The notes under the pieces: model-generated
The model's input: only the letters and a program-made list of their open reading frames with translations
The model's database searches: none
Told to the model about the DNA's origin: nothing
DNA from: an uncultured delta proteobacterium
Lineage (GTDB): Bacteria; Desulfobacterota; RBG-13-43-22
Assembly: GCA_963716045.1 (NCBI GenBank)
Contig: CAVQSS010000025.1
Span: forward strand, 102,304 to 166,303
Direction: 5' to 3'
Length of the DNA: 64,000 nucleotides
Shown: positions 1 to 64,000 of the stretch, piece after piece
Layout of the letters: the number at the start of each line of letters is the position of its first letter
Position numbering within the stretch: position 1 is the first letter of the stretch
Program-made: the position numbers and the translations under genes

Positions 1-1390
1 CCCGCACCGCGGTCATGACCTCGGCCAGGCCGCTGATCCCGTAGGCTCCGTCTCCCTGGAAGGCAAAGACCGGGACCCTGGGTCGGCCGATCTTGGCCCC
101 CAGGGCGGCCCCATAGGCAAAGCCGCAGTTTCCCCAGCTCAGGGCGGCAAGGTGCTGCCGGACATCGGTAAATTTCAGATAGGCATTACACAGTGAAGAA
201 TTATTGCCGATGTCCGTGGTAACGATGGAACCCGCCGGGATGGCCCGGGCCAGCTCCCATAGAAATCTCCGGGGGTGCATCAGCCTGGCGGTGGAGGAAG
301 ATCCCTTCCTCAATTCCTCAGACCAGTCCCGCTTCTCTTTTTCCAGGTCCCGCAACCGTTTTCGATTCACTTTTATCTCCGGCTTGCCGTTCTTGAGCAG
401 CAGGATCATTTCCCGGGCGAATTCCTTCACCTCCGCCGGGCTGGCCACGTCCACCCGCCGGCTGAGTCCCAGGACCCGGGCATTCACGTCCACCTGAATC
501 AGTTTGGCCTGGTTGGGCCAGTAATCCAATCCGTACTGGGGCAGGGTGCCGAAAGGTCCCAGGCGGGTACCCAAGGCCAGCACTACATCCGCTTGGGCTA
601 ACGTCCGCATGGCCGCCTTGGAGCCGCAATAACCGATAGGTCCCACGGCCAGCGGATGGTCCCCCGGGAAAGAATCATTGTGCAGGTAGGTATTGGCCAC
701 CGGGGCGGTGAGGTACTCGGCCAGGGCCATCACTTCTTCCAGGGCGTTCCCCTGGGAGACCCCCCCTCCGGCCAGAATGACCGGAAACTTGGCCTTGTTC
801 AACAGTCGGGCGGCCGCTTCCAGGGCCTCCCTTGGACCGCTGCCCCGGGAGACGGTCAGGGAGGGGTAGATCTCATCCTCGCACAAACCGTAAAAATAAT
901 CGCGGGGGATATTCAACTGCGTGGGTCCGTTTTCCAGCTTGGCCAGGTAGAAGGCTCGGCGGGCCAGCTCGGCCATGCGTTCCGGGCGGTTGACACGCAC
1001 CTGGTAGACGGTCTGTTCCTTGAACCAGGCCATCTGATCCAGTTCCTGGAAACCGCCGGTTCCGATCCCCAGGGACCCCGTTTCCGGGGTAATGGCCACC
1101 ACCGGGGAGTGGGCCCAAAAGGCGGCGGTTATGGCCGAAACGAAATTGGCCGCCCCCGGCCCATTCTGGGCGATGCAGACCTGGGGCCGCCCGGTCACCC
1201 GGGCCAGGCCGTCGGCCGCATGGGCGGCGGCCTGTTCATGGGCCACGGAAACAAAACGAATGCCTGCCGCCGGGAACAAATCCAGGGCGTCCATGAAGGC
1301 CGAGCCCACGATCCCGAAAACCGTTTTTACTCCTTCGGCCACCAAAGTCTCGACCAGCGCCTCGCTGGGGGTCATTTTTTGCTTGGGCAT
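1..1390 (-). CDS. xsc: Sulfoacetaldehyde acetyltransferase (Xsc), TPP-dependent; C-terminal part lies beyond the window start (partial)
   Basis: Minus-strand translation from ATG 1390 gives MPKQKMTPSEALVETLVAEGVKTVFGIVGSAFMD...; long colinear similarity to Xsc (QMAWF..NIPRDY..FPVILAGGGV..GPIGYCGSKAAM..VVLALGTRLGPFGTLPQYGLDYWP). Plus-strand ORFs here are antisense artefacts. Confidence 0.8.
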   Translation of the reverse strand, partial: MPKQKMTPSEALVETLVAEGVKTVFGIVGSAFMDALDLFPAAGIRFVSVAHEQAAAHAADGLARVTGRPQVCIAQNGPGAANFVSAITAAFWAHSPVVAITPETGSLGIGTGGFQELDQMAWFKEQTVYQVRVNRPERMAELARRAFYLAKLENGPTQLNIPRDYFYGLCEDEIYPSLTVSRGSGPREALEAAARLLNKAKFPVILAGGGVSQGNALEEVMALAEYLTAPVANTYLHNDSFPGDHPLAVGPIGYCGSKAAMRTLAQADVVLALGTRLGPFGTLPQYGLDYWPNQAKLIQVDVNARVLGLSRRVDVASPAEVKEFAREMILLLKNGKPEIKVNRKRLRDLEKEKRDWSEELRKGSSSTARLMHPRRFLWELARAIPAGSIVTTDIGNNSSLCNAYLKFTDVRQHLAALSWGNCGFAYGAALGAKIGRPRVPVFAFQGDGAYGISGLAEVMTAVR

Positions 1391-1457
1391 GATTTTTAGC
1401 TCCTAAAAACTGAATTCTTGTTTTTCCATGATTTTGAACCGTCCTTGATGCTTCCGG

Positions 1458-1757
1458 CTAAGGCATCTTGAGGAGTCGTTCGCTGCGCCACACCCGGACA
1501 ATGCGGACCCGATTTTTCTCCAGATGATAAACGATACGAAATGGTGGATGAATAATCTCCCTCAAATGAGCGAGCCCAAACTCAGGGACCGTACGGCCGC
1601 TTTCGGGAAAGTCGGCCAGTCTTTCCACTTGGGCAACAACCTCCCCCAGTAATCGCTCGCCCACCTCAGGAACCTGCTGATCGGCATACCAGGCACGGAT
1701 TTCCTCAAGATCCTTGACCGCTGAGGCAGCCAAAGCGATCGAACGTTTAGGGGGCAT
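1458..1757 (-). CDS. Type II toxin, ParE/RelE family
   Basis: 99-aa ORF (MPPKRSIALAASAVKDLEEIRAWYADQ...IVRVWRSERL), typical ParE/RelE fold signature, immediately downstream of a Phd-like antitoxin with a 4-nt gap. Confidence 0.65.
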   Translation of the reverse strand: MPPKRSIALAASAVKDLEEIRAWYADQQVPEVGERLLGEVVAQVERLADFPESGRTVPEFGLAHLREIIHPPFRIVYHLEKNRVRIVRVWRSERLLKMP

Positions 1758-1761
1758 GGTT

Positions 1762-1989
1762 TCAGCTCAATCCCAGATGCTTCTTTACGCCGGCCAGATT
1801 CATTTCCCGGCCTTCTTCCAGGTCCATCAACCCCTGGACAACGCCCCGGAGAAATGCCCGTTCTTCCATTTCCGTTTCGTACTCCTCAAGGGATTGGACA
1901 ATGGCCACGCCACGTCCCCTAAGGGTCAAAAGCACTGGTCTGCGGGTTTTACCAACCTGATTGACAACCCGGCCGGGATTAACCTTCAT
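1762..1989 (-). CDS. Type II antitoxin, Phd/YefM family
   Basis: 75 aa from ATG 1989 (MKVNPGRVVNQVGKTRRPVLLTLRGRGVAIVQSLEEYETEMEERAFLRG...). The longer 191-aa ORF in the track is a spurious N-terminal extension. Confidence 0.65.
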   Translation of the reverse strand: MKVNPGRVVNQVGKTRRPVLLTLRGRGVAIVQSLEEYETEMEERAFLRGVVQGLMDLEEGREMNLAGVKKHLGLS

Positions 1990-2119
1990 ATCGCTCAACG
2001 GAACAATGTCTTCTGAAAACTTAGTGGATGGTTGGCATAGCTTCTCCCTCAGTAGTCTTTGAATGGCACTGATAATAGCACCTGTTAAAAGACCTGACAA
2101 ATAATTAATTACAAATGTT

Positions 2120-3589
<1,470 letters not shown>

Positions 3590-3688
3590 GGGGAGACCTC
3601 CTTTTTTTAAGAAAAGTAACTTTTTTACTTTTTTTTTAAAAGGCTAAAATGGTATTCTTACCCAATTTATTTTTTAAGGAGGAGCCTT

Positions 3689-3787
3689 ATGGCAAAATCA
3701 ATGGACGCCAAGAAGGACGCAAAAAAGAAGCCGGCCAAAACCGCCAAGGAGAAGAAGAAGGCCAAGCAGGAAAAAAAGAAGAAATAG
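3689..3787 (+). CDS. Small lysine-rich basic peptide (32 aa), hypothetical
   Basis: Strong SD (AAGGAGGAG) 6 nt before ATG 3689; MAKSMDAKKDAKKKPAKTAKEKKKAKQEKKKK*. An overlapping 135-aa ORF (3649..4056) in another frame has no SD. A7 runs make the true frame and stop uncertain. Confidence 0.35.
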   Translation: MAKSMDAKKDAKKKPAKTAKEKKKAKQEKKKK

Positions 3788-4123
3788 GCCTGGTCCGGCA
3801 CAGGAAAATTGCCCTTCCGCTCCCTGCCTGGGTGAGGGCCGGGAGCGGGGGGCCATTCCCGTTTCGGCACACTTTTCCCCCGTTCTTTCAAACCCTCGAA
3901 GCTACCCTGCCTTATAGTTATGTAAAAAACCTTGACCTTCCGTTATCCTTTCACCCCATAGGCGGTAAGTGGATAGACTCTGGAAGAGTCACTGAAAAGT
4001 TGAACGTCGAACATCGAACTTCCAACATCGAATGTTTAATGGAGGCTTGTTTTTGATTCGAGATTGGGCGTTCAATGTTCAATGTTCGAAGTTCATTTTA
4101 ATACGAAAATTCTGTTAGACTGA

Positions 4124-5422
4124 CTAAGACTTCTCCACGGACAGGGCCACCTTTTCCACCTTGGCCAGGTCCTTTTCGTAGAAGAAGGACCCGATAAAAA
4201 ACAGCAGGCCGGCCCAGAGGGCCGCCAGCGGCAGGAGGGTCAAGGCCGTCCGAATCCCGTAGCGATCCGAAAGCATCCCCACCGCCAGCGGGCCCAGGGC
4301 GCTGCCCAGCAGGTGCATGATGATCACGCAGAGGCTGTAGGCCGTGGCCCGTAGACCGGGATGAACCACGTCCTGGGTGACGGCAATGGCCGAGGAAGCA
4401 AAGGCGATGGCCGTGGTTCCCCCGGCCAGGAAAAGGGTAAACTGGGCCGGTCCCTGGACAAAATAAAAACCGACGATAAATATGATGCCGGTCACCGTGG
4501 AAGAGAGGGCGCTGAACAGTAACCGGGCATTGGCCTTTTTTTTCAGCCACCGGTCCGCCAGATACCCGCCCAGGGGAGACCCGAAGATGGCCATGAGCAT
4601 AATCAGGCTGCTTTTCAAGGAAGCCTTATCCATGGGCAGGCCCTGGACCCGGTTGAAATAAGAAGGCAGCCAGCTCATCAGGGCCGTGGTCAAAAAAGTA
4701 TTCCCGGAAAAGGCAAAGAAAGTCAGATACAGGGAAGGGGTCCGCGTAAATTCCCGAACGATCTCCGGCGCCGTCATTCTCCTCGGTGGTCCCGTTTGAT
4801 CCGGCCGCTTATCCGACTTGACCAGTTCGACCGTGCGATAATCCTTCACGAAGAAAAAAAGCAGGGCGATCAGCAGTCCGGGCAAAGCCACGATGCCAAA
4901 GGCCTGGCGCCAGCCGTAGCGCGTGGCGATCAGCCCGCCCAGGGCGATCCCCAGGGCGCTGCCCAGAGGAATGGAGGCATTCCAGATCCCCACGATCAGG
5001 GAACGTTTTTTTTCCGGAAACAGCGCCGAGATCATGGCCGTCCCGCCCGGGGCATAGCCGGCCTCTCCGATGCCGATGGCCGTGCGGGCCAGGAATAGCT
5101 GGGGAAAACTTTTGGCGAAGGCGCAGGCGGCCGTGGCCAGGCTCCATAAAACCGCCATGACGCCGATGCATTTTTTGCGGCTCCAACGGTCGATAAGCAG
5201 AGACACAGGAAAGGAAAAAACCAGGATGGCCCAGGAAACGGCCGAAACCAAAAGCCCGCACTGGGTATCGGTCAGGCCCCAATCCCTTTTCAGGAAGGGA
5301 AACAGGGAGACCACCACCAGGCGGTCGATGTAGTCGAACATGTAGAGGAGAAACAGCAGGGCGAAGACGTAATACGAATAGCCTTTCGATAATAAATAGC
5401 CGTCCGGTTGCCGGTCGTTCAA
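4124..5422 (-). CDS. MFS transporter
   Basis: 432 aa with about 12 predicted TM helices and MFS signature motifs (GIGEAGYAPG, loop DRWSRKK). Confidence 0.8.
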   Translation of the reverse strand: MNDRQPDGYLLSKGYSYYVFALLFLLYMFDYIDRLVVVSLFPFLKRDWGLTDTQCGLLVSAVSWAILVFSFPVSLLIDRWSRKKCIGVMAVLWSLATAACAFAKSFPQLFLARTAIGIGEAGYAPGGTAMISALFPEKKRSLIVGIWNASIPLGSALGIALGGLIATRYGWRQAFGIVALPGLLIALLFFFVKDYRTVELVKSDKRPDQTGPPRRMTAPEIVREFTRTPSLYLTFFAFSGNTFLTTALMSWLPSYFNRVQGLPMDKASLKSSLIMLMAIFGSPLGGYLADRWLKKKANARLLFSALSSTVTGIIFIVGFYFVQGPAQFTLFLAGGTTAIAFASSAIAVTQDVVHPGLRATAYSLCVIIMHLLGSALGPLAVGMLSDRYGIRTALTLLPLAALWAGLLFFIGSFFYEKDLAKVEKVALSVEKS

Positions 5423-5456
5423 GGGTTAATCCTATTTTTTAAAAATCCAGAACTCG

Positions 5457-5855
5457 TTAGGGTACCACCTCAAACCCTTGCTCCTTAAAATGGGGATCAA
5501 AGGCAAACGCCTTTCGGATCCCGGTTTCCCGCATAACCTCGAAACTCACACAATCCACGAAACTCAGCCGCCTTCTGGATGAAGAAAGCAGGGCTGCCGT
5601 TCCCAGACGATGAATTTTAGGGGAAATGAACTCCAGAGAAAGCATGGGGAAGATATCTTCCTGGAATCTTCGCACTGCTTCCATCCCGAGGCGGCTCTGC
5701 AGCAAAGCCAAGGTCTCCACCAGGATATAGTTGCTGGCTACAAGTGTAAAATTCAGATCCAGGATTCGATTCCATTCCCGTCCAGCCTTGAGGTGATGTT
5801 CATCCGTCCGATCGAGAAGGGCGTAAAAGGCGGAGGTGTCGATAAAAATCCTCAT
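5457..5855 (-). CDS. PIN-domain toxin (VapC)
   Basis: MRIFIDTSAFYALLDRTDEHH...; PIN acidic residues; overlaps the upstream RHH antitoxin by 4 nt. Confidence 0.75.
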   Translation of the reverse strand: MRIFIDTSAFYALLDRTDEHHLKAGREWNRILDLNFTLVASNYILVETLALLQSRLGMEAVRRFQEDIFPMLSLEFISPKIHRLGTAALLSSSRRRLSFVDCVSFEVMRETGIRKAFAFDPHFKEQGFEVVP

Positions 5856-6100
5856 TGTTTATAGGCCGCGTCGAGGTAGGCATCATGCTTCCTGGAAACA
5901 TCGCTTTTCCCGGAGCTGAATTTTCCGACTATTTCCCTGGCCCGTTTAACCCGTTCTTCCCGGTCCATAGCGGGACTCGAGTGAATGATACTTTCGACCG
6001 CCTGACGTATGAATTCAGCTATGGAAACGCCCCGGGCCATGGCCAACTTTTTGACCATCTTGGCCTGATCATCCGTCAATTGAATCTGTGTTCTGACCAT
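5852..6100 (-). CDS. Ribbon-helix-helix antitoxin (VapB/CopG-like)
   Basis: 82 aa, MVRTQIQLTDDQAKMVKKLAMARGVSIAEFIRQAVE...; RHH N-terminus; paired with the PIN gene. Confidence 0.65.
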   Translation of the reverse strand: MVRTQIQLTDDQAKMVKKLAMARGVSIAEFIRQAVESIIHSSPAMDREERVKRAREIVGKFSSGKSDVSRKHDAYLDAAYKQ

Positions 6101-6245
6101 AAGAACTCCATTACAGCATTTATTACATTATGATTACATTTTCCCGGCTGACTGTCAATATGGGGATCCCATTGCATTAACAATTAATAATCAATTGTCA
6201 ATAATTAATTATTAATTAACAAGGGGTTACACTTAACATTCAACA

Positions 6246-7940
6246 TCAGGCCTTATACCCCCCCAGATTGGCCAAAGCAATGCTTCCCGGGCTGATGACC
6301 GTGGGATCGGTCATGACGTTGATGCAGGCCGTCTTCCCCGAGGCAAAGGCCTCCTCCAGGGCCGGCCGGATAGCCGCGGGTTGATCCACATAAAGCCCCA
6401 GCCCGCCCAGGGCCTCCACCATTTTATGGTAATCCACCTTCCCGATAAAGGTGCCCTCCGGGATGGCCCTCCCGATCTTGATTTCCTGGCTGTGCCGGAT
6501 CATGCCCCAACCCAGGTCGTTGTTGATGACCACCACAATGGGCAATTGCTTCCGGAGGGCCGTTTCAAATTCCATGAAGTTGAAGCCCACCGACCCGTCG
6601 CCGGTAAGGAGGCAGACCCGTTTATCAGGATTCAGGAGCTGAGCGGCGTTGGCAAAGGGCAGCCCCACGGCCAGGCAGCCGAACAGGCCGTAGTCCAAGT
6701 AATGACCGGGACGACGGACCGTCCGGGTCATCCCCATCCAGGTGGTGGTATCGCCGCCGTCGGCCACGACGATGTCCTCCGCCCGGTTCATGAAGTCGTT
6801 GACCTCCCGGGCCAGCCGTAAGGGATGGATGGGGACCTGATCGCCTTCCCAGTTGGGCCGGGCCATGGCCTTGTTGTCGGATTCCGATTTCTTGAGCTCG
6901 GCGATCCAACCGGCGAATTGATTTCGCAGCCCCTCGGCCGCTCCCTGTTGATCGATCAGGCGGTTGAGTTGGGTCAGCAGCGCCCGGAGGTCACTGGCCA
7001 CCGCCAGGTCCACCGCCCGGTTGCGCCCCAGCTCTTCCCCTTGGATATCCACCTGGACCAACTTGGCCTGGGGGTTGAACACCTCCCCGAAAATATAAAA
7101 AAGGGTGATGCGGTTGCCCAAAAGAATAACCAGATCGGTATTCATAAAAGCAAAAAATCCGGCCCCGGGTCGAATGGCCAGCGAGGATTCAAAGCACAGG
7201 GGATGCGTATCCGGGACAGTCCCCCGGCCCAGCCCCGCGGTAAAGACCGGCAGGCCGGTGTTCTCGATAAACTCGGTCAGGGCCGCTTCGGCCCCGGCGT
7301 ACCAGGCCCCGCTGCCGGCAATGACCACCGGCTTCCGGGCCTGGCGGATCATTTCGATCAGCGCAGCCGCCTGCTCGGGGTCGGCCGGATGGGAATCCAC
7401 TTCGGTCCTTCTTTTTTTTGCCTGGTAGGGGTCCACGGCGCCGTTTAAAATATCAATCGGCAGCTCCAGGTAGACCGGTCCCGGCCGGCCGCTTCGAGCC
7501 GCGCGGAAAGCCAGATCGATAAACTCCGGGATCCGTTCGGTCCGCTGGCAGACCAGGGCCTTTTTGACCATGGGCTCAATTACCGGGAGCTGACGCATAT
7601 CCTGCAGATCCAGCTTCTCACAACTGTCGATCCCCACGCAGCCGGAGATCAGGACCAGGGGGGTATTGGCCAGGTAGGCGCTGGCCACGGCGGTCAAGGA
7701 ATTCGTAAAACCGGGCCCGGCAGTGACCATGGCTACCCCGGGTTTTCGGGTCAGCCGGCCGTAGGCCTCGGCCATGAAGACCGCCGCCTGTTCATGCCGC
7801 GTGTCAAACAGCCGGACGGAGGAATTTTCCAGGTACTGATAGATAGGGGTGATGTGCCCCCCGCTTAAGGTGAAAACGTACTCCACCTCTCTTTCGATTA
7901 AGGCCTCAGCAGTGAGCTGACCGCCGGAAATGGTAGGCAT
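6246..7940 (-). CDS. Thiamine-pyrophosphate enzyme, acetolactate synthase large-subunit family
   Basis: Start at ATG 7940 with GAAGGAG SD (MPTISGGQLTAEALIEREVEYVFTLSGGHITPIY...); TPP-binding motif GDGSVGFNFMEFETA...NNDLGWGM. The 21-aa N-terminal extension in the ORF track crosses the heptamer repeat and is unlikely. Confidence 0.8.
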   Translation of the reverse strand: MPTISGGQLTAEALIEREVEYVFTLSGGHITPIYQYLENSSVRLFDTRHEQAAVFMAEAYGRLTRKPGVAMVTAGPGFTNSLTAVASAYLANTPLVLISGCVGIDSCEKLDLQDMRQLPVIEPMVKKALVCQRTERIPEFIDLAFRAARSGRPGPVYLELPIDILNGAVDPYQAKKRRTEVDSHPADPEQAAALIEMIRQARKPVVIAGSGAWYAGAEAALTEFIENTGLPVFTAGLGRGTVPDTHPLCFESSLAIRPGAGFFAFMNTDLVILLGNRITLFYIFGEVFNPQAKLVQVDIQGEELGRNRAVDLAVASDLRALLTQLNRLIDQQGAAEGLRNQFAGWIAELKKSESDNKAMARPNWEGDQVPIHPLRLAREVNDFMNRAEDIVVADGGDTTTWMGMTRTVRRPGHYLDYGLFGCLAVGLPFANAAQLLNPDKRVCLLTGDGSVGFNFMEFETALRKQLPIVVVINNDLGWGMIRHSQEIKIGRAIPEGTFIGKVDYHKMVEALGGLGLYVDQPAAIRPALEEAFASGKTACINVMTDPTVISPGSIALANLGGYKA

Positions 7941-7956
7941 GGCAATGCTCCTTCTT

Positions 7957-7983
7957 GTTGCTGGTTGCTGGTTACTGGTTTTA
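7957..7983. repeat. Heptamer tandem repeat (GTTGCTG)x2-GTTACTG = (CAGCAAC)n family
   Basis: cttgttgctggttgctggttactggtttta; same family at 8367-8399, 15628-15653, 19084-19099, 21778-21797. Confidence 0.7.
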
Positions 7984-8346
7984 TTTCCAATCAGTTTCAA
8001 CAAATTTAATAAAATTATTGATCTTTCTCCCTAATTCATCATTTTCTCTGTTTAGTGATTGGTATAAATCATCATTGATGTAGCCGGCTTTATGGACAAA
8101 TTCTAAATGGAGGTTGGTTTCATCACAGGATGCAAGGGAATAGACTAAATATTTTATAAAGTCATTTTTATATTTTTTCCTTCCATAGCCTTCTACTATA
8201 CAAGCACAAACTCTTTTGGATGACCTTCTAATCTGCGACCCTTCCTCATAAAGTTCATATTGAGGAAATTTTAATGAAACCTCGTGAATTTTCATGGCCA
8301 ATTGAAAAGACAAGTTATAAATGTCTAGTTCTTTATAACTTTTCAT
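7981..8346 (-). CDS. Four-helix-bundle protein (23S rRNA intervening-sequence protein family); low-GC island gene
   Basis: 121 aa, MKSYKELDIYNLSFQLAMKIHEVSLKFPQYELYEEGSQIRRSS..SIVEGYGRKKY; the ~33% GC region is flanked on both sides by heptamer repeats. Confidence 0.7.
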   Translation of the reverse strand: MKSYKELDIYNLSFQLAMKIHEVSLKFPQYELYEEGSQIRRSSKRVCACIVEGYGRKKYKNDFIKYLVYSLASCDETNLHLEFVHKAGYINDDLYQSLNRENDELGRKINNFIKFVETDWK

Positions 8347-8366
8347 TCAGCCCTCCTTTGAATATT

Positions 8367-8399
8367 CAACCAGTAACCAGCAACCAGTAACCAGCAACT
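8367..8399. repeat. Heptamer tandem repeat (AACCAGT/AACCAGC)x4
   Basis: caaccagtaaccagcaaccagtaaccagcaactg. Confidence 0.7.
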
Positions 8400-8403
8400 G
8401 TCT

Positions 8404-9240
8404 TTAAAGTTCCATCAACTGCCCGCCGGTCACATTGACGGCCTGGCCGGTCATATAGGAGGATTCTTGGGAGGCCAGAAAGGCGACCAGATTGGCCACC
8501 TCCTCCGGCGACCCGATACGGCGCAGGGGGATGGTCTGACACATGGCTTGTTCCCGCTCCTCGCTGGTACAGGAATAGAATTGCGCTTCCAGGCCGAATC
8601 GCCATTTTTCCAGATCGGTCATTACCTGGCCGGGACAGATGGCGTTCACCCGGATATTCATACCGGCCAATTCCTGGGCCATGACTTTGGTAAGCATGAT
8701 CAACCCGGCCTTGGCCACGGCGTAGGCCCCGTTGAACAAGGGTGGGACCTTGCCGGCTCGGGAAGCGGTGTTGATGATGCTTCCCCCGTGATTCATCATC
8801 AAAGGGAGTACCGCCCGAGTCACCCGGAAGACGCTGTGCAGATTGACGTCAATGGTCTTCAGCCAATCGGCTTCGTTATAGGTATGAAACAAATTGGGGA
8901 CGCCGAAGGAGGCCCCGGCATTGTTGGCCAGCACATCAACGTGGCTGAACCGCTCTTCGATTTTTCCCATCATCCGTTGGATGGATTCATTGGCGGTCAC
9001 ATCCACTTCTACCCCCAGGGCCGCCACCCCGTATTCGTTTGCCACTTTTTGGACGAGCCCTTCCAGTTCTTCCCTGGTCCCGGTCTTAACCGGTCCGTTG
9101 ACCGCCCCTTCTCTACCCAGATCGGCCAGGATAATATTCATCCCGGAGGCAGCCAGTTTCCGGCCAATGGCATAACCGATTCCGGTCTCCTTTCCCGCTC
9201 CGGTCACCAGGGCCGTCCTGCCTTTTAAGTCGCTATACAT
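8404..9240 (-). CDS. SDR-family oxidoreductase
   Basis: TGAGKETGIGYAIGRKL (Rossmann motif) ... NNAG ... YAVAKAG (YxxxK). Confidence 0.85.
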   Translation of the reverse strand: MYSDLKGRTALVTGAGKETGIGYAIGRKLAASGMNIILADLGREGAVNGPVKTGTREELEGLVQKVANEYGVAALGVEVDVTANESIQRMMGKIEERFSHVDVLANNAGASFGVPNLFHTYNEADWLKTIDVNLHSVFRVTRAVLPLMMNHGGSIINTASRAGKVPPLFNGAYAVAKAGLIMLTKVMAQELAGMNIRVNAICPGQVMTDLEKWRFGLEAQFYSCTSEEREQAMCQTIPLRRIGSPEEVANLVAFLASQESSYMTGQAVNVTGGQLMEL

Positions 9241-9378
9241 GCCTTCCTCCCTTTTCGATCACCGAAACAACTTCTCTTTCCCTTTTCTTAAATCAAAAAA
9301 GCCTATCGGTGTCAACGAAAGAAAATGCCGCTGCGCGTATAATACAAATGATCTCAAAACAGCATCAACATCATAGAA

Positions 9379-9463
9379 CGTCATTCCCGCAGCGCTTCTG
9401 TGCGGGAATCCCGGCTTTTCTCTGGGAACATTGGATCCCCGATAAAGCCATTCGGGGATGACG
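9379..9463 (+). repeat. REP-like double-hairpin intergenic element (family A)
   Basis: cgtcattcccgcagcgcttctgtgcgggaatcc...ggatccccgataaagccattcggggatgacg. Confidence 0.8.
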
Positions 9464-9592
9464 AGAAGACCACCTGTAAATACCATTAGGGGACTGATGA
9501 CAAATATTATTGCTATTTATGCTACGGCGGTTCATTGCATTCCATTTCCCCTTTGTGCTACACTAATCCAATTTTGCAAGGAGCGGAACCTT

Positions 9593-11431
9593 ATGAACCT
9601 GCGCATCGCCCTGGCCCAGATCAACACTACCGTGGGGGACCTTCCGGGAAATCGCCGAAAGATCGAAGAGCAATTGGAACTGGCCCGAAGGCAGGAAGTG
9701 GACCTGGTGGCCTTTCCGGAAATGGCCGTCACCGGGTACCCGCCCGAGGACCTGCTCCTGAAACCGGATTTCGTTTATGCCGCCAAGCAGAGCCTCCTGG
9801 ACCTCCTTCCCCAAACGAAAGGGTTGGTGGCCGTTATCGGCGGCCTCTGGGTGGAAGACGATCTCTATAACAGCGCCCTGGTCGTGGCCGACGGTCAGAT
9901 CCAGGCGGTCTATCATAAACAATTGCTTCCCAATTACGGGGTCTTTGATGAAAACCGCTACTTTAAGGTGGGGCAAACCAATACCGTGTTTCGACTGGGC
10001 GAGGCCTGCTTCGGGGTCAGCGTTTGCGAAGACCTCTGGTACCCGGACGGCCCGGCCCAGGAACAGGCCGGTTCAGGCGGGGCCCAACTGCTGATCAACA
10101 TCTCCTCCTCTCCCTTCTACCTGGGCAAGGGGGGCGATCGGGAGCGGATGCTGGCCACCCGGGCGGCGGACAATCGATCCTATCTGGCCTATTGCAACCT
10201 GGTGGGCGGCCAGGATGAACTGGTCTTCGACGGGCAGAGCCTGATTTTAGGCCCCCAGGGGGAACTCCTGGCCCGGGCCTCCCAATTTGAAGAAGATTTT
10301 TTAGTAGCCGACCTGGATCTGACCGAAGTCTTTCGCTGGCGGCTTTTTGACCCGCGACGGCGAAAGCAACCTCGAGAGCCTAGCGGCCGCCTGCGGGAGA
10401 TCGTTATTCCGCCCTTCCCTCCGGCATCCAAAACGGTCCCGGCCGTTCCTAAAAAGCAAGTCCCTCTGACCCGTTCCGCCGAAGGATACCGGGCCCTCGT
10501 CTTAGGAACCGGAGACTACGTGCGCAAGAACGGGTTTAAGGAAGTGGTCCTGGGTCTTTCCGGCGGGGTGGACAGCTCCCTGACCGCCGTCCTGGCCGCC
10601 GATGCCCTGGGCCCCGACCGCGTGCACGGCATCGCCCTGCCCACCCGTTTCTCCTCTTCCCATAGTCTGGAAGACGCCGAGCAATTGGCCCAAAATCTCG
10701 GCATTCATTTTTCCGTCATTCCCATCGACGCCCTTTTCCAAACCTACCTGGAAGTCCTGAACCCCCATTTTCAAGGGCTGCCGGAAGAGCTGACCGAGGA
10801 AAACCTGCAGCCTCGAATCCGGGGAACGATCCTGATGGCCCTTTCCAATAAATTCGGCTGGCTGGTGCTGACTACCGGAAACAAAAGTGAAACCGGCGTG
10901 GGGTATTCTACCCTTTACGGAGATACGGCCGGAGGGTTCGCCGTATTGAAGGATGTGCCCAAGGTCCTGGTTTATGAACTGTGCCGTTATCGGAACCAAG
11001 TCGCCGGGAAAGAACTTCTTCCCCGTCGGGTCCTGGAAAAACCTCCTTCCGCCGAGCTTCGCCCGGACCAGAAGGATTCCGATTCCCTGCCCGAATACGA
11101 CCTGCTGGATCCCATTCTTCAGGCCTATGTAGAAGAAAGCTGCTCAATGGAGGAAATGATCCATAGAGGATTTGATCAGGAAATGGTGGAAAAGGTGATC
11201 CGCCTGGTGGACCGCAACGAATACAAACGCCGCCAAAGCCCGCCGGGCATCAAAATAACCACCCGGGCCTTCGGCAAGGACTGGCGGCTGCCGATTACGA
11301 ATCGCTATCAGAGGGTAGCTAAGCCGCCGTTCTTCAAGCCTTCCCCCCAAAAACTCAAATCCTTTTTCCCCGGTTCGGAAACCGATTTGGATTTAGGAGG
11401 CGCTTGGAGACTTTCTTCCATGACCTTGTGA
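9593..11431 (+). CDS. nadE: Glutamine-dependent NAD+ synthetase (CN-hydrolase + NAD synthase domains)
   Basis: ATG 9593 after AAGGAG; MNLRIALAQINTTVGDL...; C-terminal SGGVDSS P-loop-like motif and ...GKDWRLPITNRY. Its 3' tail overlaps the convergent phoA-like gene by 124 nt. Confidence 0.85.
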   Translation: MNLRIALAQINTTVGDLPGNRRKIEEQLELARRQEVDLVAFPEMAVTGYPPEDLLLKPDFVYAAKQSLLDLLPQTKGLVAVIGGLWVEDDLYNSALVVADGQIQAVYHKQLLPNYGVFDENRYFKVGQTNTVFRLGEACFGVSVCEDLWYPDGPAQEQAGSGGAQLLINISSSPFYLGKGGDRERMLATRAADNRSYLAYCNLVGGQDELVFDGQSLILGPQGELLARASQFEEDFLVADLDLTEVFRWRLFDPRRRKQPREPSGRLREIVIPPFPPASKTVPAVPKKQVPLTRSAEGYRALVLGTGDYVRKNGFKEVVLGLSGGVDSSLTAVLAADALGPDRVHGIALPTRFSSSHSLEDAEQLAQNLGIHFSVIPIDALFQTYLEVLNPHFQGLPEELTEENLQPRIRGTILMALSNKFGWLVLTTGNKSETGVGYSTLYGDTAGGFAVLKDVPKVLVYELCRYRNQVAGKELLPRRVLEKPPSAELRPDQKDSDSLPEYDLLDPILQAYVEESCSMEEMIHRGFDQEMVEKVIRLVDRNEYKRRQSPPGIKITTRAFGKDWRLPITNRYQRVAKPPFFKPSPQKLKSFFPGSETDLDLGGAWRLSSMTL

Positions 11432-12834
11432 AGTTCGACGTTGTCGATAAGCTGAATCTCGCCGCGCTCAAAATCATTGACGGATTTTAGGTATTTTTGG
11501 AAAAATTCCATACCGGCCCCCTGATACCAGACGCCCACCGGCCGGTTGGTATGTTTTTTGGAATTATACGCATGGTCGGGAATGGCCCCGCGGCCTTTAT
11601 TTCCAATTCCACTGAGATAACCCGTCTCATGATCGGCGGTTACGATGAGCAGGTTCTTGTCCCAGCCGCCTTGAGGGTTTTGGGGATCTTCGATCCAGTC
11701 CAACACCGCCTGCACCGCCTCCTGGAATCCGATCATCTCCCCGATGGCCAAATTCAGGTCGTTATGATGGTGACCACGGTCGATGGCCCCTCCCTCGATC
11801 ATTAAGAAAAATCCTTTCTCCTCCTGGGAGAGGACGGCCAGGGCGCCCTGGGACATTTCCTTCAAAGTGGGTTGCCGGGGGTCAGCCTGAGAGCCGTCGG
11901 CCAATGGCGGTTTGATACCTTTTTGGTTTTGGATCAGGCCAAACACCCTGGCCGGGGGGATGCCCTTGGTTAATTCCTGAAACTGCTCACGGGTTTCCAC
12001 CAGGATATACGGCCCTCCCCCTCCAGCCGGACCCTGGGATAGAAAACGAAAATCCTCCGCGGCCAGGTAACGGTACTCCGGTGTCCTTGGAATGCCATAT
12101 TCGTCAAAGGCCGGATGCCCGGCCCCCATGATGACCTCCGGCTGTACGACCCGAATCATCTCTTCGGCGATAGCCCAGTAATTTTTTCTGCTCACGTTAT
12201 GGGCGGCAAAACCGGCCGGGGTGGCGTGGCTGAATTGGACTGAGGTCACCAACCCGGTCTTTCTCCCCTTTTCCTGAAACTTTTCAATGATATTTTTGCA
12301 GGGCCGATTGAAATTATCCATCCCGATGGCATTCAAATAGGTTTTAATTCCGCAGGCCATGGAAGTGGCCGAGGACCCGGAATCAGTGGCATAAACACGG
12401 CCGCCCCCTTGACCCGGCCCTTCCCCCAGTTCTACTTTGGCCGTTCCATTAAAGCTCAATTCGGGACCCAACCGGGGATAATCCATTTGACCGGGTTTGC
12501 CCCCCCGGGTCCAGGCGGGATCATAAGAAACCGGAGACGAAGCCTCACTGGTCGGGGAAGTGCTTAGACTTAAAGGATAGGTGGTCATCCAGCAAGACCC
12601 GGCCAATTTTTCAAAATTGAGTTTTTCTTTGCCCCCGAACTTATGATAATCCGACCCGAACTGATAAGCCCCGGCTGCCCAAATGGACTCCAGGCCCATG
12701 CCGTCGCCGATCATTAAAATAATGTTTTGCGCGGCTCCGGCGTGAGACAGGGGGCAGACACCCCACAACCCGGAGAAAAACAGACCGGCAACAAAAACCA
12801 AGGGAATAATTCTTCTACGGAGCGATTGGCTCAT
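11308..12834 (-). CDS. Alkaline phosphatase (PhoA family), secreted
   Basis: Signal peptide; IILMIGDGMGLESIWAAG ... YATDSGSSATSMACG (active-site Ser) ... TADHETGY. Confidence 0.75.
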   Translation of the reverse strand: MSQSLRRRIIPLVFVAGLFFSGLWGVCPLSHAGAAQNIILMIGDGMGLESIWAAGAYQFGSDYHKFGGKEKLNFEKLAGSCWMTTYPLSLSTSPTSEASSPVSYDPAWTRGGKPGQMDYPRLGPELSFNGTAKVELGEGPGQGGGRVYATDSGSSATSMACGIKTYLNAIGMDNFNRPCKNIIEKFQEKGRKTGLVTSVQFSHATPAGFAAHNVSRKNYWAIAEEMIRVVQPEVIMGAGHPAFDEYGIPRTPEYRYLAAEDFRFLSQGPAGGGGPYILVETREQFQELTKGIPPARVFGLIQNQKGIKPPLADGSQADPRQPTLKEMSQGALAVLSQEEKGFFLMIEGGAIDRGHHHNDLNLAIGEMIGFQEAVQAVLDWIEDPQNPQGGWDKNLLIVTADHETGYLSGIGNKGRGAIPDHAYNSKKHTNRPVGVWYQGAGMEFFQKYLKSVNDFERGEIQLIDNVELHKVMEESLQAPPKSKSVSEPGKKDLSFWGEGLKNGGLATL

Positions 12835-12895
12835 AAAACCGATAACCTCTCATTTCTTAAATGTTTAATGATAGTTAGCTTATCGAATATCCTGC

Positions 12896-12924
12896 TTGAC
12901 ACCTTAAATTTTTTTAAATATGGT
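12896..12924 (+). promoter_or_regulatory. Sigma70-like promoter (TTGACA-17-TATGGT) for the acetoacetyl-CoA synthetase gene
   Basis: TTGACA at 12896-12901, 17-nt spacer, TATGGT at 12919-12924, in an AT-rich divergent intergenic region. Confidence 0.45.
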
Positions 12925-12979
12925 AAGCAGATTTAATACAAAAATAGTATTAAAATATTTCTGCTGTAGAGAGGCCCTT

Positions 12980-14932
<1,953 letters not shown>

Positions 14933-14940
14933 TAATCAAT

Positions 14941-14975
14941 ACGGACGTTCGATGTTCGATGTTCATTTTGTACGA
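14941..14975. repeat. AT-rich short repeat, TTCGATGTTCATTTT-TACGA family
   Basis: cgttcgatgttcgatgttcattttgtacga; related copies at 4014-4110 and 29897-29925 (reverse). Confidence 0.6.
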
Positions 14976-14994
14976 GAAAGAGAGCGCCTGATCA

Positions 14995-15582
14995 ATGATC
15001 GTTTCCCCTTCCCCTGATCTTAAGCCCCGCGTCCCTTCCCGGGAAGAAAGTCTGGCCCTCATGGCAGACCAGGGGATGCTCCCCAATATACGCGGACACA
15101 GCCTGCAGGTGGCCCGGGTGGCCCAGGTCCTGGCGGTCCATTTGCCGTCCTTCAGTCCTCCCCTGGATCTGGCCTTGCTGGAGGCCGGGGCACTGCTCCA
15201 TGACATCGCCAAAACCGAGTGTCTGAAAACCAAGAAAAAGCATACCGATATCGGAGCCGCCTTTCTGGTGGCCCGGGGGTATCCGGAAGTGGCCGAAATA
15301 GTGGCCCAGCACGTCACCTTGAATTACGACCATTCCCGGCCTGATCGGATCAGCGAGGTGGAACTGGTTCACTATGCCGACAAGCGGGTCTTGCATGACG
15401 AGATCGTTGACCTGGAGACCCGGTTTCACTATTTGCAGGAGCGTTATGGCCGCACCCCTGAAGACCAAAAACGAATCGCCGCTCTCCTGGAAAGCTCTTT
15501 GAAGCAGGAAAAAAAGATTTTCCAGAATCTCCCTTTTTCGCCCTCGGATTTGAAAAGCCGGGTTGTCCACCCGGCGGCGTAG
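14995..15582 (+). CDS. HD/HDIG-domain phosphohydrolase
   Basis: LLHDIAKTE ... HV..NYDH ... HYADKR. Confidence 0.7.
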   Translation: MIVSPSPDLKPRVPSREESLALMADQGMLPNIRGHSLQVARVAQVLAVHLPSFSPPLDLALLEAGALLHDIAKTECLKTKKKHTDIGAAFLVARGYPEVAEIVAQHVTLNYDHSRPDRISEVELVHYADKRVLHDEIVDLETRFHYLQERYGRTPEDQKRIAALLESSLKQEKKIFQNLPFSPSDLKSRVVHPAA

Positions 15583-15627
15583 TCCGACAGGCCGAGTCGC
15601 TCGCCTACTGGAATCTTCCCGTTACTT

Positions 15628-15653
15628 GCAACCAGCAACCGGCAACCAGCAAT
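15628..15653. repeat. Heptamer tandem repeat (CAACCAG/CAACCGG)x3
   Basis: gcaaccagcaaccggcaaccagcaatg. Confidence 0.7.
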
Positions 15654-16525
15654 GCCCCTCCCACCTCCCCCTCCTGGCCCTCATTGGGGGCGCCCTGTCC
15701 ATTGCCTTTGCCCCTATTTTTGTCCGGGTCAGCGAGGTCGGTCCCCTGTCCACGGCCCTCTGGCGGCTCCTGCTGGCCTGGCCCGCCCTGTGGCTTTGGA
15801 CGGTCATGGAACGTCGCCAACGACCGGATGTCCGGCGGCCTTCCCGGTACACCGATTATCTGCGGCTGGCCGCCGCCGGGTTATTCTTCGCCGGGGATCT
15901 TTCGGTCTGGCACTGGTCTCTTCGTTTCACTTCCGTGGCCAACTCCACCCTCCTGGTCAATTACGCCCCCCTCTGGGTGACCTTCGCCGGCTGGCTGCTG
16001 TTTCAAGATCGAATTGAAAAACTTTTCTTGGCGGGGCTGGTCAGCGCCCTGCTGGGGGCCACACTGATTGTCGGCGCCAGCTTTCAGATTCGTCTGGAAC
16101 AGGTGAAAGGTGACCTCCTGGCCTTGACGGCCTCCTTTTTTTATGCCGGGTATCTCCTGTCCGTCACCCGTCTGCGCCGGGATTTCTCCACAGCGGCTAT
16201 TATGACCTGGAGCACGGTCGGCTGTACGGCGATCCTTCTGGCCGTCACCCTGCTCTCCGGGGAGAAGTTTTTCCCCGGGTCCCCCTGGGGCTGGCTGATA
16301 CTTCTCGCTCTGGCCCTGATCTCCCATGTCGGCGGACAGGGGCTGATCACCTATGCCCTGGCCCATCTACCCGCGGCCTTTTCCTCGGTAACACTACTGC
16401 TGCAGCCGGTCTTTGCCGCCTTTCTGGCTTGGATGCTGTTGGCCGAGGCCCTGGGACCCGGACAGGCCTTGGGGGGACTGCTGGTGTTGGCGGGCATTTT
16501 TCTGACCCGCAAGTCCGCGCGCTAG
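15652..16525 (+). CDS. EamA/DMT-family transporter; start uncertain
   Basis: 10 TM helices with duplicated EamA domains (ALIGGALSIAFAPIFVRVS...). The in-frame ORF opens at 15563 across the heptamer repeat. ATG 15652 is in the +1 frame and would need a 1-nt correction in the C5 run at 15669-15673. Confidence 0.55.
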
Positions 16526-16567
16526 TCCACCTGTCCTTCTGAGCAAGGACATCTTTCCTGAGCCGAA

Positions 16568-17092
16568 TTATTTGCCTTTTTTGCCCGGACAAAGAATTGT
16601 ATACAGGTCTTCTTCGCTGGAATCCTTTCCGATCGGGTGGCTGGTTATAAACTCCTCTAAAAAACAGGCCCGCGACCCGTTCCCGATCTCTCGCTGCTGC
16701 TCATCGTAATCGGCGATCGACAACACCTGATAGGTCCGGTCAGTGCAATAGAGGGCCATCCGGATCCGGGTGGACTCGTAGCGGTCCGACACGGATTTGG
16801 GGACTTTCGCCCGGGCCATTTCCTGGGCCCGGTATCTCTTTCCATCTTTGGTGGCAATCAAGTTGGTCCAGACTTGAACCACATCCGGTTTCGGACGGAG
16901 CACCCGTCCGGGATCATACAGACAAAGATAGTGTTCATTGACGCTGTAAAACTGCCAATCCACGCCCCAGACCATATCAACCGGGATCAGGAATAGAATG
17001 GAATAAAAAACTAACCATTGGATTTTGGACCTTCGTGCTTGTTTCGGATTTCGGGCTTCGAATTTCGAATTTATTGATCTTAACTTGTTCAT
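16568..17092 (-). CDS. Hypothetical membrane-anchored protein
   Basis: 174-aa ORF with one N-terminal TM segment. Its first ~17 codons are encoded by a short repeat element (17041-17075), so the true start is uncertain. Confidence 0.45.
   Translation of the reverse strand: MNKLRSINSKFEARNPKQARRSKIQWLVFYSILFLIPVDMVWGVDWQFYSVNEHYLCLYDPGRVLRPKPDVVQVWTNLIATKDGKRYRAQEMARAKVPKSVSDRYESTRIRMALYCTDRTYQVLSIADYDEQQREIGNGSRACFLEEFITSHPIGKDSSEEDLYTILCPGKKGK
17041..17075. repeat. Short repeat GTTTCGGATTTCGGGCTTCGAATTTCGAATTT
   Basis: Near-identical copy at 28198-28229 with an inverted partner at 28063-28097; related to 20101-20122. Confidence 0.65.
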
Positions 17093-17099
17093 ATTCGGG

Positions 17100-19088
17100 T
17101 CATTCCCCCGCCTGCGCTTCCAGCCCTTCCAACTGTTGGAGGGCTTCCGCCCAGCGCTCGGTCATGGTCTCAATTTCCTTCTGAAGCCGCCCATACCCTT
17201 GCTGGGCCTCTTGGATTCCCGTCCCCTGGCGGTAGAATTCCGGATCGGCCAGGATTTTCCCAAGCCTTTCCTTCTCGGCCCCGGCCCCGGCTAACCGCCC
17301 TTCCAGCTCCTCGATTTCCTTTTTGAGGGGTGCTTTTTGTCTAAACAAGGCGTTGCGCCGCTCCGCCTCCTGCCGCTTCTCCTGCGAGGATTTACGGCCA
17401 GGGGCGCCGTTTTTCGAACCGTCCGTTCTGGAAAAGTCTTTGGGATTTCGGTCCTCGGAAGGTTCCTTCGCTTCCACCCGTCCTTTCCAGATCTGCTCAA
17501 AGTCCCGGTAATTTCCCGGGAACATTTCCAGACGGCCGTCTCGAATATAGACCGTCCGGGTGGCCAGGGCATCGATCAGATGCCGGTCGTGGGTAATCAG
17601 GCAGAGCGTCCCGTTAAAGGCGCGCAGGGCCTCTTCCAGCACGTCCCGGGAAGGGATGTCCAGATGATTGGTGGGTTCGTCAAAAAGCAGGAAATTGGCC
17701 CCGCCCAGGAGCATCTTTAATATAACCAGGCGGCTTTTTTCCCCCCCCGAGAGTACCGAGACCTTCTTTTTGATTTCTTCCTCGTCCCGGAATAAAAAGC
17801 CCGCCAGATGATTTCGCAAGGCCCCGTAGGTCCGATTGCCGGCCACATCGCCGATCTCCTGCCAGACCGTTCGGTCGCCTCTCAACTGGTCCAGTTGATG
17901 CTGAGCAAAATAGTCCAGGGTGACGTGATGTCCCAGTTCCCGTTTTCCTTGGTCGGGTGGGACGATCCCGGCCATAATCTTGATCAACGTGCTCTTCCCG
18001 GCGCCGTTGGGGCCCAGAAAAGCCACACAATCTCCGCGGCTGATGGTCAGATCAATTCCTTGGTAGAGTACTTTTTCACCGTACGATTTCCCGACCCCCT
18101 GAAGTTCCAAAACCACCTTGCCGGTCCGTACCGGCTCCTGGAATTGAAAGGAAACCTGGTGCTCCTCTCGAGGATGTTCGAGTCGTTCCATTTGCTCCAG
18201 GACCTTAATCCGGGATTGCACCTGCTTGGCCCGGTCTTTTCGGGACCGGTTTCGGGCTACAAAGTCCTCAATCTGACGAATCTTCTCCACCTGGTTATAA
18301 TAGGCGGCCTCCTGAAGCTGGAGGCGTTTGGCCTTTTCTTCCCGGTAACGGCTGTAATTGCCGGCATAGGAGATCAGCCCTCCCTTCTCCAGCTCCAGCA
18401 CCCGCTGGACCACCTTATCCATAAAGACCCGGTCGTGGGAAATCAAAAGCAGGGCCGATGCGGTGCCTTTAAGAAAATTTTCCAACCATAATAACGAATC
18501 CAGGTCCAGGTGGTTGGTTGGCTCATCCAAAAGGAGCAGGTCGGGCTTCATCAGCAGGATCCGGGCCAGGGCCGCCCGCATGACCCACCCTCCGCTCAAG
18601 GTTTCCACCGGGGCCTGAAACTGTTCCTCCGGGAAACCCAACCCGGCCAGGATTTGTTTGGCCCGGGCCTCCAGGTCGTACCCCCCCAGGCGTTCCAGTT
18701 CCTCCAATAAACGGCTTTGCTTGTGGGCCAAAACCTCCTGGTCGGCAGGATCAGAGGCGGCATTCAACCGTCGCGAAACCTCCCGGTATTCGCTTTGGAA
18801 CCGTTTTAGCTCCGGATCCATTTCCATCACCTGGTCCAGGACTTTTTTCCCCTTCACCCGGATCACTTCCTGGGGAAGATGCCCCAGCCGAACCCCTTTT
18901 TTCAGGTGCACCTGGCCGCTATCCGGCTCGATTTCGCCCAGGAGGATTCTGAAAAGCGTGGTTTTCCCCGTGCCGTTGGCCCCGACCAGGGCCATTTTGT
19001 CCCCGGGATTGATGGAAAAGGAGACCTCTTTCAGCAGATCCTGCCGGCCATAAAATTTGGAAACGCGGTCAATGGAAATCATAAGCAA
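17100..19088 (-). CDS. ABC-F family ATPase (two ABC domains plus a C-terminal coiled coil)
   Basis: Walker A motifs GANGTGKTT and GPNGAGKST; two LSGG signatures; no TM domains. Confidence 0.85.
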
Positions 19089-19099
19089 CCAGCAACAAG
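19084..19099. repeat. Heptamer repeat (CAACCAG CAACAAG)
   Basis: agcaaccagcaacaag between the ABC-F start and the HNH stop. Confidence 0.5.
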
Positions 19100-19100
19100 A

Positions 19101-19445
19101 TCAGTCCTTCCCCCCCAGATATTCCCCCAGCAGCTCCCGGGAGTGGGTATCCTCATGGCAATAGATACACAGATTTTCCCAGTTGCTCCCGTCGGAAGGA
19201 TTATTCTGATGGTTCCCGTCCCGGTGATGAACGGTGAGCAATTGCCGCTGGGACGGCTCGAATTCCCGTCCGCAGCGGGCGCAGATCAGTCCGTGGATGG
19301 CCAGAGACCGTTCCCGGTAGCTTTCCCGGACGGGCAGGGACTTCTTCAAATCCCGGACAAATGCCGCCGGGTCCTTTTCCGAGGACGGGGATTTAACCGG
19401 GTTGCGGGAAGACCGCCTCCCGGGGCCGAAACTCATTCGTCCCAT
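19101..19445 (-). CDS. HNH endonuclease, YajD-like
   Basis: ATG 19445 gives a 114-aa protein: CARCGREF...LTVHHRDGNHQNNPSDGSNWENLCIYCHEDTH. The longer ORF (to 19550) is an extension. Confidence 0.7.
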   Translation of the reverse strand: MGRMSFGPGRRSSRNPVKSPSSEKDPAAFVRDLKKSLPVRESYRERSLAIHGLICARCGREFEPSQRQLLTVHHRDGNHQNNPSDGSNWENLCIYCHEDTHSRELLGEYLGGKD

Positions 19446-19560
19446 AAGAGCCACCTTATAAATGGTAGTATTATTTTTTACAACAGGGTCGAGCCGCTGG
19501 AGTAGAAACTTTTTTTTAACTATGTTAAACTTTCCTTCATTTCTTGGCAAGGGGGTTCTT

Positions 19561-20091
19561 ATGGATGAGTGGAAAATAGATCCCGATCATACCGCGGCCG
19601 CCTTTAGCGTCCGGCACTTCATGATTACCCTGGTACGCGGACAGTTCAACAAGATTTCCGGGTCCATTCAATACGACCCGGAGAAACCGGGACTGGGCTC
19701 CGTGGTAATCGAAATCGAGTCCTCCTCCGTCCATACCGGCATTCCCAAACGGGATGAACATCTGCGCAGCCCCGATTTCTTAGAGGTGGATAAATACCCG
19801 CTCATCCAGTTTAAGAGCACCCGGATCGAACCGGTGGCCGTCAACAGCTTTATTTTGACCGGAGATTTGACCATCCGAGACGTCACCCGATCGGTTGCCT
19901 TGGATGCGGAATACCTCGGCCGGGTCAAAAGCCCTTTTGATGAGGATATCAGCATCGGCTTTTCGGCCTCGGCCCGGATCAACCGCCAGGATTTCGGCGT
20001 AAGCTGGAATTTCACCATGGAAAACGGGGGTCTGGTGGTTGGAAATGACCTCTTCCTCAACTTGGAGGTAGAGGCGGACCTGGTCCAATGA
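19561..20091 (+). CDS. YceI-family (polyisoprenoid-binding) protein
   Basis: ATG 19561: MDEWKIDPDHTAAAFSVRHFMITLVRGQFNK... Confidence 0.8.
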   Translation: MDEWKIDPDHTAAAFSVRHFMITLVRGQFNKISGSIQYDPEKPGLGSVVIEIESSSVHTGIPKRDEHLRSPDFLEVDKYPLIQFKSTRIEPVAVNSFILTGDLTIRDVTRSVALDAEYLGRVKSPFDEDISIGFSASARINRQDFGVSWNFTMENGGLVVGNDLFLNLEVEADLVQ

Positions 20092-20142
20092 TGCCGGATC
20101 GGGGTTCGAATTCCGAATTTGAAGATCACAAAGGATCTCCCC

Positions 20143-21777
20143 ATGTTGAAAAAAGGTAACACCTACGAAAAGGTCTATAACTCCTTCCATTGGAAAGTCC
20201 CCATATTCTACAATATCGGGGTGGACTGCTGTGACAAGTGGGCCGATCAGCGCTACCGCCTGGCCCTGATCTACGAAGACGACCAGGGAAAGGTTGAGAA
20301 GTATACCTTTTGGGAGCTTAAACGGCTTTCCAACCGGCTGGCCAACGCCTTGCAGGCCTGCGGTCTGCATCGGGGAGACCGGGTGGGGATCCTGTTGCCG
20401 CAATGCCCGGAGACGGCCCTGTCCCATCTGGCCATCTATAAAACCGGGGGCATCGCCCTGCCGCTCTTCACCCTCTTCGGCCCGGAGGCCCTGGAATACC
20501 GTTTGGGCCACAGCGGTGCCCGGGCGGTGATCACCGACGAAGCCAATCTCCCCAAAATCCTGGAAATAAAAGACCGCCTGCCCGAACTGAAAACCCTCAT
20601 TGTCACCCGGGGAGAAACCCCGGACGGGGTGGTTGATTTCTGGAAAACCCTGGAAAAGGGTTCTTCTTCCTTTACCCCGCTGCGGACCAGGGCCGATGAT
20701 CCGGCCCTGATTATCTACACCTCCGGCACCACCGGGCCGCCTAAAGGGGCACTCCATGCCCAGCGGGTGGTCCTGGGGCATGTCCCCGGGGTGGAATTCT
20801 TCCATAATTTCTTTCCTAAAAAAGATGATCTCTACTGGACACCGGCCGACTGGGCCTGGATCGGCGGGTTGATCGACGTCCTGCTGCCAAGCTGGCACCA
20901 CGGGGTCCCGGTGGTCGCCTTCCGGGCCAAGAAATTCGATCCCGAGCAGGCCTTTCATTTTATCGCCAAGTACGGTATCCGCAACGCCTTCATGCCGCCC
21001 ACGGCCCTGAAGATCATGCGCCAGGTCCCGGACCCGGGGAAGCGTTACGATTTCGCCCTGCGGACCATCGGCTGCGGCGGGGAGACTTTGGGCGAAGAAC
21101 TCCTGGAATGGGGTCGAAGGGTCATGGGGCTCACCATCAATGAATTCTACGGGCAGACCGAAGTGAACCTGGTCCTGGGCAATTGTTCCGAGATCATGGA
21201 GAACCGGCGGGGTTCCATGGGTCGTCCCATCCCCGGCCACCGGGTGGAGGTGGTGGACGGAACGGGCCGGGTCCTGCCGCCGGGTGAGGTAGGAGAGGTG
21301 GCCATCCAACGGCCCGACCCGGTCATGTTCCTGGGCTATTGGGGAAACCCCCAGGCCACGGAAGACAAGTTCATCGGCGACTGGAGCCTGACCGGGGACC
21401 TGGCCCGCAAGGACGAGGAAGGCTATTTCTGGTTCGTGGGCCGCAAGGACGATCTCATCAGCAGCGCCGGGTACCGCATCGGTCCGGCCGAGATCGAAGA
21501 TTGCCTGATCAAGCACCCGGCCGTGGCCATGGCCGGGGTCATCGGCCGCCCCGACGCGGTACGGGGGGAAATCGTCAAGGCCTTCATCGTTCTCAAGCCC
21601 GGGGTACCCCCCGAGCCCTCCCTGAAGGAAGAAATCCAGCAATTCATTAAAACCCGACTGGCCGCCCACGAGTACCCCCGGGAAATCGAATTTCTCGCCG
21701 AACTGCCCCTGACAGCCACCGGCAAGATCATGCGCAAGGATCTGCGGCAGATGGAGTTGGAGCGGGGGAAGGGATAG
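20143..21777 (+). CDS. AMP-forming acyl-CoA synthetase/ligase
   Basis: ATG 20143 after AAGGA; YTSGTTGPPKG AMP motif; ...GKIMRKDLR C-terminal motif. Confidence 0.8.
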   Translation: MLKKGNTYEKVYNSFHWKVPIFYNIGVDCCDKWADQRYRLALIYEDDQGKVEKYTFWELKRLSNRLANALQACGLHRGDRVGILLPQCPETALSHLAIYKTGGIALPLFTLFGPEALEYRLGHSGARAVITDEANLPKILEIKDRLPELKTLIVTRGETPDGVVDFWKTLEKGSSSFTPLRTRADDPALIIYTSGTTGPPKGALHAQRVVLGHVPGVEFFHNFFPKKDDLYWTPADWAWIGGLIDVLLPSWHHGVPVVAFRAKKFDPEQAFHFIAKYGIRNAFMPPTALKIMRQVPDPGKRYDFALRTIGCGGETLGEELLEWGRRVMGLTINEFYGQTEVNLVLGNCSEIMENRRGSMGRPIPGHRVEVVDGTGRVLPPGEVGEVAIQRPDPVMFLGYWGNPQATEDKFIGDWSLTGDLARKDEEGYFWFVGRKDDLISSAGYRIGPAEIEDCLIKHPAVAMAGVIGRPDAVRGEIVKAFIVLKPGVPPEPSLKEEIQQFIKTRLAAHEYPREIEFLAELPLTATGKIMRKDLRQMELERGKG

Positions 21778-21797
21778 ACTGGTTGCTGGTTGCTGGA
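21778..21797. repeat. Heptamer repeat (GGTTGCT)x2
   Basis: gactggttgctggttgctgg directly after the acyl-CoA synthetase stop. Confidence 0.6.
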
Positions 21798-21830
21798 TGA
21801 AAACCGATGCTGCACGAAGACCAAAACCTT

Positions 21831-21993
21831 GTCATTCTGAAGGAGCGAAGCGACTGAAGAATCCCTCAGGACTGCTCAAGGGCCATACCGGCTTTGGATC
21901 CCATGGAAGCATTTGAGCTAAACTGGGAGGGAGATCTTTCGCGGAGTTTACCGTGCGCCGGAAGACGAGATCCTTCGCTTCGCTCAGGATGAC
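21831..21993. repeat. Palindromic GTCATCCTGAGCGAAGCGAAGG-type element (~160 bp); gives spurious VILSEAKDL ORFs
   Basis: gtcattctgaaggagcgaagcg ... cgcttcgctcaggatgacaag terminal inverted repeats; ORF 21832..22239 is an artefact of it. Confidence 0.7.
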
Positions 21994-22050
21994 AAGCCGG
22001 CGAAGGGTGAAGCGCCAACGTAAATCACCGAAGAAAGGAGGTGAAAAGGG

Positions 22051-22155
22051 ATGAAAAAAAAGATGAACCCGGAGGGTTTGGCTAAAGAGGCAGCTTTTTG
22101 GGCCAAAATGAAGGCAGCGGCAAAGGAAGGTCCCAAGATAGTATGCCACAAATGA
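22051..22155 (+). CDS. Small ORF (34 aa), candidate RiPP precursor for the downstream radical-SAM/SPASM enzyme
   Basis: AAAGGAGG SD 8 nt upstream of ATG 22051; MKKKMNPEGLAKEAAFWAKMKAAAKEGPKIVCHK*; same strand, 283 nt upstream of rSAM 22438. Confidence 0.3.
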   Translation: MKKKMNPEGLAKEAAFWAKMKAAAKEGPKIVCHK

Positions 22156-22304
22156 AAAGGGTGAAAATCGTAAACATTGCTGGTTCAGCAATGGAATCAA
22201 AGGGCGGATAGGGAGGAGGCGCGAAAAAAAGATCGCCAACTTGCTTCTTATCCGCCTTTGGTCTTAGATATAAATGGTCTCAAAGTAGATGCAACACCTT
22301 AGAG

Positions 22305-22389
22305 CGTCATTCCCGCAGCGCTTCTGAGCGGGAATCCAGTCTTTTCTTAAGGGACATTGGATCCCCGATAAAGGCCTTCGGGGATGACG
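22305..22389 (+). repeat. REP-like double-hairpin element (family A)
   Basis: cgtcattcccgcagcgcttctgagcgggaatcc...ggatccccgataaaggccttcggggatgacg; spurious ORF 22264..22452. Confidence 0.8.
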
Positions 22390-22437
22390 AGATACGAATA
22401 GCGTAAAGACTGCTCTTAAAAAAAACGGGTCTGAACG

Positions 22438-23484
22438 ATGCAAAGCGATCACCCTTTTGATTTCTTATTTCAATGGCATTTGACGGAAAAATGCAATCTG
22501 CATTGTCTCCACTGTTATCAGGAGAAAGGGGATTTGGAGGAACTGACTTTTCCTGAGATCAAAGAAACCCTGAACGAGATATCTCTTATGCTGGAAGACT
22601 GGTCGAAGATCTATGGCCTGGCTTTCCAGACCAGCATCAATGTTACCGGAGGAGAACCTTTCTTACGACCCGATCTGTTTCCCATTCTTGAAGAAATGCG
22701 CCAACAGGGGTTTGACCTTTATCTCCTTTCCAACGGGACCCTCCTGGACCGGGAAAAAGCTCGCCGTCTGGGCCGCCTGCCGATACGGGGAGCACAGATC
22801 AGCCTGGAAGGGTTGGAAAAAACCCATGAGGCCCTGCGGGGAAAAGGCAGTTTTGCCGCGGCGCTGAAAGGGATCGGTTATCTGATTGAGGCCGGGGTCC
22901 CGGTCACCATCAATACGACTTTATCCGATCTCAACCGGGAGCAATTCTTAGAAATGATCCCCTTGGCCCAGGCCCTGGGGGCTCAGCGACTGGGGTTCTC
23001 CCGATTGATTCCCGCCGGTCAGGGGGCACTGCTTTCTGCCAATCTACTAAATCCGCATCAAGTCCGGGACCTATATCAGGATATCCTTTCCCTCATTCCC
23101 GAGGGATTGGAACTGGTGAGCGGGGACCCGCTTTTCCGGCAAATGGAGTCGGACCCCGTAAAGGATGACCTGGGAATCATCCCCCTGGGAGGATGCGCGG
23201 CGGGGGTGTCCGGTTTGACTTTGATGGCCGACGGCACGGTCACTCCCTGCCGCCGCTTGCCGGTCCCCCTCGGGAATGTGCGCCGGGACTCCCTGCGTGA
23301 AATTTGGAGCGGTTCCCCGGTGCTGGATAAGCTGCGGGACAAAAACAGCTACCAGGGAAAATGCGGCCGCTGCCGCCGATGGGCCGCCTGCCGGGGATGC
23401 CGGGCCATGGCCTATGCCTTTTCCCGGGCCGGGGGCCGTCCCCATCTCTTGGGAGAAGACCCGCAATGTTTTTTGGAGCCCTAA
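22438..23484 (+). CDS. Radical SAM/SPASM-domain protein (RiPP-maturase-like)
   Basis: CNLHCLHC (Cx3Cx2C) 18 aa from the N-terminus; C-terminal Cys-rich SPASM (GGCAAGVSG...CRRLP...GKCGRCRRWAACRGC); paralogous to 28285..29793. Confidence 0.8.
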   Translation: MQSDHPFDFLFQWHLTEKCNLHCLHCYQEKGDLEELTFPEIKETLNEISLMLEDWSKIYGLAFQTSINVTGGEPFLRPDLFPILEEMRQQGFDLYLLSNGTLLDREKARRLGRLPIRGAQISLEGLEKTHEALRGKGSFAAALKGIGYLIEAGVPVTINTTLSDLNREQFLEMIPLAQALGAQRLGFSRLIPAGQGALLSANLLNPHQVRDLYQDILSLIPEGLELVSGDPLFRQMESDPVKDDLGIIPLGGCAAGVSGLTLMADGTVTPCRRLPVPLGNVRRDSLREIWSGSPVLDKLRDKNSYQGKCGRCRRWAACRGCRAMAYAFSRAGGRPHLLGEDPQCFLEP

Positions 23485-23523
23485 TCCCTCCGCCCCCATT
23501 TTCAAAAAAAGGGCGATAATTCA

Positions 23524-23955
23524 TCAAGGGGTAATGAGTTCCAGGGCCTCCCGCCCGCCGTCAACAGCCTTCACCGGCAACTGCTGATCCAGGGTAGCCA
23601 GTCGGCCGCCTTGATGGACAGCCAATCCTAAGAGGTAGGCATCGGTGATTTGGGCGTGGGTGAGAAGCACTTCGCGCTTGAACAGGTCGCGAATACTAAG
23701 GTTTTCGCTCCAGAAGCGATGTTCCTTGTCTTTACAAAACCGTCGTAAAATAGCCAGGGCCGCCGCCACATCCCCCGGCCGGTTGGGATATCGGGGATGG
23801 CTGGCAATTCGGACGAAGCCGTTTTCGGTCAGCGGACAAGTTGCCCAGGAATTCCTTCCTCTTTTGCCGAACCATTGGTGGGCCGCTTCGTGATGAACAT
23901 GCATCGGATCGCAGAGGGCCAGCAGGACGTTGATATCTAAGAGATAAGTAGTCAC
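23524..23955 (-). CDS. PIN-domain toxin (VapC)
   Basis: MTTYLLDINVLLALCDPMHVHHEAAHQWF... Confidence 0.75.
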   Translation of the reverse strand: MTTYLLDINVLLALCDPMHVHHEAAHQWFGKRGRNSWATCPLTENGFVRIASHPRYPNRPGDVAAALAILRRFCKDKEHRFWSENLSIRDLFKREVLLTHAQITDAYLLGLAVHQGGRLATLDQQLPVKAVDGGREALELITP

Positions 23956-24179
23956 GACCGTTCATCCCGCAGCCGGTTGACCAATTCCAGGGTGGCCGCC
24001 CCGGCCTTCTTTTGGATCGGGAACAGCGGGGCCCCGTTCCGGGTGCTGCCGGTTCTCTGCCGGGTCAACGCCTGCCGACAGAGGTTCGACAACACTTTTC
24101 CTATGGAAAGCCTTTGCTGCCGGGCAATTTCTTTAGCGGCCAGGAGAACGTCCTCTTCGACATCCAAGGTAGTTCGCAT
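23952..24179 (-). CDS. VapB-type antitoxin
   Basis: ATG 24179 after GGAGG; MRTTLDVEEDVLLAAKEIARQQRLSIGKVLS...; overlaps the PIN gene by 4 nt. Confidence 0.65.
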   Translation of the reverse strand: MRTTLDVEEDVLLAAKEIARQQRLSIGKVLSNLCRQALTRQRTGSTRNGAPLFPIQKKAGAATLELVNRLRDERS

Positions 24180-24340
24180 AATTCCTCCAAGAAAATGGTT
24201 AAAATCATAAGTCATCAAACATCAAATGTCAATCGGCTATTTCCCACCATCCCCCTCAACCCGTCCTCGAAACAAAATAATTGGTCTGACCTTATTTTAT
24301 CTGTTACTATTAGAGCGTATCTAACGGAGGTGACAAGCCG

Positions 24341-26430
24341 ATGAACTTCTCCAACAATCCTAACCCCCCGGGAAACGCTTTCCCCCTTGGAGCCACGGTC
24401 TATCCGGAGGGCGTCAATTTCAGCGTCTATTCCAAAAACGCCGCCGGAGTGGAACTGCTCCTGTTCGACCGGGCCGATGACGCCCGCCCGGCCCGGGTCA
24501 TTCCTCTGGAAGCAAACAAAAACCGGACCTATTTTTACTGGCACGTTTTCGTCCCCGGCCTGCAATGCGGACAGATCTACGGCTTCCGCGTATCCGGCCC
24601 GTATGAACCGGAAAAAGGGCTGCGTTTTGACGGCCAGAAGGTTCTGCTGGATCCCTACGGCAAGGCCTTGGCGACGCCGCCTAATTACAGCCGTCTCGCC
24701 GCCGGCCTTCCGGGGGACAACACGGCCACGGCCATGAAAAGTGTGGTGGCGGATTTGAGCCTTTACGATTGGGAAGGGGACGCCCCGCTCCGGCGCCCTT
24801 TTTCCAATACCATTATTTATGAACTGCACGTCCGCGGGTTCACCCGCCATCCCAGTTCGGGTGTGCCGGCGGATAAGCGGGGCACCTATGTGGGGTTGAT
24901 CGAGAAGATCCCCTACCTGCGGGAATTAGGAATAACCGCCGTGGAACTCCTGCCGGTCTTTCAATTCGATGAACAGGACGCGCCCCCCGACTTCAAGAAC
25001 TACTGGGGCTACAGCCCGATCAGCTTCTTCGCCCCTCACGGGGGTTACTGTTCCTGCCGGGACCCTCTCGGTCCGCTGGATGAATTCCGGGATATGGTCA
25101 AGGCCCTGCACCGATCCGGAATCGAGGTGATCCTGGACGTAGTCTTTAACCACACCACTGAAGGGCACCAATACGGTCCGACGCTTTGCTACCGGGGTTT
25201 TGAAAACCGGGCCTACTACATCCTGGAAGCCGCCACCGCTGAGTACGCCAACTATTCGGGTTGCGGCAACACCCTCAATTCCGGCAACGCCATCGTCCGG
25301 CGGATGATCATCGACAGTCTGCACCACTGGGTCAAGGAGATGCACGTGGACGGCTTCCGTTTTGATCTGGCCGCCATTCTCTCCCGGGATGAAACCGGCC
25401 AACCCCTGGCCAATCCCCCGGTCCTCTGGGATATCGAATCCGACCCGGTCCTGGCCGGCACCAAGCTGATTGCCGAGGCCTGGGACGCGGCCGGGCTTTA
25501 CCAGGTGGGCAGCTTTGTCGGGGAAAGCTGGAAGGAATGGAACGGCAAATTCCGGGATGATGTGCGGGGCTTTATCAAAGGCGACCGCGGCGCCGTTTCC
25601 GGAGTGGCCTCCCGGCTGCTGGGCAGCCCGGACCTTTACGGCGGGCAGGAACGCGAGCCGGAACAAAGCATCAATTTCATTACCTGCCACGACGGTTTCA
25701 CCCTGAATGACCTGGTCTCCTACAACAGCAAACACAACGAGGCCAACGGCGAGAAGAACCGCGACGGGACCGACGACAACCTGAGTTGGAACTGCGGGGT
25801 GGAAGGTCCCGCGGACAACCCGGAAATTGAAAGGCTCCGCAACCGCCAGGTAAAGAACTTTCTGACCGTCACCTTTCTGGCCCTGGGGGCCCCCATGCTC
25901 CTGATGGGCGACGAGGTCCGCCGGACCCAGGGGGAAACAACAACGCCTACTGCCAGGACAACGAAATCAGTTGGTTCGATTGGGACCGGCTGGCTGAACA
26001 CGGCGATATACACCGTTTCGTAAAAAACCTGATCGCGGCCCGCCTGCGCACGAACACCTTCACCCCCAGCCAGGAGTTGACCCTGAGCCAGATCCTCCGG
26101 CAGGCCCGTATTCAGTGGCACGGGGTCAAGCTCAGCCGGCCCGATTGGAGTCCGGATTCCCACAGCCTGGCCTTCAGCGCCTGGAGCCGCCGAGGCCGGC
26201 TCTTGACCCACATTATGCTGAACGCCTACTGGGAGCCCCTGTCCTTTGAACTGCCGCCCGTTCAAAACCTGCAGGGCAAGGCCTGGCACCGGTGGATCGA
26301 CACCGCGCTGGACTCCCCCGAGGACATCGGCACCTGGGCCCACGCCCCGGCCGTTCCCGGATCGACCTACCCGGTGCAGCCCCGATCGATTGTGGTGCTG
26401 ATGGAACGGATTGCAAAAGATTCATCCTGA
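24341..26430 (+). CDS. glgX: Glycogen debranching enzyme GlgX, interrupted by a 1-nt homopolymer indel near 25928-25936
   Basis: 24341..26023 encodes the isoamylase N and catalytic domains up to MLLMGDEVRRTQG; 26077..26430 continues in the +1 frame. The restored junction reads GGNNNAYCQDNEISWFDWDRL..., which is a conserved GlgX motif. Confidence 0.75.
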
Positions 26431-26482
26431 CAAGAGAAATTCACGTCGAGCGTTATCATTTTAACCCGGCCCGTGAAGGGAT

Positions 26483-26515
26483 CGTCATTCCCGCAGTGCT
26501 TTTGGGCGGGAATCC
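26483..26515 (+). repeat. REP-like element, first hairpin only (family A)
   Basis: cgtcattcccgcagtgcttttgggcgggaatcc directly upstream of the GIY-YIG gene. Confidence 0.65.
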
Positions 26516-26529
26516 ATCAAGGATTTTGC

Positions 26530-26823
26530 GTGCCTAAACAGTTCTATGTTTATATCCTGGCCAGCAAACGAAACGGAACGCTCTACATTGGTGTAACCTC
26601 GAATCTGGTTCAGAGGACTTGGCAGCATAAGGAAGGTCAGGTAGAAGGTTTTTCAAAAAAATATGGCGTAAAGAATCTTGTTTACTTTGAAGTGCATGAG
26701 ACGGCAGAAAGCGCTTTGACTCGAGAGAAACAGATGAAGAAATGGGAAAGGGCGTGGAAAATCAAGTTGATCGAACGAAATAATCCTGAATGGCGAGACT
26801 TAACCGATATGATCGTCTCCTAG
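26530..26823 (+). CDS. Small GIY-YIG nuclease-domain protein
   Basis: GTG 26530: (M)PKQFYVYILASKRNGTLYIGVTSNLVQRTWQHKEG...; ~42% GC; flanked by REP-like elements. The upstream part of the longer ORF is REP-encoded. Confidence 0.65.
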   Translation: MPKQFYVYILASKRNGTLYIGVTSNLVQRTWQHKEGQVEGFSKKYGVKNLVYFEVHETAESALTREKQMKKWERAWKIKLIERNNPEWRDLTDMIVS

Positions 26824-26826
26824 CCT

Positions 26827-26852
26827 GGATTCCCGCCTCCGCGGGAATGACG
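26827..26852 (-). repeat. REP-like element, first hairpin only, reverse orientation
   Basis: ggattcccgcctccgcgggaatgacg. Confidence 0.6.
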
Positions 26853-26901
26853 TCCAAATATCTTTGATAAATAGTCCCAAAATAGGTACAACATCATAAA
26901 T

Positions 26902-26986
26902 CGTCATTCCCGCAGCGCTTCTGGGCGGGAATCCATGTTTTTCTTAAGAAATACTGGATCCCCGATAAAAACCTTCGGGGATGACG
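26902..26986 (+). repeat. REP-like double-hairpin element (family A)
   Basis: cgtcattcccgcagcgcttctgggcgggaatcc...ggatccccgataaaaaccttcggggatgacg. Confidence 0.8.
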
Positions 26987-27016
26987 AAAAATTAGCCTCA
27001 AAAGAAAGGAGTCATT

Positions 27017-28045
27017 ATGCCGGTTGCCGATTACCTGACCTACTGTAAAATGCTCGATCGAGCCCGGGAGGGGCGCTTCGCCTACCCGGCCATCAATGTC
27101 ACTTCCCTGACCACGGCCAACGCCGTCCTGAAAGGTCTGGCGGAAAGCCAAAGCGACGGGATCATCCAGGTCTCCACCGGGGGCGCTGCTTTCGCCTCCG
27201 GCTCGTCGGTCAAGGACATGGTCCTGGGGGCGGTCTCCATCGCCGAACATGTGCACCGGGCGGCCGACCGCTATCCCATCTATGTGGCCCTGCACACCGA
27301 TCACTGCCAGGCGGATAAGCTGGATCGGTTTGTCCTTCCACTGGTGGAAGAGACCGAACGGCGCCGGGCCGCCGGGCGGCCGAATCTTTTCAGCAGCCAC
27401 ATGTTTGACGGCAGCGCCCTGCCCCTGAAGGAAAATCTGGATATCGCCGTCCCGCTGCTGGAGCGTTTCCGGAAAAACGAATTGATCCTGGAAATCGAGG
27501 CCGGTGTGGTCGGCGGGGAGGAGGACGGCGTCAAGGCCGAGGCCTCGGCCAAGCTCTACACTACCCCCGAGGATACCCTGGAAGTGGCCCGCCGCCTCAA
27601 TTCCATTCCGGGGGCGCGCTACCTGCTGGCGGCCACCTTTGGAAACGTGCACGGCGTATACAAACCCGGGGCCGTCAAATTGAAACCCGCGATCCTCCGC
27701 GACTGCCAGGAAGCGGTCGTCAAGCCTTATGGTGAGGCCGCCCGTTTCTTCCTGGTTTTTCACGGCGGGTCGGGCTCGGAATTGGCCGATATCCACGAGG
27801 CCCTTGACTATGGCGTGGTCAAGATGAACGTCGACACCGACACCCAGTACGCCTTCACCCGGCAGGTCGTGCACCACATGTTTCGGCACTACAACGAAGT
27901 GCTGAAGGTGGACGGCGAAATGGGCAACAAGAAGGCCTACGATCCCCGCACCTACCTGTCCGAAGCGGAAGGGGCCATGGCCGAGCGGGTGAAGCGGGCG
28001 GTCAGCGATCTGCGGTCCGGCGGCACGACCCTCTATAAATCCTAA
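27017..28045 (+). CDS. fbaA: Fructose-bisphosphate aldolase, class II
   Basis: MPVADYLTYCKMLDRAREGRFAYPAINVTSLTT...HTDHC...FHGGSG. Confidence 0.9.
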   Translation: MPVADYLTYCKMLDRAREGRFAYPAINVTSLTTANAVLKGLAESQSDGIIQVSTGGAAFASGSSVKDMVLGAVSIAEHVHRAADRYPIYVALHTDHCQADKLDRFVLPLVEETERRRAAGRPNLFSSHMFDGSALPLKENLDIAVPLLERFRKNELILEIEAGVVGGEEDGVKAEASAKLYTTPEDTLEVARRLNSIPGARYLLAATFGNVHGVYKPGAVKLKPAILRDCQEAVVKPYGEAARFFLVFHGGSGSELADIHEALDYGVVKMNVDTDTQYAFTRQVVHHMFRHYNEVLKVDGEMGNKKAYDPRTYLSEAEGAMAERVKRAVSDLRSGGTTLYKS

Positions 28046-28062
28046 CCAAAAATATTCGAATT

Positions 28063-28232
28063 TTTGGTTAGAAATCCGAAACTCGAAACACCTCTTCCCC
28101 TGGACGGCATGGTCTTCGAAGGGGGGAATCAACGCTTATCTCCTCCCGATCAGGGGGGAAAAGTTTCGGTCATTTGACTTTTGGTCATTGCTGTTTGTTT
28201 CGGATTTCGTGCTTCGGATTTCGAATTTAAAA
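28063..28232. repeat. Inverted pair of GTTTCGGATTTCG-type short repeats bracketing ~100 bp (MITE-like or bidirectional terminator region)
   Basis: agaaatccgaaactcgaaacac (28075-28097) versus gtttgtttcggatttcgtgcttcggatttcgaattt (28195-28229), in a convergent intergenic gap. Confidence 0.45.
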
Positions 28233-28284
28233 ACGCTGTTGTTTTACAATGCGAGATAAATTCTCAAGATTCATTTTGGACTAA

Positions 28285-29793
28285 TCACCTAACCATAAAA
28301 CAATAGGGGTCCCGGTCCTGGAAGATATCCAGGCCCATTCCATAGGTCACGGCCAGGCAGCCCCCGCAGACCGGACGAATCGGACAGGCGCGGCAGGCCG
28401 CGGTGCCGGCCCGGTAGGGCCGCGCCGGTTCCGAATCGTACAGTTCGAGCAGACTGTTTTCCAGTATGTTGCCCAGGGGGGAGGGCAGCTTCCGGCAGGC
28501 ATGCACTTCGCCGTCGGGCAGGACGGTGATAAAATTGAAGGCCGCGCTGCAGCCGAAACCGGCGCAGCCCCCGAAGAGGGGGATCCCCTTTCGATGATGG
28601 AGGATATTGATCAGGTTGTCCTTGATCCCCATAACCGGGTTTTTTTCCGCTGCCCGCAGGTAGGCTTCCAGAAAAGCGGCATATTCCCGGCGGCCGGGGC
28701 CCTGCAGATTGGCCCCCTCCCCCACCTGGGAAAGGCGGTTGAAAAAGAAGCTGTCGGCCCTGCCCTGAAGCCGTTCGGCCAGGGGGATCACCTGATCCAG
28801 ATTGTCCCGGGTCAGCGTCAGCATGACCATGGAATAGATGTTCAGCTCCTTAAGGACCTCCAGGAATTCCATCACCCGGTCAAAGTGCCCCGAACCGCGG
28901 ATCCAGTCGTTATGCTCCCGCAGCCCTTCCAGGCTGACCTGAAAAAAATGGGGTTCCCGGATGGCCCGGATTTCCCGCAGCCGATCGCGGGAGGCGGGGT
29001 TCCCCAGGATGGCCGTCCCAAAACCCAACTCTCCCGCCGCCCGGTACAGTTCGTTGAACCGGGGATGAAGCAGGGGATTGCCGCCGGTGAAACTGACCTG
29101 ACCTTGAACCCGCTTTTCCCGGCAGAATCGATCCAGGTCGTTCAGAATTTTCAACTCCTGCTCCCAGGTCAGGGGGGAGCGCGGACTGCGGTCGTAGCAA
29201 TGCTTGCAGTGGAGGTCGCAGGCCTGAGTGATGTGCCACTGGAGGGTAAAAGTCGGGGATTCCAGGAATTCCCGCTCCCGGACGACGCTGTGGGGATAAC
29301 CGGCCGGGTCTCTGCGGATCTTCGACCGGGGAATGATCAGGAGTCCCTCCGCGGCGGCCCGCTCCAGTGCGTCCTCGATGGCCGCCGGCGGGACCCCGCC
29401 GGCGGCGGCGGCGGATTCCGGGGCCACTTCCTCCAGCACGATCTTCAGCACTAACAGGTCTTCTTCCCGGGCCGCCCGGAACAGGACCTCTCCCGTCTCT
29501 GCCTTCCGCCAGACCACGACCAGCTCCTCACCCGGTTCCGGAACAACGGACTCCCCTTTCCCCGCGGCCTGGACCAGGGGAACAAGGTTTTTATAAGAAA
29601 ATTGCATTAGCCGCAGGGCGGGGTTGACGATCACCCGATCAGGTCCCGGATCACCCTCCGCGGGCCCCAGGCCCGCCTGATGAAGGACCCATTCCAGGCG
29701 GGCCAGATCGGAGAGGAAATCGGGGCGGCCGCCCGCCGGGGAAGTTGCCGCCAAAAGCCCCGGGAAATCCTCCAGGGAGCTTCCGGCCTCCAT
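28285..29793 (-). CDS. Radical SAM/SPASM protein with an N-terminal PqqD-like RRE domain (RiPP-maturase-like)
   Basis: ATG 29793. Residues ~80-170 resemble PqqD/RRE (ELVVVWRKAETGEVLFRAAREEDLLVLKIVLEE...AIEDALERAAAEGLLI). Core CDLHCKHC; SPASM C-terminus (GGCAGFGCSAAFN...CRKLP...CRACPIRPVCGGC). Confidence 0.8.
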   Translation of the reverse strand: MEAGSSLEDFPGLLAATSPAGGRPDFLSDLARLEWVLHQAGLGPAEGDPGPDRVIVNPALRLMQFSYKNLVPLVQAAGKGESVVPEPGEELVVVWRKAETGEVLFRAAREEDLLVLKIVLEEVAPESAAAAGGVPPAAIEDALERAAAEGLLIIPRSKIRRDPAGYPHSVVREREFLESPTFTLQWHITQACDLHCKHCYDRSPRSPLTWEQELKILNDLDRFCREKRVQGQVSFTGGNPLLHPRFNELYRAAGELGFGTAILGNPASRDRLREIRAIREPHFFQVSLEGLREHNDWIRGSGHFDRVMEFLEVLKELNIYSMVMLTLTRDNLDQVIPLAERLQGRADSFFFNRLSQVGEGANLQGPGRREYAAFLEAYLRAAEKNPVMGIKDNLINILHHRKGIPLFGGCAGFGCSAAFNFITVLPDGEVHACRKLPSPLGNILENSLLELYDSEPARPYRAGTAACRACPIRPVCGGCLAVTYGMGLDIFQDRDPYCFMVR

Positions 29794-29896
29794 TTGGGCT
29801 TGCAGGCATTCCAGTCTTCAGGTGTTAAATAGGAACGGGTTACAGGAAAGATCTTTTCGAGGGATTCCATAGAATGATTTTAGCACTGTTTAGGAC

Positions 29897-29925
29897 TCCA
29901 TTAGTACGAAAATGAACATCGAACA
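29897..29925 (-). repeat. AT-rich short repeat (TTCGATGTTCATTTTCGTAC family), reverse orientation
   Basis: tacgaaaatgaacatcgaacag. Confidence 0.55.
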
Positions 29926-30074
29926 GTTGAGGGGCGAGTCGAAGGGGAGGCGCCCAACATCCGAATAAAAAAGGGGGATAACTGAAGCTCGAAAAAAATT
30001 GACTGATTAAACCCCCATGCTCGGGGGGGGTCATTAAAGTCTCGAAAATATGAACCGTTAGATATCCCGGTCTT

Positions 30075-30158
30075 CGTCATTCCCGAGCGCTTCGCCTGCT
30101 GTCATCCTGAGCCCTCGGCCTACATGTCTGGATCCCGAGCGAAGCATCGGGGATGACG
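30075..30158 (+). repeat. REP-like element, divergent variant
   Basis: cgtcattcccgagcgcttcgcctgctgtcatcctgagccc...ggatcccgagcgaagcatcggggatgacg. Confidence 0.6.
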
Positions 30159-30195
30159 GTCGGTGGTATCTACGGCTCAGTTGTAAACTCCTCGA

Positions 30196-30270
30196 TAGCG
30201 GCTCGTTTGGCCTTTCGGCAAACTCAAGGCCTGAGTGAATCAAGGGGATTCGCCGAAGTCCGCTTCGCTA
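30196..30270. repeat. Partial MITE-like family B element
   Basis: cctttcggcaaactcaaggcctgagtgaatcaaggggattcgccgaagtcc matches the interior of 42280-42325. Confidence 0.5.
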
Positions 30271-30742
30271 CCCAAAATTCCTTAAGACAAAATGAACGTC
30301 GGGCATTACTCGAACTCAAATCTAAAAAGGGGGCCAGGACAGATACGACTTGGGATCGTATGGGTCCCGGCCCCTGGAAAAACTGCCGGCTCATAGGCGC
30401 CGGCTGGCAATGGTTAAAAACATCTTGGTTTAGTGGCTCTCTGATTGGTCGGATAGCGCCACCGGCGCTATTTCTTCCCGCTTCAGCTACTCGGGGCGGG
30501 AGTTTTGGTTCCGCTTCAGGAGCTTGGCGCGGCGGGTTTCTGGTCGGTGCTACCTGCACCGGGTTTAGTCCCGCCTCAGGCGCTGCCGGCTTTTTTCTCT
30601 GTTTGGGTGCTACCTGCATCCGGTTTGGCCCCGCCTCAAGCGCTCTTGCCATTGGTGCACCCGGAAACCGCGAAACTGGAGCCGGCAATCAGGCTGGCAA
30701 TGCTCAAACCGGCCAACATCTTCTTGAGCTGGTTCATTTCCA
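30224..30742 (-). CDS. Putative secreted lipoprotein with 20-aa tandem repeats, spread over three frames (possibly two compensating 1-nt indels)
   Basis: AAAGGAGG SD plus ATG 30742 gives MEMNQLKRCWPV*. The +1 frame (30636..30719) encodes a signal peptide and lipobox, MLAGLSIASLIAGSSFAVSGC. The frame of the SD-ATG re-opens at 30688 into EAGPNRMQVAPKQRKKPAAP / EAGLNPVQVAPTRNPPRQAP repeats, encoded by 60-bp tandem DNA repeats at 30480-30665. Confidence 0.3.
30480..30665. repeat. ~60-bp tandem repeat (about 3 units)
   Basis: ggtgctacctgcaccgggtttagtcccgcctcaggcgct... / ggtgctacctgcatccggtttggccccgcctcaagcgct... Confidence 0.7.
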
Positions 30743-30829
30743 TGCGTACTCACCTCCTTTCTGAATAATCAGTATAACCGATCCTTTTTTTAAAATGTAT
30801 AGAAAAAAACTATCAATTTAGAATCAGGC

Positions 30830-30921
30830 GGGGATCCCATAATCCCGCAGCGCTTCTGAGCGGGAATCCAGGCTTTTCTCCGGGGACATTGGATTCCCCA
30901 TAAAGACCTTCGAGGATGACG
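30830..30921 (+). repeat. REP-like double-hairpin element (family A variant)
   Basis: ...cccgcagcgcttctgagcgggaatcc...ggattccccataaagaccttcgaggatgacg. Confidence 0.75.
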
Positions 30922-30954
30922 AGAAGTTACCCGTAAATACGATGTTGGTTGGGG

Positions 30955-31413
30955 TTATTGTTTAAGGCCGGTGGGTAACCCGGGGGAATGTTGAAAAGGA
31001 TTGACTACTTGGACTCCACCAAAATTTTGGGCCTCTTGAAGATCTTCGGTGAGCAGATACTGACATTGGGTCAGTTGAGCTGCGGAAACGATCAGTGCAT
31101 CCCACCAGGAAAGGTTATTACGATCCTGTAGCTCCCAAGCTCCTTTAATCACTTGCCTATCAACGGGAAGGGGATTCCAGGCCATTAAAGCCTTTATATC
31201 TTCACGAGCCGTTGAAACCCTCAGGCCCGGTTGGAGCTTCCCGGTTACGGTCGCATAAAATTCCTGCAGGACCTGATAACTTATCCGTCCGTTTTTTTTA
31301 TCCCAGAGAAAGGTCATCCAGGCCAGGGCCTGCTTCTGTTTAACGGGTTCCGAACTATCCCGGCTGTAAACGAGCACATTGGTATCTACAAATACCTTAC
31401 TGTCGTCGTTCAT
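30955..31413 (-). CDS. PIN-domain toxin (VapC)
   Basis: ATG 31413: MNDDSKVFVDTNVLVYSRDSSEPVKQKQALAW...; the longer ORF is an N-terminal extension. Confidence 0.7.
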   Translation of the reverse strand: MNDDSKVFVDTNVLVYSRDSSEPVKQKQALAWMTFLWDKKNGRISYQVLQEFYATVTGKLQPGLRVSTAREDIKALMAWNPLPVDRQVIKGAWELQDRNNLSWWDALIVSAAQLTQCQYLLTEDLQEAQNFGGVQVVNPFQHSPGLPTGLKQ

Positions 31414-31633
31414 ACAGGTCCTCACGGGCTGGATATTTTTCTTTCGCCTTCTTAAGCGCCTGAGGGGGTTGCGCCAGGTATCGGTCCCTGGCCTTTTCAT
31501 AGGTTTGGTCGACCAGCATTTTTTCTTTGAGCATTTGCCCCACCAGGCGGGAAACGCTGATATCCAGTTCCGCCGCCCTGACCCTGGCCCACCGGGCAAC
31601 CTCTTCCTCCATGGTAATGGTTACATTTTTCAT
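31397..31633 (-). CDS. RHH/CopG-type antitoxin (VapB)
   Basis: ATG 31633: MKNVTITMEEEVARWARVRAAELDISVSRLVGQMLKEKM...; overlaps the PIN start. Confidence 0.6.
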   Translation of the reverse strand: MKNVTITMEEEVARWARVRAAELDISVSRLVGQMLKEKMLVDQTYEKARDRYLAQPPQALKKAKEKYPAREDLYERRQ

Positions 31634-31826
31634 GTCACAATTATAGTGTTCCACTGTTTTCGTGTCAACAAAAATCCATTGGGCAGACTTTCTGTCTTCT
31701 GACTCCGTATCTCATATGAAACCCCCATGCCCGGGGCGGGCACCCACGGACCCCTCGAACCCTGTTCTAGGTTTTTTTCGTATTGATTTGTCCAAATTTT
31801 TTTATAATCTGCTAAAATGAGCGTTT

Positions 31827-33063
31827 ATGGAACCCTTATTTGAACCCGGTCGGATAAACAGCCTGACCCTGAAGAACCGTTTCGTGCGCTCGGCCACCTG
31901 GGAGGGAATGGCGGCCGAGGATGGGTCGGTTACCGCTCCCCTGATCGACCTCTATAGCACTCTGGCCGATGGCGGGGTGGGTCTGATCATCACCGGCCAC
32001 AGCTATGTCCACCCCTCGGGGAAACATTCGCCCCGGCAACTCGGCAGTTATTCGGACGACCTGATCCCCGGACTTCAGGAATTGACCCGGGCCGTCCATG
32101 ACCGGGAGGGCCGGATCGTAATGCAACTGAATTACGGGGGGGCCTATCTCTCCCGGTCCCGGGTGGGCCAAATGACCCCGGAGGATATCCGGGCGGTCGG
32201 CGCGGCCTTTGCCCGGGCCGCCCGCCGGGCAGAGCAGGCCGGGTTCGACGGGGTTCAGATCCTGGCCGCCCACGGTTTCTTTCTGAGTCAACTCCTTTGT
32301 CCCCGGTACAATCCCCGCACCGATGCATACGGCGGTTCGATTGAAAACCGGGCCCGGGCCCTGGTGGAGGTGGTTGAGGCCGTCCGAGGACGGATTAAAC
32401 CCGAATACCCCCTCTTGGTGAAAATCAACAGCCGGGACCTGATCGAGGACGGACTTCGGCTGGAGGAATCCCTCCAGGTAGGCCGAAGGCTGGAGGCGGC
32501 CGGCGTCGATGCCCTGGAGATCAGCGGCGGCCTGTTAAATTTGCCCAACCTGCTCCAGGATAAAGACACCGCCGCGGAGGACTTTCCCTTTTTCCGAGAC
32601 GAAGCCCGGGCCTTTAAGCGGCAAATCCAACTCCCGGTGATCTTGGTGGGCGGGATCCGTTCTTTCCCCACCCCCGGAACGCCTCCTGGAAGAAGGGACC
32701 GCCGATTTCATCGCCCTCTGCCGGCCCCTGATCCGGGAGCCGGATTTGATCAACCGCTGGCAAAGGGGCGACCGGCAAAAAGCCGCCTGCCTTTCCTGCA
32801 ATAACTGCGTGGAACAGTTAAAGCAGGGGGGCGGCCTGGCCTGCCGGCCTCTGGAGCCTCAGGAAAAGGAGACCTTCTTTGCCCAGAAAACGGAATCCCT
32901 TCCGGCCGGCCCGCCCTTTCCGCCCACAATTTCCTATCAGGTGTCCTTCGGCCTGGAGGAGTGGGACGGAAATTTTCTCCCGGTGATCAAAGTTCAGATG
33001 GTCAAAGACGGAAAGGTCCTGAATGGGCGGCGTATCCTTCCCGTCCGGGACCGACGATTTTGA
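31827..33063 (+). CDS. Old-Yellow-Enzyme family NADH:flavin oxidoreductase (2,4-dienoyl-CoA-reductase-like) with a 1-nt indel in the C5 run at 32671-32675
   Basis: MEPLFEPGRINSLTLKNRFVRSATWEGMA...HGFFLSQLLCPRYNPRTDAYGGSIENRAR...VILVGGIRSF. Removing one C restores ...PTPERLLEEGTADFIALCRPLIREPDLINRWQRG... (ORF 32746..33063), the conserved OYE C-terminus. Confidence 0.75.
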
Positions 33064-33120
33064 AAAAATCAGCCAAATAGTCAAAAATATTGTTTAAAAG
33101 GAATTTGTCGATTGACAGGC

Positions 33121-33214
33121 GGGCGGGGATAAACGGCTCGACTGAGCTCGCCGAAGCCCCGCCCCTACGCGAGTCCCCCGTTTGGAGAGGTAGGGGCGGG
33201 GTTTATCCCCGCCC
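33121..33214. repeat. MITE-like element family B (GGGCGGGGATAAAC ... GTTTATCCCCGCCC inverted termini)
   Basis: gggcggggataaacggctcgactgagctcgccgaagccccgcccctac...gtaggggcggggtttatccccgccc. Confidence 0.7.
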
Positions 33215-33267
33215 GAAAACCCCCCATATTTCAATAAAAAAATAGTCCGGGGAATTAAAAAAAATGC

Positions 33268-33296
33268 TTGACATCAACCGCTTAACCGGTTAAATT
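33268..33296 (+). promoter_or_regulatory. Sigma70-like promoter (TTGACA-17-TAAATT) upstream of the porin gene
   Basis: TTGACA at 33268-33273, 17-nt spacer, TAAATT at 33291-33296; GGAGAGAAGAG SD before ATG 33429. Confidence 0.45.
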
Positions 33297-33428
33297 CTTG
33301 GCTAAATTTGGGAAAAAAATAACAGGGAGGGGAGGTGGTCATCGGCTGGCGCTGAAAAGATAAGTGATAACAAAGGGTTTGTTTACTTAATGAGAAAAGA
33401 ATAACCTTCAACAAGGAGAGAAGAGACA

Positions 33429-34619
33429 ATGAAAAAAACTTTACTTTTCGCATTGGTCTTGGGCTTGGCCGTAATGTTTGCCGTACCGGCTTTCGCTTTC
33501 AAGATCGAGAGCGGCAAAGACACCAGTTTTTATTTTGGAGCCCTGGCCTATACGGATCTCGGTGCCTGGAATCGCAGCAAGGAATTGGCACCGGGCGGCA
33601 AATCCGATAGAACCGAGTTAATCTTTGACGTTCCCCGACATTCCCGGATCCGCGGAAACCTGGACGTGGGCAATGTAGGCGCCTATTTTGAAGTCCGCTT
33701 GGGTGGTGACCAGCAACTAAGTAATTCCGGTTCCGGCGGCTGGTCAAGCTCCGGCTACTATTTTGCTGAAAGCGCCAAACTCTATGGGTATTATAAGTTT
33801 GGGAATTGCATCTTACTGGCCGGCAAGACCGACGGTCACTTTTTTTCTACGGTCGCTTATCAGAACTTAGGTTTCAATAACAATAACCACATCGCCGGTT
33901 TCGGCTGGGGCTCCGTTTATGATCAACGGAACGCCCAGGTTCGTTTCTCCCAGGATATTTCCAAGGCCTTCGGGTACGACCTTTCTATAGTCCAGCCCCA
34001 ATACTATCAGGATAACGGGCTTCTGGGAACCGCTGGCGCCTAACAATCCCTGGGCACTTTCCCTCTGACTGCCCTTAAAATGCGCATGAACTTTGGTGCG
34101 GTATCCCTGATGCCGGCCGGCTATGTTCAATACGTCAAATGGAATGATTTACCGACCACCCCCCTGGCTACCAACCCGGATGACAACATGACCTCTTGGG
34201 CCGTGGTGTTACCGGTCGTGGTCAAGGCCGGGGCCTTTACGGGCACCTTCCAGGCTCTCTACGGACAGAACACCGGTTCCGCTCTTTCTCCGGTTGGGGG
34301 CCCGTTGGCCCTGCAGAGCACCTATTGGGGTTATCGGAGATCGCTTAACGGGAACGTCAAGAACAGCACCGGCTGGAACGGTTTTATGGACTTGGCCTTC
34401 ACCGCCGGCGCGGTTACGCCTCACTTCTATTTGGGCTATGATTATGTCGAAAACGACGTATTTGTCGGCTCCGACAAGAACAACGTCCGCCAGATGTATG
34501 GTGTGGGCGTCAACTGGAAGATCGCCGAAAGCTTCTACGTAGTCCCGGAATTCACCTACTATAACTATGGGAAGAACCCGCTCCTGCCCAAAAACCCCGA
34601 CCTGGGCACGGAATGGTAG
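33429..34619 (+). CDS. Outer-membrane porin-like beta-barrel protein with an in-frame TAA at 34041-34043
   Basis: Signal peptide MKKTLLFALVLGLAVMFAVPAFA. ORFs 33429..34043 and 34080..34619 are in the same frame, separated only by the TAA. C-terminal ...PDLGTEW (aromatic terminus) and alternating beta-strand pattern. Confidence 0.55.
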
Positions 34620-34736
34620 GCCGGCGTTCAGTTCCAGTTTGTATTCTAACCTGATTCTAATTGAAACCCGGGGAAGGAGAAGCCTTAGGGCCTTTCCTTC
34701 CCCCCGAAAATCAAATCTTACTAATTATGAGGTGAT

Positions 34737-35123
34737 ATGATGCACGGAATCAAAAAGTTATTACCGGCTGTATTGTTGGTCGTATTTCTGTTGATCCCCC
34801 TGGTGGTCAACGCAGAAACGATCAAGGGAAAAATTGAAGGGTTGTCTTGTCTCCTGAAAGGGTACCTCTGCCCGCTGGATAAAGCCGACCCGATGATCAA
34901 CCTGGAAAAAGATTTTGTGTTGGTAACGGCCGACGGGAAATATTATTACCTGTCGAATATCGGCCTGGGCCTTAAAGCCCGGCATGCCCTGGAAGTGGTC
35001 GAGGCAACCGGAACCGTGAATGAAAAATACAAAAGCATGAATGTCGACACGCTCAGCGTGGGCGGCAAGGTGGTCTGGAGCAAAAAGGCTGAAGAGGAAA
35101 TGATGAAGAACTTACAGCCCTAA
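34737..35123 (+). CDS. Small secreted protein, hypothetical (two Cys)
   Basis: Signal peptide MMHGIKKLLPAVLLVVFLLIPLVVNA; 128 aa. Confidence 0.55.
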   Translation: MMHGIKKLLPAVLLVVFLLIPLVVNAETIKGKIEGLSCLLKGYLCPLDKADPMINLEKDFVLVTADGKYYYLSNIGLGLKARHALEVVEATGTVNEKYKSMNVDTLSVGGKVVWSKKAEEEMMKNLQP

Positions 35124-35153
35124 TTGATCCAAAGTTCAATTAATCCTTATTAA

Positions 35154-35185
35154 GGCGGCGGTTCACCCCGCCGCCTTTTTTTTCT
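35154..35185 (+). terminator. Rho-independent terminator
   Basis: ggcggcgg-ttcacc-ccgccgcc stem-loop followed by T8. Confidence 0.6.
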
Positions 35186-35222
35186 TTTTACCTCAACACC
35201 CTTCCTTCTTTGGGGAGACCCC

Positions 35223-36275
35223 ATGAACCGTTTAATGAACCGACGGGCCTTTATCCAGGGACTGGGTATCCTGAGTGCCGGCTGGACCGTCAAAGGCTGG
35301 ACCGCTCCGCTGAAACCATCCCCTTTTCCTCCTCCCTCTCTCAAACCTCCGAGACCAGAAACCTGATGGGAACCTTTGTCACCATTACGCTCCTTCATCC
35401 CTCTCGTGACCAGGCCCAGGCCGTCCTCGGTGCGGCCTTTCAGCGCATGGACGGCGCTGATCCGCCTGTTTGACCGCCATGATCCCGGATCGGCATTGAG
35501 TGTTTTAAACGAAAAGGGGAGCCTTTCCGATCCCCCCCCGGAACTCCTGAAGCTGCTCGGGCGTTTCATGGCGATCCATGCCCGGACCGGGGGGCTCTTT
35601 GAGGTAACCATCAAGCCCGTGTTGGACCTTTATGAATCCGCAAAGGAAGGGGGCCGCCTGCCCGCGGCCCCGGCTATACGGGAGGCCTTGAGCCGGGTGG
35701 GAGCTGCCGGACTGGAAATCAGTCCCCAAAAAATCGCTTTGTGAAAAGAAGGCATGGGGATCACCCTCGACGGAATAGCCAAAGGATACATTGTCGATGA
35801 AACCATCGCCTTCATCCGGCAGAAGGGGATCCGGCACGCCCTGGTTGATGCGGGGGGCGACCTCAGGGTCATGGGGGGGCGAGCCGACGGTTTGCCCTGG
35901 CGTATCGGCGTTTATGATCCTGCCGGCGAGACAAAACCGCAAGAGTCGATTTTTCTGCGGGAGGGTGCGGTCGCCACCTCGGGAAACTATATGGTCTTCT
36001 TTGACCGGGAAAAGGTCCATCATCATATTCTCTCTCCCGAAACCGGAACCTCGCCACCCTGGGCGACGGGAACCACGGTCATTGCCCCTTCAGCCGAAAC
36101 GGCCGATGCCCTGGCCACCTCGCTTATGCTGTTCAGCCCGGAAAAGGGCCTGGCCTTTATAAACCGCCAGGAGCGTCTGGCGGCCTTGGTCCTGCACAAG
36201 GAAGGGAAGAAAATGCCTTCCAGCAGATGGCCTCGAAATAACCCCACGAGAGGAGGAAGAACCGACCATGTCTAA
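35223..36275 (+). CDS. apbE: FAD:protein FMN transferase ApbE with Tat signal, fragmented over at least 4 frames by homopolymer indels
   Basis: ATG 35223: MNRLMNRRAFIQGLGILSAG (twin-arginine); then MGTFVTITLLHPSRDQAQ.. / LSVLNEKGSLSD..GGLFEVTIKPVLDLYE.. / GITLDGIAKGYIVDETIAFIRQKGIRHALVDAGGDLRVMG..WRIGVYDP..AVATSGNYMVFF..HHILSPETGTSP..TVIAPSAETADALATSLML, colinear with ApbE. Confidence 0.7.
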
Positions 36276-36849
36276 AAGATCCGTTCTTATCCCGGTCCTT
36301 TTGGGACTGGGGATGCTTTTATCTTTATCCGGAGGGCTGAACGATCTCCAAGCCCAGGGGAAAAAGTTCATTCAAAAGGGGGCCGCCTTTCCGGAAATCG
36401 CCCTCAAAGCCCAGGCCAAGGACAAGGCTTACCTGGGAATTTCCGGAGGCGATTTTAAGGTCAAGGACCTGAAGGCCGAGGTCATTCTGGTGGAGATATT
36501 TGACGTCTATTGTCTGCCCTGTCAAAAACAGGCGCCCCTCTACAAGCAGCTTTACGGTTTGATTCAATCGAATCCGGCCGCCAGGGAAAAAATCAAGATG
36601 ATCGGGATCGCTACGGGGAATGAAGATGCGGAGATCAAGAAATTTCAAGATCATTTCCAGATACCCTATCCGGTTATTTCCGATCCAAAATTCCTCCTCC
36701 ATGAGGCGGTGGGAGGACCCCCGGCCCCCTTTTCCATTATTGTGAGAAGAGACCCGGGGGGGAAATCCCTCCTGGTGGCCGACACGCATCTGGGCTTAAA
36801 CAGCGACATGCAGGGACTGTTCAAGCAGTTGCAGTCTCTGGTGCGTTAG
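36268..36849 (+). CDS. Periplasmic TlpA-like thioredoxin-fold protein (CxxC)
   Basis: Signal peptide; FDVYCLPCQKQAPLY; start overlaps the apbE stop. About 60% identical to the N-terminal half of the next gene, including the conserved ribosome-binding-site region. Confidence 0.75.
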   Translation: MSKRSVLIPVLLGLGMLLSLSGGLNDLQAQGKKFIQKGAAFPEIALKAQAKDKAYLGISGGDFKVKDLKAEVILVEIFDVYCLPCQKQAPLYKQLYGLIQSNPAAREKIKMIGIATGNEDAEIKKFQDHFQIPYPVISDPKFLLHEAVGGPPAPFSIIVRRDPGGKSLLVADTHLGLNSDMQGLFKQLQSLVR

Positions 36850-36924
36850 GGGGACGTCGGCACCGGCCCCTCAGCCCAAATGGAGTTGCCCTGAGCTGGT
36901 CCCGACGTTGCTCAGATCGGGTAT

Positions 36925-36957
36925 GGATTCCCGCCCAAAATCGATAGGGGAATGACG
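36925..36957 (-). repeat. REP-like element fragment
   Basis: ggattcccgcccaaaatcgataggggaatgacg. Confidence 0.5.
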
Positions 36958-36968
36958 AGAGTTTTTTG

Positions 36969-37073
36969 GTGAGGGGAAGGGTTTGTCCCCTCCCGCACCT
37001 ACTGAACCCTTGATTCCCAAGACCGGGAGGGGATTAACGGCTCGACTGAGCTCGCCGAAGTCCCCTCCCCTAC
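36969..37073. repeat. MITE-like element family B
   Basis: ggtgaggggaaggg...gggaggggattaacggctcgactgagctcgccgaagtcccctcccctac. Confidence 0.65.
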
Positions 37074-37117
37074 ACCATGAGTCAGGCCCGTGCGTGACCA
37101 GGGAAGGAAGAACCCTC

Positions 37118-38239
37118 ATGTCTAAAAGATCCGCTTTTATCCCGATCCTGTTGGGAATAGGGATACTTATATTATTTTCCGGATGGCTGACCGCTATCCA
37201 GGCGCAGGAAAAGACCTTGATCAAGGGGGGGGACCCCTTTCCGGAAGCTGCCCTGAGAACCCCGGATCAGGCCAAGGACAGGGCCTATCTGGGGATTTCC
37301 GGGGGCGATCGTTTCGCGATCAAAGATCTGAAGGCCAAGGTCGTTTTGGTGGAAATTTTAAATGTCTATTGCGTGGCCTGTCAAAACCAGGCCCCCCTCT
37401 ACAACCAGCTATTTGCTTTAATCCAATCGAAACCGGAAACCAGGAACCAGATTAAAATGATCGGAATCGCCGTGGGAAATGACGACGAGGAGGTTAAGAG
37501 CTTTCGAGATCATTTCCAGATACCCTATCCCATTATTTCCGATCCCCAGTATGTCCTCCACGCGGCGGTGGGAGGAGGGCCGACTCCCTTTTCAATTATC
37601 GTCAGAAGGGATCCCCGGGAAAAATCCGCCCTGGTGGCCGACGCCCACTTGGGCGTCAATAAAGATTATCAAGGACTGCTCCGGCAGATGAAAACTCTGG
37701 CGCGGATGAGTCCGGCGGCTATTCGGGAAAAAGAACGAAATACCAAGGCCCGGGTCATAAGTCTCAAGCCCCCCCTCAGTGAAGAAGAGATTCAAGCCAA
37801 GGTGAAGGAGGCCTTTATCGAAGGAGGGGGGCGACTATCCGGCTTCGAGAAGGTTTCCCTGAAGAAAGGAAAGGGGATTTATACGGGGGTCGTCGAAAAA
37901 AACGGGGGAAGCCGGCGCCTCTTTGCCCAGGTGGTCAGCGAATTACCCACTTGTGACGTCTGCCATGATACCCATTTTATTTACACCTTCGAGACCGGGG
38001 GGAAGATTCTCCAGTTCATCCCCATTCAATTGTCCAAGTGGGGGAATGAGGATTGGGATGAGGCCGACATTTCCAAGATGCGGCAAAAGATTGTGGGACG
38101 ATATATATACCATCCTTTCGCCTTCAAAGCCAAGGTCGACGCGGTCACTACGGCCACCATTACCTCGGCCGCTATCTATAGGGGTCTGAATGAAGGGCAG
38201 GTCATTTTTCGGGAACTCAAGGCCAGGGGTTTGATTTAA
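37118..38239 (+). CDS. TlpA-like thioredoxin fused to a C-terminal FMN-binding (FMN_bind) domain; predicted ApbE flavinylation substrate
   Basis: ATG 37118; signal peptide; LNVYCVACQNQAPLY (CxxC); C-terminus CDVCHDTHF...KAKVDAVTTATITSAAIYRGL matches the NqrC/RnfG D-x-x-[ST]-G-A-[ST] flavinylation motif. Confidence 0.75.
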   Translation: MSKRSAFIPILLGIGILILFSGWLTAIQAQEKTLIKGGDPFPEAALRTPDQAKDRAYLGISGGDRFAIKDLKAKVVLVEILNVYCVACQNQAPLYNQLFALIQSKPETRNQIKMIGIAVGNDDEEVKSFRDHFQIPYPIISDPQYVLHAAVGGGPTPFSIIVRRDPREKSALVADAHLGVNKDYQGLLRQMKTLARMSPAAIREKERNTKARVISLKPPLSEEEIQAKVKEAFIEGGGRLSGFEKVSLKKGKGIYTGVVEKNGGSRRLFAQVVSELPTCDVCHDTHFIYTFETGGKILQFIPIQLSKWGNEDWDEADISKMRQKIVGRYIYHPFAFKAKVDAVTTATITSAAIYRGLNEGQVIFRELKARGLI

Positions 38240-38285
38240 GCGCCCGGCCGCCCGGCGGGGGGCGGATCCCTTTCCTACCTCCCGT

Positions 38286-39362
38286 CTAATGGCCCTCCGC
38301 CAGCGGCAGCCGGATGGTAAACGTCGTTCCCCTTTCCGGTGAACTGGAGACCCGAAGGTCGCCGTTGTGATTTCTAATGATCCCGTAGCTGATGGCCAGA
38401 CCTAATCCCATTCCCAACCCTTCGGTGGAATCCTTGGTGGTAAAAAAAGGGTCGAAGATCTTATCCTGGACCTCCTCGGGGATCCCGGGCCCGGTGTCGC
38501 TAAGATCCACTTCACACCAGCCGGGGACTTTTCGAGTACGGATGGTCAGGGTACCGGAGCCCTTCATGGCCTCGACGGCATTAAAGATGATGTTTAAAAA
38601 GACCTGCTCCAGCCGGCCTTCATCCACCATAACCTTCGGGATATTCGACTCGTATTTCTTAATCAGGTTGATGCCGAAAAAACGTTCCTGATGGACGATG
38701 ATTTCCAGCGTGGTGTCCAGTATCTTATCGATCCTCTGGGGCTTTTTCTGCATGGGCGTTTCCCGGCCGAAATCCAGGACTCCCTGGACGATCCTCTTGA
38801 TGCGGGTGGTTTCCCGGACGATCAATTCCAGATCCAGGCGGGTCGGTTCGTCGTCCTTAAACTTTTTAAGCAGCAAATGAGCGAAGGTCAGCACCCCGGT
38901 CAGGGGCTGGTTGATCTCATGGGCAATCCCGGCCGCCAGCTTGCCTAAAGAGGATAGTTTTTCTGTCCGTAAAAGCTGCTTTTCCAACTCCCGCTTCTCC
39001 CGTAGATCGGTGAATAGCCCAACCGAACCGATTTCCTTGCCCTCATCGTAAAGGATCGAAGCGGAGATATAGACCGGGATCTCCCAGCCGTTCTTATCCA
39101 GCAGGAGCGATTCCCTTTTCTCCAGTATGCCGGGCCCGCCGTATTCTTCGGACCGCAAATCCTTCATAATCATCCTGGCCTGGCCGAAAGGGTAGATGTT
39201 CGATATGTTTCGCATGATGATCTCGTCCTTCCGGTAGCCCAAAAGCTTTTCCGCCGCCCGGTTGAAGATGATGATCTCCCCTCCCTTGCGGATGGCCACG
39301 ATGGCATCCGGAGAATTTTCGATGATATTGGACCAGAATTTGGGATAGTTTTTGATATCCAT
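38286..39362 (-). CDS. Cytoplasmic PAS-domain sensor histidine kinase
   Basis: PAS N-terminus; H-box AAGIAHEINQPL; N/G boxes NAVEAM..DTGPGIP..GLGMGL. Confidence 0.85.
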   Translation of the reverse strand: MDIKNYPKFWSNIIENSPDAIVAIRKGGEIIIFNRAAEKLLGYRKDEIIMRNISNIYPFGQARMIMKDLRSEEYGGPGILEKRESLLLDKNGWEIPVYISASILYDEGKEIGSVGLFTDLREKRELEKQLLRTEKLSSLGKLAAGIAHEINQPLTGVLTFAHLLLKKFKDDEPTRLDLELIVRETTRIKRIVQGVLDFGRETPMQKKPQRIDKILDTTLEIIVHQERFFGINLIKKYESNIPKVMVDEGRLEQVFLNIIFNAVEAMKGSGTLTIRTRKVPGWCEVDLSDTGPGIPEEVQDKIFDPFFTTKDSTEGLGMGLGLAISYGIIRNHNGDLRVSSSPERGTTFTIRLPLAEGH

Positions 39363-39426
39363 AGGTTCAGTTGGCCCTTAGTATGTAAATAAAGTCGAAC
39401 ATCGCTTTCAGGCCTTTTTTCCGGGT

Positions 39427-39517
39427 CGTCATACCGGACTCGATCCGGTATCCAGGATTTTTCCAGAGCTTATCCGAGGCTGGATTCCGGATCGCGCTTC
39501 GCTTGTCCGGAATGACG
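39427..39517 (+). repeat. REP-like element, divergent variant
   Basis: cgtcataccggactcgatccggtatcc...ggattccggatcgcgcttcgcttgtccggaatgacg. Confidence 0.55.
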
Positions 39518-39722
39518 AATCTTCGTTAATCCTTATTTTCATGCTTCGTGGGTGCCCCGCGGGGCATGGGTGTTCAGTATGAAAATAAAAACCGGGTCCT
39601 GGGTTCGAGTGTGGGGAGGGAGGAGATTCTGTCCAAAAAAGAATCGTTGGCCTTGCTTCAGCTTACTCCTATTCGATTTGGTGACAGAAAAATAAGGAAC
39701 CGAGAAGCGGCCGGCAGACGGT

Positions 39723-40679
39723 CTAAGTCCAACCGTCTTCAAAATAATCAACCAGATCGCCGCGCAAGGTCTCGTATTTATTTTTCATGTCTTCATAGGA
39801 GCGGGCATTTTCAATGGCCAGGGCGGCCTGATCCGCCAGTCCGTGAAGGAACTTGAATTCCTCCGGGGAAAAATGGTGGGCCGAGGCCGTATAAATTCGC
39901 AGCGCCCCGATGAGTTCCTGCTTGATCAACAAAGGGACGCTCAAGATGGAGGTAATGCCCTCCTTCACGGCATCTTGGGGGTATTGGACCCGGTTATCCT
40001 TGGTGACGTCCGGAATATAGAGGTCTTGACCGCTTTTGATCATCTCCCCCAGGCTGCGGGCGGAATCGATCGGCCCCTTTTCCAAATATTTTTGGGTCAG
40101 CCCCTGGTAGGCCACCACCTTCAGTTGATCCCGTTTCTTATCCAGAAGACTGATAGTGCAGCCCTTAACTCCCATCCCTTTGGCGACCCCGGCGGCGATC
40201 AGGTCCAGGACCTCCTGGAGATTCAAAGAAGAGGAGATTCTTCGTTTGAGTTCTTCAAAGACCGCCTGGCCCTCCCGCCTGGATAAAAGGGCTTTGCGAT
40301 CCTCAATTAATTTCCCGACCAGGTTCAGTATTATTTCCTCGGCCACTGGCTTTTTAAGGTAATCCCGAGCGCCCAACTTCATGGCTTTGACGGCCGAATC
40401 CACATCCGGGAAGGCAGTCAAGACCACCAGGGCCAGGGTCGGATCCAACTTGCCCACCGATTCCATGACCTGGAAGCCGTCCAACCCCTCCTGCGCGTCT
40501 AAACGCCATTCAATTATCAACAAATCGAAATCTTTTTCCTTGAATAACGCCAGGGCCTCCTTGCCGGTCCGACAAACGGCCGTCTGGTACTGCCGGGCTT
40601 CCAGGTTCCTCGCCAATTCATCCGCCCCAAGCGGTTCACTGTCCAGGATTAGAATTTTCCCTTTGCTGATTGCTGACAT
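39723..40679 (-). CDS. Response regulator, receiver + GAF domain
   Basis: KILILDSEPLGADELARNL...DLLIIEWRLDAQEG (REC) followed by a GAF domain. Confidence 0.8.
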   Translation of the reverse strand: MSAISKGKILILDSEPLGADELARNLEARQYQTAVCRTGKEALALFKEKDFDLLIIEWRLDAQEGLDGFQVMESVGKLDPTLALVVLTAFPDVDSAVKAMKLGARDYLKKPVAEEIILNLVGKLIEDRKALLSRREGQAVFEELKRRISSSLNLQEVLDLIAAGVAKGMGVKGCTISLLDKKRDQLKVVAYQGLTQKYLEKGPIDSARSLGEMIKSGQDLYIPDVTKDNRVQYPQDAVKEGITSILSVPLLIKQELIGALRIYTASAHHFSPEEFKFLHGLADQAALAIENARSYEDMKNKYETLRGDLVDYFEDGWT

Positions 40680-40740
40680 ATTGTTCTCCCGATTGAGAAT
40701 TGAAGATTAGCAGGGGCGACCGGCCGGTCGCCCCTGCAAC

Positions 40741-41673
40741 TTATTTCGGCAGGTATTTCTGCAAGTCCTCCAGATCGAGGCGCACTTTGGCGTAAGCCAG
40801 GGCGTTTTCAATGGCCCGGGTGCCTTGTTCGGCAAATTTCCGGAGCAGGTCCAGTTCCTCCCGACTGAAAGAACGGGACTGGGGACTGTACAGACGCAAG
40901 ATCCCCGAGATCGTATCCTGGACCATGAGCGGGTAGGAAAGGATCGTGGAAATTCCTTCCCGGCGAGCCTCCTCCGGGTACTGAAGGTAATTTTCAAACT
41001 GATCGGCCTGGACCACCACCGGTTCGCTGGACTTGAGTACCTCGGGCACGCTTTTTGTGGCGTCGATGATCCCCTTCTGCAGGTAGCCCTCGGAAAGCCC
41101 GAGAGAGGAAGCCAGTTGCAGGGTTTGGTTTTTTTTGTTGAGAATCAACAGCGAACTGCCTTTCACTTTAAAGAGGCGAACCACATTTTCATTGATGGAA
41201 TTCAGGATTTCCTTCAGTTCCAGACTGGACTGGATCGCTTTTTCGGCTTCGGAGTAGAGATCCTCCAGTTCCCTTTCCCGTCGAATTTTCTGGATTTTCT
41301 CCAGGGACCGGTCAACCACGGCCAGCAACTCGTCCGGGGTAAAGGGCTTGGGCAGGTAATCCAGGGAGCCCAGTTTCATCGATTCGACCGCGGAATCCAC
41401 GGTGGGAAATCCGGTAAACATCACCACGCCCATATCGGGATAATCCCGGGCGATGGTCTTGACCGCCTCCATCCCGCTTTTTTCAGGTATCATCAGATCG
41501 GTCAACACCAGATCGTAGGGGGTTTTTTTCAGCCGTTCCAGGGCTTCGTCTACCCGGAGGACCCCATCCACCCGATAGCCTTCCGCTTCGAGAATTCTGG
41601 AAATACTCTGGTGGACGATCATTTCATCGTCGATAACCAAGATCATGGCCTTTGGTTTTCCCTGGGCAGTCAT
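40741..41673 (-). CDS. Response regulator, receiver + GAF domain (paralog)
   Basis: ATG 41673 after AAGGAGG; MTAQGKPKAMILVIDDEMIVHQ...DLVLTDLMIPEKSG; GAF C-terminus. Confidence 0.8.
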   Translation of the reverse strand: MTAQGKPKAMILVIDDEMIVHQSISRILEAEGYRVDGVLRVDEALERLKKTPYDLVLTDLMIPEKSGMEAVKTIARDYPDMGVVMFTGFPTVDSAVESMKLGSLDYLPKPFTPDELLAVVDRSLEKIQKIRRERELEDLYSEAEKAIQSSLELKEILNSINENVVRLFKVKGSSLLILNKKNQTLQLASSLGLSEGYLQKGIIDATKSVPEVLKSSEPVVVQADQFENYLQYPEEARREGISTILSYPLMVQDTISGILRLYSPQSRSFSREELDLLRKFAEQGTRAIENALAYAKVRLDLEDLQKYLPK

Positions 41674-41762
41674 GCCAACCTCCTTAACTTGTGGAGCTTC
41701 GATCCCTAATGACATTTTCTATATCTAAAAGGCAACCCCTTTGTCAAACATAAAAACAGGCC

Positions 41763-42143
41763 TCAATAACCCAGCTCCCGAAGGCGGCCATCGGAAAAAC
41801 CGAAATGGTGGGCCACTTCATGGACCAGGGTTTTTTTTATTTGTTCCACCACATCCCGTCGGTTTCGGCATATCCGGAGGATCGGACGACGGAAAAGAAT
41901 GATTCGATGCGGCAGAATGGGCGGGGGGTTAAAGGCGCTCTGCTCGCCCCGGGGTACGCCCTGATAAAGGCCCAAAAGGTCCCCTGGGGAGCCGATCCCC
42001 AATTCATCCAACTCCTCCCGGTCGGCCTCTTCTTCCACAAAAACATCCACGTTTTCCAGGGCCTCCAGGAAATCATCCGGTATCTCCCTGATGGCCTGGG
42101 AGGTCATCTTTTCAAATTCATCCATGGAGAGGTTGAGGGGCAT
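41763..42143 (-). CDS. Small Zn-metallopeptidase-family protein (HExxH)
   Basis: ...TLVHEVAHHFGFSDGRLRELGY. Confidence 0.6.
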   Translation of the reverse strand: MPLNLSMDEFEKMTSQAIREIPDDFLEALENVDVFVEEEADREELDELGIGSPGDLLGLYQGVPRGEQSAFNPPPILPHRIILFRRPILRICRNRRDVVEQIKKTLVHEVAHHFGFSDGRLRELGY

Positions 42144-42163
42144 GGGTCGTCACTCAGTCTTTC

Positions 42164-42336
42164 GTAGGGGCGGGGTTCATCCCCGCCCGCAGCTTGGGAA
42201 TTGAGGATTCAGCTTTTTCCAGGAGCGTGTAATTTGCCCGGATGGCTGCGGGAGGGGATTAACGGCTCGACTGAGCCTTTCGGTAAACTCAAGGCCTTGA
42301 GCTTGTCGAAGGGCTCGCCGAAGTCCCCGCCCCTAC
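42164..42336. repeat. MITE-like element family B (GTAGGGGCGGGG ... CCCCGCCCCTAC termini)
   Basis: gtaggggcggggttcatccccgccc...gggaggggattaacggctcgactgagcctttcggtaaactcaaggccttgagcttgtcgaagggctcgccgaagtccccgcccctac. Confidence 0.7.
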
Positions 42337-42337
42337 A

Positions 42338-42400
42338 TTCTTCCATCTTCCATCTTCTATCTTCTCTCTTCTGTCCTCTGTCTTCTCTCTTCTCTCTTCA
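42338..42400. repeat. Polypyrimidine (CT-rich) low-complexity tract
   Basis: ttccatcttccatcttctatcttctctcttctgtcctctgtcttctctcttctctcttcac. Confidence 0.7.
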
Positions 42401-43699
42401 CTTGACCGGCTGATTAAAGTACCCCAGTTGCAGCCCGGGAAATTCCCTTTTTAAAACGGTCACCATATTCTTATGGCCCAGGGACGGAGACCTGGTAACG
42501 GGCAGCCCGCTGAGATAAAGCTCGGGGTCGATATTTAAATTTTTAAGATGCAGGAAATTCAGGCCGGTGCGCCGAATTAATTTTTGTAGGGCCTTTACCT
42601 CCGCCTCCTGGTCGGTGATGCCCGGGAAAACCAGGTAATTGACCATGGTAAACAGGCCCTGGTCCACCGCCGTTTTCAGAGAAGTGACCACCTCCTGAAA
42701 GGTATACCCCTGGGGCCGGTAATAGGCCTGGTAAAAAGAGGGACGGGCGCTGTTAAGGCTGATGCGGATGCTGTCCAGTCCGCTTTGGGCCAGCAGCCGA
42801 ACCCGCTCCGGCAGGCTGCCGTTGGTGTTCAGGTTGATGGTCCCTCGATCGGTCCGGCGACGGATCTCCCGAATACTGTCGGCAATCAGCCGGTATTCGG
42901 TTAAGGGCTCCCCTTCACAGCCCTGTCCAAAGCTGACTACCGCGTCCGGGGCCTGCTGAAGATGCCGCACGGCCAGGGAGACGATCTCTTGCCGATCCGG
43001 TTTAAAGCCGATGCGCTGATGGGAGGCGCTGCAGGCCTCTTTTCCCTGCAGGGAAAGACAGCCCAGGCAGCGGGCGTTGCAGCGGCGACTTACCGGCAGG
43101 GGGGCCTCCCAGCGGCCTAAAAAAAGGTTCTTGGCGGCGAAACAGTGGTTTTGAACCGCGCAGCCGACGAGGTGTTCCAGGAGAGGACCCGAAGTCTGTT
43201 TCTTTCGATAGCGCCGAATAGCCGGCATCAACTCCCGGTCATCGAAATTTCGCGGGTCCCACCGGAAGTTGGATTCAATCCGGAAGGCGGCGATCCGGTA
43301 GCGGCCCCGTTTGAAGCCCACCGCCGTATACCCCCAGAGGGGCAGGATCGCCTCCCGGTGCCGGTAGTCCGCCGCCGGCAAATGGCTGCGCACCAGCCCC
43401 GGTTCGGGAAAGGCCGCCACGGCGGAACAACCTACTCTTTCTCCCCCGACGACGATCTCGGAAACGATACCGTATTTTCCAGTCTCCGGGTCCAGGCCCA
43501 GGGGCGCACAACCCGGCAGGTAGAAGAGCTTGCTGAATTCCGGCATGGGGATCAGGTCATCCTTAGCGATGGGGGCCGGACGGCGCCCAAAAAACCCGGC
43601 CATTCGATAATAGGGGTGTTCATAGATCCGCCCCTGCTCATCGGCATAGAGCATCCGGGGGAGATCCCAAATCTCCGTGGAAGAAAGGTTCTTTTTCAT
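42398..43699 (-). CDS. Radical SAM protein with a ~200-aa N-terminal domain, function unknown; start uncertain
   Basis: CNARCLGC (Cx3Cx2C) ... GEPL...NTNGSL; possible ATG 43699 (MKKNLSSTEIWDL...), while the ORF is open to 43780. Confidence 0.65.
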   Translation of the reverse strand: MKKNLSSTEIWDLPRMLYADEQGRIYEHPYYRMAGFFGRRPAPIAKDDLIPMPEFSKLFYLPGCAPLGLDPETGKYGIVSEIVVGGERVGCSAVAAFPEPGLVRSHLPAADYRHREAILPLWGYTAVGFKRGRYRIAAFRIESNFRWDPRNFDDRELMPAIRRYRKKQTSGPLLEHLVGCAVQNHCFAAKNLFLGRWEAPLPVSRRCNARCLGCLSLQGKEACSASHQRIGFKPDRQEIVSLAVRHLQQAPDAVVSFGQGCEGEPLTEYRLIADSIREIRRRTDRGTINLNTNGSLPERVRLLAQSGLDSIRISLNSARPSFYQAYYRPQGYTFQEVVTSLKTAVDQGLFTMVNYLVFPGITDQEAEVKALQKLIRRTGLNFLHLKNLNIDPELYLSGLPVTRSPSLGHKNMVTVLKREFPGLQLGYFNQPVK

Positions 43700-43837
43700 C
43701 AACCGAATATGGGGTTGTCCGCGGAAACGGCTAAAATTTGACTCCCTTGACAAATATCCATGGAAAATATATCTTACCACATAAATGGAGATTTAGAAAA
43801 TGGGATTAAGTTGCGGGCCTCCAAAAATTGGACGATC

Positions 43838-44200
43838 ATGAAAAAGAGGATGTTTATTAGACGATGGGTGGCGGCAATTTTGTCGGTCGCGTTTATATCA
43901 GCCCCGGCCCTTGATTCTTTCGGCTGCCTGAACTGTCAGACAAGCGAACCAACACCGTTCCAGGTCAATAACAGGCTTCAACTTCCCCATGCCCCTTCCA
44001 TAGTGCCTTATGATAATAGCCAAACCGATAATCATGAAAGGGATAAGGCCCCTTGTCCCTTCTGTTTCTTAAATATGTTCGGCTTGGTTAATCCCTCCTC
44101 GTTTCAAACGTTGTTTCCATCAATATCCTTCCAAACGCAAGCCTTGCCTATTTTGCTTTCGCTCCATCCTTCTCCCATAGCCAAACCGCCTCAGATTTAA
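43838..44200 (+). CDS. Small secreted Cys-containing protein upstream of the HME-RND operon, hypothetical
   Basis: ATG 43838: MKKRMFIRRWVAAILSVAFISAPALDSFGCLNCQ...CPFC. Confidence 0.5.
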   Translation: MKKRMFIRRWVAAILSVAFISAPALDSFGCLNCQTSEPTPFQVNNRLQLPHAPSIVPYDNSQTDNHERDKAPCPFCFLNMFGLVNPSSFQTLFPSISFQTQALPILLSLHPSPIAKPPQI

Positions 44201-44333
44201 TTCTTTTTTTACTTTTTCCCAAAGCAATAGGGGGCTCGCCCAATCGAGCTGACGAATTTTTATCGTCGAGCGATACTTTCGGCGCCCCAACTTAAGCGTT
44301 CGTTAATTTCGTCTCTCAATCGAGGTGTAACTA

Positions 44334-45566
44334 ATGTTGAGAATATGGCTTTCTATTAGTCTATGCATAGGCTTTTTAGTCCCCAACGCCTATCCGTTAA
44401 CGGTGGAACAGGCGGTCATTCAAGCCCTCCAAAACAACCCGGATCTCCAGGTCCGGCGATTGGAAGTGGAGGTGGCCCAAAGTCAATTTGAAAAGGCAAA
44501 AATCCCGTTGATCTCCAATCCGGTTATGGAAAGCTTTTTGTCCGGTAAAGACCGGCCTTCGGAAGAAGGAGGGGGGAAGTACACCAATTACGGCTTGAAG
44601 CTTTCCCAGGAATTTGAAATTGCCGGGCAACGAGGGTTGAGGGTCACGATAGCTGAGAAGGGAATCGCCCGTCTTGCACTGGAAATCCAAGACAAGGAAA
44701 GGGTGCTGGCCTTCGAGGTCAAGGAGTCCTTCACCCGGGCGCTGGCGGCCAAAAAGAAAAAAGAATTGACCGGGCAGGTGGTGCAGTTGCAGGAAGATTT
44801 GCTGAATTTTACCAGAATGAAGTTTCAAGCGGGAGAGGCATCCGGTCTGGAAGTAAACCTGGCTGAAGTGGAGCTGAGCAAATCAAAAAGGGATCTCCTC
44901 TTAGCGGACCGGGAATACCTGGAAGCCTTGTTGGGGATACAAGCGCTGCAAGGTGGCCCACCCGACCAAACTCTAAACATCGAAGGGGACCTGGCCTCGG
45001 AGCCCCTTTACTTACCCGATCCGGGGGCCTTTAAAAAGCCGGCCCTTTCCGAACGGCCGGATATGAAAGCCGCCTCGTTGGAGGTGGATAAAACCAAGAC
45101 CGCCATGGATCTGGCCCAAAGAAGCACTGTTCCGAATATTGTGCTGGGCGGTTTTTATAACCGGGACGAAATGAGAAACGACCTGGGGCTTTCCCTGTCC
45201 ATTTCCATCCCCCTTTTCGACAGAAAACAGGCTGAAAAAAAAGAAGCCCAGGTCAGAGCGGCCCAGGCCAGGGTAACCCGCGCCGGTCTGGAAAGGGCCG
45301 TTGATCGGGAATTCGAGGAGGCTTACAACGCCCTGGATTCTTCCCAGAAGGAACTCTCCCTTTTTAAAAAGGAGATCCTGGCCAAATCTTTGGAAAACCT
45401 CGCCCTTTTGAATTTGGCCTATCGGGAAGGGAAGATCGGTTTTTTTGATGTGCGGGTGGCCCAGAAGGAAACGGTCGAAACGCAGTTCGCTTATCTCGAG
45501 ACCCTGTCCAGGGCTCACCGGGCCGTGAACATACTCGAAAAAGTTACTGGAGGGAACTTAAAATGA
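44334..45566 (+). CDS. TolC-family outer-membrane efflux protein (CzcC/CusC-like)
   Basis: 410 aa with duplicated OEP coiled-coil repeats. Confidence 0.85.
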   Translation: MLRIWLSISLCIGFLVPNAYPLTVEQAVIQALQNNPDLQVRRLEVEVAQSQFEKAKIPLISNPVMESFLSGKDRPSEEGGGKYTNYGLKLSQEFEIAGQRGLRVTIAEKGIARLALEIQDKERVLAFEVKESFTRALAAKKKKELTGQVVQLQEDLLNFTRMKFQAGEASGLEVNLAEVELSKSKRDLLLADREYLEALLGIQALQGGPPDQTLNIEGDLASEPLYLPDPGAFKKPALSERPDMKAASLEVDKTKTAMDLAQRSTVPNIVLGGFYNRDEMRNDLGLSLSISIPLFDRKQAEKKEAQVRAAQARVTRAGLERAVDREFEEAYNALDSSQKELSLFKKEILAKSLENLALLNLAYREGKIGFFDVRVAQKETVETQFAYLETLSRAHRAVNILEKVTGGNLK

Positions 45567-46801
45567 TACTGGCGAACGACATGATAAAAAAAGGGAAGTA
45601 CCTGGCCCTGCTGTTTTTTCTGATATCTGGGATTTTCTTTTCGGCGGGTTGTCAGAGAAACGATGGTCCGGTCAAGGAAAGGGCCGAGTCTCCGGAAGCG
45701 AAAACCAAGGGAGACCAAGGTAAAGACGAACACGATACGGTAATCCTTAGCGCTGAGAAGCAAAAGATGGCCGGCATTGAAGTGCGACCGCTAGCCCTTG
45801 AACCGGTTTCGGCCCCACTTTCCGCCACGGCGGTCATTGAGTTAAATGCCGACAAGGTGTCAAAGATTAGTTCCAGAGTATCGGGCAAAATCATCCGCTT
45901 GACGGTTTCCCAGGGTCAATGGGTAAGAGCCGGGCAACCGCTGGCCCAGATGGATACAGTCGACCTGGATCAGGCCTGGTCGGAGTATATCAAAGGAAAA
46001 AGTAAACAGGAACTGGCCGCCAAAACGCTGCAGCGGGAGGAAATCCTTTTTGCCAAGGGCGTATGTCCGGAGAAAGACGTCTTAAAAGCCAGGCAGGAAT
46101 TAAGCGAGGCCGAGGCGGACTTAACCCTGGCCAAGGAAAAATTCCGCCTCCTGGGAGTGGATGTAGCCAGGGTCGAATTACAGAAAAGCAACGGCCTGAA
46201 CGGCCATCCGTTGATTTCCATCTCCTCCCCCTTAAGCGGCGTGATTACGGAGAAGTCCGTGACCCAGGGAGAAATGGTCGGTCCGGAGAAAGTGTTGTTC
46301 ACCGTGGCCGATCTTTCCACCTTGTGGGTTTTAACTCATTTTTACGAGAAGGATATTCCGTTTCTTAAGGCCGGCATGGGGGTGAAGATTTCAGTGGCGG
46401 CCTTCCCCGACAGAGATTTTATGGGCGTCATCTCCTATATCAGCGACATCCTGGACGAAAAATCCCGCACGGTAACGGCCCGGGTGACCATCCCTAACGG
46501 CGGCGGTTTATTGAAGCCGGGCATGTTTGCCACCGTCCTGATAGACACTCGGACCTCGGAAAAGCAGAAGCTGCTGGCTCTGCCCGAGGAGGCCGTCATT
46601 ATCGACGGTTCGGCCCATTATGTTTTTGTGCAGTCAGATCCCGGGAAATTCAAAAAGACGGACATCAAGACCGGGAGAGCGTTGGGGAAGAAAGTGGAGA
46701 TCCTGGAGGGCCTGAAAGAAGGAGACCCGGTGGTCACCAAAGGGGCTTTTACGCTCAAATCGGAACTCAAAAAAGAAACCCTCCATGCGGATGAGCATTG
46801 A
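45563..46801 (+). CDS. RND efflux membrane-fusion protein (CzcB/CusB-like)
   Basis: HlyD-like architecture: lipoyl/hairpin/beta-barrel; overlaps the neighbouring genes by 4 nt. Confidence 0.85.
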   Translation: MILANDMIKKGKYLALLFFLISGIFFSAGCQRNDGPVKERAESPEAKTKGDQGKDEHDTVILSAEKQKMAGIEVRPLALEPVSAPLSATAVIELNADKVSKISSRVSGKIIRLTVSQGQWVRAGQPLAQMDTVDLDQAWSEYIKGKSKQELAAKTLQREEILFAKGVCPEKDVLKARQELSEAEADLTLAKEKFRLLGVDVARVELQKSNGLNGHPLISISSPLSGVITEKSVTQGEMVGPEKVLFTVADLSTLWVLTHFYEKDIPFLKAGMGVKISVAAFPDRDFMGVISYISDILDEKSRTVTARVTIPNGGGLLKPGMFATVLIDTRTSEKQKLLALPEEAVIIDGSAHYVFVQSDPGKFKKTDIKTGRALGKKVEILEGLKEGDPVVTKGAFTLKSELKKETLHADEH

Positions 46802-46812
46802 GGAGCATAGCC

Positions 46813-49800
46813 ATGTTAGAAAAAATCATCGCCTGGGTGCTCGGACGGAAAGGCACGATCCTGGTTTTCTCGTCGCTCCTCGTGGCCTTTGGGATCTACT
46901 CTTATAGTATACTTCCTATCGATGCCTTCCCCGATGTCACCAACATCCAGGTGGAAGTCATCAGCCACGCCAACGGACTTTCCGCGTTGGAGATCGAGCG
47001 TTCGGTGACCTATCCCATCGAAATGGCCATGCGCGGGCTTCCGGGAATTAAACAGATGCGCTCCGTGACCAAATTCGGCCTTTCCCTGGTCACCATTGTC
47101 TTTGAAGACAGTATCGATATTTACTTTGCCAGGCAACTGGTCTTCGAGCGGCTGGCCGAAGCCAGGGAGAATGTCCCCCAGGGCGTCAAGGTCGCCCTGG
47201 GGCCTATAGCGACGGCCATGGGCGAGATCTACCAGTTCACCCTCGATGGCCCAATACCCGCAGATCACCAAAAGAAAATCGAGTATTTGACGAACCTGCG
47301 AACGATCCAGGAATGGACAATCAACCCCCTGCTGAAAAGCGTTCCGGGGGTGAACGAAATAAACGCCTTCGGCGGTTATTTTAAACAATACCAGGCGATC
47401 GTTTCCCCCGACAAACTCCTGAAATACAACCTTGCCGTCGACCATGTTTACACGGCAATCGAGAAGAACAATCAAAATGCCGGCGGGAATGTAATCGAAA
47501 AATACGCAAATCAGTATATCGTCCGGGGCGTCGGACTCATCAAGAATACCGCCGACCTGGAAAATATCGTTCTCAAATCCTCCTCCGGCACTCCGACCTA
47601 TCTGAAAGACGTAGCCGAAATCCGGATCGGGGAAGCCATCCGTCACGGGGCCGCCATGATCAACGGCAAAGATGAGGCGGTCGGCGGCATTGTCATGATG
47701 CTGCGGGGAGAGAACAGCCGCGACGTGGTCGAACGGGTCAAAAAGAAGATCAAAGAAATCAACGAGAACAACATTCTCCCCAAGGGGATCCGGATACTGC
47801 CCTATTACGACCGATCCGATATTATCAAAGCCAGTGTGGCCACAGTCACCAAGGCGCTGGCCGAGGGGGCCATTCTGGTATTGATCGTACTTTATCTTTT
47901 ACTGCGAAGTTTTAGGGCTTCTCTGGTGGTATTGATCGCCCTGCCGCTTTCTTTGCTGTCCACCTTCATCGTCTTGAAGCTGGTCGGACTGAGCGCCAAC
48001 CTCATGTCTCTCGGCGGATTGGCGATTTCGATCGGCATGATCATCGACGCCACCATTATTCAGGTGGAGAATGTCCAGAGGCACCTGAGCGAGGACGGGC
48101 GAAACGCCAAAACCCTGGTTACCGTGCTCAAGGCCATCCTCGAAGTAAGAAAGCCGAGCATCCTCGGCGAATTGATCATTGCCATCACGTTTATTCCCAT
48201 CCTGGCTCTGGAAGGGATTGAAGGGAAGATGTTCGGGCCTCTGGCCCTGACTGTCGCCATTGCCCTCCTCTCCTCCCTGGTCCTTTCCATCTTTGTCATT
48301 CCGGTCTTGTGTTCCCTGATCCTGAAGTCGCAACCGGAAAAAGAGAGCCTCGTCATGAAACCCGTGAGGAAAATCTATCTGCCGGTGCTGCAGTACACCA
48401 TGAAAAAGAGAAAGCCGGTGTTGGCCACCGCCGGTGTTTTTTTACTCCTGTCCCTGGTCATTATTCCCCGGTTGGGAACGGAATTCATACCGATCATGGA
48501 TGAAGGGGCCTTCGATATGGATGTGTCGCTTCTACCCGGCGTCTCTTTGGATAAGGCCATGGAGATAAACCAGCTCGTGGGAGAAAAGTTAAAAACCTTC
48601 CCGGAACTACAAACGGTGGTTTCCCGAACGGGACAAACCGGGGTGGCCCTGGACACACGGGGAGTGGATAAAACCGGCTACGTGGGGGTTTTGAAACCCC
48701 GGCAGGAATGGAAAAGGGATCTCGACCGGGAGGAGTTGACCGGAAAAATGCGGGAGGCCCTGGAGGCCATACCCGGAATAGGGTTCGGTTTTAGTCAGCC
48801 CATCCAGTGCCGGATCGATGAACTGGTTGCCGGGACCCGGGCCCAGCTTATTGTAAGGCTTTTTGGCGAGGACCTGGAGCTGTTGCGGACGAAAGCCGAC
48901 GAAATAGCGCGGGTCCTCTCCAAAATCGAAGGCGCCACCGATTTGCTGACGGAAAAGGTGACCGGCCAGTTGTATCTTACCATCGAAATAGACCGGCCGA
49001 AAATCGCCCGTTATGGATTGAATGTCAGCGATATTCAAAACCTGGTGGAAATTGCCATTGCCGGCAAATCCGCCTCCCGGTTCTATGAGGAGAACAAGAG
49101 CTTTGATATTACCGTCCGCCTGCCGGAGGAAAACCGAAACTCCGTGGAGGCCATCGGGAATCTTCTAGTTGCGGCACCCGGTGGTCCGAATGTTCCTCTC
49201 AGTCAGTTGGCGAAAATCTCTCTTTCGGAGGGGCCGGCCCAGATCAGCAGGGAGGATGGCCTGCGGAGGATCGGCATCGAGCTGAACATAGCCGGAAGAG
49301 ACATCGGAAGCTTTGTGACGGAAGCGAAACGAAAGATAGCCGCAAAGGTGAAACTGCCTTCCGGATACTACCTGACCTGGGGAGGGCAGTTTGAAAATCA
49401 GCAGCGGGCCATGGCCAAGCTGATGATCATCGGACCGGTGGCTATCGGGCTGATTCTGCTGCTCCTTTTTGCGACCTTCCGATCCATAAAACCGGCATTG
49501 CTGGTGATCCTCAATCTGCCTTTTGCCCTGATCGGCGGCGTGTTCTCCCTGTGGATTTCCAGTCAATATCTGTCGGTTCCGGCCTCGGTCGGGTTTATCG
49601 TGCTCTTCGGGGTCGCAGTGTTGAACGGCGTCGTCCTGGTTTCCCGCATCTCCCAATTGCGCGAGGAAGAGGGGTTGGAGTTGACGGAAGCGATTCTGAA
49701 AGGCAGCGAGAACCGATTGCGCCCCGTGCTGATGACCGCCTTAATCGCCATATTCAGCCTGATGCCCATGCTGTACGCGGGAGGAGCGGGTTCGGAAATC

Positions 49801-49920
49801 CAGAAACCACTGGCTACCGTGGTGGTGGGAGGATTGGTGACTTCCACGATCCTGACGCTCCTGCTCATTCCCTCCATGTATGGCTGGTTTGAGAAGAAAA
49901 AAACCGAGACCGAGATGTAA
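46813..49920 (+). CDS. Heavy-metal efflux RND pump (CzcA/CusA family)
   Basis: ATG 46813 after GAGGAG; 1035 aa with 12 TM helices; MLEKIIAWVLGRKGTILVFSSLLVAFGIYSY...IQVEVISHANGLSALEIERSVTYPIE. Confidence 0.9.
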   Translation: MLEKIIAWVLGRKGTILVFSSLLVAFGIYSYSILPIDAFPDVTNIQVEVISHANGLSALEIERSVTYPIEMAMRGLPGIKQMRSVTKFGLSLVTIVFEDSIDIYFARQLVFERLAEARENVPQGVKVALGPIATAMGEIYQFTLDGPIPADHQKKIEYLTNLRTIQEWTINPLLKSVPGVNEINAFGGYFKQYQAIVSPDKLLKYNLAVDHVYTAIEKNNQNAGGNVIEKYANQYIVRGVGLIKNTADLENIVLKSSSGTPTYLKDVAEIRIGEAIRHGAAMINGKDEAVGGIVMMLRGENSRDVVERVKKKIKEINENNILPKGIRILPYYDRSDIIKASVATVTKALAEGAILVLIVLYLLLRSFRASLVVLIALPLSLLSTFIVLKLVGLSANLMSLGGLAISIGMIIDATIIQVENVQRHLSEDGRNAKTLVTVLKAILEVRKPSILGELIIAITFIPILALEGIEGKMFGPLALTVAIALLSSLVLSIFVIPVLCSLILKSQPEKESLVMKPVRKIYLPVLQYTMKKRKPVLATAGVFLLLSLVIIPRLGTEFIPIMDEGAFDMDVSLLPGVSLDKAMEINQLVGEKLKTFPELQTVVSRTGQTGVALDTRGVDKTGYVGVLKPRQEWKRDLDREELTGKMREALEAIPGIGFGFSQPIQCRIDELVAGTRAQLIVRLFGEDLELLRTKADEIARVLSKIEGATDLLTEKVTGQLYLTIEIDRPKIARYGLNVSDIQNLVEIAIAGKSASRFYEENKSFDITVRLPEENRNSVEAIGNLLVAAPGGPNVPLSQLAKISLSEGPAQISREDGLRRIGIELNIAGRDIGSFVTEAKRKIAAKVKLPSGYYLTWGGQFENQQRAMAKLMIIGPVAIGLILLLLFATFRSIKPALLVILNLPFALIGGVFSLWISSQYLSVPASVGFIVLFGVAVLNGVVLVSRISQLREEEGLELTEAILKGSENRLRPVLMTALIAIFSLMPMLYAGGAGSEIQKPLATVVVGGLVTSTILTLLLIPSMYGWFEKKKTETEM

Positions 49921-49973
49921 CGCTAGACCGGCGAATCCATTTTTCGCCCGACCGAAAGAAGGAGAGTTGAATC

Positions 49974-50351
49974 ATGATAAAAAGAATAACCTCTTTGTTA
50001 CTAATGGCCCTGATCGGGGTACTGGCCGGTTGCGGGCTGACCTCCAGGGAGATTCGGAACCGTTCCCTGAGTGAACGAACGGATGTTTTTGAGGAAGTTA
50101 CCGAGGGGAGACCCTTACCAGCGGGTTATGTTGATTTGGTAGTCCGGGCCTCCATCAAAACCCACCTGGAGGGGTATTATTTCCACGAATCCCAAGAAAC
50201 CTTTCATGGCCAGCCGGGATATCCCTTTTTGATCAATATAGACGGCCAAGCGAATATCTGGAAAATAGAGGGGCAGAAGGAATTAACCCCTAAATACGAT
50301 GAACACGGCCGGCGGGATGCGGAGGGGGGGAAGGCCAGAAATACATCCTAA
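49974..50351 (+). CDS. Putative lipoprotein
   Basis: GAAGGAGAG SD; signal peptide with lipobox LAGC. Confidence 0.6.
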   Translation: MIKRITSLLLMALIGVLAGCGLTSREIRNRSLSERTDVFEEVTEGRPLPAGYVDLVVRASIKTHLEGYYFHESQETFHGQPGYPFLINIDGQANIWKIEGQKELTPKYDEHGRRDAEGGKARNTS

Positions 50352-50466
50352 ATCAAAGGGAGCAATAAGAAGAATTTTTTGTACGGCCTATCAGGGGGTG
50401 AGCTATTTCTTAATGGGAAACTCATTGAATGAAAGGGCCTATGGATTGAAATAGGAATGGTTAGGC

Positions 50467-51882
50467 CTAGTTCTCCTTTTCCTCTTGGAGTTGCTTCAGT
50501 TTCTCCCAAAGCGCATCCACCTGTTTCCCCGTCTCTTCCAGCGACCCCTCATTGTGGATGACAAAATCCGCGTAGCCCACCTTCTCTTCAATGGGAAGCT
50601 GGGCCTGGAGCCGACCGGCCGCCTCTTCCCGGCTGATCCCGTCCCGCTCCATCAGTCGTTGGATCTGCTGCTCTTCCGGCACATAGACCACCAGGAACTT
50701 GTGAAGCAGGTACTGGAGGTTCTGCTCGATCAAGAGGGGGATATCCACCAGGATGACGGCCTGGGGGTTGCCGGAGACGATCTCGTTCAGTTCCTGAATA
50801 AACTCCCCGAGAATTCGGGGATGGGTGAAGCCCTCGAGCTTCTTCCGCTTCTCCAGGTCCCGGAAGACGATCTCCGACAGCTTTTTCCGATCCAGGTTTC
50901 GGTCCTCCTGGAGGACCTGTTCCCCGAAATAGGCCACAATATCCTTCCAGGCCGGTTTGTCGGGTTCCACCACCGTTCTGGCCAAAAGATCGAAGTCGAT
51001 CACCGAGGCCCCCTTGGCCCGGAGCATATTGACCACCGTGGTCTTTCCGGTGGCGATTCCACCGGTTACACCCAGGAGGAATCGGCCATCCCGGCCCCGG
51101 ATCGCTTCCAGTTGCCCCAGGTTATTATAGGACCCGGGAAAAGCCCGGGTAAGGTCCTGTTCCGCCCCGGCAAAGGAGATGGGATAGCGGATGCCCCTCC
51201 GATAGAGGGTCTCCAGCCCTCTTAAGGCCTTTTCCACATCTCCCGGCGACAAGGCCATCACCAGGTCTTCGTCCTGGGCGTGCCCGTAGCGCCGCTCCCC
51301 GTAGCAGGGGATGGTCAGCGAGGGTTTTCCCGTCAGGTAACAGCGGGCGATGGCGTCCGAACAGGAGGACTCCCCCACGCAGTGGAATTGCATGACCTCG
51401 TAATTTTCGAACTGGAGGGCATTGATCAGGAGCATCATCTGGGCCGGATTGGCGTAGATTAGAACGATGTCGGGCTCGAAAGGTTTGTAGACCAGGGGGG
51501 CCAGGACCACGGCCTGGTATTTCCCCAGAGGCAGGCGGGGGATGGCGGCCTCAACCTTTTGGGCGTCCTCCCGGGTTTTGACCCAGACAATGCTGCGGAA
51601 GGTCCCGTCCCGGTTTATTTCCGGGACCTCCGTCAGGCCCAGGATGGAGGGGCAGGTAGGGGAGAGAAAATCGTCCCCCTCGGCGCCCACCGTCCAGTCA
51701 AAATTCCGGGCCAGGGTGATCAACTGGCAGAGGGTGACTTTTTTTTCCAAGCGGCGGATGAAAGGAATGGTACTCAGATCTTCTTTGTTCTCCAGCATCT
51801 TGAAGGCCACCGGAAAAGATTTCAGCCGCAGCAACTGCTCCATCCGGCGAACGATCTTTTCCCAGTCCCGGGGCGCGTTCAT
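50467..51882 (-). CDS. Fusion protein: N-terminal DUF169-like domain (tentative) + C-terminal dephospho-CoA kinase (CoaE)
   Basis: C-terminal 200 aa: LLGVTGGIATGKTTV...ILVDIPLLIEQNL...FVIHNEG (CoaE P-loop and motifs). N-terminal ~270 aa is an unrelated conserved domain. Confidence 0.7.
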   Translation of the reverse strand: MNAPRDWEKIVRRMEQLLRLKSFPVAFKMLENKEDLSTIPFIRRLEKKVTLCQLITLARNFDWTVGAEGDDFLSPTCPSILGLTEVPEINRDGTFRSIVWVKTREDAQKVEAAIPRLPLGKYQAVVLAPLVYKPFEPDIVLIYANPAQMMLLINALQFENYEVMQFHCVGESSCSDAIARCYLTGKPSLTIPCYGERRYGHAQDEDLVMALSPGDVEKALRGLETLYRRGIRYPISFAGAEQDLTRAFPGSYNNLGQLEAIRGRDGRFLLGVTGGIATGKTTVVNMLRAKGASVIDFDLLARTVVEPDKPAWKDIVAYFGEQVLQEDRNLDRKKLSEIVFRDLEKRKKLEGFTHPRILGEFIQELNEIVSGNPQAVILVDIPLLIEQNLQYLLHKFLVVYVPEEQQIQRLMERDGISREEAAGRLQAQLPIEEKVGYADFVIHNEGSLEETGKQVDALWEKLKQLQEEKEN

Positions 51883-52307
51883 TTCGATTTCATCTCGCGT
51901 ATTTTATCGAGGAAATCTCTGGCGATTTTAAATACTCTGTTCACATCCTCTAAAGCTTCCCCGAGGTCTTCCGTCGTGAAAACCTGAAACGGGGTCCCCC
52001 CTGGAAGTCCGTTGGGGTATCTGGTCGGAATATAATAACGGTCCAGTCGGCGGGCCTCATTTTGAATTATCTGGAATTGAGGATCTTTTTCAGACAATTC
52101 GGCCACCAATTCCACCAGGGAATGGCCGATCACCTGTTTTCTCCCGGAGGCATAAAGACAGGCTTTTAATATTTTTTCCCCGGCCTGTTGGGAAATGAAG
52201 CAACCCTTATCAAAAAAGGTCTTTTCCTCCACAAGCCATTCCACAAATCTTAAATCGTCTTCGGCCTGGGATGACCACCGAAGCGCTTCTTTAAGCGGCT
52301 GCATCAT
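51879..52307 (-). CDS. HEPN-domain protein
   Basis: R-x5-H motif (GRKQVIGH); HEPN helical pattern; overlaps the MNT gene. Confidence 0.65.
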   Translation of the reverse strand: MMQPLKEALRWSSQAEDDLRFVEWLVEEKTFFDKGCFISQQAGEKILKACLYASGRKQVIGHSLVELVAELSEKDPQFQIIQNEARRLDRYYIPTRYPNGLPGGTPFQVFTTEDLGEALEDVNRVFKIARDFLDKIREMKSK

Positions 52308-52560
52308 AAAGCAGGACCCCCTGTTGAACCGCGTCTATAACAAAATGGTTTTCCAGCATCAGGCGATCGAATTCCTCCGGCGTGTAGGCCAGGATGTCCA
52401 CCGCTTTAGGCAAATCCCAATGTTCGTATAATTCCTTCAGCCGGTCCAGAAAACGCTTGGGAGTATCATAAACGATAATCAGATCCAGATCCCCGGCTTC
52501 CCGATCCGGCAATCGGCAGGCAGACCCGAACAAAATAATTTTCCTGGGGGAAAAAAACAT
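52291..52560 (-). CDS. Minimal nucleotidyltransferase (MNT), partner of HEPN
   Basis: ILFGSACRLPDREAGDLDLIIVYD (GS...D.D NTase motif). Confidence 0.65.
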   Translation of the reverse strand: MFFSPRKIILFGSACRLPDREAGDLDLIIVYDTPKRFLDRLKELYEHWDLPKAVDILAYTPEEFDRLMLENHFVIDAVQQGVLLYDAAA

Positions 52561-52633
52561 TAAATGCGGATAGAATCCGGCCTTTTATTTCATCCGTTAT
52601 CATATTCTATTATCTTAGCACGCTGATAGTGGA

Positions 52634-53770
52634 TTAGCAAACAACCCTTTCCTGCTCCCGAAAGACCAAAGGGGAAAACCGGCCATTTTTTAAGGCCTCG
52701 ACCAGATCTCGCTCATTTCGAATCGGGTCGGAAAAAAGGGTGGCGTACCGGCCCACCTCCCCGGCCTTATGGGCGTCGCTCCCGCCGGTCAGCGGCAGTC
52801 CGAGGCCTTCCGCCACCTGGGCGGCAAAGCGGTTTTCTTTCTCGGAAACCCGGCTGTTCAGGACCTCCACGGCGTCCACCCCCCGGAAGACCGGCCGCTC
52901 CCGGGCCTTTTCCGGCGTCAGGCCGAGGTACCCGATCCCGAAGGTCAAAAAACCCCGGAAGGGATGGGCCGCGATCATAAAGGCGCCCGCCTTCAGGACC
53001 TTTTCCCGGAGATCCTCCAGTTTGATCACCCCCTGAATGTCCTCTTCCAGACCCAGGACCAGGATATCTCCCTGGTCCGTGGTGATTTCATTTCCCCGCA
53101 GGATAAGGAAGCCGTGCTTTTGTCGGAGGCCTTCCACCTCCGCCGCATCCCAGAGATGATTGTGATCGGTCAGGCAGATTCCATCCAGGCCGATGGCCCG
53201 GGCTTCCTCAATGAGCCGCTCCACCGGATTGGAACTGCAAGGAGAGGCCGGGGAGGAATGGACATGAAGGTCGATGACCATCCCTCCGGCAGTTTCCCTG
53301 TCGGGGTCCCCCCCTTTTTCCTGAATGGAAACGGAGGGCGGGGGCCCGGGAGCTTCCGGCCGGTCGGCCTTCCCGAAATAGTCCTCGATCTCGATCTTGG
53401 GCCCTTGGGCCTCCAAGTCGGTGCCCCGGATGAGCCGGGCGGCATCCCGGGCCGCTTCGCCGCACTCCAGGAGCAAATCCGCAAAATGCCGGCAGGATTT
53501 CCGGCCCACGATCTTCTGAACCTTCTGGGTAAAATTCTGATCGATCCGGAATCCCAACGCCTCCTGAAGGAAAGGGATGGCCCGGGGACATTCCGCATTC
53601 TCCATCCGGTTCCAGCGTCCCTGGATGGACAGGACCTCCAGGCCGGGGAGGCTCAGGTCCAGATCAATCTCCAGGCCGTAAATATCGTCTTCCAATACCC
53701 CGTGGACCGACAGTCGGTCTTCACCTTTCCGGTAGACGCTGGTCAGTTTGTTTCGAGCGAACTTCAGCAT
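52634..53770 (-). CDS. DUF2889-like N-terminal domain (tentative) fused to a PHP-family metal-dependent phosphoesterase
   Basis: PHP motifs VIDLHVHSSPASPCS ... ICLTDHN ... AAHPF. The N-terminal 150 aa is paralogous to the next gene. Confidence 0.65.
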   Translation of the reverse strand: MLKFARNKLTSVYRKGEDRLSVHGVLEDDIYGLEIDLDLSLPGLEVLSIQGRWNRMENAECPRAIPFLQEALGFRIDQNFTQKVQKIVGRKSCRHFADLLLECGEAARDAARLIRGTDLEAQGPKIEIEDYFGKADRPEAPGPPPSVSIQEKGGDPDRETAGGMVIDLHVHSSPASPCSSNPVERLIEEARAIGLDGICLTDHNHLWDAAEVEGLRQKHGFLILRGNEITTDQGDILVLGLEEDIQGVIKLEDLREKVLKAGAFMIAAHPFRGFLTFGIGYLGLTPEKARERPVFRGVDAVEVLNSRVSEKENRFAAQVAEGLGLPLTGGSDAHKAGEVGRYATLFSDPIRNERDLVEALKNGRFSPLVFREQERVVC

Positions 53771-53806
53771 TCTGAGAGTCTCTTTATTGGGATTATGGCT
53801 AGATTC

Positions 53807-53892
53807 TCGTCATCCCCGAAGGCCTTTATCGGGGATCCAATGTTTCTTAAAGAAATCCTGGATTCCCGCCCAGAAGCGCTGCGGGAATGACG
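53807..53892 (-). repeat. REP-like double-hairpin element (family A), reverse orientation
   Basis: cgtcatccccgaaggcctttatcggggatcc...ggattcccgcccagaagcgctgcgggaatgacg. Confidence 0.8.
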
Positions 53893-53894
53893 CT

Positions 53895-54395
53895 TTAGTT
53901 TTTTTCAAGTACCAGGTCCGCCATCAGCGGACTGTCCGCGGAAAGGGCCGCGCAACTGTTATAAAGCCTGGGATTAGCCCGGACCATCTCGGCAAAAAAA
54001 TCTTTCTCTCCGGACCGGTCTTTAGGGGCCAGCGCCAGGACGTCCCTGGTAAAGGACAAGATGACGCCGCCGCAGCATTCCTCCACCAGCAGGGCTAACG
54101 TTTCCATCAAAGGACCCTTGGCGATAAGCCCCCGGAGGATCTTCTTGATCCCCGGACCGACCCGGGCGCCGAGCACTTGCCGAAGGTCCTGGTCGATGTC
54201 CGTCCGGTCCCCTTCACCGGACCGTCTGATTTGCCCCCTCACGCCGACAATTTCCAGGTCAGGAGACTTAACCAGGATCATTGCCCAGGCCTCCATCAGC
54301 GTGTCCTGGACCCGGCAGGTGGATCGGGTCGTCTGATCATCCACCCTTTCCACGGTGGTGCAACGATTTCTGGTAAAACAAAGGATGTCCGCCAT
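53895..54395 (-). CDS. Hypothetical protein (DUF2889-like, tentative)
   Basis: 166 aa; Cys pattern C..C....C...ECCGG; paralogous to the N-terminus of 52634..53770. Confidence 0.5.
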   Translation of the reverse strand: MADILCFTRNRCTTVERVDDQTTRSTCRVQDTLMEAWAMILVKSPDLEIVGVRGQIRRSGEGDRTDIDQDLRQVLGARVGPGIKKILRGLIAKGPLMETLALLVEECCGGVILSFTRDVLALAPKDRSGEKDFFAEMVRANPRLYNSCAALSADSPLMADLVLEKN

Positions 54396-54489
54396 AAATT
54401 ATATTGCCCCCCGATATTAGAATCAGGTAAATATACACCTTCCAAATTGAATGTTATAATAAAAAAGTATCTACACCCAGGAGAAATTC

Positions 54490-54768
54490 ATGGACTTTAA
54501 AACGCTGTTCACTACCTTTGGGATGATCTTTCTGGCTGAGTTGGGGGACAAGACCCAGTTGGCCACTTTTGCCTTTTCAGCCAACAGTTCGTCCCGGCTG
54601 GCCGTCTTTTTAGGGTCGGCCGGGGCACTGGTACTTACCTCTCTGCTGGGGGTGCTCCTGGGAGGGGTTGTCCACAAGCTGATACCGCCCCAAATGATCA
54701 AAATCGGGGCGGGGGTGCTTTTTATGGTGATGGGGGTTTGGATGACTTTTTTCTCCGGCGGAAAATAG
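54490..54768 (+). CDS. UPF0016 (GDT1/TMEM165) family membrane protein, single-repeat form
   Basis: E-x-G-D-K-T motif (FLAELGDKTQLAT). Confidence 0.75.
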   Translation: MDFKTLFTTFGMIFLAELGDKTQLATFAFSANSSSRLAVFLGSAGALVLTSLLGVLLGGVVHKLIPPQMIKIGAGVLFMVMGVWMTFFSGGK

Positions 54769-54813
54769 CCGGTTTAATTCAAACTTGATAACCTCGCCAA
54801 AGATCCCTCATCG

Positions 54814-55242
54814 TTAGAAAATGGAATATAAGAACCGGTAGCCGGCCTCGATGGTCTTGGCTTCGATGGCCCGCCGGATCAGGCCGAAGTCGAACCGGTA
54901 TTCATATTTCCGCCCGAACAAGTTGGACTGTTCCTCCAGAGTCCCTTCTCGCGGGCCCGAACCGGTGCGGTAAGTTTCGGTCTTGAACCCAAAGCCGGGG
55001 CCGAGATCATCGGCCGCCCCGCCGGCGGAAAGTCCGAATCCGCTTTCTTTCAGCCTTTCGGAGAAGCGAAGCTCATTCCGTTCCCGATCCAGGTGAATTT
55101 TCGCCTGATAGACCAACTTCTTTTTCGACAGAAAGCTTTTTCTCTCCGCCACCACCCATTCCAACATAAAGCCCTGCTTCTCTTCCTTCAGTTCGGCCGG
55201 AATTCCCTCGGCTATTTTTCTGATTTCTTCAGTGAGGTCCAT
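54814..55242 (-). CDS. Hypothetical protein
   Basis: 142-aa ORF with good coding bias and no recognised domain. Confidence 0.45.
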   Translation of the reverse strand: MDLTEEIRKIAEGIPAELKEEKQGFMLEWVVAERKSFLSKKKLVYQAKIHLDRERNELRFSERLKESGFGLSAGGAADDLGPGFGFKTETYRTGSGPREGTLEEQSNLFGRKYEYRFDFGLIRRAIEAKTIEAGYRFLYSIF

Positions 55243-56168
55243 ATTTCTATCTCATTGGACACGGCCTTGAGCGGCATCTGCTCAAAAGGCCGTTGGCAAA
55301 AGTTAAGACGAATCCGGTAGCGGCCCTCCGGAATTTCCGGGGGGAGGTCCATATATAGAAAACGGGTTGTCCTCCGCTCCTGGATAAAGATACAATCTTG
55401 GTTGCCGCTGTTTTGGAGTTTCAGACCGGCGACGAAATATTCCCCCTCCCGATCCCCTACCAGTGCCCCCGACCGGTTGATCCCGAACCCCAGGTCACTC
55501 AATGAGGCCAAAATGAGCCGTACTTTTTGTCCGGGCCGGTAGCGATCGAATTCCGTGGAGAGGGTCAGGCGCCGGTTATAGTCGCTCTCTCCGGTGCCCA
55601 CTCCGGAAGTGGCCTTCTCCCAGAACCGGGGCCGGCCGGCGTCCAGGTGAATGATCTCTCCGCCGTAATGGCCGACACCGCAGCAGTTCTTCTGCCGGAT
55701 GAGTTCCCAGAGGTCCCGGCCTTTCACCCCCTCAAGGGAGAAATCCAGGGCCATCCCGTCTATATGCAGACTGGTCTTGGCCACGGTCAGGCCTGATTTC
55801 TTTAGCTTGCTGTTGTATTCGGGATTCCGGAACCCGGAATGCAGATGAATTACTTTCCCCGGGGCCGCCAGATCCGAGAAGTAATCGAGCATAAAGAGTA
55901 ACCGGAGCGAAATATGCTCCCCCGGATCCTTCGTGGAAAGGCCGAAGACCGTGTCGACCTGGCCTAAGGCCGAATCGTTTAAGGACCCGTCGGCCTGGAG
56001 CAGATTAACCCTGGCCTCCAGGTTATTCTGGGCATTCCGAATATGCACCCAACCGTCGCCCATAAGGAAAAAGGGGGCCATCGGCTCCTGGGCCGAGAGA
56101 TAAGGGGCGGTGGCCAGCAGCCCCACCAGGGTGAATAGTATTCCGGCAAAGGAATAAAACCACTTCAT
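55212..56168 (-). CDS. Secreted peptidase M15A / DUF882-family protein
   Basis: Signal peptide; HLHSGFRNPEYN ... HIDGMALDF ... HYGGEIIHLD. Confidence 0.65.
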   Translation of the reverse strand: MKWFYSFAGILFTLVGLLATAPYLSAQEPMAPFFLMGDGWVHIRNAQNNLEARVNLLQADGSLNDSALGQVDTVFGLSTKDPGEHISLRLLFMLDYFSDLAAPGKVIHLHSGFRNPEYNSKLKKSGLTVAKTSLHIDGMALDFSLEGVKGRDLWELIRQKNCCGVGHYGGEIIHLDAGRPRFWEKATSGVGTGESDYNRRLTLSTEFDRYRPGQKVRLILASLSDLGFGINRSGALVGDREGEYFVAGLKLQNSGNQDCIFIQERRTTRFLYMDLPPEIPEGRYRIRLNFCQRPFEQMPLKAVSNEIEIWTSLKKSEK

Positions 56169-56406
56169 AGGTAAGATATATTTCTTTTGCCCCCTTTTGT
56201 AAAGGTCCTTATAATGAATGGGTCGCGGATATTTTCATTGGGCAGATGGTGGGGGGCTTCGCCGACGAAACCATCCTGACGGGAGGGGCGATCGACTTAG
56301 CCAAGCTGAAACCGCTGCTTTTTGACCTGAGCACCCGAAAATACTGGGGGATCGGCCCATTGCTTGCCAACTGCTCGCAGGGGGGAAAAGAGCTCAAAAA
56401 GAAGAA

Positions 56407-57297
56407 ATGACTCCTCGAAAAAAAAAGCTCCTGTTCGGCCTGCTCTTTTTTTTGCTGTTGGGCGCAGCAATCGCGGCCTATTTTTTCTCTTTCCAGCCCC
56501 GCCGACCGGTCGAGGAGGCATCGGTCAGGGTGATTCAGATTCATCCCGAAGGAGACGGGAGAGGGTCCCTGCCTCAGGAAGCGGTAATGGTCGATCACTT
56601 ATCGGGGCGGGCGGCCATTATCCGGCTGAACTATTTGCGGGCGGAACGCCTGGAGGTGCTTCCGGAAAAGATGGGGGATCGAATTCACTTCCAATTCCGT
56701 GAGCTGGGGACGGATGAATATGCCGTCCTGAATCCTCAACAGATTAGGCCGGGAACGGGTTTGAATCCCATTGCCGGAATAGGGGATGAGGCCTTAATCC
56801 GGTTGACGGTAGAGGCCGGGATCGAAGCGATTAAAGAAAAAAATTATCAAGAGACCCTTCGATTCCTCTCGCCCCATTATTCCGACCACTGGGGGTTCAA
56901 TGCCCGGTTGATGAAGCAGGTTATCCAGCGGGCCTTTAAAGAATTTGACCAGCCTCGGATCGAACTGGACGGCCCGCCGGTCATCCGGATTCAGGATAAA
57001 CAGGCGCTGGTATCCGCCATGATCCGCTTAACGGCCATTTATCAGGCGCGCCGCAATTACTTGTTGGGGAATTCTGCTCATCCGAACCGCCTTTGGCTCC
57101 AGATGAAAAAAACGGACTCCGGGTGGAAATTGGAAAACGTCAAAGGATTGCGGCCTCTTGGATTTGAGGAGAACTTTTTCAAGCTGTTGGGGGCGGAAAT
57201 CGGTCTGTCACTAACTGAAAAGGAAAAGGCCGCGCGTCAACAGGCCTGCATGCCCTGCCGGGAACGAATGGCCGAAAGATTCGGCCCTTATCAATAA
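56407..57297 (+). CDS. Hypothetical membrane-anchored protein
   Basis: N-terminal TM segment LLFGLLFFLLLGAAIAAYFF; 296 aa. Confidence 0.5.
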   Translation: MTPRKKKLLFGLLFFLLLGAAIAAYFFSFQPRRPVEEASVRVIQIHPEGDGRGSLPQEAVMVDHLSGRAAIIRLNYLRAERLEVLPEKMGDRIHFQFRELGTDEYAVLNPQQIRPGTGLNPIAGIGDEALIRLTVEAGIEAIKEKNYQETLRFLSPHYSDHWGFNARLMKQVIQRAFKEFDQPRIELDGPPVIRIQDKQALVSAMIRLTAIYQARRNYLLGNSAHPNRLWLQMKKTDSGWKLENVKGLRPLGFEENFFKLLGAEIGLSLTEKEKAARQQACMPCRERMAERFGPYQ

Positions 57298-57430
57298 CGT
57301 TTTTGAAGTTGACACCTTGATTTTTCCACGTAAGATTGAAAAACGATTTTTTGCCGGATTATTTTTTGGATGGGACCAAGTCACCTGCTTGCCGATAACC
57401 AACCAACGAAATCAAGATGGAGATAAATTG

Positions 57431-58258
57431 GTGAAGTTGACGTTTATCGGGCTTTTGACGGCCTTGGTAATTCTTCCCGGATCGGTTTTTGGGGCCGAGA
57501 GCTACAGCGTCCAGGTCGGGATTTATCAAAGACTGAATAATGCCGAGAAACAATGCCGGGCCATACGAAGGATGATCGGTCCGACCCAGCTTGAAGCCCT
57601 GCGGATTGAAAAAAAAGGCTCGCACTATGCCGTCCGGATCGGACAATTCGACCAGGAAAAACCGGCCCGTCAACTGCTCTCCCGGATAAATAAGTCCTTC
57701 CCCCAGGCTTTCCTCTGGAAGGGCCAGTATGATAAAGCTCAAATAGTCCGGCGGTACGGACCAACCCCCTCCCGGGAGAAGAAAGAACCCGAATTCGCCT
57801 CCAGCCCGTCCCGTCCCACCTACCCCTCAGGACCGGGAGAAACCGGACAAGAAACGCCGGTCGCTGTTCCAGGAAAACCTCCGGAGGCGGAACGATCGCT
57901 GAAGGGCAGAGATTCTCTCCCGAGGGAAAAAAATAACCTGCCCGAAAGTTCCTTGGAAATCCGCCGAGCGATGATTTGGGGGACTGTCCTGGAAAGCAGT
58001 CCACTGCCCGGGAACCCCCTGGGCCTGGTCCCCGAAAAAGAGATCACCCGGGTGATGGTCCGAGTTGAGAAATCCGAAGCGGTGAAGGGCTATCCCAATT
58101 TTTTGCGGGATAAAGAAATGGAGGAATTGACCCTTTATTCGGAGGTTCGCCAGCCATTTTTCATTCCCGCCCAAAAGATCAGGGCTCTGGTGGAATACCA
58201 AGGAGATAAGTACAAACGCTTTTTCTGGATCAAACAGGCGGAACCGGTAAACCCATAG
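57431..58258 (+). CDS. SPOR-domain protein
   Basis: GTG 57431; signal peptide; SYSVQVGIYQRLNNAEKQ...YAVRIGQFDQEKPARQLLSRI (SPOR). Confidence 0.6.
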   Translation: MKLTFIGLLTALVILPGSVFGAESYSVQVGIYQRLNNAEKQCRAIRRMIGPTQLEALRIEKKGSHYAVRIGQFDQEKPARQLLSRINKSFPQAFLWKGQYDKAQIVRRYGPTPSREKKEPEFASSPSRPTYPSGPGETGQETPVAVPGKPPEAERSLKGRDSLPREKNNLPESSLEIRRAMIWGTVLESSPLPGNPLGLVPEKEITRVMVRVEKSEAVKGYPNFLRDKEMEELTLYSEVRQPFFIPAQKIRALVEYQGDKYKRFFWIKQAEPVNP

Positions 58259-58260
58259 GG

Positions 58261-58590
58261 GTGCGAGGTTATCAAACCAGGATGCCACAAAATACCCCCC
58301 CTTACGCGGTCCAGGCCGGAAAGACCCTGCTGTTTTTTCTGATCTGCCTGATGGGCCATAGTTTGGGCGCCGAGATGGCCTACCGAATGGCTTTGAAAGA
58401 TCCGGAGGTGAAAGCCTTGGCCTTTTCAGGCTTTGCTTACACCCTGGAGGCCACTTCGGACAACCCCAAAAATATGCTGGTGATTATCGGTCAATACGAC
58501 GAATTCCGCCGGCGGATGACCGGTGTCCGAAACATTGAAAAAGAATGGATGTTTGCCTCCTCCCAGGTGGTCGCCCCCCTGCCGATTTAA
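58261..58590 (+). pseudogene. Alpha/beta-hydrolase fragment (nucleophile elbow GHSLGAE only)
   Basis: 109 aa; lacks the N-terminal strand region and the C-terminal Asp/His of the catalytic triad. Confidence 0.35.
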
Positions 58591-58680
58591 AGAACCCCAC
58601 TTCTTCTGCAGCCCCGATAGGGGGGATAACGGATTAAAGCCTTCTTGACTTATTCAAGGTCTTTGATAAAATCATTCCCC

Positions 58681-58869
58681 ATGATTGAGAAAGTGATCGC
58701 CAAATACACCCTGACAGATCCGTCCCTCGCTCAAAAGGATCGGGCTTATTGGTTAAGCCGGCCATCCGAGGAACGGGTTGCAGCCGTGGATTTTTTGAGA
58801 AGGCAATGGCATGGAAGTTCAAGCCGACTTCAGAGATCTGCTCGCGTTACTCAACAAACATCAGGTTGA
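58681..58869 (+). CDS. Small hypothetical protein (possible antitoxin-like partner)
   Basis: ATG 58681: MIEKVIAKYTLTDPSLAQKDRAYWLSRPSEERVAAVDFLRRQ; overlaps the next gene. Confidence 0.3.
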   Translation: MIEKVIAKYTLTDPSLAQKDRAYWLSRPSEERVAAVDFLRRQWHGSSSRLQRSARVTQQTSG

Positions 58870-59257
58870 TTATGTCGTTGTTGGGGGATATGCGCTGGCT
58901 TATCTTGGCGCTCCCCGATACACCGGTGATTTGGATATCCTGATCCGCCCCGATCCAGCCAATAGCAGACGCGTTTTGACTGCCCTGGAAGAATTCGGTT
59001 TCGGGGCTATCGGGTTGACCCGGTCCGATTTTGAAAAACCGGGCCAGGTAATTCAACTCGGTCATCCACCGGTCCGGGTGGACCTGGTCACTTCCCTCAC
59101 CGGTGTCTCCTGGAGTGAGGCCGCTGCAGGTCGCCAGCCCGGGAAATACTGGGATATCCCGGTGCACTTCCTTGGAAGAAAAGAATTCCTATCCAACAAG
59201 CGGGCCATGGCCCGAAAAAAGGACTTGGCGGATCTGGAAGCTTTGGGTGAAGAATGA
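58811..59257 (+). CDS. Nucleotidyltransferase-fold protein (DUF6036/AbiEii-like, tentative)
   Basis: VDYVVVGGYALAYLGAPRYTGDLDILIRP. Confidence 0.45.
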   Translation: MEVQADFRDLLALLNKHQVDYVVVGGYALAYLGAPRYTGDLDILIRPDPANSRRVLTALEEFGFGAIGLTRSDFEKPGQVIQLGHPPVRVDLVTSLTGVSWSEAAAGRQPGKYWDIPVHFLGRKEFLSNKRAMARKKDLADLEALGEE

Positions 59258-59278
59258 CACCCTCTGCGGATCAAGGGA

Positions 59279-61696
59279 TCAACGCCGCCGGCCGCCACCG
59301 CCGCCGGAAGGCCGCGAACCGCTGAAGCCCCCGCCCCAGGATCCCCTCGACGCGGAGGCCGCGGAACGCTGTTGTCCCGCCTGGCGGGCCTGTTGCTGGG
59401 ACTGGAGCGATTGCACCTGTCCGCTGTTCTGCACGCTGCCCCAGCCGCCGCCGGTTCTTTGTTCCCAGCCGCTGCCCGTGTTTTTGTAGACGTTGCCGTC
59501 GTGGCCGGCGTAGTAGTTGTTCCCCACCTTGGCCGCCGAAACGCTCTGGCCCCCCGGCCCGGAGACCTGCCCCCATTTGGCCGTATTTTGTGACCCGGTG
59601 TAGGCATTGCCCACCGTGGCCGAGCCTCCCCGAGCGGCGACGCCGGTGTTCGGGTTATAGGTGGCCCCGCGCTGGCCGGAGGCATAGCCTCCGGTATAGA
59701 CGTTGGAGACCGAGGCCCGCTGCCCGGCCGAGACCCGGCCGGTGACGGAGTTGTAGGAAGTGCCCACTTTGCTGCTCCAGGCATTGCCGGTCCAGGCATT
59801 GTATCCGGCCGAAGACCGGGTAACGGCGGTGGTCGGTCCCCATTGCTTGTAGACGTTGCCGGTAGTGGCCGCCCAGCCCCCCGGACCCCAGGCCGCCGCG
59901 CCGCCGTGCGCCCCGTAGGCCGCCCCGCGATAGGCATAGGGCATGGGCCCCCAGTAGGGGGCGGGGGCGTAGCCCCAACAGCCACTGGACCCGACCAAAG
60001 CGGCCCCGAAGGCCCAGCCCACGCCGAAGCCCACGGCCCACCCGGTCCAGGGAGTCCAGGTAGGGTTGGCGGCATAGCCGTAGGTGACCGGGACGGGGAC
60101 CCAGGCGGTCGGACCGATGTAGGGGGTATAATAGTACCCGGTCCCGTAGACCACCACGCCGTCCGCGCTGACGACGGTGCCCATGTAGCCGTAGGTATAG
60201 CCGACCGTCACGTATTGGGGGGTGACATTATAGATTTTCACATAAGTGGCATAGTGAACCGGGGAACTCGGCGGGATGGCGTAAACGGCTGCCGGGACCG
60301 ACGTGGCCACGACCCACGGTCCCTGAACCGAGGCGCCGGTGAACCAGACGCCGTCTTGCACGGCATACCAGGCCGTGGGCGAAACCATGATGATCGGCGT
60401 CGGGGAGTTGGTGACATAGCTGAGGTCGGTTTCCGGGATTGGCTTCACTTCGGGATTCCCGCTGATCTGCGGTTGAAAGCGGGCCTGGGCGCGGTCGACC
60501 TGGGCGGTCTGAGGGATGTCGTTGGCGATGACGGCTTCCCGGGCCTGGCGGGTGCCCGGCACCGAGGCCCTGACGTTCTCCTTGGGGCTGTCGTTGGGTA
60601 TGTTCGCGAAATCCGCCGGCAGGGCGGTCCCGGCCACATACTGCCACGGCCCTTTAAAATCAGGGGCCCGGAACCAGCGGCCGGTAACCAGAACATAAGT
60701 CTGCTGGTCGCTCAGGTTCTTGAAGACATTGCCGGTGGTATTCTTGAGGTAGAGGAGCATGGTCGTCTGGATTGGGACCCAGTCCGGCGGGCCGTCGGTC
60801 ACGATCAGCTCGGTAGGTCGGGTAGTCGTGATAATCTGGGGGACGACTGTGTTGAGGGAGGGCTTCTTCCCGGTCTTCTCGTCCGGCGGCCCTTCCATCA
60901 GGTCAACCACGTTGGCCTGGGCGAGACTTTTAGCTGCCTGCCCGACATCGGCCGGCGGCTTTTTGACTACCGTCCAGGGACCGGAGAGAGACGAGGCCCC
61001 CAGGAAGCCGTCAAAGAGGCGCAGGTAGATCCGACCGGCCGAATCCTTCAGGATCAGGGCCCGGGTATTGAGGACCCGCATCAAAGGGGTATTCTCCACC
61101 GGACGCCAGACCGGTTCCCCGTCGATAGCCACCAGTACCGCGGCCGTCTGGGAAAACACGAACTGCGGCGGCTCATTTTGCACCGGGACCGTCCGAGCCT
61201 GCATTTCAGCCTTTTCTATGGCCAGGGCCGCCTCCAACCGATCGAGAGGGATGTTGGAGACCCGGGTGGCCAGCAGGCTCTGGAAACCCGGTTGGTACCG
61301 GGTCCCGCTGTAGGGGTCCGAAGGGAAGGTGGCCTTTTCGACCTTCAGATCGGTAAATTGCACCGTCCGGGATCGGCGGTCCACCAGGGTGGAGGCCGTC
61401 ACCTGGATCACCCCGAAAACCGGCTCGGTATAACCGGGCAGCAGGACCGAAACGGCCGCGTGGGCCTCAAACCGGTAGCCGTCCCAGATGTCCAATTGGG
61501 GTTGGTAAATGGTGTACTTTGTCCCGTTCACGTCGGCCGACTTGGGCCAGGGGTCCGGGCCGGCCGGGGACGCCGCCGGCTTGGCTTTCTGGGAGAAAGC
61601 CGGGAGGGGTCCGCCAACGATCAGGAAAAAACAAACCAGCCCCAGGACCAAAATGCGGGCGAAGGAAACTTTATCTTTCCGGTTCCGGGTCGTCAT
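59279..61696 (-). CDS. Large secreted/membrane-anchored repeat protein with a Tyr/Gly/Trp/Ala-rich low-complexity C-terminus
   Basis: 805 aa; N-terminal TM/signal; internal ~100-aa repeats ending in GPW (SLSGPWTVV, FKGPWQYV, SVQGPWVVA); C-terminus GYTYGYMG...GGGGRRR. Plus-strand ORFs here are antisense artefacts. Confidence 0.7.
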   Translation of the reverse strand: MTTRNRKDKVSFARILVLGLVCFFLIVGGPLPAFSQKAKPAASPAGPDPWPKSADVNGTKYTIYQPQLDIWDGYRFEAHAAVSVLLPGYTEPVFGVIQVTASTLVDRRSRTVQFTDLKVEKATFPSDPYSGTRYQPGFQSLLATRVSNIPLDRLEAALAIEKAEMQARTVPVQNEPPQFVFSQTAAVLVAIDGEPVWRPVENTPLMRVLNTRALILKDSAGRIYLRLFDGFLGASSLSGPWTVVKKPPADVGQAAKSLAQANVVDLMEGPPDEKTGKKPSLNTVVPQIITTTRPTELIVTDGPPDWVPIQTTMLLYLKNTTGNVFKNLSDQQTYVLVTGRWFRAPDFKGPWQYVAGTALPADFANIPNDSPKENVRASVPGTRQAREAVIANDIPQTAQVDRAQARFQPQISGNPEVKPIPETDLSYVTNSPTPIIMVSPTAWYAVQDGVWFTGASVQGPWVVATSVPAAVYAIPPSSPVHYATYVKIYNVTPQYVTVGYTYGYMGTVVSADGVVVYGTGYYYTPYIGPTAWVPVPVTYGYAANPTWTPWTGWAVGFGVGWAFGAALVGSSGCWGYAPAPYWGPMPYAYRGAAYGAHGGAAAWGPGGWAATTGNVYKQWGPTTAVTRSSAGYNAWTGNAWSSKVGTSYNSVTGRVSAGQRASVSNVYTGGYASGQRGATYNPNTGVAARGGSATVGNAYTGSQNTAKWGQVSGPGGQSVSAAKVGNNYYAGHDGNVYKNTGSGWEQRTGGGWGSVQNSGQVQSLQSQQQARQAGQQRSAASASRGSWGGGFSGSRPSGGGGGRRR

Positions 61697-61697
61697 T

Positions 61698-62153
61698 TCA
61701 ATTCTCCTTCCTTACAAATTCAACTTCAAAGGTCTGCCCGGCTACCGCCTGAAAATACTTCCCCTTCAGCCGGTCAGACACCGGGTCATACTGGAGGTCG
61801 TAAGTCGAGCCGGGATAATTTATATCACGCAGTTCCACAAAGATCTTGACCTTTCCTTCCACGCTCTGCCAGGAGGCACTGTGTACCTTGATCGATTTAG
61901 GATTATAGTACCCTGCTTTCAGCGCGCCCTGGCTTCCGACCTCCCGGAATTCCAGGATATACCCGCCATCCGGCCTGACCCATTTTCCGGCCAGACGCTC
62001 GTAGAGGTTCTTTTCGGATTTTTCTTGCGTAGCTTTTTCGCTTTGGGCCAAGACCTCGCTGATTCCTGCAAATGCCGTGACCAGGAGACAAAATATTCCG
62101 ACCACGATCGTTTTCCGGTAGTTGAAGACACGGTAATAATTATTTCTGTGCAC
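61698..62153 (-). CDS. Small secreted protein (DUF2147-like, tentative)
   Basis: Signal peptide; LAGKWVRPDGGYILEF; stop is 2 nt from the start of the large downstream gene. Confidence 0.55.
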   Translation of the reverse strand: MHRNNYYRVFNYRKTIVVGIFCLLVTAFAGISEVLAQSEKATQEKSEKNLYERLAGKWVRPDGGYILEFREVGSQGALKAGYYNPKSIKVHSASWQSVEGKVKIFVELRDINYPGSTYDLQYDPVSDRLKGKYFQAVAGQTFEVEFVRKEN

Positions 62154-62175
62154 GATTGGCCTCCGTTAATGTATT

Positions 62176-62607
62176 TTAAGAATACCGCCCTTGTATGGTC
62201 TGTAGAAACACATCCGGATTGACGATAGGAATACCCTGAAAGGATTTCAGATCGGTCAAATGGTGGTCTCCGGAAACAATATAATCCGCTTGGCCTTCAA
62301 GGGCGCAGGCGAGAATTTTATTATCGTCTGGATCGCTGTTGATTGCGTATACTTTTTTGGCTCCCTGGGTGATGGTTGTAACTTTTTCAAAGGCTATTAT
62401 AAACTGGCCTATCTCCTTTGGGGTGGCCTTGTGTATTTTTGTCAGTTTGGGGCGAAGAAGCGTTTCTCTAATCTCTTCGATAATTTGGGGGGAAAGAAAA
62501 ATACTTATCTCGCCCGCTTTAGCCAAAGACAAAATTTGGGCTGGTTTTCCTCCGGGGACCAAATAGGCGCTGACCACCACATTGGTGTCCAGCACAACCT
62601 TAATCAT
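62176..62607 (-). CDS. PIN-domain toxin
   Basis: MIKVVLDTNVVVSAYLVPGG...; lower-GC region. Confidence 0.75.
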   Translation of the reverse strand: MIKVVLDTNVVVSAYLVPGGKPAQILSLAKAGEISIFLSPQIIEEIRETLLRPKLTKIHKATPKEIGQFIIAFEKVTTITQGAKKVYAINSDPDDNKILACALEGQADYIVSGDHHLTDLKSFQGIPIVNPDVFLQTIQGRYS

Positions 62608-62923
62608 TTTTTTGTGCCTTACTTGTTTTCCTTGCCTTCCTTACCTCTTTGACTGCGTCTTCGATCAGCTTTTCAAGCTTCTCCGGGTCTTCATCTTTCA
62701 TTTTCTCATGCATAGCATCAAACAGTTTCCAGGCTTCCGCTTTCCCCTTATCCATGAAGGTTTTGGGGCGGATAATAATTTCAGAGCCCCTTACCTGAAA
62801 ATCAATAATATCTCCTTCCTTAAGATCTAATGACTCTCTTATTTCTTTAGGAAAAGTAACCTGACCGCTTCTAAGAACTTTTGCCCATGCCATAGGAAGT
62901 TTTCCCCCTTTAACGTTTTGCAT
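62600..62923 (-). CDS. AbrB/MazE-family antitoxin
   Basis: MAWAKVLRSGQVTFPKEIRESLDLKEGDIIDF (SpoVT/AbrB swapped-hairpin); overlaps the PIN gene by 8 nt. Confidence 0.7.
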   Translation of the reverse strand: MQNVKGGKLPMAWAKVLRSGQVTFPKEIRESLDLKEGDIIDFQVRGSEIIIRPKTFMDKGKAEAWKLFDAMHEKMKDEDPEKLEKLIEDAVKEVRKARKTSKAQKND

Positions 62924-63125
62924 AGTTATTGTAATTCTGTATTTATGTAATTTAGTATATAGGGCAGGTCAAGTTGTGTCAAGGACTTCGAGGCTCCAGA
63001 TCACCGCATTGATAGATCTCTTGGCCTCTGAAAAGGTAAAATTGGCACTTTATAGACTCAACCGTTTCTGATGACGGCCGGTCCGCAGATGGTCAATAAA
63101 AACAGAGGTGTCCAAGAGGACTACG

Positions 63126-63329
63126 TTACTCACCCAAGGCCTCAAAGGTCAGCTTGCCGGCGTGCTTGGCCATCAAGTTCTTGAACTTCTTGAGGGCCAC
63201 AATCTCGCGCAGGGCCACATGAACCGCTTCGGTCCTGGTTTTAACTCCCAAGGCCTTAACCGCCTCATCGGCCAGACGGGTGTCCAGCCTAATGGATGTC
63301 ATTGTCGTTGCCATTGTATTTCCTCCCAT
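63126..63329 (-). CDS. VapB-family antitoxin (DUF2191-like), apparently an orphan
   Basis: MTSIRLDTRLADEAVKALGVKTRTEAVHVALREIV. Confidence 0.5.
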   Translation of the reverse strand: MGGNTMATTMTSIRLDTRLADEAVKALGVKTRTEAVHVALREIVALKKFKNLMAKHAGKLTFEALGE

Positions 63330-63543
63330 ATATACATATTATCCACTTCGTATACACAGGTCAATAGGTTCCGTTAATCAGACCGAGCTCTCGTCGAACG
63401 CGCCGCCCCTTATCGGGCAGTTCACGAGGCTGGACCAATCCGCTTTTGTTTACTAAGGCTATAGCGCGCATATTCCTTTTTGTTGCTTTGCTGTGCGGAA
63501 TTAGTTTCTTGACAAGACTTAATAGAGCCTTTATAAAGTCTAT

Positions 63544-63822
63544 ATGAAGACTCTAACGATCACTGATGCCAAGAAAAATCTCAGCCGGTGGTTGGCCGCT
63601 GCCTCCAGCGGCGAAGACATCGGGATTATCTGCGGGGCGGACATCATCGCCCTGCGCAAAGTCACGGTAGAATCCATGGACTACGCGCAGCGCGAATACG
63701 GTGCGACGCCCGATCAGGTCACGGCCTTGGAAAAGGCCACGGACAGACGCTACCGGAAGCTCAAGCGCTCCGGAGAACTGGTTACCGTCACGACCGAACA
63801 GCTAAGGAAGATGATTGGCTAA
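63544..63822 (+). CDS. Phd/YefM-family antitoxin
   Basis: MKTLTITDAKKNLSRWLAAASSGEDIGI... Confidence 0.6.
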   Translation: MKTLTITDAKKNLSRWLAAASSGEDIGIICGADIIALRKVTVESMDYAQREYGATPDQVTALEKATDRRYRKLKRSGELVTVTTEQLRKMIG

Positions 63823-64000
63823 GGCGCTTACCATCGACCCCGCCGTGATACGACGGCTACGGGAACTGCCTAAGACCGAAAAGGTAGAGTGCCTGCTCGC
63901 GTTGTGTGAGCTGCCCGAAATCTTCGGCCAACCTCACGTTCACAGCGGGCTTGCCATCCGCAAATTTGGAGACAAGCTCTTTGAATGTCGCGGTAGCTTG
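63815..64000 (+). CDS. Putative RelE/ParE-family toxin, 3'-partial at the window end
   Basis: Overlaps the antitoxin stop; (L)AKALTIDPAVIRRLRELPKTEKVECLLALCELPEIFGQPHVHSGLAIRKFGDKLFECRGSL... Confidence 0.4.
   Translation, partial: MAKALTIDPAVIRRLRELPKTEKVECLLALCELPEIFGQPHVHSGLAIRKFGDKLFECRGSL

Follow-up and report, generated by a model that had tools for sequence, protein, structure and literature searches.

The 64-kb stretch of DNA analysed here (the window), which comes from an uncultured delta-proteobacterium, contains a small gene, ssn, whose neighbours are a glgX-like gene on the upstream side and, downstream, a gene (fba) for a class II fructose-bisphosphate aldolase. Four hairpins, denoted A, B, C and D, are present at this locus (Table 1). 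The gene is bracketed by hairpins A and B in inverted orientation, with the forward hairpin A 13 nt upstream and the inverted hairpin B 2 nt downstream of it. It encodes a GIY-YIG protein of 97 aa, and its GC content is 43-45%, compared with 60-64% in both flanks and the neighbouring genes; thus, the initial annotation of this locus, which described a GIY-YIG gene of ~98 aa with lower GC, was essentially accurate on this point. A longer reading of 116 aa, beginning at 26473, was discarded because hairpin A would then be translated, and the homolog alignment gives it no support, as most homologs use a start equivalent to 26530.

Table 1. Positions of the gene, hairpins and doublets in the window
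Feature	Position	Strand	Remarks
ssn, GIY-YIG gene, 97 aa	26530-26823	+	GTG start; PF01541
Probable ribosome-binding site AAGGA	26519-26523	+	6 nt before GTG; sequence inspection
Hairpin A, left, SRM/NTS-type	26483-26517	+	CGTCATTCCCGC-AGTGCTTTTGG-GCGGGAATCCAT
Hairpin B, right, near-canonical NTS, inverted	26825-26852	-	CGTCATTCCCGC-GGAG-GCGGGAATCCAG = CGTCATTCCCGCGGAGGCGGGAATCCAG
Hairpin C	26902-26936	+	95% identical to hairpin A
Hairpin D, inverted	26954-26986	-	CGTCATCCCCGA-9 nt-TCGGGGATCCAG; stem ATCCCCGA/TCGGGGAT
Solo inverted doublet C + D (REPIN/MITE-like)	26902-26986	+	85 bp; 17-nt spacer
Second doublet copy	9379-9463	+	Intergenic
Third doublet copy	22305-22389	+	Intergenic
Fourth doublet copy, opposite orientation	53808-53892	-	Intergenic
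Doublet of the same design with other stems, ATACCGGA and ATTCCGGA	39427-39517	+	Intergenic
Degenerate doublet copy, left head mutated	about 30836-30921	+	Intergenic
Related degenerate doublet copy	30075-30158		Intergenic

Homology of the 97-aa protein to SsnA

A Pfam scan of the 97-aa protein returned GIY-YIG (PF01541; E=2.7e-17, residues 5-78) as its sole domain, and the protein has more than 8000 homologs, the closest Ssn homologs being found in Thermodesulfobacteriota MAGs. A GIY-YIG homing endonuclease was considered and rejected, given that the protein is single-domain and scores 21.3 bits against TIGR01453, for which the cutoff is 56. No Ssn-specific model is present in NCBIfam, and the PDB holds no Ssn structure, the nearest entry being 1zg2 (E=6e-4).

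The Ssn family was described by Chenal et al. (Nat Commun 2025, PMC11893778), who defined a Neisseria Transformation Sequence (NTS) of 28 nt, CGTCATTCCCGCGMAVGCGGGAATCYRG, with the dRS3 core ATTCCC-N8-GGGAAT inside it, and found that, among all N. meningitidis proteins, only NMV_0044 homologs are flanked by the NTS across bacteria. SsnA, a protein of 94 aa, binds the NTS only as single-stranded DNA (ssDNA) and cuts a few nucleotides upstream of it, the reverse strand, double-stranded DNA (dsDNA) and RNA not being substrates; the mutants Y6A, Y17A and E64A retain binding and lose cleavage (PMC11893778). The identity of the loop is dispensable, and a change of stem sequence that keeps the structure abolishes SsnA activity (PMC11893778). 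Homologs found in N. elongata, in N. wadsworthii and in Wolbachia cut their own hairpins (four homologs were tested in all), and integration of transforming DNA that carries the NTS is reduced about five-fold by SsnA in N. meningitidis (PMC11893778). The name Ssn was given by these authors, and the family corresponds to CDD cd10448 (GIY-YIG_unchar_3) (PMC11893778).

As a proxy for N. meningitidis SsnA (CAX49033.1) we used an ortholog from N. gonorrhoeae (locus L159, 1498-1782; 94 aa, with Y6, Y17 and E64), which was taken from two N. gonorrhoeae chromosomes labelled as plasmids in PLSDB. Pairwise BLASTP aligned it with the window protein at 67% identity over 85 aa (E=9e-44), covering 90% of the gonococcal protein, and a tblastn search of PLSDB (7.3 Gb) with the window protein gave N. 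gonorrhoeae matches at 66-67% identity (E=4e-32). With this ortholog as the proxy, the alignment exceeds the published homology criterion of E<1e-10 and at least 75% coverage, and at 97 aa the protein lies within the family size of up to 150 aa without an extra DNA-binding domain. In the BLASTP alignment Y8, Y19 and E66 of the window protein align with Y6, Y17 and E64 of the ortholog, and these three residues are invariant in an alignment of 16 homologs.

Hairpins at the locus and doublets in the window

The initial annotation described the repeats as a half-REP on the left of the gene and a half-REP plus a full REP on its right. The repeats are real, and 'half' is a fair description of hairpin A, which is the left half of the C/D doublet; the anatomy, however, is that of four hairpins rather than half, half and full. 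Hairpin A has an 8-bp stem, ATTCCCGC/GCGGGAAT, and an unusually long loop of 11 nt, a length found in only 1 of 102 gene-flanking hairpins. Hairpin B departs from the NTS consensus by one substitution, which lies in the loop, and an exact dRS3 core is present inside it (26829-26848 reads ATTCCCGCCTCCGCGGGAAT); hairpins A and C do not fit the dRS3 definition, having N15 instead of N8. Folded as ssDNA, the single hairpins reach -7.7 to -9.9 kcal/mol (A, -7.8; B, -9.9), and the C/D doublet forms a single long structure of -21.1 kcal/mol (z = -4.25). Both gene-flanking hairpins are kept in the orthologous loci L001 and L003: upstream of the gene, homology stops exactly at the CGTCATT of hairpin A, and downstream, hairpin B has received a 25-nt insertion in its loop in L001. 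A search of Rfam yielded no credible RNA family.

The published SRM string, HGTCWYN(0-2)YYVSBRHN(0-5)WNVSBRGN(0-2)RNCYNB, for which membership is tested within 500 bp of the gene, has no exact match in the 64-kb window, and the same holds for the strict NTS consensus; with one substitution allowed, each of hairpins A, B, C and D matches the string. The lack of an exact match is mainly due to the short loops (~5 nt) to which the string is limited. At least one match to this degenerate string was found near 71% of the homologs in the original study, and matches on both sides in 42% (PMC11893778). The string is thus a search heuristic and not a requirement of the family, since it occurs near only 71% of the homologs accepted there.

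Beyond the locus, further doublets are dispersed in intergenic regions of the window (Table 1), and their ends are sharp at CGTCAT...ATGACG. The pattern ATTCCCGC-N3-20-GCGGGAAT occurs six times in the window and in none of 100 shuffles, and GTCATTCCCGC with up to one mismatch occurs nine times where 1.7 are expected; our own hairpin detector, when one mismatch is allowed, is noisy at this scale, with 21 matches in the window against 6 in a reversed-sequence control. The related contigs L084 and L085 lack the doublet at 22305-22389 in the equivalent intergenic region. Exact-protein look-ups of two doublet-adjacent genes (53895-54395 and 22438-23484) returned no match, probably because the called start codons differ.

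All 135 six-frame open reading frames (ORFs) of 100-400 aa in the window were compared with Pfam in three batches, whose family lists are complete because none reached 25 families. Neither Y1_Tnp (PF01797) nor any other transposase family appears in these lists, confirming the earlier statement that no RAYT is encoded in the window. Membership in a REP/RAYT system was therefore rejected on two grounds, namely the absence of PF01797 among these ORFs and the absence of a GTAG head from the hairpins.

Gene and hairpins in other genomes

Species-representative genomes were scanned for homologs, giving a set of 80 loci at 60-76% identity. These loci span Thermodesulfobacteriota, other delta-proteobacterial MAGs, Alpha-, Beta- and Gammaproteobacteria, Chloroflexota and Planctomycetota, and also include Nitrospirota, Omnitrophota, Rhodothermales and one candidate-phylum bacterium. 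Statistics of adjacency, which the initial annotation had called for, were run on this set and show enrichment across phyla. Using a detector that requires GTC, an 8-nt arm, a loop of 3-45 nt, a complementary arm (at most one mismatch) and CC, we found a forward hairpin within 150 nt upstream of the gene in 65 of 80 loci and a reverse hairpin downstream in 64 of 77; correctly oriented hairpins occupy both sides in 54 of the 77 genes that have sequence on both sides. The remaining 1.24 Mb of the same loci served as background and predicts 0.024 hairpins per flank. The SRM string is found within 500 bp on either side in 66/80 loci and on both sides in 44/80, counts that agree with the published figures. 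A separate metagenome set of 62 full-length genes gave hairpins on both sides in 33 of 57. Together, these results independently reproduce the published pairing of gene and hairpin.

The gene-flanking hairpins are also conserved in design. The consensus of the 154 that have 4-nt loops is Y-GTCATTCCCGC-GMAR-GCGGGAATCCAG, with (C/T)GTCAT as the head and no conservation further upstream. Compensatory double-sided changes were observed in seven of the eight stem pairs (74 cells), a level that none of 500 shuffles attained; the percentage of paired cells is circular, because the hairpins were chosen for at most one stem mismatch, but this circularity does not extend to the compensatory substitutions. 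A gene has the same stem on its left and right in 34 of 54 loci, where permutation gave 11.9 on average and at most 20, and the stem of the local gene is shared by 65% of solo hairpins, compared with 14% across loci.

Discussion

The gene at this locus very probably encodes an Ssn-family ssDNA endonuclease, with the repeats as its cognate NTS/SRM hairpins and the two forming one co-evolving nuclease/target system. The basis for this reading is the family membership of the protein, the architecture of the locus, and the conservation of the hairpins and their co-variation with the gene. What counts against it is that the long-loop hairpins A, C and D (9-11 nt) have no exact SRM match. The functional link between the GIY-YIG protein and the repeat family, which the initial annotation had raised as a possibility, is real but already known, having been published in March 2025 (PMC11893778), and the locus is a further Ssn/SRM example with a long-loop hairpin variant and REPIN-like doublets. 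That annotation had proposed the protein as the processing or mobilising nuclease of the repeats: a processing nuclease is supported by homology to experimentally tested enzymes, at 67% identity to Neisseria SsnA, whereas a mobilising role is hypothetical.

On this reading, the 97-aa protein would recognise its hairpin in ssDNA such as arises in replication, repair, recombination or DNA uptake. It would do so through the sequence of the stem, the oriented CGTCAT head on the 5' side and the C that directly follows the stem, and the same strand would be hydrolysed a few nucleotides 5' of the hairpin, just 5' of CGTCAT. The predicted cut at hairpin A lies just left of 26483 on the + strand and that at hairpin B just right of 26852 on the - strand, the cleavable forms falling on opposite strands because A and B are inverted. 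We infer that the 97-aa protein cuts the window hairpins; one enzyme may not cut every hairpin type present, since hairpin D and the doublet at 39427 have different stems and changes of the stem abolished SsnA activity. The role of such an enzyme is known for naturally competent Neisseria only, and its transfer to the organism of the window may fail.

The system shares most of its features with Ssn/NTS as described in PMC11893778: a single-domain GIY-YIG protein of ~95 aa with the conserved Tyr/Tyr/Glu, hairpins in which an oriented CGTCAT head precedes the stem ATTCCCGC/GCGGGAAT and CC follows it, and a gene placed between inverted hairpins with many extra copies in intergenic DNA. It differs in that the host is an uncultured environmental bacterium and not a competent, host-associated Neisseria, in that most window hairpins have loops of 9-11 nt, just outside the published search string, and in that they occur mainly as 85-bp inverted doublets combining two stem types. 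The exact dRS3 core in hairpin B recalls the dRS3/NIME arrays; in contrast to dRS3, a symmetric 20-mer of Neisseria at which phages are known to integrate, the window elements are of the longer, oriented NTS type and belong to an unrelated phylum.

Other small nucleases and other repeat families resemble the system in part. REP hairpins are imperfect palindromes with a conserved 5' GTAG head and are tied to a Y1 HUH transposase. As in REP/BIME/REPIN with RAYT and in IS200/IS605, the window has short extragenic hairpins that would be recognised as ssDNA, and as in REP/RAYT a nuclease gene lies between inverted copies of the repeat that belongs to it and inverted doublets are dispersed; however, Ssn is a hydrolytic GIY-YIG enzyme and not HUH/Y1, with no covalent intermediate or known strand transfer, and the head of the window elements is CGTCAT rather than GTAG. 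Calling these repeats REPs, as was done at first, is thus inappropriate in the RAYT sense, given the missing GTAG head and the lack of a Y1 transposase in the window, and they are better described as NTS/SRM elements. Homing GIY-YIG enzymes, which cleave dsDNA and reside in introns or phage genomes, bind DNA through a separate C-terminal domain. With such homing endonucleases (I-TevI, I-BmoI) the window protein has in common the catalytic fold and a link to DNA that is selfish or mobile, yet it is a bare domain without the C-terminal DNA-binding domain. UPF0213/YhbQ (PDB 1zg2, BH0048) is likewise a small stand-alone GIY-YIG domain, but of a different subfamily with distant similarity to the window protein (E=6e-4), and we know of no report that associates UPF0213/YhbQ proteins with hairpins. 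Our literature search for GIY-YIG proteins together with REP, MITE, REPIN or YhbQ found nothing relevant.

A more far-reaching reading, which extends the Ssn explanation and does not exclude it, is that hairpin-ssn-hairpin constitutes an autonomous IS-like mobile cassette, that the solo doublets are its ORF-less, MITE- or REPIN-like derivatives, and that both spread through ssDNA cleavage by Ssn; we regard this as possible, though on balance doubtful. GIY-YIG enzymes hydrolyse DNA with no covalent intermediate, and the ends would therefore have to be rejoined by repair or recombination of the host, as happens in homing, and not by the HUH chemistry of IS200/IS605; after cleavage at the hairpins, spread would proceed by host-mediated repair or gene conversion. 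The layout is like that of RAYT genes between inverted REPs, and Chenal et al. themselves noted that NTS-ssnA-NTS resembles an insertion sequence, compared it with RAYT/REP and IS200/IS605, and offered domestication of a mobile element as a hypothesis (PMC11893778). Several observations in other genomes point the same way. Of 64 solo doublets, 27 agree with the local cassette in both stems and 31 in one; in two unrelated genomes (those of L009 and L071), where the left and right stems of the local ssn cassette are unequal, the solo doublets repeat both of them together with the inner ends of the spacer and look like that cassette minus its ORF. One chromosome has two near-identical ssn copies, L071 and L078, at a distance of 124 kb, both of them surrounded by tandem arrays of doublets, and two further copies (L049 and L082) occur in one MAG. 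In addition, the protein is 60-76% identical across unrelated phyla, the gene is of low GC in the window host, and not every related genome has the doublets.

Several points weigh against such mobility. The gene keeps its glgX-fba position in every relative found, down to 90% protein identity, and a metagenome scan with the protein recovered two close relatives only (L087 and L088), both at the same fba locus, giving no evidence of recent movement of the gene. Alignment with L084-L086 gave neither a clean empty site nor a target-site duplication, the intergenic sequence there being too divergent or containing remnants. In the window, the cassette has a right hairpin (B) unlike that of the doublets (D). 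Each strand of the cassette would have one cleavable hairpin, so that single-strand excision of the IS200/IS605 type would be impossible, and in the literature found there is neither a report of transposition nor a follow-up on Ssn mobility. The support for mobility is thus suggestive but indirect in other genomes, and there is none in the window lineage. That the system represents a new mechanistic class, namely an ssDNA-targeting cassette in which a hydrolytic GIY-YIG nuclease replaces the HUH transposase and directs hairpin-guided homing, is accordingly a tentative proposal which we think will more probably prove wrong than right.

The hairpins could instead be moved by a RAYT or another transposase encoded elsewhere in the genome, with ssn merely lying among them or exploiting them. 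The window represents only 64 kb of the genome, and dRS3 of Neisseria is a known target of a phage recombinase (PMC11893778), so there is some room for this possibility; nevertheless, it is very unlikely, because no transposase family is represented among the window ORFs, the hairpins lack the GTAG head, they track ssn across phyla and co-vary with the flanks of the local gene, and an ssn homolog is present in 81% of the genomes in which SRMs number more than 200 (PMC11893778).

It is also very unlikely that the flanking hairpins are expression signals of ssn (a terminator, an attenuator or an autoregulatory operator) and that the other copies are unrelated to them. Transcriptional regulation was the first idea of Chenal et al. 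(PMC11893778), and the constant spacing of hairpin and gene would suit it: the median gap from hairpin end to gene match is 21 nt upstream in the 80 loci, and about 20 nt on each side. However, no T-run follows hairpin A or B and a scan detected no terminator-like site, identical hairpins occur as doublets at many intergenic sites without ssn, and neither RNA nor dsDNA is bound by SsnA in vitro (PMC11893778). A promoter scan gave weak promoter-like matches only.

Finally, the chance proximity of a small nuclease gene to abundant intergenic repeats, a coincidence for which the initial annotation had allowed and which the single gene copy in the window might suggest, is refuted by the enrichment statistics and can be given practically no credence: adjacency is strong, with oriented hairpins on both sides in 54 of 77 independent loci against ~0.024 expected per flank, and the association recurs in the metagenome set (33/57) and in PMC11893778.

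For annotation, the locus should be recorded as ssn, encoding an Ssn-family ssDNA endonuclease, with NTS/SRM hairpins, and the doublets as SRM doublets. The published family thereby gains an uncultured environmental lineage and a hairpin variant with long loops, which may be of some use for mining Ssn enzymes for new specificities of ssDNA cleavage. The relations between cassette and doublets at L009 and L071 indicate genomes suited to testing mobility, and if it is true that Ssn spreads its hairpins, the enzyme would be functionally analogous to RAYT while having another catalytic fold.

Hairpin variants and other repeats in the window

Not all hairpin doublets (inverted hairpin pairs) in the window are alike. 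One doublet keeps the common design on stems that differ from those of the others; these stems suggest that the genome has a second hairpin specificity and possibly, beyond the window, another ssn paralog. Three doublets extend farther left, with a conserved segment in common beyond their left hairpin; this extension is missing from the remaining copies in the window, and the repeat thus has a long and a short form.

Doublet variants and a further repeat in the window
Feature	Position	Sequence
Doublet of common design, variant stems	39427-39517	ATACCGGA + ATTCCGGA
Left extension of doublets (~35 nt)	9340-9378, 22268-22304, 26862-26901	AAATGGTCTCAAAATAG..CAACAYCATAGA
Second palindromic repeat	33194-33214, 42168-42188	GGCGGGGATAAACCCCGCCC

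The second palindromic repeat, unrelated to the hairpins, occurs 4 times in the window with both strands counted, against 0.04 expected, and is also multi-copy in the related contigs L084-L086. There, pairs of it bracket variable inserts, one of which, in L084, is a hairpin doublet.

Surroundings of ssn

The glgX-like gene upstream of ssn (24341-26430) is read in the window as two ORFs of 560 and 117 aa, with the break at ~26023-26077. It is a single 696-aa gene in L084 and L086 and is also fragmented in L085; the split in the window is probably a frameshift introduced by assembly error, or else possibly marks a pseudogene. In one related genome (L001/L086, ~8765-9925), an inserted AAA_14/DUF4143 gene separates glgX from the left hairpin, and past this insert homology to the window restarts exactly at CGTCATT. 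Several toxin-antitoxin-type modules lie at several sites in the window (for example, ORFs with PIN, PhdYeFM, MazE and HEPN/nucleotidyltransferase matches), as does an HNH endonuclease gene; within these 64 kb, neither such a module nor an HNH endonuclease gene adjoins ssn.

In L088, a metagenome relative at the same fba locus whose Ssn is 90% identical to the window protein, the right ssn hairpin and the left hairpin of the next doublet are merged (~1786-1880) and read as one symmetric palindrome, CTGGATTCCCGC-CTTC-GCGGGAATCCAG. No spacer is left between ssn hairpin and doublet, and this merger with loss of the spacer points to recombination between hairpins.

ssn cassettes in other genomes

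The Neisseria SsnA sequence used for comparison was taken from PLSDB records NZ_CP119140.1/NZ_CP119142.1, which are two N. gonorrhoeae chromosomes of 2.17 Mb each filed as plasmids. One Thermodesulfobacteriota chromosome (OZ245366.1) carries a near-identical ssn pair 124 kb apart (L071 and L078, ~9700-11100); BIME-like tandem arrays of hairpin doublets surround each copy, and the solo doublets correspond to the ssn cassette minus its ORF. At L049 and L082 (9902-10416), both from one MAG, and at L059, also from a MAG, the hairpin-ssn-hairpin cassette sits inside a larger unit of ~490 bp. This unit is bounded by an additional terminal inverted repeat of 17 bp (CATAAGCGCTAACTTAA ... TTAAGTTAGCGCTTATG), with similar G/C-rich sequence at both sides, and may represent a second layer of mobile element around the ssn cassette.

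Follow-up and report, generated by a model that had tools for sequence, protein, structure and literature searches.

A probable SbtA/SbtM cassette for a putative thio(seleno)oxazole peptide in an uncultured bacterial lineage

The 64-kb stretch of DNA analysed here (the window) very probably carries a two-gene SbtA/SbtM cassette making a putative thio(seleno)oxazole RiPP. Judged by its sequence, the enzyme encoded by sbtM is a clear member of a curated family that has been characterised biochemically (PMC9204691), and 674 nt upstream of sbtM, in the same orientation, lies a short precursor gene, sbtA. ORF finders miss sbtA because its four in-frame UGA codons are read as stops. The SbtA/SbtM system itself is already known, and the locus adds one member to it; the lesson for annotation is that calling a 35-residue stub makes a characterised RiPP system appear as an orphan maturase. 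An earlier note on this DNA had proposed a RiPP maturase of the radical SAM/SPASM type whose precursor might be a small unannotated ORF. This idea was largely right, and the "candidate" status given to an enzyme without a precursor was too cautious, as the protein is not an orphan but belongs to the SbtM family.

The SbtM enzyme and its predicted recognition domain

28285..29793, minus strand: sbtM as assembled, 502 aa, by family match a radical SAM/SPASM maturase of thio(seleno)oxazole peptides (TIGR04082, Pfam)
29284..29793, minus strand: predicted N-terminal substrate-recognition region, ORF residues 1–170, DUF2063/NGO1945-like (AlphaFold2, Foldseek)
28771..29232, minus strand: radical SAM core (Pfam PF04055, Radical_SAM, residues 188–341, 62 bits)
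28297..28564, minus strand: SPASM region with eight Cys, putative auxiliary Fe-S cluster ligands (Pfam SPASM, TIGR04085)

The 502-codon ORF is present at 28285–29793(−) and, as read, scores 699.6 bits against the NCBIfam equivalog TIGR04082 (SbtM; cut-off 350), residues 5–499 aligning with profile positions 23–516. Both the CDLHCKHC core and the C-terminal Cys cluster described from the sequence are found. The former occupies residues 192–199 (29197–29220, minus strand) and supplies the CxxxCxxC cysteines C192, C196 and C199; the latter comprises eight cysteines (residues 410, 415, 433, 467, 470, 476, 479 and 498) within a region matched by Pfam SPASM (residues 415–471, 35.7 bits, cut-off 21.5) and by TIGR04085 (residues 415–498). 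All of these columns, in the core as in the cluster, are at least 90% conserved in an alignment of 74 sequences. The database holds 3217 homologues at E ≤ 1e-20, many of them named SbtM or selenobiotic maturase, and an exact-sequence lookup of the window's protein returned no record. TIGR04082 and its companion TIGR04081 correspond to Haft's 'selenobiotic' family. SbtM is the best of the NCBIfam families compared; the second best, ACGX (TIGR04340), reaches 149.5 bits over residues 181–499, far under its cut-off of 400. Among proteins of solved structure, CteB (5wgg) and SkfB (6efn) are nearest to the core in sequence.

The N-terminal region had been described as PqqD/RRE-like, a description that held in part. 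In the AlphaFold2 model (pLDDT 83.3, pTM 0.74) the region consists of a helical subdomain and a β3-α3 winged helix, built from strands 61–68, 86–96 and 103–107 and helices 110–120, 125–132 and 136–149 (pLDDT 83–89); the segment running from ELVVVWRK to AEGLLI was confirmed at residues ~89–153. The PqqD HMM (PF05402) gave no match at E ≤ 1 in SbtM, nor at E ≤ 10 among 74 family members, and other RRE models in Pfam likewise returned nothing. Foldseek against the PDB retrieved 3DEE (NGO1945; E 8.5e-5, probability 1.00, TM 0.56/0.51 over 173 columns) and the TglHI chain 8hci_A (E 5.6e-4). Matches to lasso-peptide RREs (TbiB1, a lasso B1 protein) were not significant (E 0.56–0.92; TbiB1 at 0.56–0.66), and generic HTH proteins scored equally. 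NGO1945 is treated in the literature as carrying a DUF2063-associated RRE (PMC12710340, PMC12668002); 3DEE and the TglHI chain both represent RRE-containing partners of iron (MNIO) enzymes, which form this heterocycle aerobically.

The resemblance of the modelled N-terminus to DUF2063 proteins is at the level of fold. Neither Pfam DUF2063 (PF09836) nor NGO1945_C (PF22106) matches the window protein; weak matches occur in 7/74 and 5/74 homologues, respectively, with a best E of 0.014 that lies under membership level. A search of PDB sequences with the domain profile gave nothing significant, weak matches to sigma-70 region 4 and S100 being the only ones. That the recognition module is a true homologue of the DUF2063/NGO1945 partners of MNIO enzymes is, on the evidence of this model, a tentative idea that stands closer to doubtful than to probable.

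The SbtA precursor, its UGA codons and the downstream hairpins

30468..30743, minus strand: sbtA precursor, 91 codons, stop TAG (translation, TIGR04081)
30751..30759, minus strand: Shine-Dalgarno sequence AAGGAGGTG, separated from the sbtA ATG by 7 nt
30636..30638, minus strand: UGA1, codon 36, context SAUGG (translation)
30605..30621, minus strand: SECIS-like hairpin 1, GGAUGC-AGGUA-GCACCC, with one A·C mismatch (−4.9 kcal/mol)
30576..30578, minus strand: UGA2, codon 56, context SAUGG (translation)
30545..30561, minus strand: SECIS-like hairpin 2, CGGUGC-AGGUA-GCACCG, encoding the peptide GAGST (fold, covariation)
30516..30518, minus strand: UGA3, codon 76, context SSUSG (translation)
30483..30485, minus strand: UGA4, codon 87, context SSUSG (translation)
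30453..30471, minus strand: SECIS-like hairpin 4, AUAGCGCC-GGU-GGCGCUAU, spanning the TAG stop and 3′ UTR (−11.8 kcal/mol)

As the earlier note stated, the neighbourhood contains no precursor-like ORF of at least 60 aa; a search for smaller ORFs yielded sbtA, upstream on the strand of sbtM, although the cause of its concealment, the four UGAs, had not been foreseen. Standard ORF calling ends after 35 codons. Read through, the product is MEMNQLKKMLAGLSIASLIAGSSFAVSGCTNGKSA-U-GGAKPDAGSTQTEKKAGSA-U-GGTKPGAGSTDQKPAAPSS-U-SGTKTPAPSS-U-SGKK, in which the four internal in-frame stops are all TGA. With U replaced by C, the 91-aa form scores 41.5 bits against TIGR04081 (SbtA precursor; cut-off 30.5), and the 35-aa form scores 44.2 bits, the match covering leader residues 1–26. 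A Pfam scan of the window's SbtA gave no match; the precomputed annotation of the homologue in the related locus L081, a 35-aa stub, carries PF27804 (GSU1558_StbA-like).

The N-terminus of SbtA resembles a signal peptide and includes a lipobox-like VSGC; the core, rich in Gly, Ser and Lys, presents SAUGG twice and SSUSG twice (overall S-[AS]-U-[GS]-G). SAUGG occurs five times among the family's U sites. The Shine-Dalgarno sequence is kept in three related loci (L001, L081 and L082), the architecture of the gene is also found in L081 and L082, and sbtA is ~94% conserved across four relatives.

An SbtA-like gene lies beside sbtM in 74 of 80 related loci, and no third gene is conserved across the 80. 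The cassette spans four phyla, occurring in MAGs of Desulfobacterota, Nitrospirota, Brocadiia and Chloroflexota; the best genome match is 86% identical (MAG MFD02809.bin.1.206). Most SbtA precursors have two to four Sec codons: among 66 unique peptides, UGA is absent from 6 and occurs once in 8, twice in 16, three times in 24, four times in 11 and five times in 1. Across the family the motif reads S-[GSA]-U-[SGT]-G, and all-Cys versions of SbtA place Cys at the same positions.

A hairpin at fixed distance follows three of the four UGAs of sbtA (UGA1, UGA2 and UGA4). Hairpin 1 begins 18 nt after the U of UGA1, a register equal to that of the family hairpin. The 60-nt segment with hairpin 2 folds at −24.7 kcal/mol (z −3.3, equalled by 0/200 shuffles), and the stem of hairpin 4 is identical in L001, L081 and L082, a GGU to GGC change in the loop of L081 being the single difference. 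Family-wide, the fold downstream of U sites averages −10.3 kcal/mol versus −5.6 at Cys sites (Mann-Whitney p 1.5e-13). Across the 80 internal U sites analysed for covariation, pairing holds in 96.3% of cells, while slid registers pair in just 24–62%; two-sided changes number 86 cells against 22.8 ± 3.6 in shuffles (0/500 reach 86), and five of the six pairs covary. In the family survey every internal Sec codon is accompanied by a hairpin of its own within coding sequence, which fixes the peptide motif G-A-G-[GS]-T, and the compensatory changes alter encoded residues (G/D, A/T, T/S/V) with pairs kept. A hairpin that covaries this strongly after UGA fits a SECIS element. Rfam returned no SECIS or other credible family, either at the gathering cut-off over the full window or at E ≤ 10 over 30300–30800, and a tRNA scan of the 64 kb found no tRNA-Sec and no other tRNA gene. 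A scan of the window for other selenoprotein genes (in-frame TGA plus hairpin) gave seven candidates, of which five were translated, all looking non-coding.

After UGA3 the canonical SECIS hairpin is absent; only a 6-bp stem forms there, and the 14 nt it encloses include UGA4. Shortly after UGA3 comes a 33-nt in-frame insertion (about 30477–30509), the source of the second SSUSG unit, which is missing in L001 and identical in L081 and L082. Without a hairpin of its own, UGA3 may end the peptide in some or all translations. Alternatively, its decoding could be aided by the hairpin 52 nt downstream, a distance beyond what the spacing rule accepted for SECIS elements of bacteria would normally allow.

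Integrity of the locus and alternative readings

29794..29870, minus strand: conserved 5′ segment of sbtM (MESLEKIFPVTRSYLTPEDWNAC...), in a different frame from the remainder (alignment with L001)
30324..30374, minus strand: intrinsic-terminator-like hairpin (stem 30330–30374) followed by U5, ~95 nt after sbtA
30385..30404, minus strand: smaller GC hairpin GCCGGC...GCCGGC followed by a U-run (terminator scan; −14.1 kcal/mol, z −2.4)

The ORF start adopted in the earlier note is not that of the homologues, which begin 26 codons further upstream, at a position corresponding to the ATG at 29868–29870(−); in the window these codons sit in another frame. Alignment with L001 locates one missing base near 29799–29801 (CTGC-AAGCCC versus CTTTAAAGCCC), and the frameshift, seen relative to L081 and L082 as well, costs 22 N-terminal profile positions. 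A one-base insertion restores a protein of 528 aa (homologues are mostly 525–550 aa), with TIGR04082 spanning profile positions 1–516 at 712.7 bits. The frameshift is likely an assembly error, because neighbouring genes within 9 kb are similarly broken: an OYE-type oxidoreductase is spread over three frames and glgX over two, with the breaks near 32670, 33030–33066 and 25900. A 79-aa ORF at 29631–29870, scanned as a protein of its own, has no family match; it is not a gene but the beginning of sbtM, read out of frame.

The spacer between the two genes (674 nt) is the longest among loci with sbtA upstream on the same strand, most relatives having about 100–290 nt, and carries insertions relative to L001. 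Two spacer ORFs of 64 and 59 aa (29840–30034 and 29901–30080) fall in a stretch made up mostly of insertions missing from L001. The terminator-like hairpin, whose folding energy is −32.2 kcal/mol (z −5.55, 0/200 shuffles equal), is kept, with substitutions, in L001. Co-expression of sbtA and sbtM is not assured, because the long spacer and this strong terminator-like hairpin stand between them. The homopolymer reported for the region upstream of sbtM was recovered at 30023–30030, where the minus strand reads C8 and the plus strand G8. As to the repeats reported within 29794–30060, no repeat family of at least 28 nt was found in this interval; the dispersed REP-like element near the locus lies at 30800–30924, upstream of sbtA.

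The four UGAs could be ordinary stops, leaving a 35-residue signal-like peptide or no peptide, with the downstream repeats forming non-coding RNA structure. We regard this as very improbable: the 35-aa standard call, the PF27804 stub that is all public gene callers list and the lack of an Rfam SECIS match agree with it, but the frame and the S-x-U-x-G motif persist across one to five TGAs in dozens of lineages, and TGA is the sole in-frame stop before the TAA/TAG terminator in SbtA peptides. Relatives with Cys (TGC/TGT) at the motif positions have no hairpin, whereas after UGA it keeps its fixed in-frame distance and its pairs even where compensatory changes swap residues; moreover, the characterised homologue accepts Sec peptides (PMC9204691). 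It is harder still to credit that the enzyme would be a non-RiPP radical SAM/SPASM protein (anSME-like, or a heme or cofactor maturase) lying beside a small ORF by coincidence. Its SPASM core does match AhbD, NirJ, the mycofactocin maturase and others below threshold, and SbtM chemistry is formally akin to the thiol oxidation of anSME (PMC9204691). These matches nevertheless fall far under the cut-offs (AhbD 67 bits versus 500, NirJ 62 versus 515), whereas the SbtM model is passed at twice its cut-off; no anSME model is among the 25 best NCBIfam families, and the co-occurrence of enzyme and precursor gene across four phyla argues against coincidence.

The cassette might also be a decaying remnant in which a 1-nt deletion is real, the recognition domain lacks its first helix and sbtA has been uncoupled by the spacer and terminator. 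The frameshift with its lost profile positions, the exceptional length of the spacer and the insertions in it are what such decay would leave. We consider it unlikely, given that housekeeping genes nearby are equally broken and that a split aldolase gene in one related public assembly points to indel errors; in addition, the remaining 502 codons of sbtM and the whole of sbtA, with its conservation across relatives, are intact.

Proposed pathway and relation to known systems

For the SbtA/SbtM cassette, which we take as the preferred reading, we propose that SelB would read the hairpins ~18 nt past each UGA, leading to insertion of selenocysteine, and that the DUF2063-like, RRE-type domain at the N-terminus of SbtM would serve to bind the precursor. 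The enzyme could then perform two rounds of SAM-dependent H-abstraction at the Cys/Sec β-carbon and cyclise X-Sec units to 5-seleno-oxazole (−4 Da per site), both steps being known from the Geobacter lovleyi homologue only. As the locus has no dedicated protease or transporter, the product would be exported by the general Sec pathway through its own signal peptide, by analogy with bufferins and captophorins, and the terminator-like hairpin between the genes may cause the precursor transcript to exceed that of the enzyme. Export, lipidation and metal binding of SbtA are analogies only.

The closest known system is SbtM/SbtA (also SbtMa) of G. lovleyi, assigned to TIGR04082/TIGR04081 (Lewis et al. 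2021, as relayed in PMC9204691 and PMC11002830, which also cover the family's chemistry). Formation of 5-thio(seleno)oxazole from X-Cys/Sec, accompanied by a loss of 4 Da and absorbance near 304–313 nm, is known for the G. lovleyi enzyme only (PMC9204691). The locus shares with this system the enzyme architecture (above the equivalog cut-off), the precursor leader family, predicted Sec encoded by UGA and, at three of the four sites, followed closely by a hairpin, small residues flanking Sec, and a two-gene cassette found in anaerobic Desulfobacterota and relatives. It differs in having four putative Sec codons, where a perspective paper says 'at least two', and the motifs SAUGG and SSUSG, where GGUG is quoted. 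Further differences are the one UGA without its own hairpin, the unusually long 674-nt spacer with a terminator, the gene frameshifted in the assembly, and the uncultured lineage.

Bufferins and captophorins (fontiphorin, oxazolin, gonophorin) are copper-binding peptides whose 5-thiooxazoles are formed by MNIO (DUF692) enzymes that depend on O2 and have a DUF2063 partner (BufC, PME1, NGO1945) (PMC11626156, PMC12668002, PMC12710340). They resemble the SbtA/SbtM system in the heterocycle (5-thiooxazole from Cys, −4 Da, absorbance near 305 nm), in Sec-type signal peptides and in repeated small-residue-Cys-Gly motifs (same sources), and the modelled SbtM recognition domain shows the NGO1945 (3DEE) fold. 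However, the SbtM catalyst is an O2-independent radical SAM/SPASM enzyme fused to its recognition domain, whereas theirs is a separate O2-dependent iron enzyme; selenium would be used here and sulfur is used there, and no DUF692 gene is conserved near sbtM in the 80 loci. The fold match ties SbtM to the copper-binding thiooxazole peptides of aerobes, and SbtAM may be regarded as the anaerobic, selenium-using counterpart of bufferins and captophorins, a function in binding metals at the envelope of anaerobic cells being suggested by analogy. If the recognition modules were truly homologous, the anaerobic radical SAM route and the O2-dependent iron route, the only two by which enzymes are known to make 5-thio(seleno)oxazoles in peptides, would have inherited a single recognition domain. 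They would also have their precursor logic in common: a leader of the signal-peptide type, then several units of the form small-residue-Cys/Sec-Gly. On this view anaerobes would have, in the SbtA products, their own equivalents of bufferins: metal-binding peptides based on selenium, either periplasmic or lipid-anchored. Neither this homology nor long-range decoding of UGA3 was found in the accessible literature, a scope outside which the primary SbtM paper falls.

PqqD-type RRE fusions (PqqE/PqqD, CteB, SkfB, AlbA) likewise have an N-terminal β3-α3 winged helix before a radical SAM/SPASM core. The SbtM region is set apart from them by its size (~170–195 residues), its extra helical subdomain and the lack of a PqqD HMM match, and from both PqqD-type and lasso RREs by its structural match to DUF2063 proteins. 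ACGX, for its part, resembles SbtM in the catalytic core, but it has no match to the N-terminal domain and works with another type of precursor.

Enzyme family and reading frame

The minus-strand ORF, which the earlier note had read as a maturase candidate, belongs to the SbtM family.

28285–29793, minus strand: sbtM ORF, 502 residues

Residues 192–199 form the radical SAM motif CDLHCKHC, eight Cys fall within the final 95 residues, and Pfam confirms both proposed domains (Radical_SAM 188–341, 62 bits; SPASM 415–471, 35.7 bits, cut-off 21.5). In the comparison with TIGRFAM-type families, also raised in that note, the top NCBIfam match is the equivalog TIGR04082 (699.6 bits vs cut-off 350), titled 'thio(seleno)oxazole modification radical SAM maturase SbtM', followed by ACGX with 149 bits (cut-off 400). 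Other NCBIfam candidates, among them AhbD, NirJ and the mycofactocin maturase, scored far under their cut-offs. Homologues in the protein database number 3217 at E ≤ 1e-20, and many go under the name SbtM or 'selenobiotic family peptide radical SAM maturase'. Haft predicted the family, and the Geobacter lovleyi member has been characterised: there SbtM converts a Gly-Cys or Gly-Sec unit into a thio(seleno)oxazole by taking away four hydrogens (PMC9204691, PMC11002830). The locus is a further member of this already known SbtA/SbtM system, and the initial idea was largely right.

Another radical SAM/SPASM protein (22438–23484, plus strand, 348 aa, CNLHCLHC) lies 5 kb from sbtM; it falls under every NCBIfam cut-off (best AhbD, 175.7 bits vs 500; NirJ2, 164; ACGX, 160).

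SbtM homologues are mostly 525–550 aa long. Compared with the closest genome, L001, the window lacks one base near 29799–29801 (CTGC-AAGCCC against CTTTAAAGCCC), so the conserved start MESLEKIFPVTRSYLTPEDWNAC (ATG 29868–29870) is out of frame. A one-base insertion yields a 528-aa protein covering the whole TIGR04082 profile at 712.7 bits. Relative to intact homologues in the related locus L082, the adjacent flavin oxidoreductase gene (Oxidored_FMN, 31827–33094, plus strand) is spread over three frames and a glycogen-debranching gene (CBM_48/alpha-amylase, 24341–26428, plus strand) over two, pointing to several indel errors in the window's assembly. Because these neighbours are frameshifted and the aldolase gene is split in a related public assembly, an assembly indel appears the likelier cause of the sbtM frameshift.

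A precursor gene with in-frame UGA codons

The earlier note had raised a small unannotated precursor as one possibility, and one lies upstream of sbtM on the same strand. We agree that no precursor-like ORF of at least 60 aa occurs near sbtM; the gene, sbtA, was overlooked because its UGA codons concealed it. Mechanical ORF calling from its ATG at 30743 gives just 35 aa, while reading TGA as selenocysteine (U) gives 91 codons up to a TAG stop at 30468–30470, all four internal stops (UGA1–UGA4, codons 36, 56, 76 and 87) being TGA.

30751–30759, minus strand: strong Shine-Dalgarno AAGGAGGTG ahead of the ATG at 30743
30605–30621, minus strand: UGA1 hairpin, the family hairpin with one A·C mismatch
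30545–30561, minus strand: UGA2 hairpin, perfect; 60-nt segment z −3.3
30453–30471, minus strand: UGA4 hairpin, 8-bp stem, GGU loop, across the TAG stop

The peptide reads MEMNQLKKMLAGLSIASLIAGSSFAVSGCTNGKSA-U-GGAKPDAGSTQTEKKAGSA-U-GGTKPGAGSTDQKPAAPSS-U-SGTKTPAPSS-U-SGKK. Its residues 1–26 pass TIGR04081 (41.5–44.2 bits vs 30.5), a model titled 'SbtA family thio(seleno)oxazole RiPP natural product precursor', and its N-terminus, judged from the sequence, is laid out like a signal peptide, with a basic stretch, a hydrophobic stretch and then a lipobox-like VSGC.

Across the family, nearly every internal UGA is followed by a hairpin (6-bp stem, 5-nt loop) that starts about 18 nt past the U of UGA. 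The loop is AGGUA, AGGUG, CGGGA or CGUGA, with G invariant at its second base, and the hairpin encodes G-A-G-[GS]-T in frame. Mean fold energy of the 34 nt from +13 is −10.3 kcal/mol at 161 U sites vs −5.6 at 47 sites where the same motifs have Cys (Mann-Whitney p 1.5e-13). Covariation was counted at 80 of 102 internal U sites, after dropping near-duplicates, sites with a second TGA nearby and sites lacking the motif. Helix pairing holds in 96.3% of cells; both-side changes number 86 cells vs 22.8 ± 3.6 in shuffles, none of the 500 shuffles reaching the observed value. Covariation is seen at five of the six stem pairs; when the register is slid, pairing drops to 24–62% of cells. The compensatory changes swap encoded amino acids (e.g., GGU...ACC to GAC...GUC), which means that the RNA is what selection acts on. 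In Cys-only relatives neither the hairpin nor the GAGxT motif is present. From these patterns we infer that the hairpin is probably a bacterial SECIS element; Rfam has no match to it.

Downstream of UGA3, folding found no canonical hairpin. Shortly after this codon comes a 33-nt in-frame insertion (about 30477–30509), a diverged copy of the final unit of the repeat, which is missing in L001 and identical in the related loci L081 and L082. The sbtA DNA (30420–30760, minus strand) is about 94% conserved against these three loci, whose SbtM proteins are only 86–88% identical, and shows very few synonymous changes among them, as expected if the coding sequence is constrained at the RNA level (SECIS).

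The N-terminal domain of SbtM

The earlier note had placed a PqqD-like RRE at the N-terminus. The recognition domain stands at the level of predicted fold, the PqqD assignment does not: PqqD HMMs match neither the SbtM ORF nor any of 73 homologues. An AlphaFold2 model of residues 1–180 (alignment of 74 sequences, pLDDT 83.3, pTM 0.74) has two helices, three strands and three helices in order, and Foldseek gives two significant PDB matches: 3DEE (E 8.5e-5, prob 1.00, 173 columns), which is NGO1945 from Neisseria gonorrhoeae and the prototype of DUF2063, and 8hci_A (TglHI complex, E 5.6e-4), presumably the TglI partner subunit. The next match is the lasso-peptide RRE TbiB1, at E 0.56. The isolated winged helix (residues 80–160, pLDDT 88.8) matches generic HTH domains only (E > 0.1), and the domain profile finds nothing significant among PDB sequences. 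Weak Pfam matches occur to DUF2063 (7 of 74 homologues) and NGO1945_C (5 of 74), with a best E of 0.014. At fold level, the model thus supports a predicted RRE of the DUF2063-associated rather than the PqqD kind.

DUF2063-associated RREs are described for proteins that partner MNIO (DUF692-type iron) enzymes (PMC12710340, PMC12668002, PMC11626156). In MNIO/DUF2063 systems the same 5-thiooxazole is formed, and the precursors have signal peptides; the literature searched yielded no paper tying SbtM to these partners. Family membership, the precursor with its hairpins and the fold of the recognition domain are direct results of this analysis. By analogy with the characterised homologue and MNIO systems, selenocysteine would be inserted at the sbtA UGAs, SbtM would bind the leader and form the heterocycles, and the product would leave through the Sec pathway, possibly with a metal-binding role.

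Relatives and organisation of the locus

Taking one genome per species, a survey turned up 179 loci with SbtM relatives, of which the best 80 (50–86% identity) were kept; these come from MAGs of Desulfobacterota, Nitrospirota, Brocadiia, Chloroflexota and others. With TGA translated as U, an SbtA-like leader ORF adjoins sbtM in 74 of these 80, in most cases upstream in the same orientation, in some downstream or on the opposite strand. Among 66 unique SbtA peptides, six have no U, eight one, 16 two, 24 three, 11 four and one five; they share the motif S-[GSA]-U-[SGT]-G, and 30 have a lipobox-like Cys, making the window's SbtA an ordinary member. Clustering of all ORFs in the best 80 of 179 loci gave no conserved family besides sbtM and its shadow frames; the system is hence a cassette of two genes that brings along neither a protease nor a transporter. 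Some loci have two SbtA genes or sbtA downstream of sbtM (L008 on both strands, L017, L025, L035, L040, L069). Several peptides finish ...SGUSU or ...GUNU; their final TGA may be a true stop or share one hairpin with its neighbour.

From the end of sbtA, 674 nt lead to the ORF's ATG and 597 nt to the upstream ATG, against about 100–290 nt to the ORF ATG in most relatives and 487 in L001; the spacer partly consists of insertions relative to L001. It contains a hairpin about 95 nt past sbtA, preceded by a smaller one. The C8 homopolymer noted earlier lies at 30023–30030; the repeats reported inside 29794–30060 were not reproduced at ≥28 nt. L081 and L082 share the order oxidoreductase, sbtA, sbtM, aldolase, glgX; the window has this order too, with an inserted PIN-domain pair upstream of sbtA.

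30324–30374, minus strand: hairpin plus U5, −32.2 kcal/mol, z −5.55
30955–31654 and 23524–24218, minus strand: PIN-domain toxin genes, Pfam PIN, 43 and 27 bits
9342–9466, 22268–22392, 26865–26989, 30800–30924, 53797–53912 (last inverted): REP/MITE-like copies
26481–26517, 36924–36957: short REP/MITE-like copies

Each PIN gene has a small upstream partner ORF; the pair at 30955–31654 separates sbtA from the oxidoreductase gene, and L081 and L082 lack it at this position. One copy of the dispersed REP/MITE-like repeat (about 100–125 nt, palindromic core CGTCATTCCCGCAGCGCTTCTG.GCGGGAATCC) immediately precedes the sbtA ribosome-binding site, and recurring 'WIPAQKRCGND' pseudo-ORFs are translated copies of this repeat. 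The 5′ end of a GIY-YIG nuclease-domain ORF (26473–26823, plus strand, 62.6 bits) overlaps a short copy of the REP-like palindrome. A 56-nt direct repeat (TTTCGGATTTCG...CGAATTTA, 84% identical) occurs at 17018–17073 and at 28174–28229, the latter in the intergenic region where fba and the 3′ end of sbtM converge. Stretches of about 500 nt at 36267–36760 and 37117–37619, about 855 nt apart and 75–88% identical, suggest tandem paralogous genes.
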